This document shows positions 1 to 64,000 of a stretch of 64,000 bases of DNA, one piece after another. The notes under the pieces are model-generated. The model searched no databases. It was given only the letters and a program-made list of their open reading frames with translations, and was not told the origin of the DNA. Made by a program: the position numbers and the translations under genes. The stretch lies in the NCBI RefSeq assembly GCF_017348835.2, contig NZ_CP071375.1. The stretch is one strand, 5' to 3'. The first letter of the stretch is position 1. The number at the start of each line of letters is the position of its first letter. Source of the stretch: Escherichia coli (GTDB taxonomy: Bacteria; Pseudomonadota; Gammaproteobacteria; Enterobacterales; Enterobacteriaceae).

Positions 1-821
1 TCGCGATTTGCCACTTCCAGCAGCGCTTTAATCCCTGGACGGCACTTTCCGGCACGGATGCGACTCATCCCCTGCCAGGTCAGAATGCGATTATTAGCGT
101 CCAGCGGCACGACGTCCGCTACTGTCCCCAGCGCTACCAGATCCAGCAGTTCTGCCAGGTTAGGAATTGCGATGCCGCGCTCATCAAACCAGCCCTGATC
201 GCGCAAAAAGGTGCGCAGCGCCAGCATCAGATAAAACGCCACACCCACGCCTGCCAGTGATTTCGACGGGAAATTACAGTCGCGCAAGTTAGGGTTAATG
301 ATCGCTTCCGCTGCGGGTAATGTTTCGCCCGGCAAATGGTGATCGGTAACAATAACCGGAATGCCCAACGAGCGAGCGTGTTCAACGCCCGCATGGGAGG
401 AAATACCGTTATCCACCGTGACAATTAACTGCGCGCCACGGGCATGGGCCTGATCGACTACTTCCGGGCTTAAGCCGTAACCGTCTTCGAAACGGTTTGG
501 TACCAGATAGTCGATATTGCTGCAACCAAGCGAGCGCATCGCCAGCACGCTTAGAGCCGTGCTGGTGGCGCCGTCGGCGTCAAAATCGCCGACCACAATA
601 ATCCGCGTTCCTTCGCGAAAAGCGTTGTAAAGGATCTCAACGGCCTTTTCGACGCCGCTCAGTTGCTGCCAGGGCAACATACCTTTAACACTGCGTTCCA
701 GTTCTTGCGCACTGCGCACGCCCCGGCTGGCGTATAAACGGCGCAGCAAGGGAGGCAATTCAGCGGGCAAGTCTGCCGTTTCATCGACTGCACGGCGACG
801 AAGTTGTATCTGTTGTTTCAC
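1..821 (-). CDS. recJ: ssDNA-specific exonuclease RecJ, N-terminal part (gene continues past window start)
   Basis: Reverse translation from GTG at 819-821 gives VKQQIQLRRRAVDETADLPAELPPLLRRLYASRG... with DHH-family motifs (VTVDNGISS, VTDHHLPG); no stop before position 1; absent from ORF track because truncated. Confidence 0.85.
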   Translation of the reverse strand, partial: MKQQIQLRRRAVDETADLPAELPPLLRRLYASRGVRSAQELERSVKGMLPWQQLSGVEKAVEILYNAFREGTRIIVVGDFDADGATSTALSVLAMRSLGCSNIDYLVPNRFEDGYGLSPEVVDQAHARGAQLIVTVDNGISSHAGVEHARSLGIPVIVTDHHLPGETLPAAEAIINPNLRDCNFPSKSLAGVGVAFYLMLALRTFLRDQGWFDERGIAIPNLAELLDLVALGTVADVVPLDANNRILTWQGMSRIRAGKCRPGIKALLEVANR

Positions 822-826
822 GCGAA

Positions 827-1537
827 TTATTTACCGCTGGTCATTTTTTGGTGTTCGTCGAGGAATTCTTTCATCTCTTTCGGCGGCTGGTAACCCGGAA
901 CAAGTGTGCCATTGCTCAGCACAACTGCCGGAGTACCGCTAACGCCAAGCTGGACGCCAAGTGCGTAATGGTCGGCAATATCCACGTCGCAGCTGGCTGG
1001 TGCGACGCTTTTACCTGCCATCACATCATCAAACGCTTTGTTTTTATCTTTCGCACACCAGATAGCTTTCATTTCTTTCTCTGCATCGCTGTCCAGCCCC
1101 TGGCGCGGGAAAGCAAGATAACGCACGGTGATCCCCAGCGCGTTATAGTCTGCCATTTGCTCATGCAGTTTGTGGCAGTAACCACAGGTAATATCAGTAA
1201 ACACGGTGATGACGTGTTTTTCCTGCGGCGCTTTATAAACGATCATCTCTTTTTCAAGCGCATTCAACTGCTTTAACAGCATCTTATTGGTGACATTGAC
1301 CGGAGCCGTGCCGCTAACGTCATACATTGGCCCCTGAATGATATGTTTACCATCATCGGTGATGTACAACACGCCGCTGTTAGTCAGAACTGTCTTCATG
1401 CCAGCTACGGGCGCGGGCTGAATATCGCTGCTTTTGATGCCCATTTTGGCTAACGTTTGTTGAATTGCCGCGTCATCGGCCTGAGCAAAGCCTGAAAACG
1501 CCGCTAACAAAGTAAACAACATAAAACCTTTCTTCAT
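827..1537 (-). CDS. dsbC: thiol:disulfide interchange protein DsbC
   Basis: 236 aa ORF, signal peptide, CGYC active site, matches remembered DsbC. Confidence 0.95.
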   Translation of the reverse strand: MKKGFMLFTLLAAFSGFAQADDAAIQQTLAKMGIKSSDIQPAPVAGMKTVLTNSGVLYITDDGKHIIQGPMYDVSGTAPVNVTNKMLLKQLNALEKEMIVYKAPQEKHVITVFTDITCGYCHKLHEQMADYNALGITVRYLAFPRQGLDSDAEKEMKAIWCAKDKNKAFDDVMAGKSVAPASCDVDIADHYALGVQLGVSGTPAVVLSNGTLVPGYQPPKEMKEFLDEHQKMTSGK

Positions 1538-1561
1538 AAATCTTCCCGTTCTTTTCAGACA

Positions 1562-2458
1562 TCACGCCCGCGGGTGATGCTGTTGATGAAGTTGCCGCAG
1601 ACGCTCGGTAGCGACATGCGTATAAATTTGCGTGGTGGAGAGATCGCTGTGGCCCAGTAGCATCTGCACCACGCGCAAATCCGCACCATGATTTAATAAG
1701 TGAGTGGCAAAAGCGTGACGCAACACATGCGGTGACAGCTTTTCGCTGTCGATACCCGCCAGCACGGCATAATGTTTAATGCGGTGCCAGAAGGTCTGTC
1801 GCGTCATCTGCTGCGCACGCTGGCTGGGAAACAACACGTCAATTGACACACCATTCAACAGCCACGGACGCCCATGTTCCAGATAGGTTTCCAGCCAGTA
1901 AACCGCCTCTTCACCTAACGGCACCAGGCGCTCTTTGTTGCCTTTACCAATGACCCGCACTACGCCCTGACGCAGGCTGATATCACTCATTGTCAGCCCG
2001 ACCAGTTCAGAGACACGCAGCCCGGTAGCATACAACACTTCAAGCATGGCTTTATCGCGTAGCTCCAGTGGCTGATCAATTAATGGTGCCTGTAATAAAC
2101 GTTCGACCTGCGCTTCGCTTAAATCTTTTGGCAAACGCTGGGGCAATTTCGGTGAAGCGAGATGCGCACTGGGATCATCTTCACGAAACTTTTCGCGATA
2201 AAGATACTGGAACAATCGGCGCACTGCACTCAGCAAACGCGCTGAGCTGGTGGCTTTATACCCGCCCTCCAGCCGTTCTGCCAGTAATGCCTGTAAATCG
2301 TCACTTTGCGCCGTCGCCAGCGTCAACCCGCGGTGATGCAACCACTCCACCATCATTGACAGATCGCGACGGTAAGCGTTCAACGTATTTTCAGCCAGAT
2401 TTTTTTCCAGCCACAGAGCATCAAGAAACTGCTCGATGCGTGCCAGATCCTGTTTCAC
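1562..2458 (-). CDS. xerD: site-specific tyrosine recombinase XerD
   Basis: 298 aa ORF, C-terminal RHAFATHLL...HSDLSTTQIYTH recombinase motifs. Confidence 0.95.
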   Translation of the reverse strand: MKQDLARIEQFLDALWLEKNLAENTLNAYRRDLSMMVEWLHHRGLTLATAQSDDLQALLAERLEGGYKATSSARLLSAVRRLFQYLYREKFREDDPSAHLASPKLPQRLPKDLSEAQVERLLQAPLIDQPLELRDKAMLEVLYATGLRVSELVGLTMSDISLRQGVVRVIGKGNKERLVPLGEEAVYWLETYLEHGRPWLLNGVSIDVLFPSQRAQQMTRQTFWHRIKHYAVLAGIDSEKLSPHVLRHAFATHLLNHGADLRVVQMLLGHSDLSTTQIYTHVATERLRQLHQQHHPRA

Positions 2459-2569
2459 TTGCGCCCCTTATGGTCACTCATTTGATCCATTATGCCTTAT
2501 TGTGCCGTGACTAAAGCGATTCTGATACACTAGCCGCAAAAGCCACAGCAGAATCGAGAAGCTTACGTT

Positions 2570-3091
2570 ATGAATATGGGTCTTTTTTACGGTTCCAGCA
2601 CCTGTTACACCGAAATGGCGGCAGAAAAAATCCGCGATATTATCGGCCCAGAACTGGTGACCTTACATAACCTCAAGGACGACTCCCCGAAATTAATGGA
2701 GCAGTACGATGTGCTCATTCTGGGTATCCCGACTTGGGATTTTGGCGAAATCCAGGAAGACTGGGAAGCCGTCTGGGATCAGCTCGACGACCTGAACCTC
2801 GAAGGTAAAATTGTTGCGCTGTATGGGCTTGGCGATCAACTGGGATACGGCGAGTGGTTCCTCGATGCGCTCGGTATGCTGCATGACAAACTCTCGACCA
2901 AAGGCGTAAAGTTCGTCGGCTACTGGCCAACGGAAGGATATGAATTTACCAGCCCGAAACCGGTGATTGCTGACGGGCAACTGTTCGTGGGTCTGGCGCT
3001 GGATGAAACTAACCAGTATGACCTTAGCGACGAGCGTATTCAGAGCTGGTGCGAGCAAATCCTCAACGAAATGGCAGAGCATTACGCCTGA
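2570..3091 (+). CDS. fldB: flavodoxin 2
   Basis: 173 aa ORF, flavodoxin fold ([12 protein letters not shown]). Confidence 0.95.
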
Positions 3092-3130
3092 TGTCACTGA
3101 CGGCTTAGCGCATCTGCTTTGCCGTCATCT

Positions 3131-3797
<667 letters not shown>

Positions 3798-4027
3798 TCA
3801 CGAAAATCCAGTACCAGGCTATTGTAACGTGTTTTTCGACTTCTTTTACGGGAATATCAGTAAACACAATCGCGATCGCGAAATTAATTCACAACAATTC
3901 AAGGGCTTCATTTTTTTGGAAGTCGCCTCGCAGAAGGCACAGATCGCGTAGTGAAAGCACTTGCATTGCCTCATAGCTCTTTTACCATTAGTTATTAATA
4001 CGCCGTTAAGCAACTCAGGACTCTATT

Positions 4028-5008
4028 ATGGCTTTTACACCTTTTCCTCCCCGTCAGCCTACGGCTTCTGCCCGTTTACCGCTGACGCTGATGACGCTTG
4101 ATGACTGGGCGCTTGCCACCATTACTGGCGCGGACAGCGAAAAATATATGCAGGGCCAGGTGACAGCAGATGTCAGCCAGATGACAGAAAATCAGCACCT
4201 GCTCGCCGCCCATTGCGACGCCAAAGGTAAAATGTGGAGCAATTTACGTCTGTTCCGCGACGGCGATGGCTTTGCGTGGATTGAACGGCGCAGCGTGCGT
4301 GAATCGCAGCTGATTGAACTGAAAAAATATGCGGTGTTCTCTAAAGTGACCATCGCGCCAGACGACGAGCGTGTGCTGCTTGGTGTTGCCGGTTTTCAGG
4401 CGCGCGCCGCGCTGGCCAATCTCTTTAGTGAACTGCCTTCGAAAGAAAAACAGGTAGTTAAAGAAGGCGCGACCACTTTGCTATGGTTTGAACACCCGGC
4501 AGAACGTTTCCTGATCGTAACCGATGAAGCTACTGCCAATATGCTGACCGATAAACTGCGCGGTGAAGCGGAACTGAACAATAGCCAACAGTGGCTGGCA
4601 TTAAACATTGAAGCGGGTTTCCCGGTGATTGATGCCGCCAACAGCGGGCAGTTTATCCCACAGGCGACCAATCTCCAGGCGCTGGGCGGTATCAGCTTTA
4701 AGAAAGGATGTTATACCGGACAAGAGATGGTGGCGCGAGCAAAATTCCGTGGTGCCAATAAACGTGCGCTCTGGTTGCTGGCAGGTAGCGCCAGCCGACT
4801 GCCGGAAGCTGGTGAAGACTTAGAGCTGAAAATGGGCGAGAACTGGCGTCGTACCGGTACGGTGCTGGCTGCGGTAAAACTGGAAGATGGTCAGGTCGTG
4901 GTACAGGTCGTCATGAATAACGATATGGAACCGGACAGCATCTTCCGCGTACGCGACGATGCGAATACACTGCATATCGAGCCGCTGCCGTATTCGCTCG
5001 AAGAGTAA
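4028..5008 (+). CDS. ygfZ: tRNA-modifying / Fe-S repair folate-binding protein YgfZ
   Basis: 326 aa ORF, GcvT-like fold sequence. Confidence 0.9.
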
Positions 5009-5017
5009 ATCTCTGTA

Positions 5018-5200
5018 TCGCATCAGGCATTTATCGCCTGATGCGACGCTGGCGCGTCTTATCATGTCTGGGATTTGATGCCTTTATCACAACAGGGACG
5101 AGGCCCGTAGATCGGATAAGGCGTTCACGCCGCATCCGGCGGTTGCGCTCCGATGCCTGATGCGACGCTGGCGCGTCTTATCAGGCCTACAAAGGCATAC
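5018..5200. repeat. REP/BIME cluster (several palindromic units, gcctgatgcgacgctggcgcgtcttatcaggcctac type)
   Basis: Imperfect palindromes with REP consensus repeated in alternating orientation between convergent ygfZ and yqfA. Confidence 0.75.
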
Positions 5201-5202
5201 CA

Positions 5203-5865
<663 letters not shown>

Positions 5866-6025
5866 TTACTCCGGAGAAACGTACACGCACATGTATACCT
5901 CTCCAGCGTAACTGAGAATAGTTCCAGTGAACACCTGTTAGCTAAAATAAATTCTGATTTGAGACTAATCTCCTAAAAATCATGAAATTAAATGCGAAAT
6001 TTCAACTAACAGGCGTGAGTTCAAT

Positions 6026-6337
6026 TTAAAGACATTTAAATTCAATCACATAAAACTGTGTCTGACCGGGATAGATGTCGGCAATGACCTTTTTCAGTTC
6101 AGTCAGGGTCATATTTTCCTGCTCTGCATGTTTTTCCGTCAGCGTATCCAGCGTTACGGTTGAGGTTGCGGTGACTTCAATCGTGCAAAAATAACCGTCA
6201 TCTTCAAAACGCCCGACACGAAGCACATCACCCGTTTTGAAGTGCGATTCAGACTCGTCGCGGATGGTGATGGTTTTACGCCCAGCCAGAATGTCATCCT
6301 GGAAACGTTGAAAAAAAGTGATGTCGTTTGGCTGCAT
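6026..6337 (-). CDS. yqfB: ASCH-domain protein YqfB
   Basis: 103 aa ORF. Confidence 0.9.
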
Positions 6338-6354
6338 GGTACTATTTCCTGTAA

Positions 6355-7815
<1,461 letters not shown>

Positions 7816-7936
7816 TTACCCGATGTGCCTGATGCGATACGCTCATCAGGCCTGGCACTCTTTTAATATATTGAGCTCGCAAGATTTTATATTACGCCTC
7901 AGCCGAAACACACAAAGCGCACTTTATTAACAAGCT

Positions 7937-7958
7937 AAAAAGGCGCCGAAGCGCCTTT
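7937..7958. terminator. GC hairpin aaaaaggcgccgaagcgccttt, likely bidirectional terminator (bglA / gcvP)
   Basis: Perfect stem ggcgc-cgaa-gcgcc flanked by A-run and T-run. Confidence 0.6.
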
Positions 7959-7980
7959 AGAAGATAGTCGAATCAGTGAA

Positions 7981-10854
7981 TTACTGGTATTCGCTAATCG
8001 GTACGCAGGAGCAGAACAGGTTACGGTCGCCGTAAACATCATCCAGACGTTTCACCGTCGGCCAGTATTTGTCTGCCACGCCTGCCGGGAATACCGCAAC
8101 TTCACGGCTGTACGGATGCGCCCACTCGGCGACCAGTTCGCTCTGAATGTGCGGCGCGTTCACCAGCGGGTTATCTTCCAGCGGCCAGACACCGGCTTTC
8201 ACCTGGTCAATTTCTGCGCGGATAGCCAGCATCGCGTCGATAAAGCGATCCAGTTCCACTTTGCTTTCAGATTCAGTCGGTTCAACCATCAGCGTACCCG
8301 CCACCGGGAACGACATCGTCGGCGCGTGGAAACCGTAGTCGATCAGGCGCTTGGCAATATCCAGCTCGCTGATGCCGGTTTCTTCTTTCAGCGGGCGAAT
8401 ATCGAGAATACATTCGTGCGCCACGCGACCGTCGCGACCGGTATACAGCACCGGGAAGGCATCCTGCAGGCGGCTTGCAATATAGTTGGCGTTGAGGATT
8501 GCCACCTGGCTTGCTTTTTTCAGCCCTTCTGCGCCCATCATGCGGATGTACATCCAGCTGATTGGCAGGATAGAGGCGCTACCGAACGGTGCCGCAGAAA
8601 CCGCGCCCTGACGGGTTAACATGCCTTCGATTTGCACCACGCTATGACCCGGTACAAACGGAGCCAGATGCGCTTTCACACCGATCGGTCCCATACCCGG
8701 CCCACCACCGCCGTGCGGAATGCAGAAAGTTTTATGTAGGTTAAGGTGTGAAACGTCCGCACCAATAAAGCCCGGCGAGGTGATGCCAACCTGGGCGTTC
8801 ATGTTCGCGCCATCAAGGTAAACCTGACCGCCGAACTGATGCACGACTTCACACACTTCACGGATCGTTTCTTCATACACGCCGTGGGTGGAAGGATAGG
8901 TCACCATGATACAGGAGAGGTTATCGCCCGCCTGTTCCGCTTTCGCGCGCAGATCAGCCAGATCGATGTTGCCGTTTTTATCACATGCCACAACCACCAC
9001 CTGCATTCCTGCCATATGTGCAGAAGCAGGGTTAGTGCCGTGCGCAGAAGCCGGGATCAGGCAGATATCGCGATGCCCTTCGTTGCGGCTTTCATGATAA
9101 TGACGAATCGCCAGCAGGCCCGCATATTCGCCCTGTGCGCCAGAGTTCGGCTGCATACAAACGGCGTCGTAACCGGTCAGTTTCACCAGCCAGTCAGCCA
9201 GCTGCGCAATCATCTGCTGATAACCTTCGGCCTGCTCCGGCGGGCAGAACGGGTGCAGTTCGGCAAATTCCGGCCAGGTGATCGGGATCATCTCGGCGGC
9301 GGCGTTCAGTTTCATGGTGCAGGAACCCAGCGGGATCATCGCCTGATTCAGCGCCAGATCTTTACGCTCCAGCGAGTGCATATAGCGCATCATTTCGGTT
9401 TCGCTGTGGTAGCGATTAAACACCGGATGGGTGAGGATTTCGTCGTCGCGCAGCATCGCAGGCTGGATAGAGCGGCTGTCGTGAGCCACGTCTTTGTCCA
9501 GCGTGTCGATGTCCAGCCCGTGGTTATCCCCCAGTAGTACGCTGAAAAGCTGCATCACGTTTTCGCGCGTGGTGGTTTCATCAAGGGTGATCCCAACCGC
9601 GTTCAGGATATCGCTACGCAGGTTGATTTCAGCCGCTTCGGCACGCGCCAGTACGCCCGCCTTGTCGGCCACTTCCACACACAGAGTGTCGAAATAGTGC
9701 GCATGGCGCAGTTTCAGACCTTTTTGTTGCAGGCCCGCCGCCAGAATATCGGTCAGACGGTGAATGCGGTTAGCGATACGTTTCAGGCCAACCGGGCCGT
9801 GATAAACGGCATACAGGCTGGCGATGTTTGCCAGCAGTACCTGGGAAGTACAAATGTTGGAGTTCGCTTTCTCACGGCGAATATGTTGCTCGCGAGTCTG
9901 CATCGCCATGCGCAGCGCGGTATTGCCAGCTGCATCTTTCGATACACCGATAATACGGCCTGGCATTGAGCGTTTGTATTCGTCTTTCGCCGCAAAGAAT
10001 GCCGCGTGTGGGCCACCGTAACCCATCGGTACGCCAAAGCGTTGCGCCGAACCAAAAACAATATCCGCGCCCTGTTTACCCGGCGCAGTTAACAGCACCA
10101 GCGCCATAATATCAGCGGCAACGCTGACCACAATTTTGCGTGATTTCAGTTCGCTGATAAGCGCAGTGTAGTCGTGAATTTCACCGGTAGTGCCGACCTG
10201 CTGTAACAGCACACCGAACACGTCCTGATGGTCGAGCACTTTTTGCGCGTCATCGACAATCACTTCAAAACCAAAGGTTTCTGCACGGGTGCGGACCACA
10301 TCCAGCGTTTGTGGATGCACGTCGGAAGCCACGAAGAAGCGGTTGGCATTTTTCAGTTTGCTGACGCGTTTCGCCATCGCCATTGCTTCGGCAGCAGCAG
10401 TGGCTTCGTCAAGAAGAGAAGCAGAGGCCATATCCAGCCCGGTTAAATCCAGCGTTACCTGCTGGAAGTTGAGCAGTGCTTCAAGGCGCCCCTGGGAGAC
10501 TTCAGGTTGATACGGAGTATACGCGGTATACCAACCTGGATTTTCCAGCATGTTACGCAGGATAACCGGCGGTAGCTGCACGGCGGTGTAACCCATGCCG
10601 ATGTAAGACGTGAAGCGTTTATTGCGACTGGCAATAGCCTTGAGTTCCGCCAGTGCGGCGTATTCGGTCGCCGGTGCGCCAACTTGCGGCGGGGTCGCAA
10701 GCTGAATATCTTTCGGCACAATCTGGCCGGTCAGCGCGTTTAACGATTGTGCACCAACGGCATTCAGCATTTCTTGCTGTTGCGCGGCGTCCGGTCCGAT
10801 ATGGCGTTCAATAAAAGCGCCGCTGTTTTCAAGCTGGCTTAACGTCTGTGTCAT
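7981..10854 (-). CDS. gcvP: glycine dehydrogenase (decarboxylating), P protein
   Basis: 957 aa from ATG 10854 ([20 protein letters not shown]...); ORF track 985 aa includes an upstream extension. Confidence 0.95.
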
Positions 10855-10972
10855 GAGCGATGGTTCCTGAAACGTGCAGTGAATTGTGAACCTCTCTCCT
10901 TGCGAAGAGAGTGAGGGTGAGGCGTGAATATTCCTCACCCCGATCCTCTCCCGCAGAAGAGGAATAAAGCCG

Positions 10973-11362
10973 TTACTCGTCTTCTAACAATGCTTCGTAT
11001 GCGGTTGCATCCAGCAGTGATTCCAGTTCGCTTTCATCGCTGGCTTTGATTTTAAAGATCCAGCCGCCTGCATACGGTTCGCTGTTTACCAGTTCCGGGG
11101 AATCGCTCAGTGCGTCGTTTACCGCCACGATTTCACCGCTTACTGGCGCATAAATGTCTGACGCCGCTTTTACTGATTCAGCAACCGCGCAGTCATCGCC
11201 CGCGCTAACCGTTGCGCCCACTTCCGGCAGGTCAACAAACACCATATCGCCTAACAACTCCTGAGCGTGTTCGGTGATGCCAACGGTATAAGTGCCGTCG
11301 GCTTCTTTACGCAGCCATTCGTGTTCTTTGCTGTATTTCAGTTCTGCTGGTACGTTGCTCAT
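10973..11362 (-). CDS. gcvH: glycine cleavage system H protein
   Basis: 129 aa from ATG 11362 ([16 protein letters not shown]...). Confidence 0.95.
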
Positions 11363-11385
11363 CAATCAATCTCCAAAAAAGTAAA

Positions 11386-12480
11386 TCACGCGACGGCTTT
11401 GCCGTTACGCACAAAAACAGGTTTCGTCACTTTAACCGGCATTTCACGGTTGCGAATTTGCACAATCGCTGTTTCACCAATACCTTCCGGCACGCGCGCC
11501 AGCGCAATGCTGTAACCCAGCGTCGGGGAGAAAGTCCCGCTGGTGATAATGCCTTCATGCTGGTTGCCCTGCGCATCGGTAAAACGTACCGGCAGTTCAT
11601 TACGCAGCACGCCTTTTTCGGTCATCACCAGACCAACCAGTTTTTCTGTGCCATGTTCACGCTGCGCTTCCAGAGCTTCACGACCGATAAAGTCACGATC
11701 TGCCGGTTCCCAGGCGATGGTCCAGCCCATGTTGGCGGCTAAAGGAGAGATGGTTTCGTCCATCTCCTGACTATACAAATTCATACCCGCTTCCAGACGC
11801 AGCGTGTCACGCGCGCCCAGGCCGCATGGCTTAACGCCCGCTTCCACCAGCGCGCGCCAGAAATCCGCCGCTTTTTCATTGGGCAGCGCAATTTCATAGC
11901 CCGCTTCACCGGTATAACCAGTGGTGGCAATAAACAGATCGCCCGCCTGCACGCCAAAGAACGGTTTCATCCCTTCCACCGCCTGACGCTGGGCGTCATT
12001 AAACAGTGTGGCAGCTTTTGCCTGCGCATTCGGCCCTTGCACGGCAATCATGGAAAGGTCATCACGAACGGTAATTTCGATGCCGAAAGGTTCAGCGTGT
12101 TGGGTAATCCAGGAGAGGTCTTTTTCGCGGGTGGCGGAGTTAACAACGAGGCGGAAGAAATCTTCAGTAAAGTAGTAGACGATGAGGTCATCTATCACAC
12201 CGCCAGAGGCATTCAACATCCCCGAGTAAAGGGCTTTGCCGCTTTTGGTGAGCTTCGCCACATCGTTCGCCAGCAGATAACGCAGAAACTCCCGGGTGCG
12301 GCTGCCGCGAAGATCGACGATGGTCATATGTGACACATCAAACATTCCGGCATCGGTACGTACCGCATGATGTTCGTCGATTTGCGAACCGTAATGCAGC
12401 GGCATCATCCAGCCGTGGAAATCCACCATGCGAGCGCCGCAAAGCGTGTGTTGTTCGTACAAAGGAGTCTGTTGTGCCAT
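11386..12480 (-). CDS. gcvT: aminomethyltransferase, T protein
   Basis: 364 aa ORF. Confidence 0.95.
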
Positions 12481-12926
12481 CTTGTCCTCATTGAATAAGC
12501 GGGGCTGACAACTTTTTCATGGTGAAATTATCACCACAAAACCCAGCATCGGAGCCACTCTCGGTCCCCAACGCAATCGTTCTCTTTTGCCTGAACTTAC
12601 CACCGAAACAGACTGTTAACCATAAGGTAAAATTGATCATCACATTAGCTTATGGTTAAAAATGCAAAAATCGCGACAGAATAAAAAACCAAAAAATACA
12701 CCAGTTTCTATACAAAGATGATGTGATGAGAAAGTCAATTTGAATAAGACAATATTAAGAGCTAAAAAAATGTCAAAAAACACTAAATCAAAAAATCATG
12801 ACATTAGAAAATATAATGCGAAAACGGAGGTGAAATTAGTTTATTTCAAATGAGGAAAATCTCCCGGCGAAAAAACCGGGAGATGAAAGTGTGATGGGTA
12901 TCAAATAAACAGCAGAAGAGAAATTT
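12481..12926 (-). promoter_or_regulatory. gcvTHP control region (long AT-rich upstream region; known target of GcvA, Lrp, PurR, CRP)
   Basis: About 445 bp non-coding, AT-rich; regulator assignment from established knowledge, individual sites not mapped. Confidence 0.5.
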
Positions 12927-14129
12927 TTAACGCAGCCATTCAGGCAAATCGTTTAATCCCATTGCCTGGCGGATAAGTTGTGGTTTAACGCCAGGAAGCG
13001 TGTCGGCCAGTTTCAAACCAATATCACGCAGCAGTTTTTTCGCCGGATTGGTACCGGAAAACAGATCGCGGAATCCCTGCATACCAGCCAGCATCAGCGC
13101 CGCACTGTGCTTGCGGCTACGCTCATAGCGACGCAGATAAATGTACTGCCCGATGTCTTTCCCCTGACGATGCAACCGTTTCAGTTCAGCAATCAGCTCT
13201 GCTGCATCCATAAAGCCGAGATTTACCCCCTGCCCCGCCAGTGGGTGAATGGTATGCGCGGCGTCGCCCACCAGCGCCAGACGATGCGCGGCAAACTGGC
13301 GCGCATAACGCCCCGTCAGTGGGAACACCTGACGCGCGCTCTCAACCTTGCATAAGCCAAGGCGATTATCAAAAGCGATATTTAACGCGCGATTAAATTC
13401 GTCTTCACTTGCCTGCTGCATCCGCTGCGCTTCCTCTGGCGACAGTGACCAGACAATCGAGCAAAGATGCGGATCGCTAAGCGGTAAAAAGGCCAGAATG
13501 CCTTCGCCATGGAAAACCTGCCGCGCCACCGCATCATGCGGTTCTTCCGTGCGTATGGTCGCTACCAGCGCGTGATGCTGATAATCCCAGAAAGTCAGCG
13601 GAATATCGGCTTTGTTGCGCAACCAGGAATTAGCGCCGTCCGCGCCAATCACCAGACGCGCCGTTAACATACTGCCATCTTTCAGCGTCAGGAAGGTTTC
13701 GTTTTCTCCCCAGGCGACCTGCTGTAATTCTGCGGGGGCCAACAGAGTGATATCTGACGACTGCTGCGCTTTGTTCCACAGCGCGTAGTGAATCACTGAG
13801 TTTTCAACGATATGCCCAAGATGGCTATAGCCCATGCTTTGATCGTCAAACGAAATGTGACCAAAACTGTCTTTGTCCCACACTTCCATACCGTGATAGC
13901 AACTGGCCCTACGAGAGAGAATGTCTTGCCAGACGCCAAGACGGGTGAGTAATTTTTCGCTGGCGGCATTGATAGCCGAAACGCGCAGTTGTGGTGGTGC
14001 ATCCGCCGCCAGAGGTTCCGGTACGCGCTGCTCCAGTACGGCAACGCGTAAGCCGCTCCCCTGTAAGCCGCAGGCAACCGCCAGCCCCACCATGCCGCCG
14101 CCAACAATGGCTACATCAACACTTTGCAT
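12927..14129 (-). CDS. ubiI: 2-octaprenylphenol hydroxylase UbiI (VisC)
   Basis: 400 aa ORF, N-terminal FAD motif VAIVGGGMVGLA. Confidence 0.9.
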   Translation of the reverse strand: MQSVDVAIVGGGMVGLAVACGLQGSGLRVAVLEQRVPEPLAADAPPQLRVSAINAASEKLLTRLGVWQDILSRRASCYHGMEVWDKDSFGHISFDDQSMGYSHLGHIVENSVIHYALWNKAQQSSDITLLAPAELQQVAWGENETFLTLKDGSMLTARLVIGADGANSWLRNKADIPLTFWDYQHHALVATIRTEEPHDAVARQVFHGEGILAFLPLSDPHLCSIVWSLSPEEAQRMQQASEDEFNRALNIAFDNRLGLCKVESARQVFPLTGRYARQFAAHRLALVGDAAHTIHPLAGQGVNLGFMDAAELIAELKRLHRQGKDIGQYIYLRRYERSRKHSAALMLAGMQGFRDLFSGTNPAKKLLRDIGLKLADTLPGVKPQLIRQAMGLNDLPEWLR

Positions 14130-14151
14130 TGTTTATTCCTTAAAACCGCCT

Positions 14152-15330
14152 TCAACGCGCCACCCAACCGAGGGTGCGCTGCGCCAGCACATCGCGTGCC
14201 GGGGTGAATAATTCCATCGTCATCAGCCCGATGTTGCGCCCGACAACCAATGGCGTCCAACGGTTGGCAAAAAGATGTACAAGGCTGTCCGTGACGCCAA
14301 TGGTTGCTTCGCGATCGCTCTGTCGACGCTGCTGATAACGACACAATACGCCGTAATCACCCATGTCTTCTCCGCGCTCCTGCGCCTGAGTCAGGGTTTC
14401 CGCAAGACTCATGACATCTCGCATACCGAGGTTGAACCCTTGCCCGGCAATCGGGTGCAGGGTTTGCGCCGCATTGCCCACCAGCACGGTACGATGGGTA
14501 ATAGATCTGGCGGCGTGGGTTAACGCCAGCGGATAAGCACTGCGTTTACCAGCGTGGGTAATTTTCCCAAGTCGCCAGCCAAAGGCCGACTGGAGTTCAC
14601 GGCAAAACTTCTCGTCGCTCCACGACAGCACCTCTTCGCGCCGTTCCAGTGGATGACACCAGACCAGCGAACAGCGTCCGTCAGACATCGGCAACATCGC
14701 CAGCGGGCCATGTTGCGTAAAGCGTTCAAAAGCGCGCCCTTCATGCGCAACGGAAGTCGCAACGTTGGCAATCACAGCCAGTTGTTCGTAAGGCTCCTGC
14801 TGCCAGTCAACGCCGCACACAGTGGCTAACGCTGAATGGGTGCCATCAGCGGCTACCAGCACGCGGCCCGTCAGCGTCTCGCCACACTGCAGCGTCACTT
14901 CAACATGACTCTGAGTACGGGCAACGTTAGCCACGCGATCCGGGCAATGCAGCGTTACGCCAGGTGCTTTGCGCAGCAATGCAAACAGCCGTTGCCCGAC
15001 ATTGTGCAATTCGACAACCTGCCCCAGCGCCGCCAGTTGGTAATCTTCTGCGGCGAGGGTGACGAATCCGGCATGACCACGATCGCTGACATGCACGGTA
15101 GTGATGGCGGTTGCGCAATCAGCCAGAGATTGCCAGACGCCGATGCGCGCCAGTTGCTGACAGGTCCCCGCCGCTAGCGCAATAGCTCGTCCATCAAAGC
15201 CCGGATGAGCATGTGACTCTGGCGCGGTCGCTTCAATCAAATGTACCGGCAGCGCTCCGTGACTTAACCGGGAAATAGCCAGCGCCAGCGTCGCGCCCGC
15301 CATGCCGCCACCGACGATGATTACGCTCAT
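14152..15330 (-). CDS. ubiH: 2-octaprenyl-6-methoxyphenol hydroxylase UbiH
   Basis: 392 aa ORF, FAD motif IIVGGGMAG. Confidence 0.9.
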   Translation of the reverse strand: MSVIIVGGGMAGATLALAISRLSHGALPVHLIEATAPESHAHPGFDGRAIALAAGTCQQLARIGVWQSLADCATAITTVHVSDRGHAGFVTLAAEDYQLAALGQVVELHNVGQRLFALLRKAPGVTLHCPDRVANVARTQSHVEVTLQCGETLTGRVLVAADGTHSALATVCGVDWQQEPYEQLAVIANVATSVAHEGRAFERFTQHGPLAMLPMSDGRCSLVWCHPLERREEVLSWSDEKFCRELQSAFGWRLGKITHAGKRSAYPLALTHAARSITHRTVLVGNAAQTLHPIAGQGFNLGMRDVMSLAETLTQAQERGEDMGDYGVLCRYQQRRQSDREATIGVTDSLVHLFANRWTPLVVGRNIGLMTMELFTPARDVLAQRTLGWVAR

Positions 15331-16652
15331 TGCTTTCTCGCAGCTGCCATCAACGCTTCGATTTCTTCCGGCTTTTTCACCACGCTGGCGGTGAGGTTTT
15401 CGTTACCGGTTTCGGTAATCACAATGTCGTCTTCAATACGAATGCCGATACCGCGATATTGTTCTGGCACTTCTGCATCCGGCGCAATATACAGCCCTGG
15501 CTCTACGGTCAGTACCATGCCCGGTTCCAGAATGCGCGAGCGATCCTGACCATAAACACCCACGTCATGGACATCCAGTCCTAACCAGTGGCTAAGGCCA
15601 TGCATAAAGAAAGGACGATGGGCGTTCTGAGCGATCAGTTCATCAACATCACCTTTCAGGATGCCGAGTTTTACCAGACCGCTAACCATGATGCGCACCA
15701 CTTCACCGGTGACTTCCTGAATGGAAGTTCCCGGACGATACAGGCGCAGGCTGGTTTCGAGAGACTCCAGCACAATGTCGTAGATTTCACGCTGAGCCTG
15801 AGTGAATTTGCCGTTGACCGGGAAGGTGCGGGTAATATCGCCAGCGTAACCTTTGTATTCGCAACCCGCGTCAATCAACACCAGATCGCCGTCGCGCAGT
15901 TCACACTCGTTTTCGGTGTAATGCAGAATGCAGCCGTTTTCACCGCTGCCGACAATGGTGTTATAGGAAGGATAGCGCGCGCCGTGGCGGTTAAATTCGT
16001 GGTGAATTTCGCCTTCCAGGTGGTACTCGAACATTCCCGGACGGCATTTTTCCATCGCCCGGGTATGCGCCAGGGCGGTGATTTCACCCGCGCGGCGAAG
16101 TACGGCAATCTCTTCCGGCGATTTGAACAGGCGCATTTCATGAACAATGGGACGCCAGTCGATCATCGTTGCCGGCGCGGTGAGATTTTGCCGCGAACCT
16201 TTACGCAGTTTTTCCAGCGCACTGTTCACGATTTCATCAGCATATGCATATTCGCCCTGGGCATGGTAAACCACATCCAGGCCGTTAAGTAGTTGATAAA
16301 GTTGCTGATTGATTTCGCTGAATGCCAGTGCGCGGTCAACGCCCAGTTTCTCTGGCGCGGCATCCTGGCCTAAGCGACGGCCAAACCAGATCTCCGCCGT
16401 CAGGTCGCGAACGCGGTTAAACAGAACGCTGTGGTTATGAGTGTCATCGCTTTTAATCAGCACCAGCACCGCTTCCGGTTCATTAAAGCCGGTGAAGTAC
16501 CAGAAGTCACTGTTCTGACGATAGGGGTATTCGCTGTCGGCGCTACGTGTTACTTCTGGTGCAGCAAAAATCAGCGCGGCGCTGCCGGGTTGCATTTGCT
16601 CCACCAGGGCCTGACGGCGACGCTGAAACTCTTGCCGGGATATCTCACTCAT
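15327..16652 (-). CDS. pepP: Xaa-Pro aminopeptidase
   Basis: 441 aa from ATG 16652 (MSEISRQEFQRRRQAL...); 4-nt overlap with ubiH. Confidence 0.9.
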   Translation of the reverse strand: MSEISRQEFQRRRQALVEQMQPGSAALIFAAPEVTRSADSEYPYRQNSDFWYFTGFNEPEAVLVLIKSDDTHNHSVLFNRVRDLTAEIWFGRRLGQDAAPEKLGVDRALAFSEINQQLYQLLNGLDVVYHAQGEYAYADEIVNSALEKLRKGSRQNLTAPATMIDWRPIVHEMRLFKSPEEIAVLRRAGEITALAHTRAMEKCRPGMFEYHLEGEIHHEFNRHGARYPSYNTIVGSGENGCILHYTENECELRDGDLVLIDAGCEYKGYAGDITRTFPVNGKFTQAQREIYDIVLESLETSLRLYRPGTSIQEVTGEVVRIMVSGLVKLGILKGDVDELIAQNAHRPFFMHGLSHWLGLDVHDVGVYGQDRSRILEPGMVLTVEPGLYIAPDAEVPEQYRGIGIRIEDDIVITETGNENLTASVVKKPEEIEALMAAARKQ

Positions 16653-16677
16653 AACACTCTCCTTACGTTTTTTGTTT

Positions 16678-17256
16678 TTAGTGTAGAGTCGGTTTTTGTA
16701 CTTCTGGCGCGGTCGGTTGCGGATGAGTAAAGGTGTCGTGGCATAACAGCGCGGCAACACGAACGTATTCGATGATCTCTTCAAGCGACATTTCAAGCTC
16801 TTCCTGATCTTCGTCTTCGTCGTAGCCCAGCTGCGCGATGTTACGCAGATCATCGATGGCTTCACCGGTTTCGCCGGTCACTTTGTCCAGCTTCGGTTGC
16901 GTAACGCCAAGACCAAGCAGGAAGTGATTGACCCAACCTGCCAGTGCATCAGCCCGATCGAAAACGCTGACATCATCGCCATCAGGCAGATAAAGCTGAA
17001 AAAGGAAGCCGTCATCCTGCAGGGCATCGCTGGTGGCAGAGTGCATTTTACGCAGTGCCTGTGCCAGCTCATGACCGAAAGCCATGCCTTCGTTCGTCAG
17101 GTCGTGAAGTAGCGGCAGCCATGAGCTGTCATCGTTACCGCCACATATCATCCCACTGATTAAACCATGCATCTCAGCAGGGGTCAGACCCGTCCCTTGT
17201 TGGTTCAGATACTGGTTCATTTCGTTGTAACCAGGCATTTCGTTCTGTATAGACAT
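16678..17256 (-). CDS. ygfB: UPF0149 protein YgfB
   Basis: 192 aa from ATG 17256 ([15 protein letters not shown]...). Confidence 0.85.
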
Positions 17257-17357
17257 AAGCATTCGTCGTCAAAGGGAGGAATATTCATGATATGCTACCA
17301 CTTTGGGCCCTGGTGGACCAGAAAAGGGCTTGTCTCTTCTCATCAGGGTAGCTATAG

Positions 17358-17753
<396 letters not shown>

Positions 17754-17794
17754 CACTTTTCGGTTTACTGTGGTAGAGTAACCGTGAAGACAAA

Positions 17795-17978
17795 ATTTCT
17801 CTGAGATGTTCGCAAGCGGGCCAGTCCCCTGAGCCGATATTTCATACCACAAGAATGTGGCGCTCCGCGGTTGGTGAGCATGCTCGGTCCGTCCGAGAAG
17901 CCTTAAAACTGCGACGACACATTCACCTTGAACCAAGGGTTCAAGGGTTACAGCCTGCGGCGGCATCTCGGAGATTCC
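17795..17978 (+). ncRNA. ssrS: 6S RNA
   Basis: Sequence atttctctgagatgttcgcaagcgggccagtcccctgagccgatatttcatacc...ggagattccc matches remembered 6S RNA over its full length; sits between zapA and ygfA. Confidence 0.9.
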
Positions 17979-17998
17979 CTTCTTATCTGGCACCAGCC

Positions 17999-18601
17999 AT
18001 GACGCAACTACCAGAACTCCCACTGACATTATCCCGACAAGAAATCCGCAAAATGATTCGGCAACGTCGTCGTGCGTTAACGCCGGAACAACAGCTGGAA
18101 ATGGGTCAACAAGCCGCTACCCGGATGATGACTTATCCCCCGGTGGTGATGGCACATACGGTCGCTGTATTCCTCTCTTTTGATGGAGAACTCGACACCC
18201 AGCCGCTTATAGAACAACTCTGGCGCGCCGGTAAGCGCGTATATCTTCCAGTTTTGCATCCCTTTAGTGCCGGTAATTTGCTGTTCCTGAATTACCATCC
18301 GCAAAGCGAACTGGTGATGAACAGGTTGAAGATCCATGAGCCAAAACTGGATGTGCGTGACGTGCTACCCCTTTCCCGATTAGACGTGTTGATCACACCG
18401 CTGGTCGCCTTTGATGAGTACGGTCAGCGCCTGGGAATGGGCGGTGGTTTTTATGATCGGACCTTACAAAACTGGCAGCACTATAAAATGCAACCGGTGG
18501 GTTATGCGCATGATTGTCAGTTGGTGGAAAAACTCCCCGTTGAAGAGTGGGATATCCCACTGCCTGCGGTGGTTACACCGTCGAAAGTCTGGGAGTGGTG
18601 A
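17999..18601 (+). CDS. ygfA: 5-formyltetrahydrofolate cyclo-ligase
   Basis: ORF track 17855-18601 begins inside ssrS; realistic start is ATG 17999 (MTQLPELPL..., 200 aa) or ATG 18053 (MIRQRRR..., 182 aa). Confidence 0.85.
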   Translation: MTQLPELPLTLSRQEIRKMIRQRRRALTPEQQLEMGQQAATRMMTYPPVVMAHTVAVFLSFDGELDTQPLIEQLWRAGKRVYLPVLHPFSAGNLLFLNYHPQSELVMNRLKIHEPKLDVRDVLPLSRLDVLITPLVAFDEYGQRLGMGGGFYDRTLQNWQHYKMQPVGYAHDCQLVEKLPVEEWDIPLPAVVTPSKVWEW

Positions 18602-18649
18602 GGGCGACACACCTGCATCGCCCTGATTGACATCGTTGATTCTTTGACC

Positions 18650-18800
18650 TAATTTAGTGAGTAAGGGTAAGGGAGGATGACTCCTCCCCTGAGACTGACT
18701 GTTAATAAGCTGGGAAACTTATGAGTAACAGTACAATCAGTATGATGACAAATCGCATCATAACCCTTCTCCTTTAAGCCCTCGCTTCGGTGAGGGCTTT
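18650..18800 (+). ncRNA. sibC: SibC antitoxin sRNA (boundaries approximate)
   Basis: Antisense to ibsC, ends in hairpin gccctcgcttcggtgagggc at 18778-18797; position between ygfA and serA as remembered for sibC. Confidence 0.55.
18702..18761 (-). CDS. ibsC: type I toxin IbsC (19 aa hydrophobic peptide)
   Basis: Reverse strand atg atg cga ttt gtc atc ata ctg att gta ctg tta ctc ata agt ttc cca gct tat taa = MMRFVIILIVLLLISFPAY; below the ORF-track size cutoff. Confidence 0.8.
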   Translation of the reverse strand: MMRFVIILIVLLLISFPAY

Positions 18801-18937
18801 ACCGTTACAGCCCTGTGCTGTCCCGCCATCGTAAATCCCCATTAAATAAACACAACGCATTGATCTGACTTTGATTTATTTTCTGGAGCAGACTCGCAAA
18901 GTAGAATGCGCAACGCGGCAACGGTGTGGAGAAGGGA

Positions 18938-18969
18938 TAAAAAAACGGGCAAGTCAGTGACCTGCCCGT
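18938..18969 (-). terminator. serA rho-independent terminator
   Basis: Hairpin acgggca...tgcccgt followed on the minus strand by a 7-T run, about 25 nt past the serA stop. Confidence 0.6.
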
Positions 18970-18989
18970 TGATTGTCAGAGAAGGGGAA

Positions 18990-20222
18990 TTAGTACAGCA
19001 GACGGGCGCGAATGGTACCCGGAATAGCTTTCATTGCCTGCAGCGCTTTTTCGGCAACGTCTTCGTCGGCTTCAATATCAATAACCACATAACCCATCTG
19101 GGCGGAAGTTTGTAGATATTGCGCGGCGATGTTGACGCCCTGCTCGGCGAAGATTTTGTTCAGCGCAGTTAGCACGCCCGGACGGTTTTCGTGGATGTGC
19201 ATCAGACGACGCCCACCGTGCAGTGGCAGCGAGACTTCCGGGAAGTTCACCGCAGAGAGCGTTGAGCCATTGTCAGAATACTTGATCAATTTACCCGCAA
19301 CTTCCAGGCCAATATTCTCCTGCGCTTCCTGAGTCGAACCGCCAATGTGTGGCGTCAGAAGGACGTTGTCGAATTCACACAGCGGAGAGGTAAATGGATC
19401 GCTATTGGTCGCCGGTTCCGTCGGGAATACGTCGATTGCCGCCCCCGCCAGATGTTTGCTCGCCAGCGCATCACACAGCGCCGGAATATCCACCACAGTA
19501 CCGCGCGAAGCATTAATCAGCAGCGAGCCGGGCTTCATTAGTGAAATTTCTTTCGCGCCCATCATATTTTTGGTGGACGGATTCTCTGGTACATGCAGAC
19601 TCACCACATCGCTCATATTCAGCAGGTCAGAAAGATGCTGTACCTGAGTGGCGTTGCCCAGCGGCAGTTTGTTTTCAATATCATAAAAGTAAACATACAT
19701 TCCCAGCGATTCAGCCAGAATGCCCAATTGCGTACCAATATGACCGTAGCCGATGATACCCAGCTTTTTGCCGCGCGCTTCAAAAGAACCCGCCGCCAGT
19801 TTGTTCCACACGCCACGGTGCGCTTTAGCATTGGCTTCCGGTACGCCGCGCAATAGCAGCAGCAGTTCGCCAATCACCAGCTCCGCAACAGAGCGCGTAT
19901 TTGAGAACGGGGCGTTAAATACCGGGATCCCGCGCTTTGCCGCCGCATCCAGATCAACCTGGTTTGTTCCTATACAGAAACAGCCAATAGCGACCAGCTT
20001 TTCTGCGGCGTTGATCACGTCTTCAGTCAGATGGGTACGGGATCGCAGGCCGATGAAGTGGGCATCGCGGATGGATTCTTTTAATTGTTCATCATCCAGC
20101 GCGCCTTTGTGAAATTCGATGTTGGTGTAACCAGCTGCACGAAGGCTTTCCAGCGCCTTTTGGTGCACGCCTTCTACCAGCAGAAACTTAATCTTGTCTT
20201 TCTCCAGCGATACCTTTGCCAT
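18990..20222 (-). CDS. serA: D-3-phosphoglycerate dehydrogenase
   Basis: 410 aa ORF, NAD-binding GIIGYGHIG motif. Confidence 0.95.
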   Translation of the reverse strand: MAKVSLEKDKIKFLLVEGVHQKALESLRAAGYTNIEFHKGALDDEQLKESIRDAHFIGLRSRTHLTEDVINAAEKLVAIGCFCIGTNQVDLDAAAKRGIPVFNAPFSNTRSVAELVIGELLLLLRGVPEANAKAHRGVWNKLAAGSFEARGKKLGIIGYGHIGTQLGILAESLGMYVYFYDIENKLPLGNATQVQHLSDLLNMSDVVSLHVPENPSTKNMMGAKEISLMKPGSLLINASRGTVVDIPALCDALASKHLAGAAIDVFPTEPATNSDPFTSPLCEFDNVLLTPHIGGSTQEAQENIGLEVAGKLIKYSDNGSTLSAVNFPEVSLPLHGGRRLMHIHENRPGVLTALNKIFAEQGVNIAAQYLQTSAQMGYVVIDIEADEDVAEKALQAMKAIPGTIRARLLY

Positions 20223-20477
20223 TTACCCAATCCTGTCTTTTGAAATGTTGTGTGCGGATTTGCGTCCGCCTTTCAACATATCAAAAAATAATATTGCGGC
20301 AATATGAACGTTTGCGTCGCGATGTTGAGGAAATATCACGCAAAGGTAATTCTTGGATGAATATGCTGGTTTAGAGGATTTATTTAGAGCAATCGACAAT
20401 AGCCAGGTAAAAACGTGACACATGTCACCAAATTTAATGAAGAGAATTTTTTTAACGGGGGAGGTTCCCCCGTCAGA

Positions 20478-21137
20478 TCATTTCACAATGGTTTTGACAC
20501 CGTCAGGTGTGCCAATCAGCGCAACGTCCGCGCCACGGTTAGCAAACAAGCCAACAGTCACCACGCCAGGAATCGCATTTATGGCGTTTTCCATCGCTAT
20601 CGGGTCAAGGATTTCCATGCCGTGGACGTCGAGGATCACGTTGCCATTATCGGTCACCACGCCCTGACGGTATTCCGGACGACCGCCCAGTTTCACCAGC
20701 TGGCGCGCCACTGCACTACGTGCCATCGGGATAACTTCTACTGGCAGCGGGAATTTACCCAGAATATCAACCTGCTTGGAAGCGTCTGCAATACAGATAA
20801 ATTTTTCTGCAACCGAAGCAATGATTTTTTCACGGGTCAGCGCCGCGCCGCCGCCTTTGATCATTTGCATGTGGCCGTTGATTTCATCTGCGCCATCAAC
20901 GTAGATGCCAAGGCTGTCGACTTCGTTGAGATCAAAAACGTGAATGCCGAGGCTTTTCAGTTTTTCAGTGGAAGCATCTGAACTGGAAACGGCCCCTTCA
21001 ATCTGGCCTTTCATTGTACCGAGCGCGTCAATAAAGTGTGCGGCGGTGGAACCTGTACCTACACCAACAATGGTGCCGGGCTGAACATACTGAAGTGCCG
21101 CCCATCCTACTGCTTTTTTCAATTCATCCTGCGTCAT
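20478..21137 (-). CDS. rpiA: ribose-5-phosphate isomerase A
   Basis: 219 aa from ATG 21137 ([15 protein letters not shown]...); ORF track has a 24-codon extension. Confidence 0.95.
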
Positions 21138-21192
21138 GATCGTTTCGCCTGTGGTATGAAATTTCACACGCATTATATACAAAAAAAGCGAT

Positions 21193-22089
21193 TCAGACCC
21201 CGTTGGCAAGCCGCGTGGTTAACTCATCCATAAAATATCGCGCAATGGCAGGCATCCCCTTTCGCCCCGCAAATAAAGCATACAACGGTCTGGGTATGCC
21301 GCTCCACGGTGCAAACAGGCGCACCAGTTCACCGTTCACAAGCCCCTGTTTACAGGCAAATTGAGGCAATAACGCCACGCCATTCCCACCAAGTACTGCC
21401 TGCAGCATGACGCGAAGGTTATTTGACTGCAAACGCGCCTCAGGCTGCAGCGTAATCTCCTGTTCGCCATTAATTAATTGCCACTGGCTCCCGCCATTGT
21501 TCGCCAGCCGAAGGATCCCGTCGACGTGGTTAAGATCTTCAATAGCTTTCACCTGCGGATGGCGGGCCAGCCACTGAGAACTGGCAACTAAAATATCAGC
21601 CTGGGTATGTAATTTTTTATAATGCAGCGTCGAGTCCGCAAGCGCGCCGGAAGCCGTAACCAGCGCAATATCAATGCCTTCAGCGACCATATCCACCGGG
21701 CGATTAATTGCCAGCAGTTGCACCTTCGCCAGGGGCCAACGGGCGATAAACTCACTGACAAACTCACCAAACCATGTTTCAGCCATAAATACCGGCGCGC
21801 TGACGCGCAGCATTCCCTGTGGGCTTTCCTGGGCGGCCATCACCACCGCTCTAGCCCGTTCCTCCTGCGCCATCAGCGCCCGACATTCGACAGCAAACTG
21901 TTCGCCTGCCGCCGTCAGGGCCAGACGCCGCGTAGTTCGCTGAATAAGCCGTACGCCAAGGCGCTCCTCCAGTGCAGCCATTCGTCGGCTTAATACCGAT
22001 TTCGACACGCCCGCACGCAGCGCCGCCTGACTGTAGCTGCCTTCATCGGCAATCAGGGCAAAGTAGTAATAATCATTCCAGTCGATCAT
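21193..22089 (-). CDS. LysR-family transcriptional regulator, intact (K-12 carries only a fragment annotated yqfE at this site, as far as I recall)
   Basis: 298 aa; N-terminal HTH ([35 protein letters not shown]) plus substrate-binding domain; divergent from the next gene. Confidence 0.8.
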
Positions 22090-22120
22090 GATTGTTCTAT
22101 TTTCACAACAATGAAGTTCA

Positions 22121-22136
22121 ATTATGTCTATTTAAT
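22121..22136. promoter_or_regulatory. candidate LTTR box attatgtctatttaat (ATTA-N8-TAAT dyad) in divergent promoter
   Basis: Dyad with T-N11-A architecture within the 100-bp gap between the LysR gene and the azoreductase-like gene. Confidence 0.3.
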
Positions 22137-22189
22137 CATCATGTCAACAACAGTTAAACTTCTCTCATCGCAGAAACGAGAGCAAGCCC

Positions 22190-22819
22190 ATGAAAATTCT
22201 CCATATCGACAGTAGCCCAATGCTTAAGCATTCAAGTTCGCGGAAATTAAGCCAGGCGCTGGTAGAAGCGCTTTGCCAACACTTTCCTCAAGCCACAATT
22301 ATTCATCGCGACGTTGGCCTGACGCCGCCGCCCCATTTGCGTGAAGAAACCTTTCTGGCGCTTTGCGGTAAAGAAGAGTGCAAGAACGCACAAATTCAGC
22401 AGGAGGTGAATGATATCCACGCCGCTATTGATGAACTGGCATCGTGCGATGTGCTCATTATTGGCGCGCCGATGATTAATCACAGCGTTTCATCTGGCCT
22501 CAAAACCTGGATAGATCAGGTGTGTCAGGCTGGTTTAACGTTTCGTTTTAGCTCTGCAGGCGCCGTTGGGTTACTGAAGGATAAACCGACGTTTATTGTC
22601 TCGACGCGCGGCGGTATCTATTGCGATGAAGCACATCTGGCGCTGGATCATCAGGAAAGTTATCTGCAAGCCACGCTGAAATTAATGGGCATTACCAATA
22701 CACATATTTTACGTGCAGAAGGTGTCGACAAAACCCAACCGGGACGCGAACTCGCCGAGCAAAATGCATTAGCGCAAATCCCTGATCTTATTACACAAGT
22801 ATTTAATCATTACGTTTAA
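22190..22819 (+). CDS. FMN-dependent NADH azoreductase / flavodoxin-like quinone reductase family protein
   Basis: 209 aa; same architecture as AzoR (MKILHIDSSP...DVLIIGAPMINHSVSSGLKTWIDQV...TFRFSSAGAVGLL...STRGGIY). Confidence 0.7.
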   Translation: MKILHIDSSPMLKHSSSRKLSQALVEALCQHFPQATIIHRDVGLTPPPHLREETFLALCGKEECKNAQIQQEVNDIHAAIDELASCDVLIIGAPMINHSVSSGLKTWIDQVCQAGLTFRFSSAGAVGLLKDKPTFIVSTRGGIYCDEAHLALDHQESYLQATLKLMGITNTHILRAEGVDKTQPGRELAEQNALAQIPDLITQVFNHYV

Positions 22820-22835
22820 TATAAAAGGAGTTATT

Positions 22836-23096
22836 ATGTCTATTAAGCAAAATTTATTTACCGCGTTATTTCTTTGCACTCTCACAGGACATGCATTTGC
22901 AGCAACCGAGATACACAAACCGGACAATAATCTTGAACAGTTATCAAAAGTGAGCATGTCTACACACAATAGCAACCCAGCGGGCGTTGAAAGCCAAATC
23001 AAAGAGAAAGCGGAAGAGTTACAAGCCAGCAATTACTACATCAGTTCTTTCTCCGGTAAAAATTATATCCACGCTACTGTGATTTTCTATAAATAA
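22836..23096 (+). CDS. small secreted DUF1471 (BhsA/McbA/YdgH-like) protein
   Basis: 86 aa, signal peptide ending HAFA, C-terminal ...IHATVIFYK typical of the family; GGAG Shine-Dalgarno-like sequence 8 nt upstream. Confidence 0.6.
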   Translation: MSIKQNLFTALFLCTLTGHAFAATEIHKPDNNLEQLSKVSMSTHNSNPAGVESQIKEKAEELQASNYYISSFSGKNYIHATVIFYK

Positions 23097-23158
23097 TCAC
23101 TCTATTTAATGGGAGCATGGAACTGTTCTATGCTCCGCTGCCAAAATGAAATAAAAAA

Positions 23159-24484
23159 ATGAAAAAAGCTAATCTTACAGGTACGTTGGTTTGCTTTGTC
23201 GCATGTATTATTTTTTTGTCATCCGGCGATATTTTTCGTGAAAAGCCAATCGCGCTAATATGGTTCATTCGACAAAACACACTCTTTTTTACGGGAACCC
23301 TTGCGTGGTGTCTGATGACGCTGACGATGTGCTTATCGTTGCGTTCATCATGGCTTAACAAGATGCTGGGCGGTCTGGATAAAGCATGGCGATTACATAA
23401 GTGGGCAGGAATATGCGCCATCGTTTTTTCTTTCGCCCACTGGCTGGATGAAAAATTACCCCAGTTATTTGTCGCCTTTGGCTGGCTTACTCACCCTGGT
23501 AAAATTGTTGATATTAACCTGACGCCAGTACAAGAAAATTGGCTTCATGTGGGACTGTTAGCGGGTGAATGTGCAATGTTTATTATGATAGCGATGGTTT
23601 GCGTGTCTCTTAGCAAAAGAGTTCCCTATCATTTATTTCATCTTGTTCACCGTTTGTTCCCTGTCTTTTATCTGGCAATTGCCTTTCATGTGTTTACTGC
23701 TTTGTTTAAATCATATTGGTGGGAAACTCCTGCTGCGTATTTATTAATTTTAATTACTATTCCGGGCGTCTTTGTGGCTTTCATTTCGCTGCTGAAGTTA
23801 AACGGTAATAAAAGCAAGCATCAGGCCACCGTTAAAAGCATTGTTAACCATCCGGGACAAATTACCGAAGTCATACTGGAGATGGAACATCCCATCGACT
23901 ATTGTCCGGGGCAGTTTGCATTCTTAACTTTCGCACACAGTAAAGAATCTCACCCTTTTACTATCGCTTCATATGTAAAAGAGAAGAACACGTTGCGCTT
24001 TGCCATCAAAAATTTAGGGGATTATACCTCGACTCTGGCATCCTCGATACAAATCGGCCAGTCCGCCCTCGTTGAAGGGCCATGGGGAAAGTTTGATTTT
24101 ACTCTCCCTTGCTCCCGCCAGGTCTGGATAGCAGGAGGCATCGGCATTACCCCTTTTATCGCCCAGCTTGAGTATCTGAACCAGCATGGCGCGTCCCCTG
24201 TTTCTGTGGATCTCTGGTATTGCATCAGCCGAAGCGAGGATGCATGGTATGTTGATAAACTTACCTCACTTTGTGCCCAGGCCAGTGTCACACTGCATCT
24301 GCTTGATGCGCATAAAGGTGAGCGCCTACAGTCGCACTATCTTACTGATAAAATAGCAAATAAAGGTGACACCCATTTCTGGTTTTGCGGCCCACAGAGT
24401 TTTGCCAAAGCGCTCAGCAAAGGGTTATATGAAAATGGGATTGCCAGCCAAAACTTCCATTACGACCGCTTTTGTATGCGTTAA
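23159..24484 (+). CDS. NOX/ferric-reductase-type flavocytochrome (6-TM bis-heme domain fused to FAD/NAD(P)H-binding domain)
   Basis: 441 aa; His80/His94 and His164/His177 with 14/13 spacing in TM helices, HPFT FAD motif, [11 protein letters not shown](P)H motif, C-terminal FCGP. Confidence 0.7.
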
Positions 24485-24554
24485 ATGCTCTGTACCCAAC
24501 GCAAAATTGTGTCATAGTGCAGGAAAAAGCATTTACCAGGAGCAGACAACAGCA

Positions 24555-25448
24555 ATGAAACGCCCGGACTACAGAACATTACAGGCACTGGATGCGGTGA
24601 TACGTGAACGAGGATTTGAGCGCGCGGCACAAAAGCTGTGCATTACACAATCAGCCGTCTCACAGCGCATTAAGCAACTGGAAAATATGTTCGGGCAGCC
24701 GCTGTTAGTGCGTACCGTACCGCCGCGCCCAACGGAACAAGGTCAAAAACTGCTGGCACTGCTGCGCCAGGTGGAGTTGCTGGAAGAAGAGTGGCTGGGC
24801 GATGAACAAACCGGTTCGACTCCGCTGCTACTTTCACTGGCGGTCAATGCCGACAGTCTGGCGACGTGGTTGCTTCCGGCACTGGCTCCTGTGTTGGCTG
24901 ATTCGCCTATCCGCCTCAACTTGCAGGTAGAAGATGAAACCCGCACTCAGGAACGTCTGCGTCGCGGCGAAGTGGTCGGCGCGGTGAGTATTCAACATCA
25001 GGCGCTGCCGAGTTGTCTTGTCGATAAACTTGGTGCGCTCGACTATCTGTTCGTCAGCTCAAAACCGTTTGCCGAAAAATATTTCCCTAACGGCGTAACG
25101 CGTTCGGCATTACTGAAAGCACCAGTGGTCGCGTTTGACCATCTTGACGATATGCACCAGGCCTTTTTGCAGCAAAACTTCGATCTGCCTCCTGGCAGCG
25201 TACCCTGCCATATCGTTAATTCTTCAGAAGCATTCGTACAACTTGCTCGCCAGGGCACCACCTGCTGTATGATCCCGCACCTGCAAATCGAGAAAGAGCT
25301 GGCCAGCGGTGAACTGATTGACTTAACGCCTGGGCTATTTCAACGACGGATGCTCTACTGGCACCGCTTTGCTCCTGAAAGCCGCATGATGCGTAAAGTC
25401 ACTGATGCGTTACTCGATTATGGTCACAAAGTCCTTCGTCAGGATTAA
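24555..25448 (+). CDS. argP: LysR-type regulator ArgP (IciA)
   Basis: 297 aa from ATG 24555 ([28 protein letters not shown]...). Confidence 0.9.
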
Positions 25449-25651
25449 TCCATCAAATAATGCCTGATAGCACATATCAGGCGTTGTCCTCACTTCTTTT
25501 TGTATTCCTTGAATCACATCACAAAATAGACAAATCTCAGGCGGCAAAAAACGACGTCTGAATGCATTTTTTTTGCTGGCGACAAACCCACGTAAAAAGC
25601 TCACCGTAGGCGCAAATACCCTCATTTTGATTGCGTTTTACGGAGCAAATA

Positions 25652-27796
25652 ATGTCTAACGTGCAGGAGTGGCAACAGCTTGCCAACAAGGAATTGAGCC
25701 GTCGGGAGAAAACTGTCGACTCGCTGGTTCAGCAAACCGCGGAAGGGATCGCCATCAAGCCGCTGTATACCGAAGCCGATCTCGATAATCTGGAGGTGAC
25801 AGGTACCCTTCCTGGTTTGCCGCCCTACGTTCGTGGCCCGCGTGCCACTATGTATACCGCCCAACCATGGACCATCCGTCAGTATGCTGGTTTTTCAACA
25901 GCAAAAGAGTCCAACGCTTTTTATCGTCGTAACCTGGCCGCCGGGCAAAAAGGTCTTTCCGTTGCGTTTGACCTTGCCACCCACCGAGGCTACGACTCCG
26001 ATAACCCGCGCGTGGCGGGCGACGTCGGCAAAGCGGGCGTCGCTATCGACACCGTGGAAGATATGAAAGTCCTGTTCGACCAGATCCCGCTGGATAAAAT
26101 GTCGGTTTCAATGACCATGAATGGCGCAGTGCTACCAGTACTGGAGTTTTATATCGTCGCCGCAGAAGAGCAAGGTGTTACACCTGATAAACTGACCGGC
26201 ACCATTCAAAACGATATCCTCAAAGAGTATCTTTGCCGCAACACCTATATTTACCCACCAAAACCGTCAATGCGCATTATCGCCGATATCATCGCCTGGT
26301 GTTCCGGCAACATGCCGCGATTTAATACCATCAGTATCAGCGGTTACCACATGGGTGAAGCGGGTGCCAACTGCGTGCAGCAGGTAGCATTTACGCTCGC
26401 TGATGGGATTGAGTACATCAAAGCAGCAATCTCTGCCGGACTGAAAATTGATGACTTCGCTCCTCGCCTGTCGTTCTTCTTCGGCATCGGCATGGATCTG
26501 TTTATGAACGTCGCCATGTTGCGTGCGGCACGTTATTTATGGAGCGAAGCGGTCAGTGGATTTGGCGCACAGGACCCGAAATCACTGGCGCTGCGTACCC
26601 ACTGCCAGACCTCAGGCTGGAGCCTGACTGAACAGGATCCGTATAACAACGTTATCCGCACCACCATTGAAGCACTGGCTGCGACGCTGGGCGGTACTCA
26701 GTCACTGCATACCAACGCCTTTGACGAAGCGCTTGGTTTGCCTACCGATTTCTCAGCACGCATTGCCCACAACACCCAGATCATCATCCAGGAAGAATCA
26801 GAACTCTGCCGCACCGTCGATCCACTGGCCGGATCCTATTACATTGAGTCGCTGACCGATCAAATCGTCAAACAAGCCAGAGCTATTATCCAACAGATCG
26901 ACGAAGCCGGTGGCATGGCGAAAGCGATCGAAGCAGGTCTGCCAAAACGAATGATCGAAGAGGCCTCAGCGCGCGAACAGTCGCTGATCGACCAGGGCAA
27001 GCGTGTCATCGTTGGTGTCAACAAGTACAAACTGGATCACGAAGACGAAACCGATGTACTTGAGATCGACAACGTGATGGTGCGTAACGAGCAAATTGCT
27101 TCGCTGGAACGCATTCGCGCCACCCGTGATGATGCCGCCGTAACCGCCGCGTTGAACGCCCTGACTCACGCCGCACAGCATAACGAAAACCTGCTGGCTG
27201 CCGCTGTTAATGCCGCTCGCGTTCGCGCCACCCTGGGTGAAATTTCCGATGCGCTGGAAGCCGCTTTCGACCGTTATCTGGTGCCAAGCCAGTGTGTTAC
27301 CGGCGTGATTGCGCAAAGCTATCATCAGTCTGAGAAATCGGCCTCCGAGTTCGATGCCATTGTTGCGCAAACGGAGCAGTTCCTTGCCGACAATGGTCGT
27401 CGCCCGCGCATTCTGATCGCCAAAATGGGCCAGGATGGGCACGATCGCGGCGCGAAAGTGATCGCCAGCGCCTATTCCGATCTCGGTTTCGACGTAGATT
27501 TAAGCCCGATGTTCTCTACACCTGAAGAGATCGCCCGCCTGGCAGTAGAAAATGACGTTCACGTAGTGGGCGCATCCTCACTGGCTGCCGGTCATAAAAC
27601 GCTGATCCCGGAACTGGTCGAAGCACTGAAAAAATGGGGACGCGAAGATATCTGCGTAGTCGCCGGTGGCGTCATTCCACCGCAGGATTACGCCTTCCTG
27701 CAAGAGCGCGGCGTGGCGGCGATTTATGGTCCAGGTACACCTATGCTCGACAGTGTGCGCGACGTACTGAATCTGATAAGCCAGCATCATGATTAA
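25652..27796 (+). CDS. scpA: methylmalonyl-CoA mutase (Sbm, sleeping beauty mutase)
   Basis: 714 aa from ATG 25652 ([14 protein letters not shown]...), B12-binding C-terminal domain. Confidence 0.95.
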
Positions 27797-28784
27797 TGAA
27801 GCCACGCTGGCAGAAAGTATTCGCCGCTTACGTCAGGGTGAGCGTGCCACACTCGCCCAGGCCATGACGCTGGTGGAAAGCCGTCACCCGCGTCATCAGG
27901 CGCTAAGTACGCAACTGCTTGATGCCATTATGCCGTACTGCGGTAACGCCCTGCGACTGGGCGTTACCGGCACACCCGGCGCGGGGAAAAGTACCTTTCT
28001 TGAAGCCTTTGGCATGTTGTTGATTCGTGATGGATTAAAGGTTGCGGTTATTGCGGTCGATCCCAGCAGTCCGGTCACTGGCGGTAGCATTCTCGGGGAT
28101 AAAACCCGCATGAATGACCTGGCGCGTGCCGAGACGGCGTTTATTCGCCCGGTACCATCCTCCGGTCATCTGGGCGGTGCCAGTCAGCGAGCGCGGGAAT
28201 TAATGCTGTTATGCGAAGCGGCGGGTTATGACGTAGTGATTGTCGAAACGGTTGGCGTCGGGCAGTCGGAAACGGAAGTCGCCCGTATGGTGGACTGTTT
28301 TATCTCGTTGCAAATTGCCGGTGGCGGCGATGATCTGCAGGGCATTAAAAAAGGGCTGATGGAAGTGGCTGATCTGATCGTTATCAACAAAGACGATGGC
28401 GATAACCATACCAATGTCGCCATTGCCCGGCATATGTACGAGAGTGCCCTGCATATTCTGCGACGTAAATACGACGAATGGCAGCCACGGGTTCTGACTT
28501 GTAGCGCACTGGAAAAACGTGGAATCGATGAGATCTGGCACGCCATCATCGACTTCAAAACCGCGCTAACTGCCAGTGGTCGTTTACAACAAGTGCGGCA
28601 ACAACAATCGGTGGAATGGCTGCGTAAGCAGACCGAAGAAGAAGTACTGAATCACCTGTTCGCGAATGAAGATTTCGATCGCTATTACCGCCAGACGCTT
28701 TTAGCGGTCAAAAACAATACGCTCTCACCGCGCACCGGCCTGCGGCAGCTCAGTGAATTTATCCAGACGCAATATTTTGATTAA
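27789..28784 (+). CDS. argK: methylmalonyl-CoA mutase-associated GTPase (MeaB/ArgK)
   Basis: 331 aa, P-loop GTPGAGKST; start overlaps scpA stop. Confidence 0.9.
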
Positions 28785-28794
28785 AGGAATTTTT

Positions 28795-29580
28795 ATGTCT
28801 TATCAGTATGTGAACGTTGCCACTATCAACAAAGTGGCGGTCATTGAGTTTAACTATGGCCGAAAACTTAATGCCTTAAGTAAAGTCTTTATTGATGATC
28901 TTATGCAGGCGTTAAGCGATCTCAACCGGTCGGAAATTCGCTGTATCATTTTGCGCGCGCCGAGTGGATCCAAAGTCTTCTCCGCAGGTCACGATATTCA
29001 CGAACTGCCGTCTGGCGGTCGCGATCCGCTCTCCTATGATGATCCATTGCGTCAAATCACCCGCATGATCCAAAAATTCCCGAAACCGATCATTTCGATG
29101 GTGGAAGGTAGTGTTTGGGGTGGCGCATTTGAAATGATCATGAGTTCCGATCTGATCATCGCCGCCAGTACCTCAACCTTCTCAATGACGCCTGTAAACC
29201 TCGGCGTCCCGTATAACCTGGTCGGCATTCACAACCTGACCCGCGACGCGGGCTTCCACATTGTCAAAGAGCTGATTTTTACCGCTTCGCCAATCACCGC
29301 CCAGCGCGCGCTGGCTGTCGGCATCCTCAACCATGTTGTGGAAGTGGAAGAACTGGAAGATTTCACCTTACAAATGGCGCACCACATCTCTGAGAAAGCG
29401 CCGTTAGCCATTGCCGTTATCAAAGAAGAGCTGCGTGTACTGGGCGAAGCACACACCATGAACTCCGATGAATTTGAACGTATTCAGGGGATGCGCCGCG
29501 CGGTTTATGACAGCGAAGATTACCAGGAAGGGATGAACGCTTTCCTCGAAAAACGTAAACCTAATTTCGTTGGTCATTAA
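28795..29580 (+). CDS. scpB: methylmalonyl-CoA decarboxylase (crotonase fold)
   Basis: 261 aa from ATG 28795 (MSYQYVNVATINKVAVIEFNYG...). Confidence 0.9.
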   Translation: MSYQYVNVATINKVAVIEFNYGRKLNALSKVFIDDLMQALSDLNRSEIRCIILRAPSGSKVFSAGHDIHELPSGGRDPLSYDDPLRQITRMIQKFPKPIISMVEGSVWGGAFEMIMSSDLIIAASTSTFSMTPVNLGVPYNLVGIHNLTRDAGFHIVKELIFTASPITAQRALAVGILNHVVEVEELEDFTLQMAHHISEKAPLAIAVIKEELRVLGEAHTMNSDEFERIQGMRRAVYDSEDYQEGMNAFLEKRKPNFVGH

Positions 29581-29603
29581 TCCCTGCGAACGAAGGAGTA
29601 AAA

Positions 29604-31082
29604 ATGGAAACTCAGTGGACAAGGATGACCGCCGATGAAGCGGCAGAAATTATCCAGCATAACGACATGGTGGCATTTAGCGGCTTTACCCCAGCGGGTT
29701 CGCCGAAAGCCCTACCCACCGCGATTGCCCGCAGAGCTAACGAACAGCATGAGGCCAAAAAGCCGTATCAAATTCGCCTGCTGACGGGGGCGTCAATCAG
29801 CGCCGCCGCTGACGATGTACTTTCTGACGCCGATGCTGTTTCCTGGCGTGCGCCATATCAAACATCGTCCGGTTTACGTAAAAAGATCAATCAGGGCGCG
29901 GTGAGTTTCGTTGACCTGCATTTGAGCGAAGTGGCGCAAATGGTCAATTACGGTTTCTTCGGCGACATTGATGTTGCCGTCATTGAAGCATCGGCACTGG
30001 CACCAGATGGTCGAGTCTGGTTAACCAGCGGGATCGGTAATGCGCCGACCTGGCTGCTGCGAGCGAAGAAAGTGATCATTGAACTCAATCACTATCACGA
30101 TCCGCGCGTTGCAGAACTGGCGGATATTGTGATTCCTGGCGCGCCACCGCGGCGCAATAGCGTGTCGATCTTCCATGCAATGGATCGCGTCGGTACCCGC
30201 TATGTGCAAATCGATCCGAAAAAGATTGTCGCCGTCGTGGAAACCAACTTGCCCGACGCCGGTAATATGCTGGATAAGCAAAATCCCATGTGCCAGCAGA
30301 TTGCCGATAACGTGGTCACGTTCTTATTGCAGGAAATGGCACATGGGCGTATTCCGCCGGAATTTCTGCCGCTGCAAAGTGGCGTGGGCAATATCAATAA
30401 TGCGGTAATGGCGCGTCTGGGGGAAAACCCGGAAATTCCTCCGTTTATGATGTATTCGGAAGTGCTACAGGAATCGGTGGTGCATTTACTGGAAACCGGC
30501 AAAATCAGCGGGGCCAGCACCTCCAGCCTGACAATCTCGGCCGATTCCCTGCGCAAGATTTACGACAATATGGATTACTTTGCCAGTCGCATTGTGTTGC
30601 GTCCGCAGGAGATTTCCAATAACCCGGAAATCATCCGTCGTCTGGGCGTCATCGCTCTGAACGTCGGCCTGGAGTTTGATATTTACGGGCATGCCAACTC
30701 AACGCACGTAGCCGGGGTCGATCTGATGAACGGCATCGGCGGCAGCGGTGATTTTGAACGCAACGCGTATCTGTCGATCTTTATGGCCCCGTCGATTGCT
30801 AAAGAAGGCAAGATCTCAACCGTCGTGCCAATGTGCAGCCATGTTGATCACAGCGAACACAGCGTCAAAGTGATCATCACCGAACAAGGGATCGCCGATC
30901 TGCGCGGTCTTTACCCGCTTCAACGCGCCCGCACTATCATTGATAATTGTGCACATCCTATGTATCGGGATTATCTGCATCGCTATCTGGAAAATGCGCC
31001 TGGCGGACATATTCACCACGATCTTAGCCACGTCTTCGACTTACACCGTAATTTAATTGCAACCGGCTCGATGCTGGGTTAA
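29604..31082 (+). CDS. scpC: propionyl-CoA:succinate CoA transferase
   Basis: 492 aa ORF. Confidence 0.9.
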   Translation: METQWTRMTADEAAEIIQHNDMVAFSGFTPAGSPKALPTAIARRANEQHEAKKPYQIRLLTGASISAAADDVLSDADAVSWRAPYQTSSGLRKKINQGAVSFVDLHLSEVAQMVNYGFFGDIDVAVIEASALAPDGRVWLTSGIGNAPTWLLRAKKVIIELNHYHDPRVAELADIVIPGAPPRRNSVSIFHAMDRVGTRYVQIDPKKIVAVVETNLPDAGNMLDKQNPMCQQIADNVVTFLLQEMAHGRIPPEFLPLQSGVGNINNAVMARLGENPEIPPFMMYSEVLQESVVHLLETGKISGASTSSLTISADSLRKIYDNMDYFASRIVLRPQEISNNPEIIRRLGVIALNVGLEFDIYGHANSTHVAGVDLMNGIGGSGDFERNAYLSIFMAPSIAKEGKISTVVPMCSHVDHSEHSVKVIITEQGIADLRGLYPLQRARTIIDNCAHPMYRDYLHRYLENAPGGHIHHDLSHVFDLHRNLIATGSMLG

Positions 31083-31975
31083 TGACTCGTCCCGTCACGA
31101 TCTTCAGCAATATGCTGAAGCATCGTGGCGGTATAACGATGATTTCTGATTGAATAAAGATATTCCTGCATATACATCGGCCTGTGCGGTGCATCAAAAT
31201 ATTTCAGCGTTGCCGGATTCACCAGTCGCCAGGCAAAATGCGGGATCACCGTCAGAAAATGTCCGCGCTCCACGGCGCTGATTTTGGCCATAAAACTGTA
31301 GGGACGATAAATAATGGTTGGATTGATCCCACAAGGTCGCATATTCGCATCAATCATTGCTTCGAAGTTGGCCCGGTTCTGAAAGCGCATTTGTAGCCAG
31401 GGCAGCTCCTGAAGCAGCTCTTGCTCTTGACGCTCTTCATAACGGCGAGAAACGAGAAAGCCTAATCGCAGCGGTGGTAGTTCACTGATAGTCAGGTTTT
31501 CCAGTTCCTGAACTCGTGCAGATACATGCTGTGGGGAGATAATAAAATCTAACTGACGGTCAAAAAGATTATCGATAACGCCGTTTTCGCTGAACTCAAC
31601 TGGCTGGGCGGTCACGCCTTCATACTTATCTCCGAGACTAATCAACTGATCGAAAATAATTGTCGGATAAGTATTATCTATGCCAATCACAATTTCTCGT
31701 GAACGACGCCCTGAGTTATGGATTTCATTATCAATCGCAGAAAGCCGTTGATAAACCGGGAACAGTTTTTGATACAGTTCCTGTCCGGCTTTATTGAGAC
31801 TGATATTATTATCTTTACGGGTAAATAGCGTATAGCCAATTTGTTCTTCCAGCGCGGCAATGCTTTTACCAAATGGCGAAGCCGTCATATGGATTTTTTC
31901 TGCCGCCCGGGCAATATTATTGGTTTGCGCTAATAAAATGAAATTGCGCATCTTTTTCGAATTAAAAATGTCCAT
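31079..31975 (-). CDS. ygfI: LysR-family transcriptional regulator YgfI
   Basis: 298 aa from ATG 31975 (MDIFNSKKMRNFILLAQTNNIARAAEKIHMTASPF...); convergent 4-nt overlap with scpC. Confidence 0.85.
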   Translation of the reverse strand: MDIFNSKKMRNFILLAQTNNIARAAEKIHMTASPFGKSIAALEEQIGYTLFTRKDNNISLNKAGQELYQKLFPVYQRLSAIDNEIHNSGRRSREIVIGIDNTYPTIIFDQLISLGDKYEGVTAQPVEFSENGVIDNLFDRQLDFIISPQHVSARVQELENLTISELPPLRLGFLVSRRYEERQEQELLQELPWLQMRFQNRANFEAMIDANMRPCGINPTIIYRPYSFMAKISAVERGHFLTVIPHFAWRLVNPATLKYFDAPHRPMYMQEYLYSIRNHRYTATMLQHIAEDRDGTSH

Positions 31976-32141
31976 CCCCCTCCCCCGCATCCTTGTCCGC
32001 TTAACCGTTTCAGTCAGCCTATCCTTGATGAAACCGCGAGCAAAGATAGGTGATTACGTCATGGTTTTACAGAAAATTACAGAAAAAGGAGGCAATATCG
32101 GGTAAAGGCATTAGCCCGACGAATACGTCGGGCTACAAGTA

Positions 32142-32882
32142 TTATTGTGCTGCAGGTGTTTTAGCGGGTTGTTGATCCACAGGTTCTAACTGGAAGACCA
32201 CATCGACCTGATCATCAAACTGAATAGCGGCCTGCTCGTAAGTTTCCTGGGCGGACACCGGCGCGGCATCGGCTTTCATCATCCGCACCATTGGGCTGGG
32301 CTGATAGTTGGAAACATGGTAGCGCACGCTATATACCGGCCCCAGTTTACGATGAAAGCCGTTCGCCAGTTCCTGCGCCTGATGAATCGCGTTATCAATC
32401 GCTGCCTTACGCGCTTTGTCTTTATAGGCATCTGGCTGCGCCACGCCCAGCGACACAGAACGAATTTCGTTAAGACCCGCCTTCAGCGCGCCATCCAGCA
32501 AGAAATTCAGTTTGTCTAACTGACGGAGCGTGACTTCCACCGTTCTCACAGCGCGGTAGCCTTTCAGGATACTTTTACCATCCTGATAATCATAATCTGG
32601 CTGGGTACGTAAGTTCGCTGAGCTGATATCTTTTTTCGCGATCTGATTGAGTTCAAGGAAGGAAATGTATTGTGCGACGCGCTCATCTGCCTGTTTCTTG
32701 GCAGTAGCGGCATCCTTCGCGGCCACGTTGACTTCAATCGCAAGAGTGGCAATGTCTGGCACCGCATCCACGCTTGCCGTACCGGAGGTGACAATATGCG
32801 GTCCATCCGGCAATTCGTTAGCCTGCGCTGCCATCCCGCTAATACCCATTAATGCCGCCAGGGCGATAACTTTGAACTTCAC
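32142..32882 (-). CDS. yggE: periplasmic DUF541 (SIMPL-like) protein YggE
   Basis: 246 aa, signal peptide. Confidence 0.85.
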   Translation of the reverse strand: MKFKVIALAALMGISGMAAQANELPDGPHIVTSGTASVDAVPDIATLAIEVNVAAKDAATAKKQADERVAQYISFLELNQIAKKDISSANLRTQPDYDYQDGKSILKGYRAVRTVEVTLRQLDKLNFLLDGALKAGLNEIRSVSLGVAQPDAYKDKARKAAIDNAIHQAQELANGFHRKLGPVYSVRYHVSNYQPSPMVRMMKADAAPVSAQETYEQAAIQFDDQVDVVFQLEPVDQQPAKTPAAQ

Positions 32883-32974
32883 GTTAGTCTCTCCGTGTTA
32901 ATTGACTTGCCCAAAATTCAGGACCTCTGGAGGCAAGCTTAGCGCCTCTGTTTTATTTTTCCATCAGATAGCGC

Positions 32975-33610
32975 CTAACTGAACAAGGCTTGTGCATGAG
33001 CAATGCCATCTCTCGCCAGCTGCAAGGCAATAAACCACATAACACATCCCACTACCAGATTGATAATGCGCTGTGATTTTGCCGTGCGCAGGCGCGGTGC
33101 CAGCCAGGCTGCAAGAATAGCCAGACCAAAGAACCACAGGAAAGAGGCGCTAATTGTCCCGAGCGCAAACCAACGTTTTGGTTCCACATCAAGTTGCCCG
33201 CCGAGGCTGCCCAGTACAACAAAAGTATCCAGGTAAACATGCGGATTCAGCCAGGTCACTGCCAACATGGTGGCGATAATTTTCCATCTTCCTTGCTTCA
33301 GGACTTCGGCACTGGCTAACTCAATATTACTGCTCATCGCTGTTTTAAAAGCGCCAAAACCATACCAGAGCAAGAAGGCTACGCCGCCCCAGGTGACCAG
33401 CGCCAGCAACCACTGCGACTGCATCAATAACGCGCTGCCACCAAAAATCCCGGCGCAAATCAGGACCAAATCGCTGATAGCGCAAAGTAAGGCAATCATA
33501 ATGTGGTACTGACGACGAATGCCCTGATTCATCACAAAAGCATTTTGTGGACCGAGCGGTAGGATCATAGCTGCGCCAAGCGCAAGACCTTGAAAGTAAT
33601 AAGATATCAC
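32975..33610 (-). CDS. argO: arginine exporter ArgO (LysE family)
   Basis: 211 aa membrane ORF. Confidence 0.9.
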
Positions 33611-33813
33611 GTAATTTATTCCGAGCTAATTATCTGATTTGCAGACTATAGCGTGTGAGCATCATTAGAGGAAATGGATATTTTTAATAGCATATTAAAA
33701 ATATTAATAAGAAAACGAACAGTCAGGATGCGTGGCTATTTTTTGGATAACAATATCGCTCACAGGAATCGTGCTACGGCCATTACGGCCTCGCTTTATA
33801 AAGGACTCACACA

Positions 33814-34743
33814 ATGCATGCTTATGATCTTACCCTCTTGCCCCATCCTATCCGCGAAAATATGCCGCGCCAACAAGGTTGGTGCTTTGGCCTACCGCCA
33901 GGCATAACGCCCGAACAGTGGCCGCTGGATCCAAATAATGGTTTCCCATTGAATCATGGATTTACCCTGCTGTTGCCGGAAGATTATCGGATTTATGGGC
34001 CAGAGATTGTCGCGTTATCTTTCTTTGCTGTTGCGCCCGAGCACAACGATGGCGGAACACCATGTACAGAAGAATTATTGGATGTGTTTGAGAATTTTGA
34101 GTCCGGCATACCCCCCGAAGATCCAGACCTTTATGTTTTCTGGCTGGCAGAAAAGCAACGACATCCACGGCTATTTCGGATGGAAGATATATTAGGTTGT
34201 TCTTATGCGGTGATTTTACTCACCCAGCAAGAGTTCAACGGCCCATTTTGTGAACCGCCTGAACTTATACCTAATCACTATCGCAACCAGCAAGATACAC
34301 CAGAATGGATGACCACCGACAGTGCGTTTAGTTATTTTCAGGCAAGCGTCAGACCAAAAGATACGCCTGAAAGCAATTTTGTATACCGTAAAATGGGCAC
34401 CATTCCTGAGCAGTCGCTGGCTTTCAATCTGGCGATTTCATGTAAGCCGCGCGCTTTTGATCCTAATGCGGGAATTAGCCCCACAGAAAGAAATAATACG
34501 GAATATCAGTCCATTCGTTATTTTTCTAAAGATGCAGAGGGAAAGAGTAAATGTGAAACTCACCAGTGGCATAGTGCACATCAACCCGATCATCTCGGTG
34601 GTTCAATGGTTCCATTGCAATCTATACCAGATGGAATGTCACCTTTTTATATTGAATTTGAAGAATACTTCGGCGGGTATAATTTTGGTACTGGCAATGC
34701 GTGGCTGGACTTTAAAAATATGAAGTTCGATTTTAGTTGTTAA
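33814..34743 (+). CDS. cytoplasmic protein of unknown function, tentatively DUF1963 (YwqG-like)
   Basis: 309 aa, no signal peptide; segment GWCFGLPPGITPEQWPLDPNNGFPLNHGFTLLLPED...VALSFF resembles the YwqG skeleton as I remember it (FGG.P.LP..WP...G.PL.F....G.L.FF); AAAGGA Shine-Dalgarno-like sequence upstream. Confidence 0.45.
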   Translation: MHAYDLTLLPHPIRENMPRQQGWCFGLPPGITPEQWPLDPNNGFPLNHGFTLLLPEDYRIYGPEIVALSFFAVAPEHNDGGTPCTEELLDVFENFESGIPPEDPDLYVFWLAEKQRHPRLFRMEDILGCSYAVILLTQQEFNGPFCEPPELIPNHYRNQQDTPEWMTTDSAFSYFQASVRPKDTPESNFVYRKMGTIPEQSLAFNLAISCKPRAFDPNAGISPTERNNTEYQSIRYFSKDAEGKSKCETHQWHSAHQPDHLGGSMVPLQSIPDGMSPFYIEFEEYFGGYNFGTGNAWLDFKNMKFDFSC

Positions 34744-34797
34744 AGTTCACGGCTTTTAATATTAATGACGACCAATAAAATTACAGATGGAACTGAG

Positions 34798-35841
34798 ATG
34801 ACATTCAAACACTTTTTACTTTCTCTGGTATCAGGATTACTTCTGATATCTTCCCACAACGTTGCCGCTGAAAAAATTCTTCGTTATACAGACCATGAAC
34901 CCTACGGGGGAATGCGTACACAAATAATTAAAGAGATATTTTTTGCAGAAATTGAAAAAGAGTCGCAGGGGCGTTTGAAAATCGAACCACACTGGAACGG
35001 TGAAACCGCCATCAGCTATGACGCTCTGACGACAATAAGTGATGGTAGCAAAGCTGATATGGGTATAGTGGTACCGGAATACACAGCGAAACAATTACCG
35101 CTTCATCAAATCTTCAAGAGCTTTGCTATTGGCCCGGATCATGGAGCCAGTCAGGTAGAATTCTTTCGTCGCTTATATGCGGAAATTCCCGAATTTAACG
35201 CTGAACTTGAGCGTAACAATATCGTGAATTTACAGTTTTTCCTTGGCTACCCGGTAGGCTTTTTCTCTACCAGGCCCATTGATAAATTGACTGCACTTCA
35301 GGGAACCACCTGGCGAACAGCCAGTTTCTGGCATCGGGCTTATTTAACTCATACGGGGGCAAAAACCGTAACCTTACCGTGGAATGAGCAAATTACGACA
35401 GCACTCCGCGACGGACAACTCGATGGCTTAATGGTCAATCTTGATAGCGGATATGACATCCATGCTGAACGTGCTGCGCCGAATGTGTTGCTCTCCCCTT
35501 CGCTCTGGCTTGGTCATGTTTATCTGTTGGTAATGAATAAACAAACGTGGGAAAACCTTGATAACAGAGATCGTGAGGCTATTCAACAAGCGGCCATTAC
35601 AACCGAGAAAGCGCTGGGCAAGGCATTAGATAACAACCTGATCAGCATGGTAAAAACGCTTGAGCAGGAAGGTGCACAGGTTCGCTATTTGAAAAAATCA
35701 GAGCTGGACGCCTGGCAGAAAGCGATTGGTTATCAGCAAGAGCAAACGCAGTGGGTAGAACAGCAAAAAACTGAAGGCGTGGATAATGCCGGGGAAGTCA
35801 TGCAAAAAGTTGCCAATATACTTGATGAAACAATGCGTTAA
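34798..35841 (+). CDS. TRAP-type periplasmic solute-binding protein, DctP family (orphan: no DctQ/DctM nearby)
   Basis: Signal peptide MTFKHFLLSLVSGLLLISSHNVAA then DctP-like blocks (EIEKESQGRLKIEPHW; LQGTTWRTAS...GAKTVTLPWNEQITTALRDGQLDG); ORF track start 34765 adds 11 unlikely residues. Confidence 0.65.
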   Translation: MTFKHFLLSLVSGLLLISSHNVAAEKILRYTDHEPYGGMRTQIIKEIFFAEIEKESQGRLKIEPHWNGETAISYDALTTISDGSKADMGIVVPEYTAKQLPLHQIFKSFAIGPDHGASQVEFFRRLYAEIPEFNAELERNNIVNLQFFLGYPVGFFSTRPIDKLTALQGTTWRTASFWHRAYLTHTGAKTVTLPWNEQITTALRDGQLDGLMVNLDSGYDIHAERAAPNVLLSPSLWLGHVYLLVMNKQTWENLDNRDREAIQQAAITTEKALGKALDNNLISMVKTLEQEGAQVRYLKKSELDAWQKAIGYQQEQTQWVEQQKTEGVDNAGEVMQKVANILDETMR

Positions 35842-35882
35842 ATTGGTAGTGCGCCCATGAATTTCATGGGCGCTTCACATGA

Positions 35883-36758
<876 letters not shown>

Positions 36759-36939
36759 TCAATATTCCTTTTCAACTGACTCAAAATGGAGAAATACACT
36801 CCGCCGCCTTATGACGGGCAGTCTGACAAGGGTAAACAATAAAGCATAATTTTGCCAAATAGATCACAGATTTCTCATCTGCATCACCTTGCTTTTGGCG
36901 AAAAAAAGACCCGCAGAGCGGGGCTCAGACAGATATCAA

Positions 36940-37055
36940 TGTGCGCTTTGTCATGCCGGATGCGGCGTGAACGCCTTATCCGGCCTACAAAAACCTGCGA
37001 ATTCAATATATTGCAGGATACGTGTAGGCCTGATAAGCGTAGCGCATCAGGCAAT
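36940..37055. repeat. REP/BIME elements
   Basis: gccggatgcggcgtgaacgccttatccggcctac and gtaggcctgataagcgtagcgcatcaggc palindromic units. Confidence 0.65.
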
Positions 37056-37057
37056 TT

Positions 37058-37092
37058 TTCTTTTGGCAAAAAAAAGACCCGCAGAGCGGGCC
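37058..37092 (-). terminator. fbaA rho-independent terminator (a second near-identical copy lies at 36892-36925)
   Basis: Minus strand cccgctctgcggg hairpin followed by 8 T, about 25 nt past the fbaA stop. Confidence 0.55.
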
Positions 37093-37116
37093 TTGAGATA
37101 AGCAGAAAGGAATGAC

Positions 37117-38196
37117 TTACAGAACGTCGATCGCGTTCAGTTCCTGGAATGCTTTTTCCAGACGAGCGATCATCGAAGTCTGACCGGCACGCAGCCATAC
37201 GCGCGGATCGTAGTATTTCTTGTTCGGCTGATCTTCGCCTTTCGGGTTGCCCAGCTGGCCCTGCAGGTAAGCTTCGTTCGCTTTGTAGTAGTTCAGAACG
37301 CCTTCCCAGGTTGCCCATTGGGTATCGGTATCGATGTTCATTTTCACTACGCCGTAGCTTACGGAGTCTTTGATTTCCTGAGCAGTAGAACCGGAACCAC
37401 CGTGGAATACGAAGTTCAGGCTGTTGTGCGGCAGGTTGTGTTTCTTAGAAACATATTCCTGAGAATCACGCAGGATGGTCGGAGTCAGAACCACGTTACC
37501 CGGCTTGTAAACACCGTGTACGTTACCGAAGGAAGCTGCGATGGTGAAACGCGGGCTGATTTTGCTCAGCTCGGTGTATGCGTAATCAACGTCTTCCGGC
37601 TGGGTGTACAGTGCGGAAGCGTCCATGTGGCTGTTGTCCACGCCGTCTTCTTCACCACCGGTGCAACCCAGTTCGATTTCCAGAGTCATGCCGATTTTGG
37701 ACATACGCTCCAGGTATTTAGAGCAGATTTCGATGTTCTCTTGCAGAGATTCTTCAGACAGGTCGATCATGTGAGAAGAGAACAGCGGCTTGCCGGTAGC
37801 AGCGAAGTGTTTTTCACCCGCGTCCAGCAGACCGTCGATCCACGGCAGCAGTTTCTTCGCGCAGTGGTCAGTGTGCAGGATAACCGGAACACCATAATGT
37901 TCAGCCATCTGGTGAACGTGATGCGCACCAGAGATCGCGCCCAGGATAGCAGCACCCTGCGGAACGTCAGATTTCACGCCTTTACCAGCGATAAAAGAAG
38001 CACCACCGTTGGAGAACTGAACGATAACCGGCGCTTTAACTTTAGCAGCGGTTTCCAGTACGGCGTTGATGGAGTCAGTACCGACGCAGTTTACTGCTGG
38101 CAGTGCGAAGTTGTTTTCTTTTGCTACCTGGAAAACTTTCTGTACGTCATCACCAGTGATTACGCCAGGTTTTACGAAATCAAAAATCTTAGACAT
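37117..38196 (-). CDS. fbaA: fructose-bisphosphate aldolase class II
   Basis: 359 aa from ATG 38196 (MSKIFDFVKPGVITGDD...). Confidence 0.95.
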   Translation of the reverse strand: MSKIFDFVKPGVITGDDVQKVFQVAKENNFALPAVNCVGTDSINAVLETAAKVKAPVIVQFSNGGASFIAGKGVKSDVPQGAAILGAISGAHHVHQMAEHYGVPVILHTDHCAKKLLPWIDGLLDAGEKHFAATGKPLFSSHMIDLSEESLQENIEICSKYLERMSKIGMTLEIELGCTGGEEDGVDNSHMDASALYTQPEDVDYAYTELSKISPRFTIAASFGNVHGVYKPGNVVLTPTILRDSQEYVSKKHNLPHNSLNFVFHGGSGSTAQEIKDSVSYGVVKMNIDTDTQWATWEGVLNYYKANEAYLQGQLGNPKGEDQPNKKYYDPRVWLRAGQTSMIARLEKAFQELNAIDVL

Positions 38197-38410
38197 GTCT
38201 CTTGTCCTGTATCGTCGGGCCTTATACTCGTCATACTTCAAGTTGCATGTGCTGCGTCTGCGTTCGCTCACCCCAGTCACTTACTTATGTAAGCTCCTGG
38301 GGATTCACTCTCTTGTCGCCTTCCTGCAACTCGAATTATTTAGAGTATGAAAAAATGCGTGCTCTAAAAGCGCGCTGAAACAAGGGCAGGTTTCCCTGCC
38401 CTGTGATTTT

Positions 38411-39574
38411 TTACTTCTTAGCGCGCTCTTCGAGCATCGCTACTGCAGGCAGTACTTTACCTTCCACGAATTCGAGGAATGCGCCGCCGCCAGTGGAGAT
38501 GTAGGAGATTTTGTCAGCAATGCCGAACAGGTCGATTGCTGCCAGAGTGTCGCCGCCGCCAGCGATGGAGAACGCTTCGCTGTCTGCGATAGCGTTAGCC
38601 ACGATTTCAGTACCTTTGCGGAAGTTCGGGAATTCGAACACGCCAACCGGACCGTTCCACAGAATAGTTTTCGCATTCTTCAGGATTTCAGCCAGTTCCT
38701 GAGCGGAAGCATCACCGATATCCAGGATCTGCTCGTCAGCTTTCACATCGTTAACAGATTTCAGGGTAGCCGGTGCAGTTTCAGAGAACTCGGTTGCTAC
38801 GCGAACATCAGACGGAACCGGGATGTTGCAAGTGGTCAGCAGACGTTTTGCTTCGTCAACCAGGTCAGCTTCGTACAGGGATTTACCCACATCGTGGCCT
38901 TGTGCCGCGATAAAGGTGTTAGCGATACCACCACCAACAATCAGCTGGTCAGCGATTTTAGACAGGGAGTCCAGAACGGTCAGTTTGGTAGATACTTTAG
39001 AACCACCAACGATAGCCACCATCGGGCGAGCAGGTTCTTTCAGTGCTTTACCCAGCGCGTCCAGTTCAGCTGCCAGCAGCGGGCCTGCGCACGCAACGTC
39101 AGCGAATTTACCGATACCGTGAGTAGAAGCCTGCGCGCGGTGAGCAGTACCGAATGCGTCCATTACGAACACGTCACACAGTGCAGCGTATTTTTTGGAC
39201 AGGGTTTCGTCGTCTTTCTTCTCGCCTTTGTTGAAGCGAACGTTTTCCAGAACAACCAGTTCACCTTCAGCAACGTCAACGCCGTCGAGGTAATCTTTAA
39301 CCAGACGAACCGGGTTAGACAGTTTGTCTTTCAGGTAGTTAACAACCGGCAGCAGAGAGAATTCTTCGTTGTACTCGCCTTCGGTAGGACGACCCAGGTG
39401 GGAAGTTACCATCACTTTTGCGCCTTGTTTCAGGGCCAGTTCGATGGTCGGCAGAGAAGCACGGATACGCGCGTCGCTGGTTACTTTCCCGTCTTTTACT
39501 GGTACGTTCAGATCCGCACGGATAAATACACGTTTCCCAGCAAGATCCAGATCGGTCATCTTAATTACAGACAT
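38411..39574 (-). CDS. pgk: phosphoglycerate kinase
   Basis: 387 aa from ATG 39574 ([17 protein letters not shown]...). Confidence 0.95.
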
Positions 39575-39623
39575 GGTGAATCCTCTCGTTGATTCTAAAA
39601 GTTTTGCAGACGCTGCTTGCGTC

Positions 39624-40643
39624 TTACCTGAAAGCAACAGTAGCCATAGCTAACGTCGTGTCGAGCATTCGGTTAGCAAAGCCCCATTCGTTATCGCACC
39701 AGACCAACGTTTTGATCAGGTGTGCGCCACTGACCCGGGTTTGGGTGCCATCGACAATGGCACTGTGCGGATCGTGGTTAAAATCTACAGAGACCAACGG
39801 CAATTCCGTATAGTCAACTATACCATGAAATGCACCTTGTGCTGCTTTTTGCAGCAACAGGTTGACTTCATTGGCTTTTACAGGTTTCTTCACCGTCACG
39901 CTTAAATCGATTGCCGTCACATTTATGGTTGGCACACGTACCGCAATCGCTTCAAAGCGATCGTTAAATTGCGGAAAAAATCGTGTGATACCGGCGGCCA
40001 GTTTAGTATCGACTGGAATGATCGACTGGCTGGCTGCCCGAGTGCGACGCAGGTCAGGATGGTATGCATCAATAACCTGTTGATCGTGCATGGCGGAGTG
40101 AATTGTGGTCACAGTGCCGGACTCAATACCGTACGCATCATCTAACAATTTGATGACGGGAATTATGCAATTCGTGGTACAGGAAGCGTTAGAAACGATG
40201 CGGTGTTCCGCACGAAGTTGATCCTGATTGACGCCGTAAACAACGGTCGCGTCGAGATCGTTACTGCCAGGATGTGAAAAGAGCACTTTTTTGGCCCCGG
40301 CGGCAATATGCGCTTCGCCATGCTCGCGGGAGCCATATACGCCGGTGCAGTCGAGGACTACATCAACGCCAAGTTCACGCCAGGGGAGCGATTGCAGTGA
40401 ACGTTCATGCAATACGCGGATGGCGTCATCACCAACAAAAAGTTGATCGCGTTCCTGTCGTACTTCCCATGCAAAACGGCCATGGCTGGTGTCATATTTC
40501 AACAAATGCGCCATGCCCGCAGCATCCGCCAGTTCGTTGATTGCCACCACGGTAATTTCCGCCCGGCGTCCGGATTCATACAAAGCACGAACCACATTAC
40601 GCCCGATGCGACCGAAGCCATTTATCGCTACGCGTACGGTCAT
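39624..40643 (-). CDS. epd: D-erythrose-4-phosphate dehydrogenase
   Basis: 339 aa from ATG 40643 ([15 protein letters not shown]...); ORF track start 40727 is a TTG-initiated extension. Confidence 0.95.
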
Positions 40644-40764
40644 AGATCTCCTGCAAGATTTTCCCTGAGCAAATTTGCCAGACAGAGTAATCCAGCAAAT
40701 CGTCCGGGGAAACCTTACCTGTCGCAAACTGCGACTGATTGGTTAATTGTCGAACATTTAATCG

Positions 40765-40780
40765 ACTGAAACGCTTCAGC
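40765..40780. promoter_or_regulatory. Cra (FruR) operator upstream of epd
   Basis: actgaaacgcttcagc, near-perfect palindrome matching the Cra consensus (GCTGAAACGTTTCAGC type). Confidence 0.5.
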
Positions 40781-41014
40781 TAGGATAAGCGAAACGTGGA
40801 ATAAAAGGAATGATTGTCCAGTCAAAGAAAACAAATATCTGACTTACGTCACGTTTTCAGCCCCGCCCCTGTGGAATTTATTCCACTTTGCAGAATCACG
40901 AATAAGCGTAGCAAAATCTTTTCGTTGTGCCGTCACAAACCCTGACTTATATCAGAATATGACTGATGCAGCGTCGATATTATCTGCAATACGTCCGAGT
41001 TTCGGAGTACTCCA

Positions 41015-41446
41015 ATGATGACATTGCCCTACCCATATTCTTCCTCCGCACGCTTTTACGCACTGCGCCTCCTCCCCGGGCAGGAAGTTTTTTCCCAGCT
41101 ACACGCTTTTGCACACCAGCAGCAACTTCATGCCGCCTGGATTGCAGGCTGTACCGGTAGCCTGACTGACATCGCCTTGCGCTATGCCGGGCAAGAAGGC
41201 ACCACGCTCCTGAACGGTACATTCGAAGTGATCTCACTAAACGGCACGTTGGAACAGAGTGGTGAGCATCTTCATCTCTGCGTTTCCGATCCACACGGCA
41301 CGATGCTTGGCGGTCATATGATGCCCGGCTGTACCGTGCGGACCACGCTTGAACTGGTGATCGGTAGCCTTGAGGAACTGGCGTTTAGCCGCCAACCTTG
41401 CGCGCTTTCTGGTTACGACGAGTTGCATATTTCCCCCGTTAAATAA
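41015..41446 (+). CDS. PPC (DUF296) domain protein, putative DNA-binding/accessory protein
   Basis: 143 aa; PPC-like pattern RLLPGQEV...GSL...FEVISLNGTL...HLHL...GGHMMPGCTV...LELVIGSL. Confidence 0.55.
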   Translation: MMTLPYPYSSSARFYALRLLPGQEVFSQLHAFAHQQQLHAAWIAGCTGSLTDIALRYAGQEGTTLLNGTFEVISLNGTLEQSGEHLHLCVSDPHGTMLGGHMMPGCTVRTTLELVIGSLEELAFSRQPCALSGYDELHISPVK

Positions 41447-41468
41447 CTACTTTCAGAGAGGTTTTCTT

Positions 41469-42047
41469 ATGGCGCGTCGCCACTTTTCCAGTCAGGCGCT
41501 GGTGTTAATCGTTATATCTATCGCCATCAATATGATCGGCGGGCAACTGGCCAGCATGGTCAAATTACCTATATTTCTCGACTCCATCGGCACACTTATT
41601 AGCGCGGTACTGCTTGGTCCGGTGATCGGAATGCTGACCGGCTTACTGACCAATTTACTCTGGGGATTGCTGACCGACCCGATCGCCGCCGCATTTGCAC
41701 CCGTCGCGATGGTCATCGGCCTGGTCGCCGGTTGGCTGGCGCGAGCGGGTTGGTTTCGCACCCTACCAAAAGTCGTTGTCAGCGGCGTGATTATTACGCT
41801 TGCGGTAACGGTCGTCGCTGTACCGCTGCGTACTGCGCTGTTCGGCGGTGTCACCGGTAGCGGAGCCGATTTGTTCGTTGCCTGGATGCACTCGATGGGG
41901 CAAAACCTGGTGGAGTCGGTGGCGATTACGGTGATAGGCGCGAACCTGGTCGATAAAACTCTTACAGCGGTGATTGTCTGGCTTTTACTGCGCCAGCTGC
42001 CGATTCGCACCACGCGCCATTTTCCGGCAATGGCTGCCGTGCGCTAA
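41469..42047 (+). CDS. ECF transporter substrate-specific (S) component, specificity unknown
   Basis: 192 aa from ATG 41469 (GAGAGG Shine-Dalgarno-like sequence 8 nt upstream), about 6 TM helices; stop abuts next start. Confidence 0.55.
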   Translation: MARRHFSSQALVLIVISIAINMIGGQLASMVKLPIFLDSIGTLISAVLLGPVIGMLTGLLTNLLWGLLTDPIAAAFAPVAMVIGLVAGWLARAGWFRTLPKVVVSGVIITLAVTVVAVPLRTALFGGVTGSGADLFVAWMHSMGQNLVESVAITVIGANLVDKTLTAVIVWLLLRQLPIRTTRHFPAMAAVR

Positions 42048-42755
42048 ATGCATCCATTTACCTCATTAACACTGTGGGCATTGGCGGCCTGCACCACGCT
42101 TATCCTGCCCGCGCAGACCATTTTGCCGATCTATAGCGCGGCGACCTTTTTTTGCCTTATTGCGCTAAAGGCCACGCGGCGGCGGGCAAAATATGTCGTC
42201 TGGCTGATGTTCTCGCTGGGAGCCGGGCTGTGGCTGGTACACGGTGGCTGGCTAACAGAATGGCTAAGCGGCACGCCGCGTTCGCCGGAGCGTTGGACGC
42301 ATGCTATTACGCTCTGGTTGCGGATTCTGGCGATTGTTTCAACCTCACAGTTGTGGATGCAGTACGTCCCCGTGCAATGTTTTATCCGCGCTCTGTTTGC
42401 TTCTCGCCTGCCGCCAGGCGTCGCTTATCTGTTTGCCGGGCCGTTATTGGTCGTTGAGCAGTTAAAACGGCAATTAGCGATTATTCATGAAGCGCAGCGT
42501 GCCCGCGGCGTGCCGCTGGATGAGGGCTGGTATCAGCGTTTACGTGCGATGCCCGCGTTAATTATTCCGCTAACACACAATGCGCTAAACGATCTTGCTG
42601 TCCGTGGTGCGGCGCTGGATATGCGGGCATTTCGGATCCACAACCGACGAACAACGTTGTGGGCACCAGCCGATAGCACCCTACAACGCGTAGCGCGTTA
42701 CACCATGATCTTGCTGATGCTGACAGAATTCGGAGCGTGGATATGGTTACGTTAG
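42048..42755 (+). CDS. ECF transporter transmembrane (T) component, EcfT/CbiQ family
   Basis: 235 aa membrane protein with coupling-helix motif HEAQRARGV. Confidence 0.65.
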   Translation: MHPFTSLTLWALAACTTLILPAQTILPIYSAATFFCLIALKATRRRAKYVVWLMFSLGAGLWLVHGGWLTEWLSGTPRSPERWTHAITLWLRILAIVSTSQLWMQYVPVQCFIRALFASRLPPGVAYLFAGPLLVVEQLKRQLAIIHEAQRARGVPLDEGWYQRLRAMPALIIPLTHNALNDLAVRGAALDMRAFRIHNRRTTLWAPADSTLQRVARYTMILLMLTEFGAWIWLR

Positions 42756-43420
42756 AACAGTTCCGTTATTGCCCGACACACTCAACGCATCCTCCGTTCT
42801 GTTATGACTTTCACTATGTCAAACCGGGGATGGTCGCCATCTTTGGTGACAACGGCAGTGGCAAAAGTACGCTGGCACAGCTGATGGCGGGCTGGTATCC
42901 GGACTTTCTGCCAGGAGAGATAACAGGCACGGGGACGCTCCTCGGTACGCCCATTGGGCATCTCCCGCTTAATGAACAATCCGCCACCATCCAGCTCGTC
43001 CAGCAATCGCCCTATTTGCAGCTCTCCGGCTGTACCTTTAGCGTGGAAGAAGAAGTTGCCTTTGGGCCAGAAAATCTGTGTCTTGCTGAAGCAGAGATTA
43101 TGGCGCGGATTGATGCCGCCCTGACTCTGACCGAGTGCCAGCCGTTGCGCCATCGTCACCCGGCAACACTCTCCGGTGGAGAGACACAGCGCGTGGTCAT
43201 CGCCTGCGCCATCGCGATGCAGCCAAAGCTATTAATTCTTGATGAAGCCTTTAGCCGCCTGACGCCGCAGGCCAGCGAAATGCTGTTGCAGCGCTTACAA
43301 CACTGGGCGTTTGAACGTGGTTCGCTGATTATTCTTTTTGAACGTCATCGCACACCTTTCCTGAACTACTGCCAGCAAGCGTGGCAATTGCAAAACGGAG
43401 CACTCCAGCCACTATGTTAA
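42743..43420 (+). CDS. ECF/ABC transporter ATPase (A component)
   Basis: Walker A GDNGSGKST, signature LSGGETQRV, Walker B LLILDEA; overlaps T-component stop. Confidence 0.8.
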   Translation: MVTLEQFRYCPTHSTHPPFCYDFHYVKPGMVAIFGDNGSGKSTLAQLMAGWYPDFLPGEITGTGTLLGTPIGHLPLNEQSATIQLVQQSPYLQLSGCTFSVEEEVAFGPENLCLAEAEIMARIDAALTLTECQPLRHRHPATLSGGETQRVVIACAIAMQPKLLILDEAFSRLTPQASEMLLQRLQHWAFERGSLIILFERHRTPFLNYCQQAWQLQNGALQPLC

Positions 43421-44091
43421 CGTTAAATCAGATATCTTATCGCTGGCCTGGCGCTGCAACGGATTGTCTTTGCGACATTTCTCTGCAACTCAAACAAGGT
43501 GAATGGTTGGCGCTGACCGGTGACAATGGCGCAGGGAAATCGACGCTGTTACGAGTAATGGCAGGTCTTCTTACGCCCACAGCCGGTACGGTTATGCTGC
43601 AACAACAGGCGATGAAAAACCTGAAAAACCGCCAGCGCGCGGCAAAGATTGGCGTACTGTTTCAGGAAGCGGAAAACCAACTTTTTCACAGCACCGTCGC
43701 TGACGAGATCGCATTTGGTTTGAAACTGCAAAAATGCCCGGCGGATGAAATCACTCAACGTACCCATGCTGCCCTGCAATGTTGTCAGTTAGCAGACACT
43801 GCCAGCGCGCACCCGTTGGATCTGCATAGTGCGCAGCGACGGATGGTCGCCGTCGCCTGCCTGGAAGCACTCTCTCCGCCACTATTGCTGCTGGACGAGC
43901 CGAGTCGGGATTTTGACGAAAATTGGTTGAGCGTGTTTGAAAGCTGGCTGGAGAAGTGCCGCCAGCGAGGCACGAGCGTCGTAGCAATCAGTCATGACGC
44001 CGCATTTACCCGGCGTCATTTCTCTCGTGTGGTGCGACTGGAAGATGGTCTAATCAGGAACGTTAATCCACCAGAAGATATTCACCCGTAG
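43414..44091 (+). CDS. ECF/ABC transporter ATPase, second copy with degenerate signature motif
   Basis: Walker A GDNGAGKST, Walker B LLLLDEPSRD, signature reduced to LHSAQRR; ATG overlaps previous stop (atgttaa). Confidence 0.8.
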   Translation: MLTLNQISYRWPGAATDCLCDISLQLKQGEWLALTGDNGAGKSTLLRVMAGLLTPTAGTVMLQQQAMKNLKNRQRAAKIGVLFQEAENQLFHSTVADEIAFGLKLQKCPADEITQRTHAALQCCQLADTASAHPLDLHSAQRRMVAVACLEALSPPLLLLDEPSRDFDENWLSVFESWLEKCRQRGTSVVAISHDAAFTRRHFSRVVRLEDGLIRNVNPPEDIHP

Positions 44092-44776
44092 CGGTCATCA
44101 TTAAGGTCAAATTTGCAGGCAGACTCTCTTCCAGCACCCGGCGAACATTCGGCCCGTCGGTACGGTCATAAAAAGCTTCTGCGTCTGCCAGCGATACCCC
44201 TCCCGCCAGCTTGCGCCCTACCAGTCGTTCCCGCAACGCAGTAGCTGGCGCGTTGATAAAGATCGAGAAATCACAAAATTGCGCAAGCTGGCACCACTTC
44301 TCGTCGTCCAGCAACAACCAGTTTCCTTCGACGATGACGAGTGGTGCGGTAACGTGCAACGCATCTTCAACAGGATCATGCTTTTGTCGATCGTACTGCG
44401 GCCACGTACAATCCCCTTCCACGACATGGCGCAGATTTTCCGCCAGTTTCGCAACGTCAAATGTCTCTGGTGCGCCTTTGAAGGGGCGCAATTGATGCGC
44501 ATCCAGCCAGCTATTGTAATGGTGAAAACCATCCATCGGGAGCGTCTGAATAGCGGGCAGTTCCGGGTCTTGTTGCGCGAGATATTCCCAGAATGTGGTT
44601 AGGGTAGATTTACCCGTCCCCGGCGGAGCGCAAAGAAAAACCACCGTACGCCGCTGCGGATTTACCGTCTGTAAGGCCGCCAGCATACGCAGCAACGGTT
44701 TATGCACGCGTTTAATCTCTTCATCATGGTACTGCGCTTGCACGTTCAGCCCATTCACCGTTAATTCAATTTTCAC
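44063..44776 (-). CDS. yggC: P-loop nucleoside/pantothenate-kinase-like protein YggC
   Basis: 237 aa from GTG, Walker A CAPPGTGKST. Confidence 0.85.
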   Translation of the reverse strand: MKIELTVNGLNVQAQYHDEEIKRVHKPLLRMLAALQTVNPQRRTVVFLCAPPGTGKSTLTTFWEYLAQQDPELPAIQTLPMDGFHHYNSWLDAHQLRPFKGAPETFDVAKLAENLRHVVEGDCTWPQYDRQKHDPVEDALHVTAPLVIVEGNWLLLDDEKWCQLAQFCDFSIFINAPATALRERLVGRKLAGGVSLADAEAFYDRTDGPNVRRVLEESLPANLTLMMTATGEYLLVD

Positions 44777-45281
44777 GGCGTTAATTCCTTTAAGGTGGTC
44801 GTTACTGCCAGCGTCAGCGCCGTTTTGACCATTCCGCTAAAACGCGCATCTGACCAGACGGCGAAATCGGCGAACTTCATCGCTTTCAACGCGTCATAGA
44901 GCGTCGCATTGCAGGTTATGCTATGACGTTGCTGATAAAATCCCAGGTCATGTCATCGGCAAATCCGGGCGTTTCATCCTGTTCGTTCAGGTAATGCCAG
45001 AACTGGGAAAAATGCGTGATATCGGCGTACAGCCATTTATCCATTTTCCCCAGCGCATAAATCAAACGCAGTGCAACATCAATGTCGTCAAGCGGGCCGC
45101 TTTGGGCGAGTAACGGCTTCACTGCATATTCGACGATCTCTTCATCGTTATCGACAAACAGCGACGGCAGAAACTGGCGTATCCCCTGGAGCAAAATAGA
45201 ATGCGCAGTTTTCATAAATGAAAATAAATTGTCCTGTGCATCCAGTTGCTCAAGCACATCATCTTCTGTCAGCGTCGCCAT
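44773..45281 (-). pseudogene. yggD: yggD (MtlR-like regulator) interrupted by an apparent 1-nt frameshift
   Basis: Frame A reads 121 aa then stops (...DFISNVIA*); a second frame continues ...SITCNATLYDALKAMKF...KELTP and ends in a TGA overlapping the yggC GTG; combined length would be 169 codons. Confidence 0.5.
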
Positions 45282-45302
45282 TGGTCTTCCGATAGATCAC
45301 CA

Positions 45303-46268
45303 TCAATGCAGGGAGTCTATTATATTACACGTTTGGTCCGCGCCGCCGATCAGTAATGTCTGCGTCCGCACCCCATTCGCCGTCTGTTGGATACCGTTCA
45401 CCAACTCGCCGCCCGTGACGCCCGTAGCGCTAAAGAGGATATCGTTCCCCCTTACCAGTTCATCGAGCGAGTACACACGGTTAACGTCAACGCCCATTGC
45501 CTTGCAACGCTTGCGCTCCTGCTCTGCAATCTGCCGATTTTCCGTGTAATCCCCTTTGGCCTGACAAAAGTCAATCAGCTCGGCCTGCATATTCCCGCCT
45601 AATGCTTTAACGGCACAGGCAGAAATCACGCCTTCCGGCGCGCCGCCGATGGTGTACATCACATCGTAAGGATTATCCTGCCAGCAGGTCAGCACGCTGG
45701 CGGCGACATCGCCATCCGGCAGGGCAAAAACCTTCACGCCCAGCTGTGTTGCTTCTTCAATCGCGGCACTCAGACGCGGTTTATCCAGCGTAACCATGCG
45801 CAGCTTGTCCAGCGGTTTACCTAACGCCCGCGCCACGTTACGCAAGTTGTCCGCCAGAGGCAAAGACAGATCAATCGCCCCGGCAGCCAGTCGATTAACA
45901 ACCAGCTTTTTCATATACATATCGGGCGCATGTAACAGGCTATCTCGAGGGGCGAAAGCCATGACCGCCAGCGCATTGCTCTGCCCCATCGCCACCATTC
46001 GCGTGCCTTCGATCGGGTCAACCGCGATATCGACTTCTGGCCCATCGCCTTTGCCCACCTCTTCGCCAATCCACAGCATCGGCGCATGGTCAATTTCTCC
46101 TTCGCCGATAACCACTCGTCCACGAAAAGCGACGTCGTTTAATGCCTGGCGCATCGCGGTGACCGCCAGGCTATCAATTTTATTTTTGTCGCCACATCCG
46201 GTTTGCGGCCAGGCAGCCAACGCTGCCTGTTCCGTAACGCGAAATAATGGCCACGCCAGGGACATCAT
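45303..46268 (-). CDS. yggF: fructose-1,6-bisphosphatase class II (GlpX-like)
   Basis: 321 aa ORF. Confidence 0.9.
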   Translation of the reverse strand: MMSLAWPLFRVTEQAALAAWPQTGCGDKNKIDSLAVTAMRQALNDVAFRGRVVIGEGEIDHAPMLWIGEEVGKGDGPEVDIAVDPIEGTRMVAMGQSNALAVMAFAPRDSLLHAPDMYMKKLVVNRLAAGAIDLSLPLADNLRNVARALGKPLDKLRMVTLDKPRLSAAIEEATQLGVKVFALPDGDVAASVLTCWQDNPYDVMYTIGGAPEGVISACAVKALGGNMQAELIDFCQAKGDYTENRQIAEQERKRCKAMGVDVNRVYSLDELVRGNDILFSATGVTGGELVNGIQQTANGVRTQTLLIGGADQTCNIIDSLH

Positions 46269-47542
46269 TGCGCGGCCTCCCCGATATCAACGCCAAATTG
46301 TGCCAGCAGATATTTCTCGGCCTGTTCATTCCAGATGCCGTGCGTTTCCTCAACCAGCCGCGCCAACTCTTTAAACAGCGGATCGGTTTTGCCTTTTTCG
46401 GCAAAATCGGCAATGGCAGTGAGCGGCATGGTCACGCCGTTATAAATGAGTTTTTTACCGCCAGGGATATCCGGCAGATTGAGCACGGTTTCTGGCACCG
46501 CATCCAGGCCACCGATATGGGTCACCATAAACGACGGCTGTAACTGCCCAGTGGCGCTAAGGGCAATCGCCTCTTTCATGTCGTCCGTTGAACCGCCGGA
46601 TGTACCGACGACGTGCGTGCTGTTGTAATGAACGTTGTAGAAATTAAACGGCACTTTGAAGTTTTTATCCGTCGGCCCGGCAAAGAAGTTCAGACAGCCA
46701 TCTTCCGCCAGTAATTCATCAGCCATCTCAACGACAGCAGGCACCGCCGCATAAACAAAAATGTCATCGAACCCGGCATCTCCTGTTAGTCCCCGCAGCA
46801 TCTGTACCGGATCGCTCATCCCTTTGGTATTCACATACACCAGCTCAATGCCTTTACTGGCCGCCAGTTCCACCGGCAGCAGCTTCTGTACCTGCGCCAG
46901 ACGTTTGTCGTCGATATCGACCACCACCACCCGCGACGGTTGTATGCCGCCGTTAATGGCGTAATCGATAGCGCCAATGCCCATCGGACCTGCACACGCC
47001 AGCAGTGCAATATTGCCGCCAGGTTTGACGCCCATGCGATGCTCATAAACATATTGCGTGGTGTGATAATTGGCATGATAAGCACCAATAATGCAGCACA
47101 TAGGCTCTGCCAGCGACGCCGCAGCAAAATAAGAGCCGTGATACGGTAATACGCAGCCCAAATTAATGGCGATTTCGGGAATAATCATATAAGTGGCATT
47201 GCCGCCAAAATATTCGTAGCTGTAGCCCGCTGAATATCCGCTTGGTAACCCCATCGCCGGTTGCAATACAAAACGCTGGCCTTTTTTATATTTGCCAGTG
47301 AGATTTTTACCCACTTCGACAATAACCCCGGCACATTCATGCCCGGTAATGACCGGATGATTTTCTAAATCGTCGGGTACGCGTTTATGTTCACTACCGA
47401 GTAACGCCGCTTTCCAGGTGGATAAACAGACGCTGTCAGAAATCACACTCACCAGTAATTCATTATCGGTAATTTCTGGCAGTTCAAATTCGCGCAGACG
47501 GACATCCCGCTTGCCATAAATAGCAGCAACTTTGGTTTTCAT
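46265..47542 (-). CDS. yggP: zinc-type polyol dehydrogenase-like protein YggP
   Basis: 425 aa ORF, 4-nt overlap with yggF. Confidence 0.85.
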   Translation of the reverse strand: MKTKVAAIYGKRDVRLREFELPEITDNELLVSVISDSVCLSTWKAALLGSEHKRVPDDLENHPVITGHECAGVIVEVGKNLTGKYKKGQRFVLQPAMGLPSGYSAGYSYEYFGGNATYMIIPEIAINLGCVLPYHGSYFAAASLAEPMCCIIGAYHANYHTTQYVYEHRMGVKPGGNIALLACAGPMGIGAIDYAINGGIQPSRVVVVDIDDKRLAQVQKLLPVELAASKGIELVYVNTKGMSDPVQMLRGLTGDAGFDDIFVYAAVPAVVEMADELLAEDGCLNFFAGPTDKNFKVPFNFYNVHYNSTHVVGTSGGSTDDMKEAIALSATGQLQPSFMVTHIGGLDAVPETVLNLPDIPGGKKLIYNGVTMPLTAIADFAEKGKTDPLFKELARLVEETHGIWNEQAEKYLLAQFGVDIGEAAQ

Positions 47543-47556
47543 TTTTACCTCTGTAA

Positions 47557-48945
47557 TCAGTGTTTATGTTCGGCGGTTAATTGATTAAATAAAGTGTCGA
47601 GTTTTGGATCGCCAATATAGTTATTAATCAATATCAGTGGTTTATCCGTCACACGTTTCACGCGCCCTTCCAGACTGGCATGAGTAACGACGATATCCGC
47701 ATCCGCAGGCACGTTTTCTATGGCGTAATGTTTTACTTCAATTGCCAGCCCCGCTTTTTCCAGGCGTTTACGGAAGGTGGTCGCGCCCATCGCACTGGAG
47801 CCCATCCCCGCATCGCAAACAAAGGCGATACGCTTAACCCTGCTTAACGAGAATGCACCCTCTTGTTTCATCGCCTTAACCGCATTGGCTGACTGAGCAA
47901 ACTCATCTTCGCTCTCCGTTTCCACCGTTTTTTCCATCTTCAGTATCAGCGAAGTGATAGCAAAGGACACCAGGGTACCTACCGTAACACCGGCAATTGT
48001 CGCCAGGAACGAACATTTCGGCGTCAGCGCCAGGTAAGCAAAGATAGACCCCGGACTTGGGCCAGCCACCAGACCACCGTCCAGTAAGTTAAACATCCAG
48101 GTGCCAGACATACCGCCCGCAATCATGGCAATAATAGTCAGCGGCTTCATCAGCACATATGGGAAATACAGTTCGTGGATCCCACCGAGGAAGTGAATAA
48201 TCATCGCCCCGGGCGCAGAACGTTTACTCATCCCTTTACCAAACAAGGTAAACGCCAGCAGCAGCCCCAGGCCCGGACCTGGGTTAGAGGCCACCATAAA
48301 GAAGATGGATTTACCGTTAACCGAAGCCTGTTGCATTCCCAGCGGATAATAGACGCCCTGATCGATCGCATTATTAAGGAAAAGCACTTTCGCCGGTTCA
48401 TTGATGACTGACAGCAGAGGCAGATAACCCGCATGTACCAGCGCCTCAATACACTCTTTGACGAAAGTATTGGCAATTAACACCGCCGGGCCGATCACTT
48501 CAAAACCCAGCAGACAAAGGAGCATCCCCGCGATACCTAATGAGAAGTTATTGATAACCATCTCAAAACCGGCAGGTATGCGTTTTTCCAGTGCCTTATC
48601 AACATATTTTATGACCAGCCCACCGAGCGGCCCCATAATCATTGAGCCAAGGAACATCGGGATCTCTGCGCCGACGATCACACCAATAGTACCTATTCCG
48701 CCCATGACCGCGCCGCGTTTACCGCCGACCAGATGACCACCGGTAGAACCAATCATCACGGGCAATAAATAGGTAATCATCGGGCCGACAATTTTGGCGA
48801 AATGTTCGTTAGGCAGCCAACCGGTGGGAATAAATAACGCAGTAATAAAACCCCAGGCAATAAAAGCACCAATATTGGGGATGACCATTGCAGTCAAAAA
48901 GCCCCCAAAAGCCTGGACCTTTGCACGAGCAGACTTGTTTTCCAT
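47557..48945 (-). CDS. cmtA: cryptic mannitol-type PTS EIICB component
   Basis: 462 aa polytopic ORF with C-terminal IIB domain. Confidence 0.9.
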   Translation of the reverse strand: MENKSARAKVQAFGGFLTAMVIPNIGAFIAWGFITALFIPTGWLPNEHFAKIVGPMITYLLPVMIGSTGGHLVGGKRGAVMGGIGTIGVIVGAEIPMFLGSMIMGPLGGLVIKYVDKALEKRIPAGFEMVINNFSLGIAGMLLCLLGFEVIGPAVLIANTFVKECIEALVHAGYLPLLSVINEPAKVLFLNNAIDQGVYYPLGMQQASVNGKSIFFMVASNPGPGLGLLLAFTLFGKGMSKRSAPGAMIIHFLGGIHELYFPYVLMKPLTIIAMIAGGMSGTWMFNLLDGGLVAGPSPGSIFAYLALTPKCSFLATIAGVTVGTLVSFAITSLILKMEKTVETESEDEFAQSANAVKAMKQEGAFSLSRVKRIAFVCDAGMGSSAMGATTFRKRLEKAGLAIEVKHYAIENVPADADIVVTHASLEGRVKRVTDKPLILINNYIGDPKLDTLFNQLTAEHKH

Positions 48946-48972
48946 AATATTATCCTGTAGAGGAGAGAGTAA

Positions 48973-49416
48973 TTATCCGCGGCTGATAATGTCCGCTAAT
49001 TGTTTTTCTGATGATGCTGTTAAGAGTTGTTCGAGTATTTTTTCTTCGCACAGTAATTCACTTAACGCCTGAATAGCGCCAATGTGCGAATCGGCATCGG
49101 CAGCAGAGAGTCCGATGAGTAATTTAATTGGTTCGTCATTCCCCGGAAAATAAACACCTTGTTCAAGTAATGTCAAAGACATCCCGGTTTTAAGCGCCCC
49201 ACATTCCGGTCGCGCATGAGGCATTGCCACGCCTGGTGCGAGAATATAATAAGGGCCATTGTTAATGGTGGAATCTTTAATTGCCTGAATGTAATTCTCG
49301 CTGATATAGTTTTTATCCAGCAATGATACCATCGAGAAATCGATAGCTTCCTGCCAATCTTTTGCTGAATGTATAACTGAGATTGATGATTGTGGAAAAT
49401 AATCACTAAGCCGCAT
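48973..49416 (-). CDS. cmtB: cryptic mannitol-type PTS EIIA component
   Basis: 147 aa ORF. Confidence 0.9.
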   Translation of the reverse strand: MRLSDYFPQSSISVIHSAKDWQEAIDFSMVSLLDKNYISENYIQAIKDSTINNGPYYILAPGVAMPHARPECGALKTGMSLTLLEQGVYFPGNDEPIKLLIGLSAADADSHIGAIQALSELLCEEKILEQLLTASSEKQLADIISRG

Positions 49417-49687
49417 AAATTATCCTTATTTTATTTTTAGGGTACCGTCCGGCGGTAAAAATAAAATACTCGTGCGGTTTAATGAAAGCAATTGAGCAGG
49501 GAAACCGGTGTTTTGAAAACAGTGAATTATTAATTTCTTATATAACATTGAGTTATAGATATAACAACAAATGTCAACACGCATATCGTGATGCATATTA
49601 CATAATTGATATTTATTGCATATAAATATTTGTGATCTACAACACGCTTTATCTATTGCTTGTCCGAAAACGGACATGTCAAGGTAA

Positions 49688-49717
49688 TAAAAAAGGTCGC
49701 CGAAGCGACCTTTTTAC
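49688..49717. terminator. bidirectional terminator hairpin downstream of tktA
   Basis: aaaaaggtcgccgaagcgaccttttt, perfect stem flanked by A and T runs. Confidence 0.65.
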
Positions 49718-49729
49718 CCAAAATGCTAA

Positions 49730-51721
49730 TTACAGCAGTTCTTTTGCTTTCGCAACAACGTTGTCAACGGTGAAGCCGAACTCTTCAAAGAGTTGCTCTG
49801 CCGGAGCAGATTCACCGAAGGTGGTCATACCGACGATAGCACCGTTCAGGCCAACATACTTGTACCAGTAGTCAGCAATACCCGCTTCCACCGCAACGCG
49901 TGCAGTAACCGCTTTCGGCAGGACAGACTCACGGTAAGCCGCGTCCTGCTTGTCGAATGCGTCGGTAGACGGCATGGAAACCACGCGCGCTTTCACGCCT
50001 TCGGCAGTCAGTTTTTCGTATGCAGCGACAGCCAGTTCAACTTCAGAACCAGTAGCGATGAAGATCAGTTCCGGCTGGCCGGCACAGTCTTTCAGCACAT
50101 AACCACCGCGCGCGATGTTTGCCAGTTGCTCTTCAGTACGCTCCTGCTGCGCCAGGTTCTGACGGGAGAGGATCAGCGCGGTCGGACCGTCCTGACGCTC
50201 AACACCGTATTTCCACGCTACTGCGGATTCAACCTGGTCACACGGACGCCATGTCGACATGTTCGGGGTCACGCGCAGAGAAGCCACTTGCTCTACCGGC
50301 TGGTGAGTCGGGCCATCTTCGCCCAGACCGATGGAGTCGTGGGTGTAAACCATCACCTGACGTTGTTTCATCAGCGCAGCCATACGTACGGCGTTACGTG
50401 CGTATTCCACAAACATCAGGAAGGTGGAGGTGTACGGCAGGAAACCACCGTGCAGGGAGATACCGTTAGCAATCGCGGTCATACCGAACTCGCGAACACC
50501 GTAATGGATGTAGTTACCCGCAGCATCTTCGTTGATTGCTTTAGAACCAGACCACAGAGTCAGGTTAGACGGTGCCAGGTCAGCAGAGCCGCCGAGGAAT
50601 TCCGGCAACAGCGGGCCGAACGCTTCAATAGCATTCTGAGACGCTTTACGGCTGGCGATTTTCGCCGGATTAGCCTGCAGTTTAGCAATGAACTCTTTCG
50701 CTTTCGCGTCGAAATCAGACGGCATTTCGCCTTTCATACGGCGGGTAAATTCAGCGGCTTCCTGCGGATAAGCTTTGGCGTAAGCAGCGAATTTCTCGTT
50801 CCATGCGGATTCTTTCGCCTGGCCTGCTTCTTTCGCATCCCACTGCGCATAGATTTCAGACGGGATTTCGAACGGCGCGTATTTCCAGCCCAGCTGTTCG
50901 CGGGTCAGGGCAATTTCAGCGTCGCCCAGCGGCGCACCGTGGGAGTCGTGGGTACCGGCTTTGTTCGGGGAACCGAAACCGATGATGGTTTTGCACATCA
51001 GCAGGGACGGTTTGTCAGTCACTGCACGCGCTTCTTCAACTGCGCGTTTGATAGATGTCGCGTCATGGCCGTCGATGTCGCGAATAACGTGCCAGCCGTA
51101 AGCCTCGAAACGCATTGCGGTGTCGTCGGTGAACCAGCCTTCAACGTGACCATCGATAGAAATACCGTTGTCATCGTAGAATGCAATCAGTTTACCCAGC
51201 TTCAGCGTACCCGCCAGAGAGCAAACTTCGTGGGAGATGCCTTCCATCATGCAGCCGTCGCCCATGAAGGCGTAGGTGTAGTGGTCGACAATGTCGTGGC
51301 CCGGACGGTTAAACTGCGCCGCCAGCGTTTTTTCTGCAATCGCCATACCGACTGCGTTGGCAATACCCTGACCCAGCGGACCGGTGGTGGTTTCCACACC
51401 AGCGGTGTAACCCACTTCCGGGTGGCCCGGAGTTTTAGAGTGCAGCTGACGGAAGTTTTTCAGTTCTTCCATCGGCAGATCGTAACCGGTGAGGTGCAGC
51501 AGGCTGTAGATCAGCATGGAGCCGTGGCCGTTGGACAGCACGAAGCGGTCACGGTCAGCCCAGGACGGATTCTGCGGGTTGTGTTTCAGGAAATCACGCC
51601 ACAGGACTTCGGCAATGTCAGCCATACCCATAGGGGCACCCGGATGACCGGATTTGGCTTTCTGTACTGCGTCCATGCTCAGCGCACGAATAGCATTGGC
51701 AAGCTCTTTACGTGAGGACAT
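49730..51721 (-). CDS. tktA: transketolase 1
   Basis: 663 aa from ATG 51721 ([20 protein letters not shown]...). Confidence 0.95.
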
Positions 51722-51998
51722 TTTGACTCCAGATCGGATGATGAAGGGCACGCCCTTAACGACTTGACGACAGCGCGTTTTGGGCTACGCCGGAAAATTT
51801 GCCAACAATTTACCGCAAGCCGCGCGTCATGTACATGGAACATCCTTTTGCCGCTTCAGAAATCTCTGGATCATGCTCGCATGTTGCGCAATCTACTCGC
51901 CCGTCCGCTGCGCTTTTCCTTATACTGAGACTGAGCGTCGGTTCACCTGCAAACGGCGCATTTTTAGAATAATCCTGACCTTGTGCGGAAGAAAAAAC

Positions 51999-52757
51999 AT
52001 GAAAATTCGCGCCTTATTGGTAGCAATGAGCGTGGCAACGGTACTGACTGGTTGCCAGAATATGGACTCCAACGGACTGCTCTCATCAGGAGCGGAAGCT
52101 TTTCAGGCTTACAGTTTGAGTGATGCGCAGGTGAAAACCCTGAGCGATCAGGCATGTCAGGAGATGGACAGCAAGGCGACGATTGCGCCAGCCAATAGCG
52201 AATACGCTAAACGTCTGACAACTATTGCCAATGCGCTAGGCAACAATATCAACGGTCAGCCGGTGAATTACAAAGTGTATATGGCGAAGGATGTGAACGC
52301 CTTTGCAATGGCTAACGGCTGTATCCGCGTCTATAGCGGGCTGATGGATATGATGACGGATAACGAAGTCGAAGCGGTGATCGGTCACGAAATGGGGCAC
52401 GTGGCGTTAGGCCATGTGAAGAAAGGGATGCAGGTGGCACTTGGTACAAATGCCGTGCGAGTAGCTGCGGCCTCTGCGGGCGGGATTGTCGGAAGTTTAT
52501 CTCAATCACAACTTGGTGATCTGGGCGAGAAATTAGTCAATTCGCAATTCTCCCAGCGCCAGGAAGCAGAAGCCGATGATTATTCTTACGATCTTCTGCG
52601 CCAACGCGGCATCAGTCCGGCAGGTCTTGCCACCAGCTTTGAAAAACTGGCAAAACTGGAAGAAGGTCGCCAAAGCTCAATGTTTGACGACCATCCAGCA
52701 TCCGCCGAACGCGCCCAGCATATTCGCGATCGCATGAGCGCGGATGGGATTAAGTAA
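51999..52757 (+). CDS. loiP: outer-membrane metalloprotease LoiP (YggG)
   Basis: 252 aa from ATG 51999 (MKIRALLVAMSVATVLTGC lipobox, HEMGH zinc motif); ORF track start 51780 is an artefactual extension. Confidence 0.9.
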   Translation: MKIRALLVAMSVATVLTGCQNMDSNGLLSSGAEAFQAYSLSDAQVKTLSDQACQEMDSKATIAPANSEYAKRLTTIANALGNNINGQPVNYKVYMAKDVNAFAMANGCIRVYSGLMDMMTDNEVEAVIGHEMGHVALGHVKKGMQVALGTNAVRVAAASAGGIVGSLSQSQLGDLGEKLVNSQFSQRQEAEADDYSYDLLRQRGISPAGLATSFEKLAKLEEGRQSSMFDDHPASAERAQHIRDRMSADGIK

Positions 52758-52764
52758 AGCCTGG

Positions 52765-52960
<196 letters not shown>

Positions 52961-52962
52961 GC

Positions 52963-53883
52963 TTACTCGCCCTTTTTCGCCGCCTGAATATACAGCATCT
53001 CCAACGCCAGCGTCGCTGCTGCCAGAGCGGTGATTTCCGACTGATCGTATGCCGGAGCCACTTCCACTACGTCCATCCCAACGATGTTGAGATCTTTCAG
53101 GCCGCGTACCAGTTTAATGGCGCGATCGGAGGTCAGACCGCCAATTACCGGCGTACCGGTTCCCGGCGCAAATGCAGGATCCAGGCAGTCGATATCAAAG
53201 GTCAGGTAAACCGGCATATCACCCACAATTTGTTTCACCTGGGCGATAACGTCATCCACGCTGCGATCGTTCACCTGGCAGGCGTCCAGCACGGTAAAGC
53301 CGTTGTCTTTATCAAATTCGGTACGAATACCAATCTGCACGGAATGATTCGGGTCGATCAGACCTTCTTTCGGCGCGGTATAGAACATGGTGCCGTGGTC
53401 AAATTCACAACCGTTAGCGTAGGTATCGGTGTGGGCATCAAAGTGTACCAGCGCCATTTTGCCGAAATGCTTCGCATGTGCACGCAGCAGCGGCAACGTA
53501 ACAAAGTGGTCACCACCGAAGGAGAGCATACGCTTACCGGCAGCCAGCAGCTTCTCGGCGTGTGCCTGCAGTTTTTCGCTCATCTCACGGGCATCGCCGA
53601 AGGCATATACCAGATCGCCGCAGTCCACCACGTTCAGACGCTCGCGCATGTCGAAATTCCACGGGAAGCGGTTGTGTTCCCAGGCCAGGTTAGTCGAAAC
53701 CTGGCGAATCGCCGCCGGGCCGTGACGACCACCGGCACGGCCAGAGGTGGCCATGTCGAACGGCACGCCGGTGATCACCCAGTCGGCATCGCTGTCATAC
53801 GGCTGGAAGTTCATCGGCAGGCGTAAAAAACCAAAGGCGTTGGAAACCAGTGAGTTATCGTATTGATGACCTAAGGTGCTCAT
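52963..53883 (-). CDS. speB: agmatinase
   Basis: 306 aa ORF. Confidence 0.95.
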
Positions 53884-53910
53884 GGATGGACTCCTATTAC
53901 AAAGTCGATA

Positions 53911-53951
53911 TAAAAAAACCCTTCCGCGTCGTTAGGCCCGACGAGGAAGGG
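53911..53951 (-). terminator. rho-independent terminator downstream of the lipoprotein gene
   Basis: Minus strand hairpin cccttcctcgtcgggcctaacgacgcggaaggg followed by a 7-T run. Confidence 0.55.
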
Positions 53952-54018
53952 TTGGATTTGCGAAACACAAGTTTGTGCTAATTATCGCCTTAAATGGGCG
54001 AGGCATCAAGCGAGGTTG

Positions 54019-54750
54019 CTATTTCCGACACGGTGGCGGCGCATAGCCATTGTTGTCCGCCGGAAACGCTTGTCCAGAGCACGGCGGCAGCGCGTTTTGC
54101 GCCTGGCCTTGTAATTCAAAGGCGGCAAAGCCGATTACACCGGTATTACGCACATCGCCTTGCGCCGAATTGGCTGCGTAGGAATCAGCAACGTTGGCGA
54201 ACTGAAAAGCCGCTTCGGTATGTTTATCTTTGCGGAATCCTTTAATCGCTAACGAATCTCCGGCATTCACAATATAGCCGTTGTTATTCAGCGAACCTTG
54301 CTTGCCGTTCAGCACATCCAGGCCATCAACCGTAGCAACGATCTCGTAGTTGGTGTTACGACTGTAATTACGAACATATAATTGATAATTCATTCCGACT
54401 CTGGCATGGACAATATAGCGTGGTTCATTATTTGATGAATCATAAACCCGCGTAATAGGTAGAGAATTAAAATTACCATCGCGAATAGCATATTCCAGTT
54501 CGTTAATACGAATGCTATAAACGCGGTCGTAGCCGGAAGGAACATTAGTCGAATAACTAATAACGATCATCTCTGCAGGATCGCGCCAGGCTCGTTCAGC
54601 AGATACGCCCTGAACCGATGAGTGCACATCCCCACCCCAGGCGGTGCCGACATTGCCCGATGCACTGCTATTATACTGCGCATTACTGGAACAACCGGCC
54701 AGCAGCACGACTAATGCTATCAACGCGCTACGTACTTTCCATTTTTTCAT
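54019..54750 (-). CDS. lipoprotein of unknown function (not in K-12 at this site as far as I recall)
   Basis: 243 aa; signal peptide with lipobox LLAGC; Asn/Tyr/Ser-rich mature domain, Pro/Cys-rich tail PPCSGQAFPADNNGYAPPPCRK. Confidence 0.6.
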   Translation of the reverse strand: MKKWKVRSALIALVVLLAGCSSNAQYNSSASGNVGTAWGGDVHSSVQGVSAERAWRDPAEMIVISYSTNVPSGYDRVYSIRINELEYAIRDGNFNSLPITRVYDSSNNEPRYIVHARVGMNYQLYVRNYSRNTNYEIVATVDGLDVLNGKQGSLNNNGYIVNAGDSLAIKGFRKDKHTEAAFQFANVADSYAANSAQGDVRNTGVIGFAAFELQGQAQNALPPCSGQAFPADNNGYAPPPCRK

Positions 54751-54834
54751 AACCGTTCCCTCTGCATTTAATTAATGCAGCGATTGTAGGGAGATTATTT
54801 AATAAGAAAAGCAGCTAGATTATTTTTAAGAATA

Positions 54835-54878
54835 TATAAAAAGAAAGCGGGCCGATTTACGTAAATAAATCGACCCGC
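54835..54878 (-). terminator. speA terminator hairpin
   Basis: gcgggccgattt...aaatcgacccgc imperfect palindrome just past the speA stop, T-rich tail on the minus strand. Confidence 0.45.
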
Positions 54879-54895
54879 CAGCAGAATAATCTCAA

Positions 54896-56872
54896 TTATT
54901 CATCTTCAAGATAGGTATAACCGTACAAACCTGCCTCGAACTCTTCAAGGAACTGTTGTTGCAGTTCAGCATCAAGATCGGTTTTCTTCACTTGATCACG
55001 GAACTGAGTTAACAGCGTTTTCGGATCGAGCTGTACATATTGCAGCATGTCCGCCACGGTATCGCCTTCGTCAGACAGTTCCACTTCTACACTACCGTCA
55101 GGGAAGACGAACACGTCAACCGCTTCGGTATCACCGAACAGGTTGTGCATGTTGCCGAGGATCTCCTGATATGCGCCGACCATAAAGAAACCGAGCATCG
55201 GCGGATTCTCTGGATCGTACTCCGGCATAGGCATTGTCGTGGCAATACCATCACCATCGATATAGTGGTCGATAGCACCGTCGGAGTCACAGGTAATATC
55301 CAGCAGCACAGCGCGGCGTTCCGGCACTTGATCTAACCCTTCCAGCGGCAGAACCGGGAACAACTGGTCGATCCCCCACGCATCCGGCATCGACTGGAAC
55401 AGCGAGAAGTTGACGTACATTTTGTCCGCCATACGTTCCTGCAGCTCGTCGATAATCGGACGATGAGCACGGTTTTGCGGATCCAGCTGCTTTTGCACTT
55501 CATGGCACATGCTCAAATAAAGCTGCTCAGCCCATGCGCGTTCTTGCAGGCTAAAGATGCCGGAAGAGTAGCCGATATGAATGTCGTGCAGATCCATCTG
55601 ACTGTCGTGTAACCATTCACGCAGAGAACGGCGAGTTCCCGGTTCGTGCATCTCCTGCCAGGTTTCCCACATGCTTTGCAGCGCGCGCGGCGCATCTTCT
55701 GCAGGCGCGGTCGGCACCGTGTATTCGTTACGTTCCACGCCGATGATATTAGACACCAGCACGGTGTGATGCGCAGTCACTGCACGACCCGATTCAGTGA
55801 TTACCGTCGGATGCGGCAGACCGTTTTCTTCACACGCATCACCAATCGCCCAGATGATGTTGTTGGCATATTCATTGAGGCCGTAGTTCACCGAACAGTC
55901 GGACTGCGAACGAGTACCTTCATAATCCACGCCCAGACCGCCGCCGACGTCGAAGCACTGAATATTGACGCCCAGCTTGTGCAGTTCCACATAGAAACGC
56001 GCCGATTCACGAACGCCCGTGGCGATATCGCGAATATTCGCCATCTGCGAACCGAGGTGGAAGTGCAGTAGTTGCAGGCTGTCGAGACGCCCGGCTTCAC
56101 GCAGGGTTTCAACCAGTTGCAGTACCTGAGTCGCAGCCAGGCCGAACTTCGATTTTTCCCCGCCGGAGGACTGCCATTTACCCGAGCCCTGCGAAGCCAG
56201 ACGTGCACGCACGCCCAGACGAGGAACGACATTCAGACGTTCTGCTTCATCCAGCACAATGGCGATTTCTGACATCTTTTCAATGACCAGATAGACCTTG
56301 TGGCCCATCTTCTCGCCAATTAATGCCAGGCGGATATATTCGCGGTCTTTATAACCGTTGCAGACGATGACGCTACGGGTCATGCCAGCATGTGCCAGCA
56401 CTGCCATCAACTCGGCTTTGGAACCGGCTTCCAGACCCAGCGGTTCGCCCGAATGAATCAGGGACTCAATCACGCGACGGTGCTGGTTAACTTTGATCGG
56501 ATAAACAAGGAAGTAATCGCCGTTATAGCCGTAGGATTCCCGCGCACGTTTGAACGCGGCGTTAATGGAACGCAAACGGTGCTGCAGGATCTGTGGGAAA
56601 CAGAACAGTGCAGGCAGACGCTGACCCTGTGCTTCACGAGTTTTCACTAACTGCGCGAGATCGACGCGAGCTTCCGGGACGTCCGGGTCCGGGCACACGC
56701 TGATGTGGCCCAGCTCGTTAACGTCATAGTAGTTATTGCCCCACCAGGCAATATTGTAAGTACGCAGCATCTTGCTGGCTTCCTGGGAGCTCATTGCAAC
56801 CTCCTGCATGGAGCGTAGTACACCGTGTTCGCCCGCTGACGAAGGCAAACCCATAGACATGTCGTCAGACAT
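54896..56872 (-). CDS. speA: biosynthetic arginine decarboxylase
   Basis: 658 aa from ATG 56872 ([45 protein letters not shown]...). Confidence 0.95.
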
Positions 56873-56907
56873 AGCGAACCTCAAATTATTTTATTAAGTG
56901 TAAAACA

Positions 56908-57012
56908 GTTAACGACTATCGCAGCCTGGAACTGCGATAACAACCCATAAGCACATGGATTTTCCAGCAGTGAATGCTGACGCTCCAACTGCGCAACCGG
57001 TTTCTTTTTCAT
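56908..57012 (-). CDS. yqgB: small ORF at the yqgB position (34 codons as read here)
   Basis: ATG 57012 then MKKKPVAQLERQHSLLENPCAYGLVIAVPGCDSR*; below ORF-track cutoff; length differs from the 43 aa I recall for YqgB. Confidence 0.35.
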
Positions 57013-57147
57013 AACATTATTAAGCACATAACCGAACGTAAGTGTGACAGTTCGGCGAAACCACGAGAAAACTCTTGTTTTTACAAGAGCGCCCTTGTTC
57101 AGTCCTCAGTAACTGTAACCAGCTCTTGAATCCTGAGAAGCGCCGAG

Positions 57148-57363
57148 ATGGGTATAACATCGGCAGGTATGCAAAGCAGAGATGCAGAGTGCGGGGAACG
57201 AATCTTCACCAGAACGGTGAGACAGGTTAAGCAGCAGACAACGGTTCATTATTTCGTATCACCTCCACGGCCGCCTGTTAAGACGAACCCACAAGCCAAA
57301 ACTCTGATTTCAACCCGGCTGGAAGTGGCAACACGAAAGAAACGTCGTGTGCTTTTTATTTAA
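57148..57363 (+). CDS. yqgC: small ORF at the yqgC position (71 aa, doubtful gene)
   Basis: 71 aa ORF in the metK upstream region; K-12 annotates a 71-aa yqgC here as far as I recall. Confidence 0.3.
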
Positions 57364-57626
57364 GCCGCGCGCCGCGTTTTATACCCCACAATGGCAGAAA
57401 ATTGCAAAAGATAAATACGCAGAATGCCGGCATTGTCAGGAAAAATTTCCAGCCACGTTTTTAACAGAATGAGACACGATTCAAAAAAAAGTGGAAATCG
57501 GGTTAAGAATTGACCTAAAATAGCCATCCAGATGTTAATCCATCCATACCGATTAACACTCAGACTGCCAGTGTTTTTAACCTGCAGAGTCGTGGTAGGA
57601 TCCGCTACCACAGAAAATCCACACAA
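57360..57626 (-). CDS. yqgD: small ORF at the yqgD position (doubtful gene)
   Basis: 88 aa ORF antisense to the metK leader. Confidence 0.25.
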
Positions 57627-57666
57627 CAGTTTGAGCTAACCAAATTCTCTTTAGGTGATATTAAAT

Positions 57667-64000: not shown

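Follow-up and report, generated by a model that had tools for sequence, protein, structure and literature searches.

The stretch of DNA analysed here, a 64-kb window, belongs to an Escherichia coli chromosome; 2 bases distinguish it from the corresponding sequence of the pig strain PE164. Both the list of open reading frames and the RefSeq annotation of PE164 place four genes on its plus strand, together spanning window positions 25652-31082. The first, scpA (sbm; 25652..27796, 714 aa), encodes an adenosylcobalamin-dependent methylmalonyl-CoA mutase, and is followed by meaB (argK/ygfD; 27789..28784, 331 aa), for a G3E-family GTPase chaperone of the mutase, scpB (ygfG; 28795..29580, 261 aa), for a biotin-independent methylmalonyl-CoA decarboxylase of the crotonase fold, and scpC (ygfH; 29604..31082, 492 aa), for a propionyl-CoA:succinate CoA-transferase. 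Each gene starts with ATG, ends with TAA and contains no internal stop. Neighbouring genes are separated by very little, if anything: the first 8 nt of meaB lie within scpA, and gaps of 10 nt and 23 nt precede scpB and scpC, respectively. Mechanically called reading frames begin further 5' in two cases, at a TTG for scpA (25631) and at a GTG for scpB (28753); profile matches and the alignment with K-12 support the ATG starts of both genes. For scpB in particular, the first residue covered by the profile is number 15 of the longer frame with the GTG start, which argues for the ATG at 28795.

The four genes lie between argP and srsR (ygfI). On the 5' side, the intergenic region of 203 nt between argP and scpA (25449..25651, plus strand) includes the weak native promoter region of the scp/sbm genes and the ribosome-binding site of scpA, ACGGAG, as well as a stem-loop directly 3' of the argP stop codon (25457..25487, plus strand). 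On the 3' side, the boundary is formed by srsR (31079..31975, minus strand), a convergent gene outside the operon whose product is a LysR-family regulator (NF047842, 631 bits against a cut-off of 425); the stop codons of scpC and srsR share the palindrome TTAA (31079-31082). From argP through argO the layout is collinear with that of K-12 DH10B. We conclude that the locus is almost certainly the chromosomal scpA-meaB(argK)-scpB-scpC or "sleeping beauty mutase" (sbm) operon of E. coli in its usual place. Chance resemblance can be dismissed, given NCBIfam E-values of 1e-146 to 0 and a DNA identity of 98-100% with thousands of E. coli genomes. Nothing contradicting this identity was seen, neither a frameshift or stop in the four genes nor a failed profile match.

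Family assignment relied on NCBIfam profiles with curated cut-offs, which all four products exceed. ScpA scores 1245.6 bits with NF006944 (cut-off 876), and TIGR00641 and TIGR00640 cover residues 28-547 and 583-713, corresponding to the substrate and B12 domains. In structure comparison it matches human MMUT (E = 5e-277) and Propionibacterium shermanii MutB (E = 1e-268). Its B12-binding DxHxxG motif, the signature of the base-off/His-on mode of cobalamin ligation, reads DGHDRG at residues 595-600, in alignment with the human motif, and the three signature columns are well kept among homologues (D 38/42, H 37/41, G 35/41). MeaB (NF006958, 494.7 bits against 329) aligns end to end with the E. 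coli YgfD structure 2P67 (E = 7e-218) and carries a Walker A motif, GTPGAGKS, at 61-68 and the NKxD motif, as NKDD, at 200-203. ScpB (NF008506, 486.3 bits against 257) aligns over 261 of 261 columns with structure 1EF8 (E = 7e-171) and has His66, Gly110 and Tyr140, which we take, following the 1EF8 literature, to be active-site residues. ScpC falls in the YgfH subfamily of family I CoA-transferases (TIGR03458, 750 bits against 658.7), finds structural relatives in 2NVV and AarC (4EU3), and shows the GxGGxxD motif as GIGGSGD at 377-383. The enzyme activities of this strain's own four proteins we infer from the literature or from gene arrangement.

Little else was found in the region. The antisense frames on the minus strand (26966-27442, 30200-30556, 28209-28541, 28226-28558, 25622-25864 and 30021-30281) gave no Pfam match at E <= 0.01 and were set aside as chance frames. 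A repeat search of 25000-32200 returned only short chance pairs of low identity, and no IS or REP element. A scan of the whole window with Rfam at gathering thresholds gave no match inside the operon, and the window contains no tRNA genes.

Comparison with K-12 DH10B underlines how ordinary the locus is. The K-12 operon (sbm-ygfD-ygfG-ygfH) has the same gene order, strand, protein lengths (714/331/261/492 aa), junction spacing and neighbours (argP on one side, srsR-yggE-argO on the other), and its coding DNA is about 99% identical to the window copy, without a single indel. The earlier note, which had described four full-length genes, tightly spaced or overlapping, at exactly these coordinates, was correct on each of these points; the alignment with K-12, the check it had named, confirms the reading frames, and the identities and order it gave agree with the profiles, the structure matches and the PE164 annotation. 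The two operons differ at 15 amino acids (five in ScpA, three in MeaB, two in ScpB and five in ScpC). Five changes are private to the pig lineage of PE164 and strain F2_81, namely A165E and R373H in ScpA, P46S in ScpB, and A306T and S437Y in ScpC. The window strain also differs from K-12 in carrying accessory DNA on both sides of the operon.

More distant systems share the core of this machinery but not its setting. In comparison with human MMUT-MMAA, P. shermanii MutAB and Methylobacterium extorquens MeaB, the alignment of ScpA with MMUT and MutB extends over almost the entire protein, M. extorquens MeaB and human MMAA match the E. coli MeaB at E = 1e-78 to 1e-90, and both the DxHxxG motif for B12 binding and the P-loop are kept. 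The E. coli locus, however, has one mutase gene and no beta-subunit gene. Furthermore, the mutase is linked here to a decarboxylase and a CoA-transferase, not to an epimerase and a carboxylase or transcarboxylase; the scp operon encodes no epimerase (PMC5512728).

The four genes are treated in the literature as one operon, whose promoter is reported to be weak or inactive (PMC3850637). Most likely they are transcribed together, beginning at a weak promoter within the argP-scpA spacer of 203 nt, and their translation is probably coupled where genes overlap or nearly touch. In an alternative scenario the four reading frames would be independently transcribed genes, or scpA would be read through from argP. 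The scan for promoters could be taken in this sense, since it gave no sigma-70-like consensus match upstream of scpA on the plus strand of the spacer, as could the weak terminator-like hairpins inside the genes (13 observed, 7.8 +/- 2.8 expected). These internal sites have only 3-4 G-C pairs, however, and are not clearly above chance, while the spacing of the genes (-8, +10 and +23 nt) provides no space between them for a promoter or terminator. Read-through is further opposed by the strong hairpin directly after argP, for which RNA folding gives a 13-bp stem, -17.5 kcal/mol and z = -5.8 relative to shuffled sequences, and whose core inverted repeat (25462-25482) is among the hits of the terminator scan. 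This hairpin is likely the argP terminator, so that scpA would need a promoter of its own. With the published view of a single operon added, we regard independent transcription or read-through as very unlikely.

In culture the pathway would be mostly silent, owing to the weak promoter and to the dependence of E. coli on B12 from outside. Co-transcription, expression level and physiological role we infer from the literature or from the arrangement of the genes. The spacer is identical to that of DH10B at 203 of 203 positions, and thus nothing in cis suggests that this copy is expressed differently from the weakly expressed laboratory one. The statement in the earlier note that the operon is known, yet poorly expressed in laboratory strains, agrees with published work (PMC3850637; PMC5512728). 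Control of the operon by the neighbouring regulator is not reported in the SrsR study (PMC9181523), which makes no mention of scp or sbm genes.

To place the intact operon in the context of the species, its interior was sought in complete E. coli genomes. Of 5426 such genomes, 4310 (about 79%) carry it and 1116 (20.6%) have lost it through internal deletions, at least two of which are independent. The main deletion may mark phylogroup B2. In strain B36 (NZ_LR130545.1) a deletion of 4.26 kb, from window position ~26670 to ~30929, occurred at an imperfect 15-nt direct repeat; the locus keeps its chromosomal position and its flanks argP and srsR, with the 5' part of scpA and the 3' end of scpC as remnants, and srsR is a pseudogene as well. 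ES4 has a different deletion, of 2.67 kb, together with a stop in scpC. None of these lesions occurs in the window operon. Strain ATCC 25922 has also been reported to lack the operon (PMC12750587), and our literature search found no account of scp operon loss at the level of phylogroups. The intact operon is therefore the majority state and not in itself notable. The earlier note had thought its integrity beside variable regions worth remarking, and the variable regions are real, as K-12 lacks the DNA at window positions 21386-24498 and 33713-35905, which is rare in E. coli (1-4% of genomes); the intactness, by contrast, is common. Where the operon is kept, dN/dS values of 0.11 in comparison with K-12 and of 0.04 with a strain further removed indicate, at the level of coding sequence, that it is under purifying selection and thus no decaying relic in those lineages.

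Work on K-12 has described a B12-dependent cycle from succinate to propionate (PMC3850637; PMC5512728). In this scheme ScpC would move CoA from propionyl-CoA onto succinate, ScpA with adenosylcobalamin would convert the resulting succinyl-CoA to methylmalonyl-CoA, with MeaB/ArgK binding the mutase as its GTPase chaperone, and ScpB would decarboxylate methylmalonyl-CoA to propionyl-CoA, from which ScpC would then free propionate. However, ScpA is reported to yield (R)-methylmalonyl-CoA, whereas ScpB is presumed to act on the (S) form, and E. coli has no epimerase (PMC5512728); the textbook cycle may thus be incomplete in vivo. This raises the possibility that the genes are functional but that, for want of methylmalonyl-CoA epimerase, their natural role is not the closed cycle, and that they handle instead propionyl-CoA or (S)-methylmalonyl-CoA from the catabolism of amino acids or odd-chain compounds. 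Expression of the operon led from glucose to propionate only in combination with an epimerase from Propionibacterium, and in rich medium it raised the degradation of amino acids to propionate (PMC5512728); strong purifying selection also indicates a real function, despite the label "silent". On the other hand, other engineering work obtained propionate or 1-propanol from the activated operon with no added epimerase (PMC3850637), and the sequence contains nothing to separate the two roles. We consider such a catabolic role possible, though on balance unlikely, and retain the succinate-to-propionate cycle as the working interpretation. In a paper on amino-acid fermentation in biofilms (PMC5459495), the sbm work appears in the reference list only.

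The description of the operon as intact, also made in the earlier note, holds for the reading frames but needs qualification for ScpA, in which the private A165E change falls at a strongly conserved position. Across 5.9 kb this substitution (nt 26145) is the sole DNA difference from strain F2_81. Among 131 diverse homologues, column 165 is alanine in 113 and glutamate in none. ScpA otherwise follows the consensus at most of the columns conserved at >=80% (108 of 113 in all); four of its departures, at 244, 286, 289 and 540, are common to K-12 Sbm, and A165E is the only one private to the strain. R373H was initially considered a serious lesion as well. Position 373 is arginine in 54 of the 65 closer homologues, as it is in the MCM of human and of P. 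shermanii and in eight other E. coli strains. Nevertheless, this candidate was downgraded, as the column is only 46% conserved overall (arginine in MCM-like sequences, leucine in more distant homologues) and two homologues have histidine.

These observations open the prospect that the operon, although structurally intact, is silently disabled, A165E, perhaps together with R373H, destabilising or inactivating the mutase. The operon would then be in the first phase of a decay that, in about a fifth of E. coli genomes, has ended in deletion. Besides the two residues themselves, the branch private to this lineage, with five non-synonymous against eight synonymous changes, would fit such a course, and its loss through at least two different deletions makes clear that E. 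coli can do without the operon. Yet there is no stop, frameshift or lost catalytic motif; counts of five and eight changes are too small to demonstrate relaxed selection, and mildly deleterious variants are usual on terminal branches. Moreover, K-12 Sbm is off consensus at the four shared positions and is nevertheless reported to be active, and the single base at nt 26145 may be an assembly error. Silent disablement is in our view improbable. What the sequence shows for the mutase is an open reading frame, which may encode a working enzyme.

Overall, the operon of this strain lacks no part and hardly differs from that of laboratory strains; it is ordinary and already known. Descriptions of the operon, its enzymes, two of their crystal structures and its weak expression go back to about 2000, and its use for the production of propionate, 1-propanol and PHBV is routine in metabolic engineering. 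The present analysis adds context: an intact copy is the norm in E. coli, the cis-regulatory region is that of K-12, and the genes are under purifying selection. A165E, in turn, would matter only for the use or assay of this strain's mutase. One may go further and propose, as a doubtful conjecture, that selection maintains the "silent" operon in some niches, given its low dN/dS where it is kept and its outright deletion in about 21% of genomes, and that the A165E of the pig strain, at a near-invariant alanine, is a first step of its loss. If this were true, intact reading frames would overstate the number of E. coli strains able to run the B12-dependent succinate/propionate pathway.

Four consecutive plus-strand ORFs in the mechanical ORF list span 25631-31082, and the RefSeq annotation places scpA at 25652-27796, meaB (argK/ygfD) at 27789-28784, scpB (ygfG) at 28795-29580 and scpC (ygfH) at 29604-31082, all on the + strand and exactly where the earlier note had put them. 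The longer mechanical ORFs of scpA (TTG at 25631) and scpB (GTG at 28753) are upstream extensions; the scpB profile match starts at residue 15 of its long ORF, and the K-12 starts of both genes are the ATGs, not the TTG and GTG. The window itself is E. coli chromosome: over its 64 kb it departs at 2 bases from NZ_CP114128.1 (strain PE164, pig, China) 854522-790523, read as the reverse complement. These, the only mismatches with the PE164 RefSeq record, lie at 34319 and at one position within 1-25523, and the window derives from PE164 or from an assembly nearly identical to it.

Alignment to the laboratory strain K-12 DH10B confirms the reading frames, with all four genes of equal length and free of indels and internal stops. 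The nucleotide differences amount to 23, 14, 5 and 14 in scpA, meaB, scpB and scpC, and the amino acid differences to 5, 3, 2 and 5, respectively. ScpA and meaB overlap by 8 nt, while gaps of 10 and 23 nt separate meaB from scpB and scpB from scpC, with Shine-Dalgarno-like motifs 5' of scpB (AGGA) and scpC (AAGGAG). Thus, the description of the genes as full length and tightly spaced or overlapping is correct. At the 3' end, the palindrome TTAA (31079-31082) provides the stop codon of both scpC and the convergent srsR, so there is no intergenic terminator between them, and any transcript reading on out of one gene runs antisense to the other; the arrangement is identical in K-12. Inside the operon we found no Rfam family, tRNA gene, notable repeat or mobile element, or credible antisense gene. 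The Rfam scan of the window at gathering score gave four matches elsewhere, namely naRNA4 (5110-5187), 6S RNA (ssrS, 17795-17978), a SIB antitoxin RNA beside an Ibs toxin gene (18627-18777) and ES036 (36989-37031), all ordinary for E. coli.

All four products score above the curated cut-offs of their NCBIfam models: ScpA as methylmalonyl-CoA mutase (NF006944, 1245.6 bits; cut-off 876 bits), MeaB (NF006958, 494.7 bits; cut-off 329 bits), ScpB as methylmalonyl-CoA decarboxylase (NF008506, 486.3 bits; cut-off 257 bits) and ScpC as YgfH-type succinate CoA-transferase (TIGR03458, 750 bits; cut-off 658.7 bits). MeaB and ScpB align end to end with the E. coli YgfD (2P67) and YgfG (1EF8) structures, ScpA matches the structures of human MMUT (E = 5e-277) and P. 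shermanii MutB, and ScpC matches 2NVV and the AarC series. The diagnostic motifs DGHDRG (ScpA, 595-600), GTPGAGKS and NKDD (MeaB, 61-68 and 200-203) and GIGGSGD (ScpC, 377-383) are present, as are His66, Gly110 and Tyr140 of ScpB.

In K-12, ScpC moves CoA from propionyl-CoA to succinate, ScpA converts succinyl-CoA to methylmalonyl-CoA with adenosylcobalamin, which E. coli cannot synthesize de novo, and ScpB decarboxylates methylmalonyl-CoA to propionyl-CoA; MeaB/ArgK is a mutase-binding partner, the name argK being a relic of its old misassignment as an arginine-transport kinase (PMC3850637, PMC5512728). The cycle has been argued to be incomplete, with the (R)-enantiomer as the ScpA product and the (S)-enantiomer as the presumed ScpB substrate; propionate was obtained from glucose only after addition of a heterologous epimerase (PMC5512728). 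The operon is reported to be hardly expressed, its promoter being weak or inactive (PMC3850637), in agreement with the earlier description of it as known but poorly expressed in laboratory strains. The 203-nt argP-scpA spacer is base-for-base identical to that of K-12, and a consensus scan found no sigma-70-like promoter on its + strand, which fits such a promoter. A stable hairpin 3' of the argP stop codon (25457-25487; -17.5 kcal/mol, z = -5.8) is probably the argP terminator. Judged on cis sequence alone, no feature suggests that expression in the source strain differs from that in laboratory strains.

A search of 5426 complete E. coli genomes located the 5.9-kb locus in 5425, with coverage of at least 80% in only 4272. 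The operon interior (26700-30900) is present in 4310 and absent from 1116 (20.6%). In strain B36 (locus L003, 6252-7307) a 4.26-kb deletion, the common one among genomes without the interior, leaves the 5' portion of scpA fused to the final ~150 nt of scpC; its junction is at a direct repeat of 15 nt with imperfect copies, CCGCAC[C/T]A[C/T]CATTGA (window 26656-26670 and 30929-30943), and srsR is a pseudogene there. Strain names suggest that this main deletion may mark phylogroup B2. ATCC 25922 has been mentioned in passing as lacking the operon (PMC12750587). Strain ES4 (locus L007, 5335-8091) carries a different, independent 2.67-kb deletion (26322-28991) and an internal stop in scpC. Given these counts and the different deletions, most genomes have the operon intact, and E. 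coli can do without it and has lost it on more than one occasion. Over the four genes dN/dS (Nei-Gojobori) is 0.11 in the comparison with K-12 and 0.04 with RIVM_C019217, a more distant strain, clearly indicative of purifying selection on this "sleeping" operon where it is retained.

The integrity of the operon next to variable regions had been considered worth noting. Rare accessory DNA does flank it on both sides, each island stopping short of the operon, but an intact copy is ordinary, the operon interior being present in 4310 of 5426 genomes. The upstream island (21386-24498), between rpiA and argP, has a GC content of about 0.41 at 23-24 kb. Its genes encode a full-length LysR regulator (21193-22089, -), an FMN-dependent azoreductase-like protein (22190-22819, +), a DUF1471/YdgH-BhsA protein (22836-23096, +) and a 441-aa ferric-reductase-TM + FAD + NAD (NOX-like) flavoprotein (23159-24484, +). 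At least 80% of it occurs in only 232 of 5426 complete genomes, and K-12 retains only a 231-nt LysR fragment. The downstream insertion (33713-35905), between argO and mscS, contains a 309-aa ORF that matches no Pfam family (33814-34743, +) and the gene of a TRAP (DctP-type) solute-binding protein, an orphan in that no genes for membrane partners lie close by (34798-35841, +); just 57 of 5426 genomes have the complete stretch, and about 216 have a part, the binding-protein half. Further along (~41015-44091), between epd and a yggC-like kinase, lies a five-gene cluster of a PPC-domain DNA-binding protein, ECF transporter S and T components and two ABC ATPases, whereas in K-12 DH10B epd directly adjoins yggC; the adjoining fumE carries a frameshift in the PE164 annotation.

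Among ten tabulated E. coli alleles of the operon, ScpA R373H (window 26769), ScpB P46S and ScpC A306T and S437Y occur only in the window and in F2_81, its near-twin, and ScpA A165E only in the window and PE164; the A165E base, nt 26145, is the one position at which the window and F2_81 differ over 5.9 kb. Besides these five substitutions, the private branch carries 8 synonymous changes. ScpA was used to query 1.84 billion representative proteins, and the 150 best hits were aligned to it; among these, column 165, within a hydrophobic stretch (…AVLPVL-A-FYIVAA…), is Ala in 113 of 131 diverse homologues and Glu in none. Position 373 is Arg in MCM-like sequences, column 373 being Arg in 54 of 65 homologues at least 50% identical, mostly Leu in more distant ones and His twice. 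The window departs at five of the 113 ScpA columns conserved at 80% or more; those at 244, 286, 289 and 540 are common to K-12 Sbm, and only A165E is strain-private. These alignments do not demonstrate loss of ScpA function, but they limit what "intact" can be taken to mean to the level of reading frames. Overall, the observation is confirmed and its interpretation supported: this is a textbook operon of E. coli, located where it usually is and in its usual state, and therefore already known and of little interest.

Follow-up and report, generated by a model that had tools for sequence, protein, structure and literature searches.

Two copies of the fbaA terminator flank a BIME-1 element in the Escherichia coli fbaA-mscS spacer

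In the window, the 64-kb stretch of E. coli DNA analysed here, the spacer between fbaA and mscS carries the same intrinsic terminator module twice, and between the two copies lies a BIME-1 (RIP) element. We conclude that BIME-1 most probably inserted at a single ancestral fbaA terminator and duplicated it, leaving the spacer with terminators in series, and we put the probability of this reading at roughly 0.85. Whole-BIME-1 presence or absence among isolates is already known, as is the proximal terminator from published 3'-end maps, and the fbaA locus itself is ordinary; hairpin duplication as a regular signature, as described below for further loci, is possibly a new property of a known element.

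The direct repeat and the element between its copies

The gene for class II fructose-bisphosphate aldolase, fbaA, occupies positions 37117-38196 on the minus strand (37117 being the final base of the stop codon), and its downstream neighbour mscS follows on the same strand at 35883-36758, both identified from the list of open reading frames and BLAST-hit annotation. The gene order on that strand is pgk, fbaA, mscS. The K-12 fbaA coding sequence is 1080 nt long, and the same 359-aa protein is found, identical, on hundreds of contigs. The MscS encoded in the window has 291 aa and a different C-terminal tail compared with the 286-aa protein of K-12. Beyond mscS, on the opposite strand, lies a gene of the DctP family (TRAP transporter binding protein; 34765-35841, plus strand), where most genomes with the same FbaA have a LysE-family gene on the mscS strand instead.

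A repeat search of positions 36700-37200 returned a single direct-repeat family in the 358-nt fbaA-mscS spacer. The proximal copy, the primary intrinsic terminator of fbaA, lies at 37057-37093 (the feature extends to 37094) and reads TTTCTTTTGGCAAAAAAAAGACCCGCAGAGCGGGCCT on the plus strand; the distal copy, the duplicated terminator module, lies at 36889-36925 and reads TTGCTTTTGGCGAAAAAAAGACCCGCAGAGCGGGGCT, and the mscS upstream region starts immediately past it. Each copy is 37 nt long, 34 of the 37 positions are identical and the spacing from start to start is 168 nt. With up to three mismatches allowed, the 21-nt core of the repeat, AAAAAAGACCCGCAGAGCGGG, matches the 64-kb window at these two places and nowhere else, and it did not appear once in 100 dinucleotide-preserving shuffles. 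The first-pass annotation of this DNA had described two near-identical units around a REP pair; the repeat is real, its units measure 37 nt rather than the 30 nt first given, and the starting positions assigned to them were off by 1-3 nt.

That the two units resemble each other by chance, or by convergence of independent terminators, has a negligible probability. All that speaks for it is that terminator hairpins are GC-rich in general, but the identity spans the loop, the U-run and 12 nt outside the hairpin as well, the shuffles yielded nothing comparable, the outgroup spacers described below are single-copy and the indel that separates E. coli alleles equals exactly one repeat period, and this reading is thereby already refuted. 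A mirror-image origin, in which inverted copies would be reflected about the centre of the BIME, was also rejected: the two copies agree in the orientation of the AGA loop, of the A-run and of the 12 non-palindromic nt, and at tkt, satP, ysgA and a further locus, L090, the loops likewise share one orientation. Open reading frames of 70-144 codons cross the repeats and REPs (36852-37115 and 36889-37101 on the plus strand, 36884-37318 on the minus strand); they show no gene-like signs and are by-products of the repeat sequence.

The interior of the repeat is, on its sequence, a BIME-1/RIP element, which by alignment with paralogous copies extends over 36926-37056 and reads from A to B along the plus strand. 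A complete A arm (36926-36954) is followed by the Y REP (36955-36988), a 35-nt L linker (36989-37023) and the Z1 REP (37024-37053), and a remnant of the B arm begins at 37051 and continues into the proximal repeat copy; the repeat search also detected the inverted-repeat arms of the REPs. The two REP palindromes that had been placed between the copies at first pass were thus recovered as Y and Z1, which are inverted relative to each other and align with three paralogous BIME-1 copies. GGCCTAC closes the Y unit and GTAGGCC opens the Z1 unit, and the REP-doublet region folds as RNA with z = -4.8. The linker matches the BIME-1 L motif AATTCAATATATTGCAGGA exactly and includes, at 37001-37013, a putative near-consensus IHF site (ATTCAATATATTG) in agreement with WATCAANNNNTTR at 8 of 9 specified positions. 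In the published architecture, which goes back to Gilson, Bachellier and Hofnung, to Boccard and Prentki 1993 and to Oppenheim 1993, BIME-1 is a single unit consisting of Y, an L linker with an IHF site and Z1, and the L linker binds IHF (as summarised in Ton-Hoang 2012).

BIME-1 copies number about 70 per E. coli genome. Paralogous copies at tkt-prohibitin, fepA-entD and satP-mog show about 90% identity over about 120 nt, and among 5,426 complete E. coli genomes the strains that do not have the fbaA copy still match the 131-nt interior elsewhere to the same extent (about 90% over about 120 nt). The repeated element reaches past the REPs into a left arm, TGAGACTGATGACAAAGTGCGC..., and a right arm inverted relative to it, ...GCGTTTGTCATCAGTCTCA, which we take to be the A and B motifs of BIME-1 in the sense of Gilson and Bachellier. 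Only GCAATTTTTCTTTTGGCA is present of the right (B) arm in the window, its outer 9 nt being replaced by host sequence. The window contains a single, extragenic BIME-1 unit between fbaA and mscS; tandem doubling of the element in this spacer was seen only in Escherichia sp. E1V33.

The Rfam model RF02751 (ES036/CssrF 'sRNA') scores 42.5 bits on the linker (36989-37031, plus strand), above its gathering score of 37.6, which suggests that this 43-nt model captures the dispersed BIME-1 linker repeat and not one sRNA gene. Weaker Rfam matches that stayed under the gathering score, among them naRNA4 fragments, mir-944 and GcvB, were dismissed as REP cross-matches or chance. Two more REP units of a longer, Z2-like type lie in the window at 5155-5190 and 52842-52877 (both plus strand), and the BIME-1 linker is absent from both.

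Ancestral state and alleles of the spacer

A scan for MscS in one genome per species gave 80 loci, 56 of which have fbaA directly upstream; 52 of these are from outside Escherichia. In all 52 non-Escherichia Enterobacteriaceae species a terminator-type hairpin begins 17-27 nt (median 22) past the fbaA stop codon. It is the sole terminator-type hairpin in 44 of the 52 spacers, which also contain no REP core, and in the remaining eight a second, unrelated hairpin follows at a greater distance from fbaA; a duplicated fbaA terminator was found at none of the 52 loci. These spacers are mostly 186-192 nt long, as is the short allele of E. coli (190 nt). The outgroup spacers show that a single terminator and no BIME is the ancestral state of the family.

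Comparison of the same spacer across E. coli strains, which the first-pass annotation had proposed as a check, revealed a 168-bp presence/absence polymorphism. A 761-nt query is matched in full in long-allele genomes and over 593 nt in short-allele genomes, and the difference of 168 bp corresponds to the BIME plus one repeat copy; in the alignment, Nissle 1917 and CH10508 have one repeat copy joined precisely to both flanks. Since what is absent is the BIME together with exactly one copy, the insertion duplicated the resident terminator. About two-thirds of E. coli genomes are long (K-12, BL21 and O157:H7 among them) and about one-third are short (for example Nissle 1917 and ST131), the locus-specific BIME interior being present at an identity of at least 95% in about 3,700 of 5,478 matching records. 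The earlier suggestion that the distal copy is a duplicate created by a REP-associated rearrangement therefore holds, given one terminator and no REP in other genera and the absence of exactly 168 bp in a third of E. coli. By itself this is a modest result, which explains a common length polymorphism beside a core glycolytic gene.

E. whittamii shares this insertion, junctions included, and has a decayed distal hairpin; in Escherichia sp. E1V33 the element is present twice and the terminator three times, at a period of 168-170 nt (contig L010, 960-1500). The short allele, on the other hand, is found in E. coli strain E69, a representative of a divergent Escherichia lineage, and in the species-representative E. 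coli genome. In a tree of the flanking coding sequences, for which a Citrobacter sequence serves as a crude root only, long and short alleles both occur in the E. coli clade and in the clade of E. whittamii, E69 and E1V33. This mixing across both clades implies either repeated precise loss or transfer from lineage to lineage by homologous recombination, and as both clades are polymorphic with identical junctions, short E. coli alleles may be secondary precise deletions.

We propose that, in an Escherichia ancestor, BIME-1 (RIP) would have inserted at a lone intrinsic terminator 3' of fbaA, and that the insertion would have duplicated a 37-bp terminator module comprising the hairpin, the U-run and 12 further nt, with one copy coming to lie on each side. 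The fbaA-side copy would have kept the ancestral position and would perform most of the termination. Any benefit of the other, mscS-side copy would lie, we infer, in its acting as a second, weaker terminator or as a hairpin that protects 3' ends, catching readthrough across the BIME. The direct repeats would make the insertion reversible or expandable through recombination or slippage, which would account for alleles with 0, 1 or 2 elements.

The polarity of change within the species, and only that, would be different if the BIME with its two terminators were the older state within E. coli and the B2-type short allele had lost the insertion precisely at a later time, the 37-bp repeats having undergone RecA-independent slippage or recombination with help from the palindromic element. 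We give this course somewhat less than an even chance. The identical-junction insertions in E. whittamii and E1V33 fit with it, as do the departure of presence and absence from the flanking-gene tree and the variation in copy number (0, 1 or 2) at both fbaA and tkt, which shows that the repeats recombine. However, the copy in the short allele has none of the distal-specific changes, although a crossover to the left of these would leave no trace, and homologous recombination that carried the long allele from one lineage to another would produce the same pattern. An excision scar with a remnant of the B arm (TTGCTTTTGGCG resembling TTGCGTTTGTCA) was considered for the short allele and set aside as the principal reading: the divergent strain E69 has the same sequence and no BIME, and other genera carry a related ..TTGCC..TTCAA.. 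at that place.

RNA 3' ends at the two copies

In a terminator scan, both repeat copies are terminator-like sites on the minus strand, the strand of fbaA, each with a hairpin and a U-run. The proximal stem-loop, AAGGCCCGC-UCU-GCGGGUCUU (37094-37074), has a 9-pair stem with 6 GC pairs and a 3-nt loop and leads into a U8 run (37075-37068); its RNA fold is predicted at -14.1 kcal/mol, with z = -3.0 against shuffles. The distal copy consists of the core hairpin CCCGC-UCU-GCGGG (36922-36910; 5 pairs) and a U7 run (36907-36901), followed by CGCCAAAAGCAA. With its 5-pair GC core, the distal copy of the window folds at -9.9 kcal/mol (z = -1.1), no better than shuffles, and this weakness is due to a C x U mismatch; the distal variant of K-12 has 6 GC pairs and a fold of -11.6 kcal/mol. 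The proximal copy of the window has two private changes (TTTCTTTTGGCA). For the full read-through RNA (36885-37116, minus strand) the predicted minimum free energy is -82.2 kcal/mol (z = -4.8), and in the modelled fold the proximal 5' arm would pair with the distal 3' arm and enclose the whole BIME.

We compared these sites with published Term-seq 3' ends of MG1655 on the minus strand, obtained in LB at OD 0.4, LB at OD 2.0 and M63 (Adams et al. 2021, PMC7815308, Supplementary file 1), and anchored the coordinates on the K-12 fbaA stop codon at 3070165. Ends at 3070119/3070118 are classed as 'primary, fbaA' in all three conditions, with 160,555 (LB 0.4), 54,607 (LB 2.0) and 120,854 (M63) reads (PMC7815308). 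They are the fifth and sixth U of the proximal run, corresponding by homology to about 37071-37070 in the window, and the K-12 proximal copy has an identical hairpin and a U-run that is one base shorter. A further end at 3069950, classed as 'orphan', has 44,902 reads and is listed in LB 2.0 only (PMC7815308); it is the last U of the distal run, at about 36901 in the window by homology. Distal reads thus amount to 82% of proximal reads in LB 2.0, a figure that belongs to the K-12 allele and not to the variant in the window, and one to which termination and exonucleolytic trimming back to a hairpin may contribute alike. In K-12, fbaA transcripts end mainly at the proximal copy, and in stationary phase a sizeable fraction ends at the distal copy, past the BIME. 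The 3'-end mapping that the first-pass annotation had called for therefore places ends at both copies, where ends at neither would have spoken against its view, and its assignment of the proximal copy as the fbaA terminator is supported by the MG1655 ends in the U-run together with the hairpin at the same place in 52 species. Most E. coli, including K-12, would accordingly end the fbaA transcript at two related terminators, and B2 strains at one.

The 5' arm of the distal hairpin has a G to C change, which in most alleles is accompanied by a matching T to G change in the 3' arm (GCGGGGA or GCGGGGC). GCGGGGA is present in 23 of 23 metagenomic distal copies and in six of seven long-allele genome contigs, the seventh having GCGGGGC, whereas the distal allele of the window is the uncompensated GCGGGUC-U7. 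With their U-runs, most E. coli distal alleles read GCGGGGA-U6, and the one GCGGGGC-U7 forms a perfect 9-pair stem. These stem differences, with the two private changes in the proximal copy of the window, suggest compensatory evolution or gene conversion between the copies.

These observations bear on whether the distal copy is a functionless, neutrally decaying by-product of the insertion and its mapped 3' end only a place where exonucleases stop. We lean against this possibility, which nevertheless deserves some weight: the hairpin is destroyed in E. whittamii and weak in the window, the 3' end passed curation in one of three conditions, and a third of E. coli genomes manage without the copy. 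Against it stand the restoration of the stem in most E. coli alleles, where C x U has become C-G, the retention of the U-run in every E. coli allele seen and the high share of distal reads in LB 2.0. The compensatory stem change in most alleles, together with the K-12 3' end, are signs that the distal copy is maintained and is more than a relic.

Hairpin duplication at other BIME-1 loci and comparison with known systems

When metagenomes were scanned for the linker pattern, 120 contigs representing about 11 distinct BIME-1 loci were obtained. Full-length elements away from fbaA were compared on L004 (tkt-prohibitin), L006/L208/L209 (satP-mog), L092/L210 (ysgA-metE), L095 (katE-chbG), L089/L090, L204, L206 and L213. 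For each locus we scored the repeat between its left and right flanks and compared it with 110 flank pairs taken across loci, the highest of which scored 11.0. At 6 of the 11 loci the flanking direct repeat exceeds all cross-locus pairs: fbaA (22.5-29), tkt (22), ysgA-metE (15), katE-chbG (15), L090 (11.5) and satP-mog (11.5). At all six, the repeat is a local GC hairpin that directly abuts the arms of the element, and the repeat lengths (19, 19, 20, about 20, about 19 and 37 nt) follow that of the hairpin at each site. The remaining loci show no flank repeat; they either have no hairpin at the site, as at fepA-entD, or contain elements from which one or both arms are absent.

Empty sites with a single hairpin were confirmed at four loci, namely fbaA, satP-mog, ysgA-metE and tkt-prohibitin. 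The element occupies satP-mog in 467 genomes but not in K-12, ysgA-metE is likewise empty in K-12, and at tkt-prohibitin the number of elements is 0, 1 or 2 (or more), depending on the allele (L004, 270-720; L213). A fifth pair, katE-chbG, was discarded as uninformative, the spacer of its allele without a BIME being unrelated. Nissle 1917 has the element at satP-mog and not at fbaA, K-12 has it at fbaA and not at satP-mog, and the insertions at these loci are therefore independent events. The duplication at satP-mog, ysgA-metE and tkt takes in the hairpin (19-22 nt) alone and leaves out the U-run; the hairpin copy that comes first is thus parted from its U-run, and the BIME joins the 3' UTR upstream of the terminator that survives. 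At fbaA the orientation of the element with respect to the gene is the reverse of that at these three loci, the repeat extends over the U-run and another 12 nt, so that both copies are complete terminator modules, and a 37-nt repeat is combined with a truncated B arm in place of 19-22-nt repeats and full arms. BIME-1 insertions would thus routinely rewire 3' ends, either by detaching the U-run from a hairpin or by creating a second terminator.

As to how the duplication was made, we infer a possible route in which BIME-1 favours the hairpins of intrinsic terminators, the strands are broken at opposite feet of the hairpin and gap filling duplicates the whole hairpin, and we offer it as a doubtful proposal. 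The hairpin may extrude as a cruciform, perhaps to be cut as a REP look-alike by a dimeric REP-associated Y1 transposase, and the size of the target duplication would then follow the structure of the target and not the enzyme. Candidate routes would include, besides breaks at both feet of an extruded hairpin with gap filling, a copy-choice switch and the retention of a hairpin flap in lagging-strand synthesis. A wider stagger could explain why fbaA has a 37-nt repeat and a truncated arm, and so could conversion or slippage at a later time, involving the arm TTTTGCGTTTG and the similar host sequence TTGCTTTTG. If the hairpin-foot reading were true, BIME-1 would systematically be placed in 3' UTRs or create doubled terminators, by a mode of integration undescribed for IS200/IS605-type elements.

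A copy-choice error in place of an insertion reaction appears unlikely to us. The nascent strand would leave its template past the terminator, copy a BIME-1 elsewhere with the aid of short homologies, re-enter upstream and copy the terminator again. Hairpins and palindromes do stall replication, and fbaA offers homology at the junctions, the native CGCCAAAAGCAA resembling the BIME arm TGACAAACGCAA at 9 of 12 positions and the native ATCTCA before the hairpin resembling the arm end GTCTCA. Full arms abut the hairpins at satP-mog, ysgA-metE and tkt with no comparable homology, however, and re-entry would be needed exactly at the foot of the hairpin every time.

The REP/BIME family of elements dates from the 1980s. 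How its members spread is still described as unknown (Ton-Hoang 2012). In the full text accessible to us, which does not extend to key papers of the 1990s, no terminator-hairpin duplication around BIME-1 is described. Among the closest systems are RAYT (TnpA-REP)/REPIN and IS200/IS605-like transposition, with which the present element shares a REP doublet with GTAG/CTAC feet, the presumed substrate of a Y1 HUH enzyme. The Y1-transposase model for the movement of REPs and BIMEs involves no flanking target repeats (Ton-Hoang 2012). This predicted repeat-free insertion is not what we find, as the repeats measure 37 nt here and 19-22 nt elsewhere and the empty sites are single-copy, and no known transposition chemistry gives duplications of hairpin length, the RAYT/IS200-IS605 model producing none. 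A hairpin duplicated around BIME-1, with four filled/empty pairs and 6 of 11 loci, is therefore a signature that falls outside what the prevailing model of single-strand transposition predicts.

Target-site duplications of insertion sequences and MITEs are alike in that direct repeats lie just outside inverted terminal arms and one copy is present when the site is empty. Those made by transposases are typically 2-14 bp long, whereas the length here is far above this range and is that of the local hairpin, not one fixed by an enzyme. Spacer integration by Cas1-Cas2, in which the repeat is attacked at both borders of its palindrome and duplicated by gap filling, may be likened to the present case in so far as an insert comes to lie between two direct, palindromic host copies of about 20-37 bp. 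The insert here is a repeat element of 130-145 bp and not a 33-bp spacer, however, and there is neither a leader nor an array; we rejected integration of the Cas1-Cas2 type itself, as nothing points to the involvement of Cas proteins and the analogy is functional only.

Among BIME-1 elements themselves, 'excision of a whole BIME-1' among natural isolates has been recorded (Bachellier et al. 1997 Genetics 145:551, as cited by Chiapello et al. 2005), and strain-variable loops account for 71% of BIME-1 length (Chiapello et al. 2005). The fbaA element is likewise wholly present, in about two-thirds of genomes, or wholly absent, in about one-third; at four loci, this one included, the empty site retains a single copy of the flanking hairpin repeat, which may go beyond the polymorphism recorded in 1997. 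It agrees with the BIME-1/RIP family in its inverted Y and Z1, its L linker with an IHF-type site, what is present of its outer arms and its extragenic position at the 3' end of a transcription unit. It departs from the family in the truncated B arm, which merges into duplicated host sequence, and the flanking 37-nt duplication of a host terminator lies outside the family definition.

Finally, the arrangement resembles tandem 'fail-safe' intrinsic terminators, of which rrnB T1-T2 is an example, in having two signals of hairpin and U-run in series with RNA ending at both. Unlike T1 and T2, the two fbaA terminators share one sequence and are separated by 168 nt and a mobile repeat, one being a copy of the other, and in the reading that we prefer the pair would have come from one insertion event and not from independent assembly.

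Follow-up and report, generated by a model that had tools for sequence, protein, structure and literature searches.

Within the window (the whole stretch of Escherichia coli DNA analysed, 64 kb in length) five genes on the plus strand form an operon in the order PCC-S-T-A1-A2, all five reading frames being intact and their ends overlapping or abutting. The first encodes a PCC/DUF296-domain protein of 143 amino acids (41015..41446; Pfam PF03479, E=6.7e-28), for a close relative of which there is a solved structure, 2HX0/2NMU, described as a 'putative DNA-binding protein' (E=4e-74). It is followed by the S, or substrate-capture, component of an ECF (vitamin-type) transporter (192 aa, 41469..42047) and, starting directly after the S stop codon, by what is probably the T component (235 aa, 42048..42755), which provides the scaffold and coupling. 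The last two genes specify ABC ATPases, each of 225 aa: A1 (42743..43420; Pfam ABC_tran, E=2.2e-21), which starts with ATG and has an in-frame GTG at 42737, and A2 (43414..44091; ABC_tran, E=2e-27). A1 overlaps T by 13 bp and A2 overlaps A1 by 7 bp (ATGTTAA). On the minus strand yggC (237 aa, 44063..44776), of a nucleoside/nucleotide kinase family (NCBIfam NF006742, 517.6 bits with a cut-off of 402), is a convergent neighbour that lies outside the transporter module. The coordinates of A1, A2 and yggC are the same in the NCBI annotation of a 100% identical strain. Another neighbouring gene, fumE, is frameshifted in this strain.

Is this an ECF transporter, and of which type? S carries the PGAP name 'ECF transporter S component' and matches Pfam PF12822 at 33.2 bits (cut-off 30.7). 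Against the named NCBIfam S-component families it passes no cut-off, the best match being to the CD3073-family S component (134.9 bits, below the cut-off of 180), and in single-sequence searches of the PDB S gave no match and T chance-level matches only. The Pfam CbiQ match of T, at 21.6 bits, is below the cut-off of 25; eight of nine orthologues match CbiQ, the best with E=6.8e-7, and a profile made from the orthologues matches L. brevis EcfT (4HUQ_T, E=6.7e-5) across the coupling-helix region. In T, A-R-G is invariant at residues 152-154 and a second motif, V/I/T/A-R-G/S/A, is present at 185-187. For both ATPases the best NCBIfam matches are ECF ATPases, with scores of 120.4 bits for A1 and 145.6 for A2 against TIGR04520 (ECF_ATPase_1, cut-off 315), and of 106.5 and 150.1 respectively against TIGR04521 (ECF_ATPase_2, cut-off 330). 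The models are 269-279 positions long and the matches reach only to 192-232, so that the C-terminal part of the models is uncovered. With scores so far below the cut-offs and matches that are partial, the possibility that A1 and A2 are EcfA/EcfA' equivalogs of shared (group II) modules was rejected.

The closest single-domain solved relatives are the group II EcfA/EcfA'/T complexes of L. brevis (4HUQ/4RFS), L. delbrueckii (5JSZ) and T. maritima (4HLU), with E=5e-30 for A2 and E=2e-24 for A1. Shared with them are an S component, a probable T component, two different ATPases whose best models are ECF_ATPase_1 and ECF_ATPase_2, and a T profile matching EcfT, A-R-G included. However, unlike group II, where the models would call for 315-330 bits rather than the ~120-150 found and for coverage of their C-terminal part, the S gene is inside the operon, as befits a dedicated module, a fifth gene, for the PCC-domain protein, is conserved, and one signature, that of A2, is degenerate. 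In the L. delbrueckii ECF-FolT complex, AMP-PNP is bound by both subunits and the signature motifs are given as LSGGQ (PMC4820897). The presence of S, T and A genes in one operon, inherited together, is a feature of group I (dedicated) transporters, and here the five genes are kept as a unit, in the order PCC-S-T-A1-A2, at 9 loci whose flanks differ and among which are three unrelated genomic contexts. The YkoEDC type of group I also has a dedicated operon of S, T and ATPase genes (PMC5037267), but its tandem ATPases are fused whereas the enterobacterial A1 and A2 are encoded by separate genes, and ykoEDC is controlled by a THI-box whereas no riboswitch or other Rfam element is upstream of PCC-S-T-A1-A2. 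A scan of 40600-44300 with Rfam, at permissive thresholds, detected no riboswitch or other RNA family, and so gives no clue to the substrate; scans of 40700-44900 for promoter and terminator consensus sequences gave no more matches than shuffled sequences did.

Both ATPases match the ABC_tran profile well above its cut-off of 25 (77.3 bits for A1 and 96.9 for A2), with Walker A, Q-loop and Walker B present in each; it is on the LSGGQ-type signature that they part company, with A1 having canonical LSGGE and A2 having LHSAQ. In A2 an A-loop Tyr (43438-43440), Walker A GDNGAGKST (43519-43545), Q-loop (43660-43674), Walker B with its Glu, LLLLDEP (43882-43902), D-loop SRDFD (43903-43917) and H-loop AISHDA (43984-44001, with SHD at 43990-43998) surround a signature that reads LHSAQRR (43822-43842). 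These coordinates and the alignments bear out the initial annotation, which had Walker A, Walker B and the H-loop retained and the signature reduced to LHSAQRR. Could a different placing of gaps restore the motif? This was looked for and excluded. In HMMER alignments to solved ABC proteins, LHSAQRRMVAVA of A2 is opposite LSGGQKQRIAIA with no gap; in a BLASTP comparison of the two ATPases its signature position is opposite LSGGETQRVVIA of A1; 'SGG' is absent from the whole of the 225-residue A2. Since the distance from signature Leu to Walker B Asp is normal, being 24 residues as in ABCB1, no gap placement can restore it. The residue-level comparison came from two-domain ABCB proteins, which outrank the EcfA/EcfA' chains, and from the alignment of A1 with A2.

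A1 had been described at the outset as canonical, and for Walker A (GDNGSGKST, 42845-42871), the signature (LSGGETQR, 43169-43192, of which LSGGE is 43169-43183) and Walker B with its Glu (LLILDEA, 43229-43249) that description stands; its Q-loop is at 42998-43012. However, it does not extend to the H-loop His or the D-loop. The D-loop is deviant, FSRLT (43250-43264), and the H-loop position, LFERHR (43334-43351), is without the conserved His. In an alignment of orthologues the His position is occupied by invariant F-E-R, followed by H, N, T or A, and the D-loop is SRLT or SRLS with the Walker B Glu kept, so that LSGGE, DEAFSRL(T/S) and FER are invariant and a conserved His is lacking. The E. 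coli protein does have a His, H202, one or two residues past the expected switch position, and in one gapped HMMER alignment it was paired with the canonical His. A1 keeps the P-loop Lys, an aromatic A-loop residue and the Walker B Asp-Glu.

The deviation in the A2 signature is conserved and is not a strain-specific lesion. Among 12 sequences from six genera L137, H138, A140, Q141, R142, R143 and M144 are invariant, DLH[STA]AQRRM being shared by Escherichia, Salmonella, Citrobacter, Klebsiella, Leclercia and Atlantibacter. In orthologues of only 42-58% identity, which include a natural A1-A2 fusion, the motif is LHAGQRRM, and LH[STA][AG]QRRM was present in all 20 of the A2 orthologues examined. 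Both A1 and A2 are under purifying selection, with dN/dS of ~0.04-0.13, dS being saturated. Below ~58% identity nearly all of the nearest relatives of A2 are tandem-NBD proteins, 460-860 aa in length; the natural fusion mentioned is of the PCC-S-T-A1-A2 module itself (P0123/L008). In 141 such tandem-NBD relatives, chosen by similarity to A2 in a manner that could enrich deviant signatures, the signature is non-canonical in 107 C-halves and 10 N-halves. The H-loop His is present in every one of the 141 C-halves and absent from 32-34 N-halves, and where the N-half His is missing the C-half signature is deviant in 30 of 32, as against 77 of 109 where it is present (Fisher p=0.008). Loss of the N-half His thus co-occurs with a deviant C-half signature, with the same polarity as in A1 and A2.

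ABC ATPases dimerise head to tail: to each ATP site one subunit contributes Walker A, Walker B and the H-loop, and its partner contributes the signature. By that rule both of the A1 defects and the A2 signature come together in one composite site, and we infer from this placing the catalytic consequences that follow. Site 2, formed by the A-loop Tyr, P-loop, Walker B Asp-Glu, SRDFD and H-loop His of A2 with LSGGE of A1, would be fully canonical, and the prediction is that hydrolysis and the power stroke take place there. Site 1, with the P-loop and Walker B of A1 facing the LHSAQ 'signature' of A2, would be the degenerate one: the signature Ser and both Gly, which contact the gamma-phosphate, are replaced in A2, while A1 would bring F-E-R instead of the switch histidine and a D-loop of SRLT instead of SALD. 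As A1 keeps its P-loop Lys, aromatic A-loop residue and Walker B Asp-Glu, site 1 is predicted to bind ATP, with hydrolysis that would be slow or lost altogether, and may serve as a stable hinge or allosteric site. Roughly one ATP would then be hydrolysed per cycle, as with heterodimeric ABC exporters having a degenerate site. The original proposal of one consensus and one degenerate site is supported, at the level of sequence comparison, by the conservation of the A2 deviation, the matching H-loop and D-loop changes in A1 and the purifying selection on both. Overall we think it probable that A1 and A2 are the NBDs of a group I-like ECF importer in which site 2 is canonical and site 1 degenerate, and that the overlap with yggC, considered below, is incidental.

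A close parallel is offered by heterodimeric ABC transporters with one consensus and one degenerate site, such as TM287/288, TAP1/2 and CFTR; a review describes degenerate sites as frequent in exporters (PMC3971661). There, too, two non-identical NBDs are involved, the signature of one and catalytic-side residues of the other deviate in the same composite site, the second site is fully canonical and the residues that bind ATP are retained at the degenerate one. However, the TM287/288 type are type IV exporters with their NBDs fused to transmembrane domains, whereas A1 and A2 are free-standing NBDs of 225 aa in an ECF-type importer; also, unlike that type, A1 keeps its Walker B Glu and it is the H-loop His and D-loop that deviate. 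The degenerate-site design is already well known from other ABC transporters and here probably occurs in an ECF module; in the open-access literature no description of degenerate nucleotide sites in ECF transporters was found.

How else might the odd signature be read? That A2, or the operon as a whole, is in decay in E. coli, and that the signature is a lesion of an incipient pseudogene, might be thought from the lack of the operon in ~39% of complete E. coli genomes, K-12 included, and from the frameshift in neighbouring fumE, but it is scarcely credible when the motif is identical or near-identical across six genera and in distant orthologues, dN/dS is ~0.1, the five reading frames are intact and tightly coupled, and E. 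coli has large clusters of the 225-aa proteins; with the signature conservation and dN/dS, decay was rejected. Conservation cuts two ways, and deviant residues that are conserved imply selection for something specific. Turnover at site 1 is possible given that A1 keeps its Walker A Lys and catalytic Glu, and some signature variants are tolerated by other ABC proteins. Both sites could accordingly be competent, with LHSAQ tolerated or re-wired and two ATP used per cycle as in canonical EcfA/EcfA'; for example, invariant A2 His138 could contact the gamma-phosphate in trans in place of the H-loop histidine that A1 lacks. The His at signature position 2 is indeed invariant, with no drift, in the PCC-linked clade, even where identity falls to 42%. 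However, deeper relatives with an A1-like DEAFSR have LNSAE and not LH..Q, so the His is not universal; the C-half signature in the wider family is highly variable, as expected of a relaxed site; and it is established that ABC hydrolysis is generally crippled when the signature loses its Ser together with one or both Gly. Two competent sites are in our judgement unlikely. Somewhat less likely again is that the degenerate site has been re-wired through His138 in trans, or is a regulatory nucleotide sensor working with the PCC-domain protein; if either were true, the PCC-S-T-A1-A2 modules of Enterobacteriaceae would make up an ECF subclass of their own, with five components, a new substrate and new control logic.

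The other peculiarity to be weighed is at the 3′ end of A2, where convergent yggC overlaps it by 29 bp (44063-44091). The coordinates of this tight junction, thought unusual when first seen, are confirmed, but its unusualness is not, as its cause seems ordinary: a non-conserved tail present only where the yggC-cmt cluster abuts. After RLEDG, A2 ends in such a C-terminal tail (plus strand, 44050..44091), the last 29 bp of which are the yggC 3′ end on the other strand, and cross-genus DNA homology stops just past the RLEDG codons. A2 is 216-219 aa where yggC is lacking and 225-229 aa where it is present, with tail sequence varying as well. The overlap would then be a by-product of the cluster lying directly against the operon around the A2 stop, with the reading frame of A2 continuing into yggC antisense as far as a stop codon. 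Might it instead be a selected device that couples the kinase and transporter operons by antisense or transcriptional interference? Convergent overlaps are kept where both clusters occur (29 bp in E. coli, 32 bp in Salmonella and 44 bp in Atlantibacter), and no terminator-like structure was found at the junction (44050..44091). That coupling is nevertheless improbable, as many genomes have the module without yggC, with a shorter A2 and a terminator hairpin; the overlapped tail is conserved in neither sequence nor length; K-12 yggC stays full-length without its partner operon; and a second convergent overlap, of 4 bp, is 13 kb away, so such overlaps are not rare. In Citrobacter freundii, Klebsiella pasteurii and Leclercia yggC is lacking beside the module, as it is in three further contexts; by RNA folding, the hairpin follows the shorter A2 in the yggC-less Klebsiella and Leclercia, and a simple terminator scanner missed the one between A2 and tkt in Citrobacter. 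Because yggC is missing beside the module in most contexts, a functional link between transporter and YggC kinase was rejected. The comparison with K-12 that had been suggested for the yggC 3′ end revealed that its 3′ third is replaced there and the operon absent. The A2/yggC overlap marks the end-point of this K-12 deletion or replacement. Beyond annotation, it has no evident importance.

The operon, present in ~61% of complete E. coli genomes and with orthologues in Salmonella, Citrobacter and Klebsiella, is an accessory transporter that is strain-variable in E. coli, and its absence from K-12 is probably why it has gone unstudied. Literature searches with the Salmonella locus tags STM3071-3075 and with CD3073 turned up nothing relevant, and no paper was found that links DUF296 with ECF. 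ECF transporters are being pursued as antibacterial targets, and in most discussions of them the two ATPase sites are treated as equivalent. If site 1 is degenerate as predicted, a conserved ECF module with such a site built in would be a natural system for establishing the number of ATP used per 'toppling' cycle, and the same polarity is widespread in its tandem-ATPase relatives.

Between epd (39624-40727, minus strand), which flanks them upstream, and yggC (44063-44776, minus strand) lie five genes all in the same direction, on the plus strand: those for a PCC/DUF296-domain protein (PCC, 41015-41446), an ECF S component (S, 41469-42047), a T component (T, 42048-42755) and two ABC ATPases, A1 (42743-43420) and A2 (43414-44091), the last convergent with yggC. 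T starts directly after the S stop and shares 13 bp with A1, which in turn shares 7 bp (ATGTTAA) with A2; such abutting and overlapping gene ends are characteristic of operons with translational coupling. No riboswitch is present at the operon, and the region 40700-44800 is 100% identical to E. coli strain PE164.

Are these genes an ECF transporter? The S protein has a Pfam match of 33.2 bits, above the cut-off of 30.7. The T protein matches Pfam's CbiQ at 21.6 bits, slightly under the cut-off of 25; CbiQ is matched by eight of nine T orthologues, whose profile finds L. brevis EcfT (E=6.7e-5) across the coupling-helix region, with Ala-Arg-Gly invariant. The best NCBIfam matches of A1 and A2 are ECF ATPases, with scores of 106-150 bits where the cut-offs are 315-330, and they stop at model positions 192-232 of 269-279, leaving the models' C-terminal part uncovered; A1 and A2 are thus not equivalogs of EcfA1/EcfA2. 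Nine loci show the order PCC-S-T-A1-A2, and in three of these the genomic context is unrelated. On the family matches and this recurring order, PCC-S-T-A1-A2 is to be regarded as a dedicated ECF module of group I-like type whose conserved partner is a PCC-domain protein. That the PCC gene comes first in every locus, even in unrelated contexts, suggests that its product is a functional partner of the transporter (in Salmonella, L003, it is at 3605-4030; in L008, where A1 and A2 are naturally fused, at 919-1383; in two further loci, L009 and L010, at 2606-3025 and 2387-2815). A solved structure of a close relative, 2HX0/2NMU, is deposited only as a 'putative DNA-binding protein', and literature searches found no paper on the PCC-S-T-A1-A2 locus or linking DUF296 to ECF transporters. 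In some loci a small ORF immediately precedes the PCC gene (L003 3402-3602, 66 aa; L008 555-884, 109 aa); these two have no match in Pfam.

Of 5426 complete E. coli genomes, 3317 carry the operon at a query coverage of at least 80%; K-12-type strains lack it. K-12 lacks roughly 40853-44131, and the 3′ third of its yggC, from about 44304 downstream, is a different, more divergent sequence; the stretch from about 40853 to 44304 has 2654-2970 as its counterpart in the K-12 locus (L002). For YggC residues 1-160 the window matches K-12 at 94% and Salmonella and Atlantibacter at 73% and 76%, the K-12 values for the latter two being 71% and 75%; for residues 161-237 the window matches K-12 at 61% and Salmonella and Atlantibacter at 70% and 74%, against 60% and 58% for K-12. 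As this part of the window's YggC is nearer to the other genera than is that of K-12, the operon-bearing haplotype looks ancestral and that of K-12 looks like a derived deletion or replacement with one recombination end-point inside yggC. The neighbouring fumE (yggD, about 44773-45281, minus strand) is frameshifted in this strain, with a longest ORF of 121 aa versus 169 aa, and the PGAP annotation of the identical strain PE164 marks it as a pseudogene.

The initial annotation had the A2 and yggC 3′ ends overlapping by 29 bp (44063-44091) in an unusually tight junction. The ORF coordinates, like those given for the ATPase pair, are exact and the overlap is real. Of the five convergent junctions within the surrounding 50 kb, three leave gaps (205, 41 and 100 bp) and two overlap (by 4 and 29 bp); tight as the A2/yggC junction is, it is not exceptional. 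Wherever the yggC-cmt cluster adjoins the operon 3′ end, comparable overlaps are seen: A2 is 225 aa in E. coli, 229 aa with a 32-bp overlap in Salmonella, and 227 aa with a 44-bp overlap in Atlantibacter. Where yggC is absent and tkt is downstream, A2 has 216 aa (C. freundii, Leclercia) or 218 aa (K. pasteurii). There, between the convergent A2 and tkt, is an A-run/GC-hairpin/T-run (L005 5658-5692; L007 5650-5680; L004 5665-5700) resembling an intrinsic terminator that works in both directions; it folds in K. pasteurii and Leclercia (z about -2.4), yet in C. freundii, with the same hairpin sequence, the predicted fold is no better than that of shuffled sequence. This sequence is absent at the E. 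coli, Salmonella and Atlantibacter A2/yggC junctions, and no terminator-like structure was found at that of E. coli. DNA homology between yggC-bearing and yggC-less loci ends just past the RLEDG codons of A2, beyond which the A2 tail has no conservation. The likeliest reading of the overlap is that it is a by-product of the two clusters having been joined at the A2 end.

A2 has a Walker A (GDNGAGKST), Q-loop (FQE), Walker B (LLLLDEP), D-loop (SRDFD) and H-loop (SHD), with LHSAQRR at its signature position. Could gaps, differently placed, restore an intact signature? They do not: with HMMER against solved ABC proteins LHSAQRRMVAVA aligns to LSGGQKQRIAIA gap-free, BLASTP of A1 against A2 sets the stretch opposite LSGGETQRVVIA, the signature Leu is the standard 24 residues from the Walker B Asp, and 'SGG' is absent from the whole of A2, so the motif is degenerate, as had been proposed. 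Nor is it a product of decay, which is rejected: DLH[STA]AQRRM is invariant in Escherichia (coli, marmotae, ruysiae), Salmonella, Citrobacter, Klebsiella, Leclercia and Atlantibacter, orthologues only 42-58% identical (one the natural A1-A2 fusion) have LHAGQRRM, and dN/dS for A1 and A2 against five genera, approximate as dS is saturated, is 0.04-0.13, within the range of the other operon genes. By sequence the asymmetric pair is a conserved design.

A1 had been taken as canonical, which holds for its Walker A (GDNGSGKST), signature (LSGGE) and Walker B (LLILDEA), beside a VQQSP Q-loop, but not for its D-loop, SRLT or SRLS versus canonical SALD, nor for its H-loop position, where six genera and more distant orthologues have, in place of S/T-H-D, an invariant F-E-R with H, N, T or A as the next residue; the E. 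coli His 202 is not a conserved residue among them. In the head-to-tail dimer of ABC proteins the catalytic side of one subunit faces the partner's signature, so all the deviations would fall in one composite site, which supports and sharpens the earlier prediction of one catalytic and one degenerate site. The complete site would comprise the A-loop Tyr, P-loop, Walker B Glu, D-loop and H-loop His of A2 with LSGGE of A1. At the degenerate site ATP binding is expected, since A1 keeps the P-loop Lys, an A-loop aromatic residue and Walker B Asp-Glu, and hydrolysis would be impaired, the likely mechanism being one hydrolytic and one ATP-holding site. The conserved His within the deviant A2 signature may have a role. 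Degenerate sites are described as frequent in ABC exporters (PMC3971661); literature searches found no paper on them in ECF transporters, or on family-wide polar asymmetry of fused two-NBD ECF-type ATPases.

Of the top 150 representatives of clusters at 50% identity, 141 carry tandem NBDs. In these, chosen by similarity to A2, the signature is non-canonical in 10 N-halves and 107 C-halves, and the H-loop His is missing from 32-34 N-halves and no C-half; a deviant C-half signature accompanies 30 of 32 lacking the N-half His versus 77 of 109 others (Fisher p=0.008). The third position of the C-terminal signature in relatives P0126-P0270 is often Arg or Lys (LSRGQ, LSKGE). Two more distant relatives, P0134 (683 aa) and P0145 (652 aa), have some 200-240 extra N-terminal residues before an A1-like NBD (LSGGEAQK, DEAFSR) and an A2-like NBD with signature LNSAE, and may be T-A1-A2 triple fusions. 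As C-half signature and N-half His deviations recur and co-occur in relatives, the polarity of the E. coli pair, on these comparisons, characterises its branch of the ECF-type ATPases.

Follow-up and report, generated by a model that had tools for sequence, protein, structure and literature searches.

The 64,000-nt window analyzed here, a stretch of contig NZ_CP071375.1 of the Escherichia coli assembly GCF_017348835.2, carries a lipoprotein gene, called X below, between speA and speB. The best overall explanation of X appears to be a selected lipoprotein gene, ancestral at this site, forming its own transcription unit and encoding a tethered periplasmic module, and we give this reading a probability of roughly 0.8. 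The value of the result is corrective: the speA-speB "operon" of K-12 is a derived arrangement. Most E. coli, O157 and the uropathogenic strain CFT073 among them, and most related genera have a predicted terminator, a lipoprotein gene probably expressed on its own, and a promoter dedicated to speB between the two genes.

The gene order around X in the window is tkt - loiP - speB - X - speA - yqgB - metK, with the following features in the interval.

54896 to 56872, minus strand: speA, biosynthetic arginine decarboxylase, the upstream neighbor (ORF list; RefSeq annotation of J53, O157, CFT073, and MG1655)
54896-54898, minus strand: speA stop codon TAA (ORF list)
54836 to 54879, minus strand: T1, a terminator-like hairpin 3' of speA, absent in K-12 (pattern scan and fold)
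54783 to 54788, minus strand: candidate -10 hexamer TACAAT of X (predicted from a cross-genus alignment of speA-X spacers)
54758 to 54762, minus strand: Shine-Dalgarno sequence GAGGG of X (sequence read directly)
54019 to 54750, minus strand: lipoprotein gene X, 243 aa, ATG start (ORF, homologs, dN/dS, AlphaFold)
54691-54702, minus strand: codons of the LAGC lipobox of X
54691-54693, minus strand: codon of Cys20 of X, the predicted lipidated residue
54079-54081 and 54028-54030, minus strand: codons of Cys224 and Cys241 in the Pro-rich tail of X
53981 to 54009, minus strand: promoter-like site proximal to speB (consensus scan and cross-genus conservation)
54004-54009 and 53981-53986, minus strand: -35 TTGATG and -10 GATAAT of that site, with a 17-nt spacer
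53912 to 53953, minus strand: T2, a conserved hairpin followed by U7 (fold, inverted repeat, covariation, identity in K-12)
52963 to 53883, minus strand: speB, agmatinase, the downstream neighbor (ORF list; RefSeq annotation of matching regions)
53961 to 54892, no strand: 932-bp segment standing against 57 bp in K-12-type genomes (pairwise alignment of the window with J53), made up of the speB promoter region, X, the X promoter, and T1

Gene X and its product

The initial annotation of this DNA described X as a 243-aa lipoprotein gene with a lipobox, an Asn- and Tyr-rich mature region, and a tail rich in Pro and Cys, and each of these points is borne out. The ORF opens with an ATG that has GAGGG 7 nt upstream, and an (A/G)GGGA/AGGA block in front of the ATG is conserved in other genera. 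Residues 1-19 read as a signal peptide (MKKWKVRSALIALVVLLAG, followed by C) with the hallmarks of a signal peptidase II substrate, namely a basic n-region (MKKWKVR), a hydrophobic h-region (SALIALVVL), and a lipobox (L17-A18-G19-C20) with Ser at +2. Asn and Tyr make up 10.8% and 6.3% of the mature protein, respectively, and its last 26 residues are QNALPPCSGQAFPADNNGYAPPPCRK. Cys20 is invariant in an alignment of 66 relatives (66/66), and the lipobox is kept in all 12 of the enterobacterial orthologs compared. In enterobacteria, a residue other than Asp at the +2 position predicts sorting to the outer membrane. Across the 66 relatives this residue is A, S, T, Q, G, or N; because it is Ser in X and never Asp in the family, sorting of X to the outer membrane is predicted, following presumed export by Sec and lipidation at Cys20.

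The AlphaFold2 model of X is all-beta (mean pLDDT 82, pTM 0.78), with predicted beta-sandwich domains at approximately residues 35-115 and 120-213, while the linker after the lipid anchor and the tail are disordered. Motifs conserved in the 66-sequence alignment are LGTxWGE, YE(I/V)VATVDGLDV(L/I)NG, GY(V/I)L...I(E/K)GFRK...AAF(R/Q)F, AYAAN, GVIG.A.FEL, and a C-terminal AFPAD..GYAPPP, and the invariant acidic and aromatic residues include E136, D142, D145, W38, Y122, and Y159. The two cysteines of the tail occur together in 22 of the 66 sequences and are both missing from 41, with a single Cys in three; this co-occurrence is compatible with a periplasmic disulfide between Cys224 and Cys241.

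Compared pairwise with its counterparts in O157, the cryptic Escherichia clades, Salmonella, Citrobacter, Klebsiella, and Kluyvera, X gives dN/dS values of 0.06-0.14, and all of the orthologs in this comparison are full length and carry a lipobox. These ratios mark X as a genuine functional gene under purifying selection. It is hardly credible that the ORF is a chance reading frame or a pseudogene in decay. RefSeq mostly labels X "hypothetical protein", truncations and IS insertions occur in some genomes, and truncated 174-aa forms exist among the homologs, all of which might suggest decay; set against this are the low dN/dS, full-length orthologs with a lipobox in every genus compared, a family of 4,197 representatives, a confident structure model, and a good Shine-Dalgarno sequence.

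Transcription signals on either side of X

Terminator-like hairpins had been noted on both sides of X, and both are found on folding. T1 consists of a 15-pair stem-loop at 54846-54879 followed by a U-rich tail at 54836-54845 (dG -24.2 kcal/mol, z = -5.5); the tail returned by the pattern scan is TTCTTTTTAT, and the tail next to the 15-bp stem also reads as UUCUUUUUAU. A strong hairpin equivalent to T1 follows speA in every gene-bearing genus examined, with differing stem sequences. T2 has a 14-bp stem in a stem-loop at 53917-53953, built on an inverted repeat (53917-53931 and 53939-53953), with U7 at 53912-53918 (dG -24.5 kcal/mol, z = -4.4), and none of 200 shuffled sequences folds as well. 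Ten distinct sequences, representing at least seven genera, each form all 14 pairs of T2, and two of the pairs show compensatory changes. Both T1 and T2 thus have the make-up expected of intrinsic terminators, a G+C-rich stem-loop followed by a U-tract and conserved as structure, and we regard them as predicted terminators. Rfam contains no family for T1 or T2; one match to P31 below threshold (E = 0.055), on the strand opposite T1, was taken as chance.

The signals upstream of X itself are weaker. The candidate -10 hexamer lies 32 nt before the ATG and is paired with a weak -35 (CTTTTC), and a consensus promoter scan called no promoter for X. The alignment of speA-X spacers shows a TAnnnT hexamer conserved at the -10 position across genera. 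Downstream of X, a promoter-like site for speB starts 10 nt after the X stop codon, and the pattern TTGAAG-N17-(GGC)GATAAT is conserved across genera amid variable surroundings; the site reads TTGATG-N17-GATAAT in the window, and its equivalent in K-12 is TTGAAT-N17-GATAAT. T2 lies approximately 25 nt beyond this site, and the speB start codon follows approximately 35 nt after T2.

In the proposed scheme, speA transcription would end at the strong terminator T1, and X would be transcribed alone from a weak promoter with a poor -35 and translated from a good ribosome-binding site, with its transcription unit ending just ahead of the conserved speB promoter and T2. X would thus be its own transcription unit rather than a member of a speAB operon, being bracketed by T1 on one side and by the predicted speB promoter and T2 on the other.

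The initial annotation had assigned the hairpin at 53911-53951 to X as its "own terminator". The hairpin is real, but it is not specific to X: T2 is base-for-base identical in K-12, and because it lies downstream of the conserved speB promoter it would also be part of the predicted speB leader. T2 is probably best described as serving two roles, terminating X (speA in K-12) while also forming an element of the predicted 5' leader of speB. In both alleles it sits downstream of the speB promoter and ahead of the start codon of speB, which makes it a concrete element to consider for the speB regulation that has been reported and is mechanistically unexplained.

Szumanski and Boyle reportedly described a polycistronic speA-speB transcript in 1990. 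In gene-bearing strains such a transcript would cross two predicted terminators, as against one in K-12. Given the predicted speB promoter, speB would be independent of read-through from speA in either allele. According to a published study, speB of K-12 has its own experimentally mapped promoter, which is preferred by sigma-S (PMC3141248).

Distribution, ancestry, and the K-12 allele

The initial annotation gave K-12 only a short speA-speB spacer and described X as "inserted" between the two genes. The first point is correct, as the gap is 137 bp in both MG1655 and J53 with no gene between, and X is absent from the K-12 site. The second is contradicted by the distribution of X, which is found at this very site in eight or more other enterobacterial genera and in other Escherichia, and by the segment itself, which carries no repeats or mobility genes.

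Among 5,426 complete E. coli genomes surveyed, 3,550 (about two-thirds) have the gene-bearing allele by megablast with the spacer, where a call meant a spacer match of at least 80% coverage and 97-100% identity and counted the DNA match regardless of whether the ORF is intact. A junction probe found the K-12-type junction in 1,867, about a third, and these carry a single, nearly invariant gene-less allele: in a sample of rows taken across the ranking, every full-length match showed 100% identity apart from one at 97.7%. About eight genomes are in other states, such as an IS1 insertion in H8. Among the strains checked individually, X is present in O157 and in CFT073, which we take to be a phylogroup B2 strain, and absent in K-12 and BL21(DE3).

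Beyond E. coli, a synteny scan of one genome per species found the order speA - X - speB - loiP - tkt in an Escherichia cryptic clade, E. whittamii, three species of Citrobacter, Kluyvera, Klebsiella spallanzanii, Intestinirhabdus, Phytobacter, and Kosakonia. In Entomohabitans, an additional ORF separates speA from X and the order is otherwise unchanged. The arrangement in Klebsiella aerogenes is metK - speA - X - speB, and in Salmonella speA - X is followed by an island. In E. albertii, the X - speB half of the arrangement is visible and the contig ends inside X, and the 90%-identity cluster of X includes a member from E. fergusonii.

No direct or inverted repeats flank 53961-54892, the ORF list holds no transposase or integrase flanking X, and searches of phage and defense families (PHROGs, PADLOC) gave no meaningful matches. 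Because X sits at the same position in other genera and other Escherichia lineages, and no repeats or mobility genes accompany it, X is ancestral between speA and speB and the K-12 arrangement is a derived, gene-less allele. By the same comparison, X has stood between these genes since before the enterobacterial genera diverged.

The opposite polarity, in which X is an islet acquired horizontally and recently in the lineage of this strain and K-12 preserves the original state, is very improbable. It would account for the absence of X from K-12 and BL21 and for the GC3 of X, 0.47 as against 0.61 for speA and 0.65 for speB, and the speA-speB interval is indeed variable elsewhere: there is a PHP-domain gene in one other lineage (L096), there are islands in Salmonella and in a further lineage (L097), and there is the extra ORF of Entomohabitans. 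Of the features expected of an islet or mobile insertion, however, the lower GC3 alone points that way. Eight or more other genera, and basal Escherichia lineages too, share the same gene at the same site and in the same direction, which would not be expected of an islet of recent origin, nor would its presence in CFT073. The dS of X to other genera is saturated (approximately 2), as vertical descent predicts, and T1 and the spacer architecture co-vary with genus; the absence of flanking repeats and mobility genes also counts against acquisition.

The K-12 allele was compared with the ancestral arrangement by aligning the window with J53. The two are identical from speB to 53960, T2 included, and nearly identical from the speA stop codon onward, and the 932 bp between correspond to 57 bp in K-12. 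The K-12-type allele lacks T1, the X promoter, and X, and retains the speB promoter architecture and T2. The 57 bp of K-12 are approximately 67% identical to the matching stretch of the window and are equally far from other genera (56-70% to Citrobacter, Kluyvera, and Entomohabitans), with flanks that are nearly identical. They have no significant match to the rest of the 932-bp segment, and their positional match to the stretch that follows X is no more than marginal, with a score that 80 of 2,000 shuffles reach. Since the 57 bp are this divergent despite near-identical flanks, the K-12 allele does not appear to be a simple, recent, in-place deletion; the gene-less allele would be either old or a recombination import from a lineage without X. 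A donor lineage for the 57-bp segment was sought and none was found.

Family, possible role, and relation to known systems

X is already known as a gene, and its family is uncharacterized. The exact X protein of the window is already in NCBI (e.g., CTT95027.1) and occurs in at least 119 contigs. Homologs 41-98% identical to X are found in Salmonella, Citrobacter, Klebsiella, Kluyvera, Raoultella, and others, and homologs at approximately 40% identity in Variovorax, Acidovorax, and Paracoccus. A word-indexed search gave 287 clusters at 90% identity, and the 4,197 family representatives (50% identity) were collected at E ≤ 1e-3, 3,275 of them also at 1e-10. The hosts are gamma-, beta-, and alphaproteobacteria, with weaker structural matches in Verrucomicrobia and other phyla, and members are named only "lipoprotein", "outer membrane lipoprotein", "membrane protein", or "hypothetical protein".

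The initial annotation could assign X to no family, and profile searches lead to the same result, with no match to a well-characterized family. Pfam gave zero matches for X even at E ≤ 10 and zero at E ≤ 0.001 for any of the 66 aligned relatives. The NCBIfam match covers only residues 1-46, the signal peptide (E = 0.0045, far below the cut-off), PADLOC defense families gave none, and the best PHROGs matches (E ≥ 0.015) are confined to the signal-peptide region. A sequence-profile search of the PDB with X came back empty, and no close solved structure of the family was found. Foldseek of the X model against AFDB50 returned family members only, named "lipoprotein" or "uncharacterized". X is thus a member of a large uncharacterized lipoprotein family, mainly of Proteobacteria. 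Its members share a common plan of a lipid anchor, a flexible linker of variable length, and a core of approximately 190 residues in two beta-sandwich domains, ending in a conserved C-terminal motif, (A/P)FP-D...YAPPP, which in enterobacteria is probably looped by the Cys pair. Linker length is the main variation among relatives (approximately 10 to approximately 150 residues), and a few are circularly permuted; the longest relatives have low-complexity linkers only, with no fused or extra domains.

A literature search with incomplete coverage found no paper on X or its family, and a likely reason for this scarcity is that standard laboratory strains lack X. X is genomically ordinary, and there is nothing mechanistically surprising about it yet. 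The family nevertheless runs to thousands of sequence clusters, is under strong purifying selection, and has no curated Pfam or NCBIfam model, which makes X a reasonable candidate for envelope biology in pathogenic E. coli, Salmonella, and Klebsiella.

The genomic neighborhoods of X relatives were read from ORF calling for enterobacteria, which is crude and unreliable in high-GC loci, and from precomputed gene calls elsewhere. In Comamonadaceae, the relative lies between hisD and hisC in the his operon and is followed by a small ORF, which in Variovorax has a weak Pfam match to Rap1a (type VI immunity) and in Acidovorax has none. Relatives in Gilliamella, Providencia, Proteus, Paracoccus, and others have unrelated neighbors. 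Trabulsiella carries an X paralog, 41% identical, between DUF1161 and UPF0257 genes and two genes from an acetyltransferase gene, which from the K-12 gene order is presumably speG. No neighbor is conserved across the distant taxa examined, and outside Enterobacteriaceae the contexts examined show no association with polyamine genes. The family looks like one of stand-alone genes often lodged between housekeeping genes.

These contexts bear on whether X is tied to polyamine metabolism, for example by binding agmatine or putrescine or by partnering SpeA, and has been kept at the site for that reason. The conserved speA-X-speB order across Enterobacteriaceae, the Trabulsiella paralog two genes from the acetyltransferase read as speG, and the many invariant acidic and aromatic residues all fit such a tie. 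SpeA is reportedly associated with the envelope. We nonetheless consider the tie unlikely, given a strong predicted terminator between speA and X and a separate speB promoter, family contexts outside Enterobacteriaceae in the his operon and unrelated loci, a working pathway in K-12-type strains without X, and a Trabulsiella neighborhood that is possibly a coincidence. A role for X as an envelope component of arginine/polyamine physiology, either as a ligand binder or as an anchor or regulator of an envelope-associated arginine decarboxylase, is in our estimate quite unlikely. If it were true, the speA-X-speB placement would have been functional since the origin of Enterobacteriaceae, the Trabulsiella paralog would be where it is for the same reason, and K-12 polyamine biology would have been worked out in a strain that lacks one of the participants.

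A further candidate role for X is that of a periplasmic lipoprotein of the inhibitor or immunity type, shielding the envelope from a hydrolase of outside origin or from a toxin delivered by contact. Lipoproteins of this class are often strain-variable, X is a small all-beta lipoprotein that is polymorphic for presence or absence within E. coli, and the weak Rap1a match in Variovorax also points this way. Single-copy occurrence, synteny, and long, steady purifying selection are unlike typical immunity genes, however; no cognate toxin gene lies nearby in any context examined, X has no PADLOC match, and the Rap1a match is both weak and outside the enterobacterial locus. We judge such a function to be quite improbable.

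We return to X as a selected, ancestral, independently transcribed gene for a tethered module. Our committed guess is that its product is a periplasmic module for binding or scaffolding, tethered to the membrane and without enzymatic activity, which is dispensable in the laboratory and lies outside the steps of polyamine synthesis.

Among characterized systems, the nearest parallel is architectural. In outer-membrane lipoproteins of the LpoA/LpoB type, a disordered linker lets the protein act at a distance in the periplasm. X resembles these proteins in its lipobox, its non-Asp residue at +2, its flexible linker of variable length, and a compact domain without a catalytic signature, but no similarity in sequence or fold to LpoA/LpoB or to other characterized lipoproteins was detected, and the likeness is one of architecture by analogy. 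Fungal DUF7918 proteins, other uncharacterized eukaryotic beta-sandwich proteins, and MATH/TRAF-like domains are 9-23% identical to X, with no Pfam match; to our knowledge DUF7918 has no known function, and the resemblance is uninformative about the activity of X. Direct counterparts are the RefSeq entries WP_000758914.1 ("lipoprotein", O157) and WP_000758911.1 ("hypothetical protein", CFT073), which are X at the same locus with 97-98% DNA identity, and UniProt A0A1Q4PKQ4 ("Lipoprotein"), the same protein at 98% identity. The speA-speB spacer of K-12 shares with the window the TTGAnn-N17-GATAAT promoter and the hairpin with U7 ahead of speB; to these the window adds the speA terminator T1 and 732 bp of coding sequence between speA and the speB promoter.

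Divergence of the gene-less allele and of speB

The 57 bp that lie between speA and the conserved hairpin + U7 ahead of speB in the K-12 locus (L001, 3078-3134) share only about 67% identity with positions 53961-54018 of the window, a divergence between the two strains that is at the intergenus level within flanks that are nearly identical on both sides. The allele without the gene may thus be of old origin or may have been imported, and no donor of the K-12 segment was found among the sequences compared. Divergence from K-12 is also seen in speB (52963-53883), where approximately 45 of 921 positions (about 5%) differ and the 5'-terminal part of the gene has 14 of these in roughly 100 bp (53689-53785); for comparison, speA shows approximately 40 differences over about 2 kb. 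Many of the speB differences from K-12 are also common to the O157 comparison. Their density, particularly at 53689-53785, may reflect a recombination tract. In nearly all other gene-bearing genomes, the spacer is only 97-98% identical to that of the window.

Variation in the speA-speB interval and decay of the lipoprotein gene

The speA-speB interval is variable among the Enterobacteriaceae, as observed in the following loci:

Salmonella (L004): the lipoprotein gene, then a GntR/mannitol-dehydrogenase island
L096 lineage: a PHP-domain gene where the lipoprotein gene would be
L097 lineage (L097/L098): a sugar-utilisation-like island ahead of speB
Entomohabitans (L028): an additional 295-aa ORF in the gap between speA and the lipoprotein gene

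Disrupted or truncated copies of the lipoprotein gene are present in some lineages (E. coli matches H8 and H20, protein clusters P0025 and P0036, and Shigella dysenteriae entries). In one case IS1 has inserted, in another the match is split, and shortened forms of 174-181 aa also occur, those of Shigella dysenteriae among them. The gene therefore also decays independently in some lineages, in addition to being missing from the K-12-type allele. Upstream of the intact gene lies one further element, within the predicted 5' end of its transcript:

54762-54780, minus strand: imperfect palindrome CTGCATT-AATTA-AATGCAG, between the -10-like hexamer and the SD of the lipoprotein gene

Escherichia keeps this palindrome and other genera do not; it might serve as an operator or form a small hairpin in the leader.

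Family members at other loci

Homologues in the Comamonadaceae (Variovorax and Acidovorax; L008, L009 and L012) are found within the histidine operon, in the gap between hisD and hisC, and are followed by a small ORF of 122-129 aa, which in Variovorax has a weak Pfam match to Rap1a (type VI immunity). Trabulsiella guamensis (L010/L033, 6001-6759) carries a 41%-identical family member at a separate locus with DUF1161 and UPF0257 genes on either side, presumably ynfD and ynfC judging from the K-12 gene order. If the acetyltransferase two genes away is speG, as we take it to be, this locus would be a second case of adjacency to a polyamine gene, though perhaps a coincidental one. Some metagenomic relatives (P0238, P0239 and P0246) are circularly permuted, such that the YEVV.TVDG...GVIG domain leads and the LGTxYGE segment lies near the C-terminus, preceding the conserved FPxxxRYAPPPP tail.

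The speB leader and other features of the window

Additional elements identified in the window are as follows:

52759-52824 and 52872-52937: a REP/BIME-like palindromic element of 66 nt that occurs twice in the loiP-speB spacer, with 88% identity between the copies
17795-17978, 18627-18777, 5110-5187 and 36989-37031: Rfam gathering-level matches to 6S RNA (ssrS), Sib antitoxin RNA, naRNA4 and ES036, respectively
53912-54009, minus strand: speB promoter-like site and hairpin + U7, the same element being present in the K-12 locus (L001, 3028-3125)

The four RNA matches are ordinary E. coli features. Rfam contains no family matching the speB leader element, and a leader ORF is absent from 53912-54009. 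Both the promoter-like site and the hairpin + U7 are conserved, and they are arranged as a promoter-like TTGAnn-N17-GATAAT followed, after at most about 25 nt, by the terminator-like hairpin + U7 and then by the speB ribosome-binding site. This promoter-terminator-gene arrangement in the speB leader looks like that of a transcription attenuator.

Follow-up and report, generated by a model that had tools for sequence, protein, structure and literature searches.

Small open reading frames and the speA leader in the divergent speA–metK region of Escherichia coli

The divergent speA–metK region

The DNA analysed here (the window) is a stretch of 64 000 nucleotides from E. coli (GCF_017348835.2, NZ_CP071375.1). 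The interval of interest separates the ATG of speA (56872, minus strand) from that of metK (57667, plus strand) and is an ordinary conserved divergent control region between these two E. coli genes (Table 1). In the ORF listing, the mechanical speA ORF reaches further, to TTG 56884. Pairwise alignment of window positions 56850–57680 with K-12 MG1655 (NC_000913.3) gives 828 identical bases out of 831 and zero gaps. One of the three substitutions is located between yqgB and yqgG (57048), and the other two (57499 and 57504) are both nonsynonymous changes in yqgD (F36L and L38R). The sequences of yqgB, yqgG and yqgC are identical to their K-12 counterparts. A search with the same 831 bases finds them in 5425 out of 5426 complete E. 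coli genomes, with at least 99% identity in 5411, and the region is therefore part of the core chromosome.

The identities of the small genes at this spacer are already known and annotated. NC_000913.3 lists yqgB (b2939, minus strand, 43 amino acids), yqgG (b4784, minus strand, 47 amino acids), yqgC (b2940, plus strand, 71 amino acids) and yqgD (b2941, minus strand, 83 amino acids), with the same positions, strands and lengths as in the window. The NCBI PGAP annotation (RefSeq) of other E. coli genomes names yqgB, yqgG and yqgD, and yqgC is absent. As many as 36 ORFs of at least 20 amino acids overlap 56500–58100, so that ORF size alone is not above chance.

The −35 and −10 hexamers of the speA promoter are conserved across genera. 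The transcription start site (TSS) of speA at about 57370 is the 5′ end of a cloning primer in the supplement of Adams et al. (PMC7815308) rather than primary TSS data: the forward primer for the entire speA 5′ UTR carries the gene-specific sequence GCGCGGCTTAAATAAAAAGC, which begins at minus-strand position 57370 (K-12 3086409). Counting from this position gives a speA leader of about 498 nt (57370..56873) that contains yqgG and yqgB, both of which lie downstream of the primer-derived TSS on the same strand as speA. All of the yqgD ORF is located upstream of the speA TSS, where it covers the promoters of both divergent genes. Under it, just downstream of the metK promoter-like site picked up by the promoter scan, is the block with the highest conservation in the spacer (57509–57575, plus strand, 0.87–0.93 identity), which is probably the metK operator. 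The best match to a tandem metbox (57522–57537) agrees at 10 of 16 positions and its repeats are weak. MetJ boxes have been reported for metK in 119 of 122 Enterobacterales (PMC3228920).

Table 1. Genes, ORFs, promoters and RNA elements in and around the speA–metK spacer, numbered from the first letter of the window.
Feature	Coordinates	Strand	Remarks
speA	54896..56872	−	Biosynthetic arginine decarboxylase; 658 codons from ATG 56872; K-12 b2938
Long-range pairing	57138-57121 with 56880-56862	−	Predicted; yqgG 3′ block with speA ribosome-binding site and first codons; invariant on both sides
yqgB	56881..57012	−	43 codons + TGA (56883-56881); ATG 57012; identical to K-12 b2939
P7 hairpin	56945-56907	−	Inside yqgB; invariant stem UUAUCGC/GCGAUAG
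P6 hairpin	56992-56951	−	Inside yqgB; compensatory changes
P5	56999..57062	−	Hairpin 57055-57032 with compensatory changes, enclosed by invariant pairing around the yqgB start codon
P5 enclosing pairing	57062-57057 with 57004-56999	−	Predicted; GGUUUC with GAAACC; invariant on both sides; brackets the yqgB start
P4 terminator-like hairpin	57098-57063	−	Inner stem 57089-57072, then UUUUCUCGUGG; between yqgG stop and yqgB start
yqgG	57106..57249	−	47 codons + TGA; K-12 b4784; antisense to yqgC
P3 hairpin	57220-57206	−	Inside yqgG codons 10-15; 4/5 pairs with compensatory changes
5′ domain of speA leader	57256..57352	−	P1, anti-SD, P2, yqgG SD and published RNA 3′ end
P2 hairpin	57286-57271	−	Compensatory changes; enclosed by the anti-SD:SD helix
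Anti-SD helix	57327-57320 with 57267-57260	−	Predicted; CACUUCCA with yqgG SD UGGAGGUG; invariant on both sides
P1 hairpin	57352-57328	−	Compensatory changes; 5′ domain of speA leader
yqgC	57148..57363	+	71-amino-acid ORF antisense to the speA leader and yqgG
speA promoter and leader start	57370..57407	−	−35 TTGCAA 57407-57402; −10 TATAAA 57383-57378; TSS ~57370
yqgD	57360..57626	−	83 amino acids from GTG 57611 (K-12); 88 amino acids from TTG 57626 (mechanical, five codons longer)
Likely metK promoter	57492..57521	+	−35 TGGAAA 57492-57497, 18 nt, −10 TAAAAT 57516-57521; promoter scan
metK	57667..58821	+	Methionine adenosyltransferase; ATG at 57667

Conservation of the four reading frames

Using the SpeA N-terminus, 80 loci from different Enterobacteriaceae species were fetched, and the speA–metK spacer could be extracted in 76 of them. 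These spacers are 633–1039 bp long (median 803) and their identity to the window varies between 51 and 93% in 30 nt bins. The yqgB frame has an aligned ATG in all 76 and is always open for at least 42 codons (exactly 43 in 51 of them). For yqgG the ATG aligns in 75 of the 76 spacers; the frame covers 43–64 codons in all 75 and is within 10% of 47 codons in 72. The start of yqgC is equally well preserved (ATG in 74 spacers and GTG in one more), and this ATG is part of a block whose invariance has other causes. Taking at least 80% of 71 codons as near full length, the yqgC frame reaches this in 11 of the 75 species whose aligned start codon is valid; its median length is 25 codons. A valid start of yqgD is present in 19 of the 76 spacers and a full-length frame in three. 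Six mechanical control ORFs taken from the same spacer decay in a manner that resembles yqgC and yqgD.

Diversity by codon position reveals no third-position excess at the family scale for any of the four ORFs. That this holds even for the open yqgB and yqgG frames is because an RNA-level constraint appears to overlie these ORFs. The measure is thus uninformative here, and we therefore relied on ORF integrity, on pN/pS against the other five frames and on the changes within the genus. Calculated against the window sequence, with each ORF compared with its other five frames, pN/pS is 0.62 for yqgB (near the lowest among its six frames) and 0.56 for yqgG (the lowest among its six), compared with 0.83 for yqgC and 0.93 for yqgD; speA, the positive control for coding constraint, gives 0.03–0.07. 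Changes within Escherichia display a third-position bias in yqgB and yqgG and are mostly nonsynonymous in yqgC and yqgD. yqgB and yqgG are the only two of the four annotated K-12 ORFs that look genuinely translated.

Similarity searches do not discriminate in this region. A tblastn search finds 'homologues' of all four ORFs across the Enterobacteriaceae, and an out-of-frame translation of metK used as the query scores similarly, with 60–75% identity and E-values down to 1e-44. Identity in tblastn or Pfam was therefore rejected as coding evidence for yqgC and yqgD. For annotation this is a reason for caution, as similarity matches in strongly conserved noncoding DNA are uninformative on coding status. 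YqgB and YqgG score above the curated cut-offs of their profiles, with 113.3 bits for YqgB against Pfam PF11036 (cut-off 24, profile positions 1–43 of 43), 90.1 bits for YqgB against NCBIfam NF033844 small_YqgB (cut-off 35, full length) and 129.9 bits for YqgG against Pfam PF23505 (cut-off 27).

The real small ORF opposite yqgC is yqgG, which was overlooked in the preliminary description of this DNA and is positioned as in K-12, between yqgB and the speA TSS. It is preceded by a perfect 9 nt Shine–Dalgarno (SD) sequence, GGAGGUGAU, at 57266–57258 that is invariant in all 64 leaders used for the structure prediction below. Chromosomally SPA-tagged YqgG was detected by Weaver et al. (10.1101/511675). 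The start codon of yqgB has been detected by INRI-seq, and Adams et al. (PMC7815308) count it among the experimentally validated small ORFs. A mini-ORF of two codons (ATG TTA TGA, 57018–57010, minus strand) overlaps the yqgB start codon; it reads ATG ATA TGA in most other genera and its ATG is not invariant across genera. An in-frame GTG (57027) is located five codons upstream of the yqgB start.

The speA leader and a putative cis role of its upstream ORFs

Covariation among 64 Enterobacteriaceae leaders shows the ∼498 nt speA leader to be a structured RNA in which compensatory changes support five or more hairpins. RNAalifold predicts 90 pairs in 16 helices from these sequences. Cells that are changed on both sides of a pair number 224, against 74 ± 10 in shuffles (none of 500 reaches 224) and 37–63 in slid controls, and the covariation score is 0.166 against 0.108 and 0.044–0.059, respectively. 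The fold of the full E. coli leader has a z-score of −2.5. In the leader pairs 816 G–U cells are observed versus 40 A–C cells, and the structures thus belong to the speA-sense RNA. Hairpins in a yqgC-sense RNA were also considered and are contradicted by this same asymmetry. The covariance models of Rfam 15 produce no match at E ≤ 1 on either strand of 56700–57800.

Several of the elements in Table 1 coincide with the conserved peptide motifs of YqgB and YqgG. The conserved loop of P3, CGUUCU, encodes the 'RS' motif of YqgG, and the stem of P7 encodes the conserved YqgB motif GLLS...AIVV. The anti-SD:SD helix predicted upstream of yqgG is also present in the single-sequence MFE and centroid structures of the E. 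coli leader. The supplement of Adams et al. (PMC7815308) places a Term-seq RNA 3′ end at K-12 3086295, corresponding to 57256 in the window, four bases past this helix, and such an end would fit a stable 5′ fragment that is trimmed back to the helix. The predicted long-range pairings are invariant on both sides, so that covariation neither supports nor opposes them. In P4 a compensatory U–A to C–G change is present in 18 of the 64 sequences. The terminator scan picks up this hairpin as a stem-loop followed by UUUU, but it contains only three G–C pairs and its U tract can pair upstream. The supplement passages of Adams et al. (PMC7815308) list no Term-seq 3′ end at P4; given this and the weak stem, we did not adopt P4 as a working intrinsic terminator.

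The stop codon of yqgB overlaps the SD sequence of speA (GAGG, 56882–56879) and lies 11 nt before the speA ATG. A TGA at one of two positions is found in all 77 sequences: 58 have it 11 nt before the speA ATG (TGAGG, in the speA SD) and 19 have it 5 nt after this ATG (ATGTCTGA). This rule of two possible TGA stops (56883–56865, minus strand) holds despite insertions of 21–144 nt in the 3′ end of yqgB, ERIC-type elements included. Such a fixed stop argues for selection on ribosomes that reach the speA start and suggests translational coupling of yqgB to speA. Within speA itself, the INRI-seq paper describes a second, internal start in the same frame, 26 codons further downstream, which leads to a cytoplasmic isoform. 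The first 30 codons of speA (56872..56792, minus strand) display less third-position bias than codons 30–100, with diversities at codon positions 1/2/3 of 0.044/0.058/0.162 and 0.041/0.006/0.332, respectively.

ERIC/IRU-type palindromes of about 120–125 nt are found at three places in the leaders of Citrobacter, Enterobacter and Intestinirhabdus. Those in the 3′ end of yqgB (loci L030, L056 and L079) leave its frame open through the element, at 87–91 codons. Those inside yqgG (L012 and L017) follow the equivalent of window position 57152 and replace the C-terminal peptide, and a third group (L012, L013, L018, L050 and L060) follows the equivalent of 57357.

The conserved C-terminal peptide of YqgG is lost in two Citrobacter species through an ERIC insertion and in one Kluyvera species through a 1 nt deletion. 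The nucleotide block at the 3′ end of yqgG is kept in all three, which points to a constraint on this block at the level of the RNA rather than the peptide.

We consider a cis role for the translation of yqgG and yqgB in the control of speA to be most likely. The two would be upstream ORFs (uORFs) coupled to speA expression, and their translation would remodel the speA leader, limit Rho-dependent termination and deliver ribosomes to the speA start, so that speA expression would depend on it. The ribosome-binding site of yqgG is predicted to be masked by the upstream anti-SD. In agreement with such a role, Adams et al. (PMC7815308) report Rho-dependent 3′ ends and termination in the speA leader and list yqgB–speA as a potential uORF pair.

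A more elaborate version of this model, which we put forward tentatively and which is somewhat more likely to be wrong than right, is that the whole ∼498 nt leader constitutes an undescribed, family-wide cis-regulatory RNA. Here, the anti-SD would gate translation of yqgG, ribosomes crossing the invariant yqgG 3′ block would unfold the long-range pairing by which the start region of speA is masked, and yqgB would pass ribosomes on to speA by termination–reinitiation. Together these steps might set Rho-dependent termination and the output of arginine decarboxylase, perhaps with polyamines, arginine or pH as the signal. What counts about YqgB and YqgG would then be chiefly the act of translating them, and the conserved motifs of both would be shadows of RNA structure.

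The main alternative is that the YqgB and YqgG peptides work chiefly as free proteins, with YqgB for instance serving as a factor in acid stress, and not through translation of the leader. Both peptides contain conserved motifs, YqgG accumulates as a tagged protein (10.1101/511675), NCBIfam calls YqgB an acid stress response protein (a name that, according to the Salmonella study PMC13159126, originates from Hobbs et al. 2010), a yqgB deletion is sensitive to acid and colistin, and overexpression of YqgB induces heat-shock proteins. These same motifs, however, coincide with RNA hairpins and invariant blocks, in frames without a third-position excess at the family scale, and the C-terminal motif of YqgG is dispensed with in the three species mentioned above while the nucleotide block stays. 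The fixed position of the yqgB stop relative to the speA start also speaks against action as free proteins. In Salmonella, deletion of yqgB lowers speA mRNA, speB mRNA and arginine decarboxylase, and the phenotype is relieved by putrescine or spermidine (PMC13159126). This deletion can be read as a protein effect or as the mere removal of leader RNA; the drop in speA and speB mRNA and its reversal by polyamines are as expected of an effect in cis. On balance we regard a free-protein function as the main activity as unlikely, although it is the strongest of the competing explanations.

The preferred reading, in which uORF translation controls speA in cis, would bring this leader close to several known systems. 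The mdtU–mdtJI pair, in which a spermidine-responsive uORF controls Rho termination (Adams et al. 2021, PMC7815308), likewise combines a small leader ORF ahead of a gene related to polyamines with Rho-dependent leader 3′ ends, and the authors of that study also name yqgB–speA as a candidate of the same type. The speA leader differs in having two candidate uORFs instead of one and in being much longer (∼498 nt) and structured. In speFL/orf34–speF, as described in the speF leader paper (PMC6386406), an ornithine- or arginine-responsive leader peptide acts through Rho-dependent attenuation; the likeness consists of a leader ORF before a polyamine decarboxylase gene, alternative RNA structures and the involvement of Rho. 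There the peptide sequence matters, whereas the conserved blocks in the speA leader look RNA-constrained. The placement of the yqgB TGA, in the speA SD or just past the speA ATG in 77 of 77 sequences, resembles that in translationally coupled pairs, in which the stop overlaps the downstream ribosome-binding site, and coupling of yqgB to speA is putative; speA differs from such pairs in also having the internal alternative start described in the INRI-seq paper.

A search for a described speA leader mechanism returned only the speF leader paper (PMC6386406) and Adams et al. (PMC7815308), and a structured speA leader with two uORFs goes somewhat beyond this literature. The proposal provides a concrete model for the control of speA, the gene at which putrescine synthesis from arginine begins. 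If true, the cis model would also explain the acid and colistin phenotypes of the 'yqgB' deletion. Taken as a whole, the explanation that combines an intact yqgB, translation of only yqgB and yqgG, a structured leader with uORFs that most likely act in cis, and yqgC and yqgD as relics is one that we hold with high confidence.

yqgC, yqgD and the length of yqgB

The preliminary description had located a 71-amino-acid ORF (plus strand, 57148..57363) and an 88-amino-acid ORF (minus strand, 57626..57360), and both sit at these positions. It had also suspected that they may not be genes, and this view is borne out by the decay of their frames across genera, their near-neutral pN/pS and the negative expression data for yqgC. 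Its remark that both overlap the metK leader applies to the 88-amino-acid yqgD, which lies on the opposite strand over the metK promoter and 5′ region, and not to yqgC, which is antisense to the speA leader.

Both yqgC and yqgD are most likely not genes. They would instead be annotation relics whose frames remain open in Escherichia alone, because divergence within this genus has so far been too small to break them. YqgC scores 133.9 bits against Pfam PF17430 (YqgC-like, cut-off 25), a value that is uninformative because of the identities obtained with out-of-frame metK. The PF17430 family models an ORF that is kept only in Escherichia and has negative expression data, and it probably represents conserved noncoding DNA translated in one frame. 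For YqgD, named DUF2684 in NC_000913.3, the versions of Pfam and NCBIfam that were searched contain no match at E ≤ 1. Both ORFs linger in reference annotation, and PGAP still names yqgD, though the frames decay given enough divergence.

Could yqgC, yqgD or both nevertheless be real, young coding genes that are restricted to Escherichia? In favour of this, the window, K-12, E. albertii and E. whittamii all have both frames open, yqgD is named by PGAP for every E. coli genome listed, and a Pfam family exists for YqgC. Against it, the DNA is conserved throughout the family but these frames are not, pN/pS is 0.83 and 0.93, changes within the genus are mostly nonsynonymous, and yqgD contains an internal stop in Escherichia sp. 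E1V33. Weaver et al. observed no ribosome density on yqgC, with or without initiation inhibitors, and did not detect the SPA-tagged protein (10.1101/511675). yqgD has no Pfam or NCBIfam family and is placed over two promoters and the probable metK operator, and family matches carry no weight where out-of-frame metK yields similar tblastn identities. yqgC and yqgD (57148–57611) have also been listed in the literature as carrying a 'potential SOS box', which would favour their being genes, but a LexA box (CTGT-N8-ACAG, at most one mismatch) is absent from the entire speA–metK spacer. We consider young genes improbable here, clearly more so than free-protein functions for YqgB and YqgG.

The ORF at the yqgB position had been read as 34 codons, in an interval given from coordinate 56908, against 43 amino acids for K-12 YqgB, and an indel had been raised as a possible cause. 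The K-12 length is correct, as b2939 is annotated at 43 amino acids. The nucleotide alignment with K-12 that had been suggested as the check, with identity across yqgB named as the outcome that would speak against a difference, finds yqgB identical throughout, without gap or substitution. Beginning with ATG 57012, 43 sense codons precede the TGA at 56883–56881. The 35th codon (56910–56908) is AAC (Asn), and translation of 57012..56908 gives 35 sense codons ending in ...AIVVN and no stop. A TAA does occur at 56911–56909, inside GTTAAC, one base out of the yqgB frame, and it is this triplet that accounts for both the count of 34 codons and the coordinate 56908. That a real indel or premature stop cuts YqgB to 34 residues in the present strain, for which the earlier count and the mere presence of that TAA would speak, is virtually inconceivable given that the TAA is out of frame and that the 43 open codons match K-12 without a gap. 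The apparent 34-codon yqgB is an artefact of a one-base frame slip, and there is no strain-specific change in yqgB.
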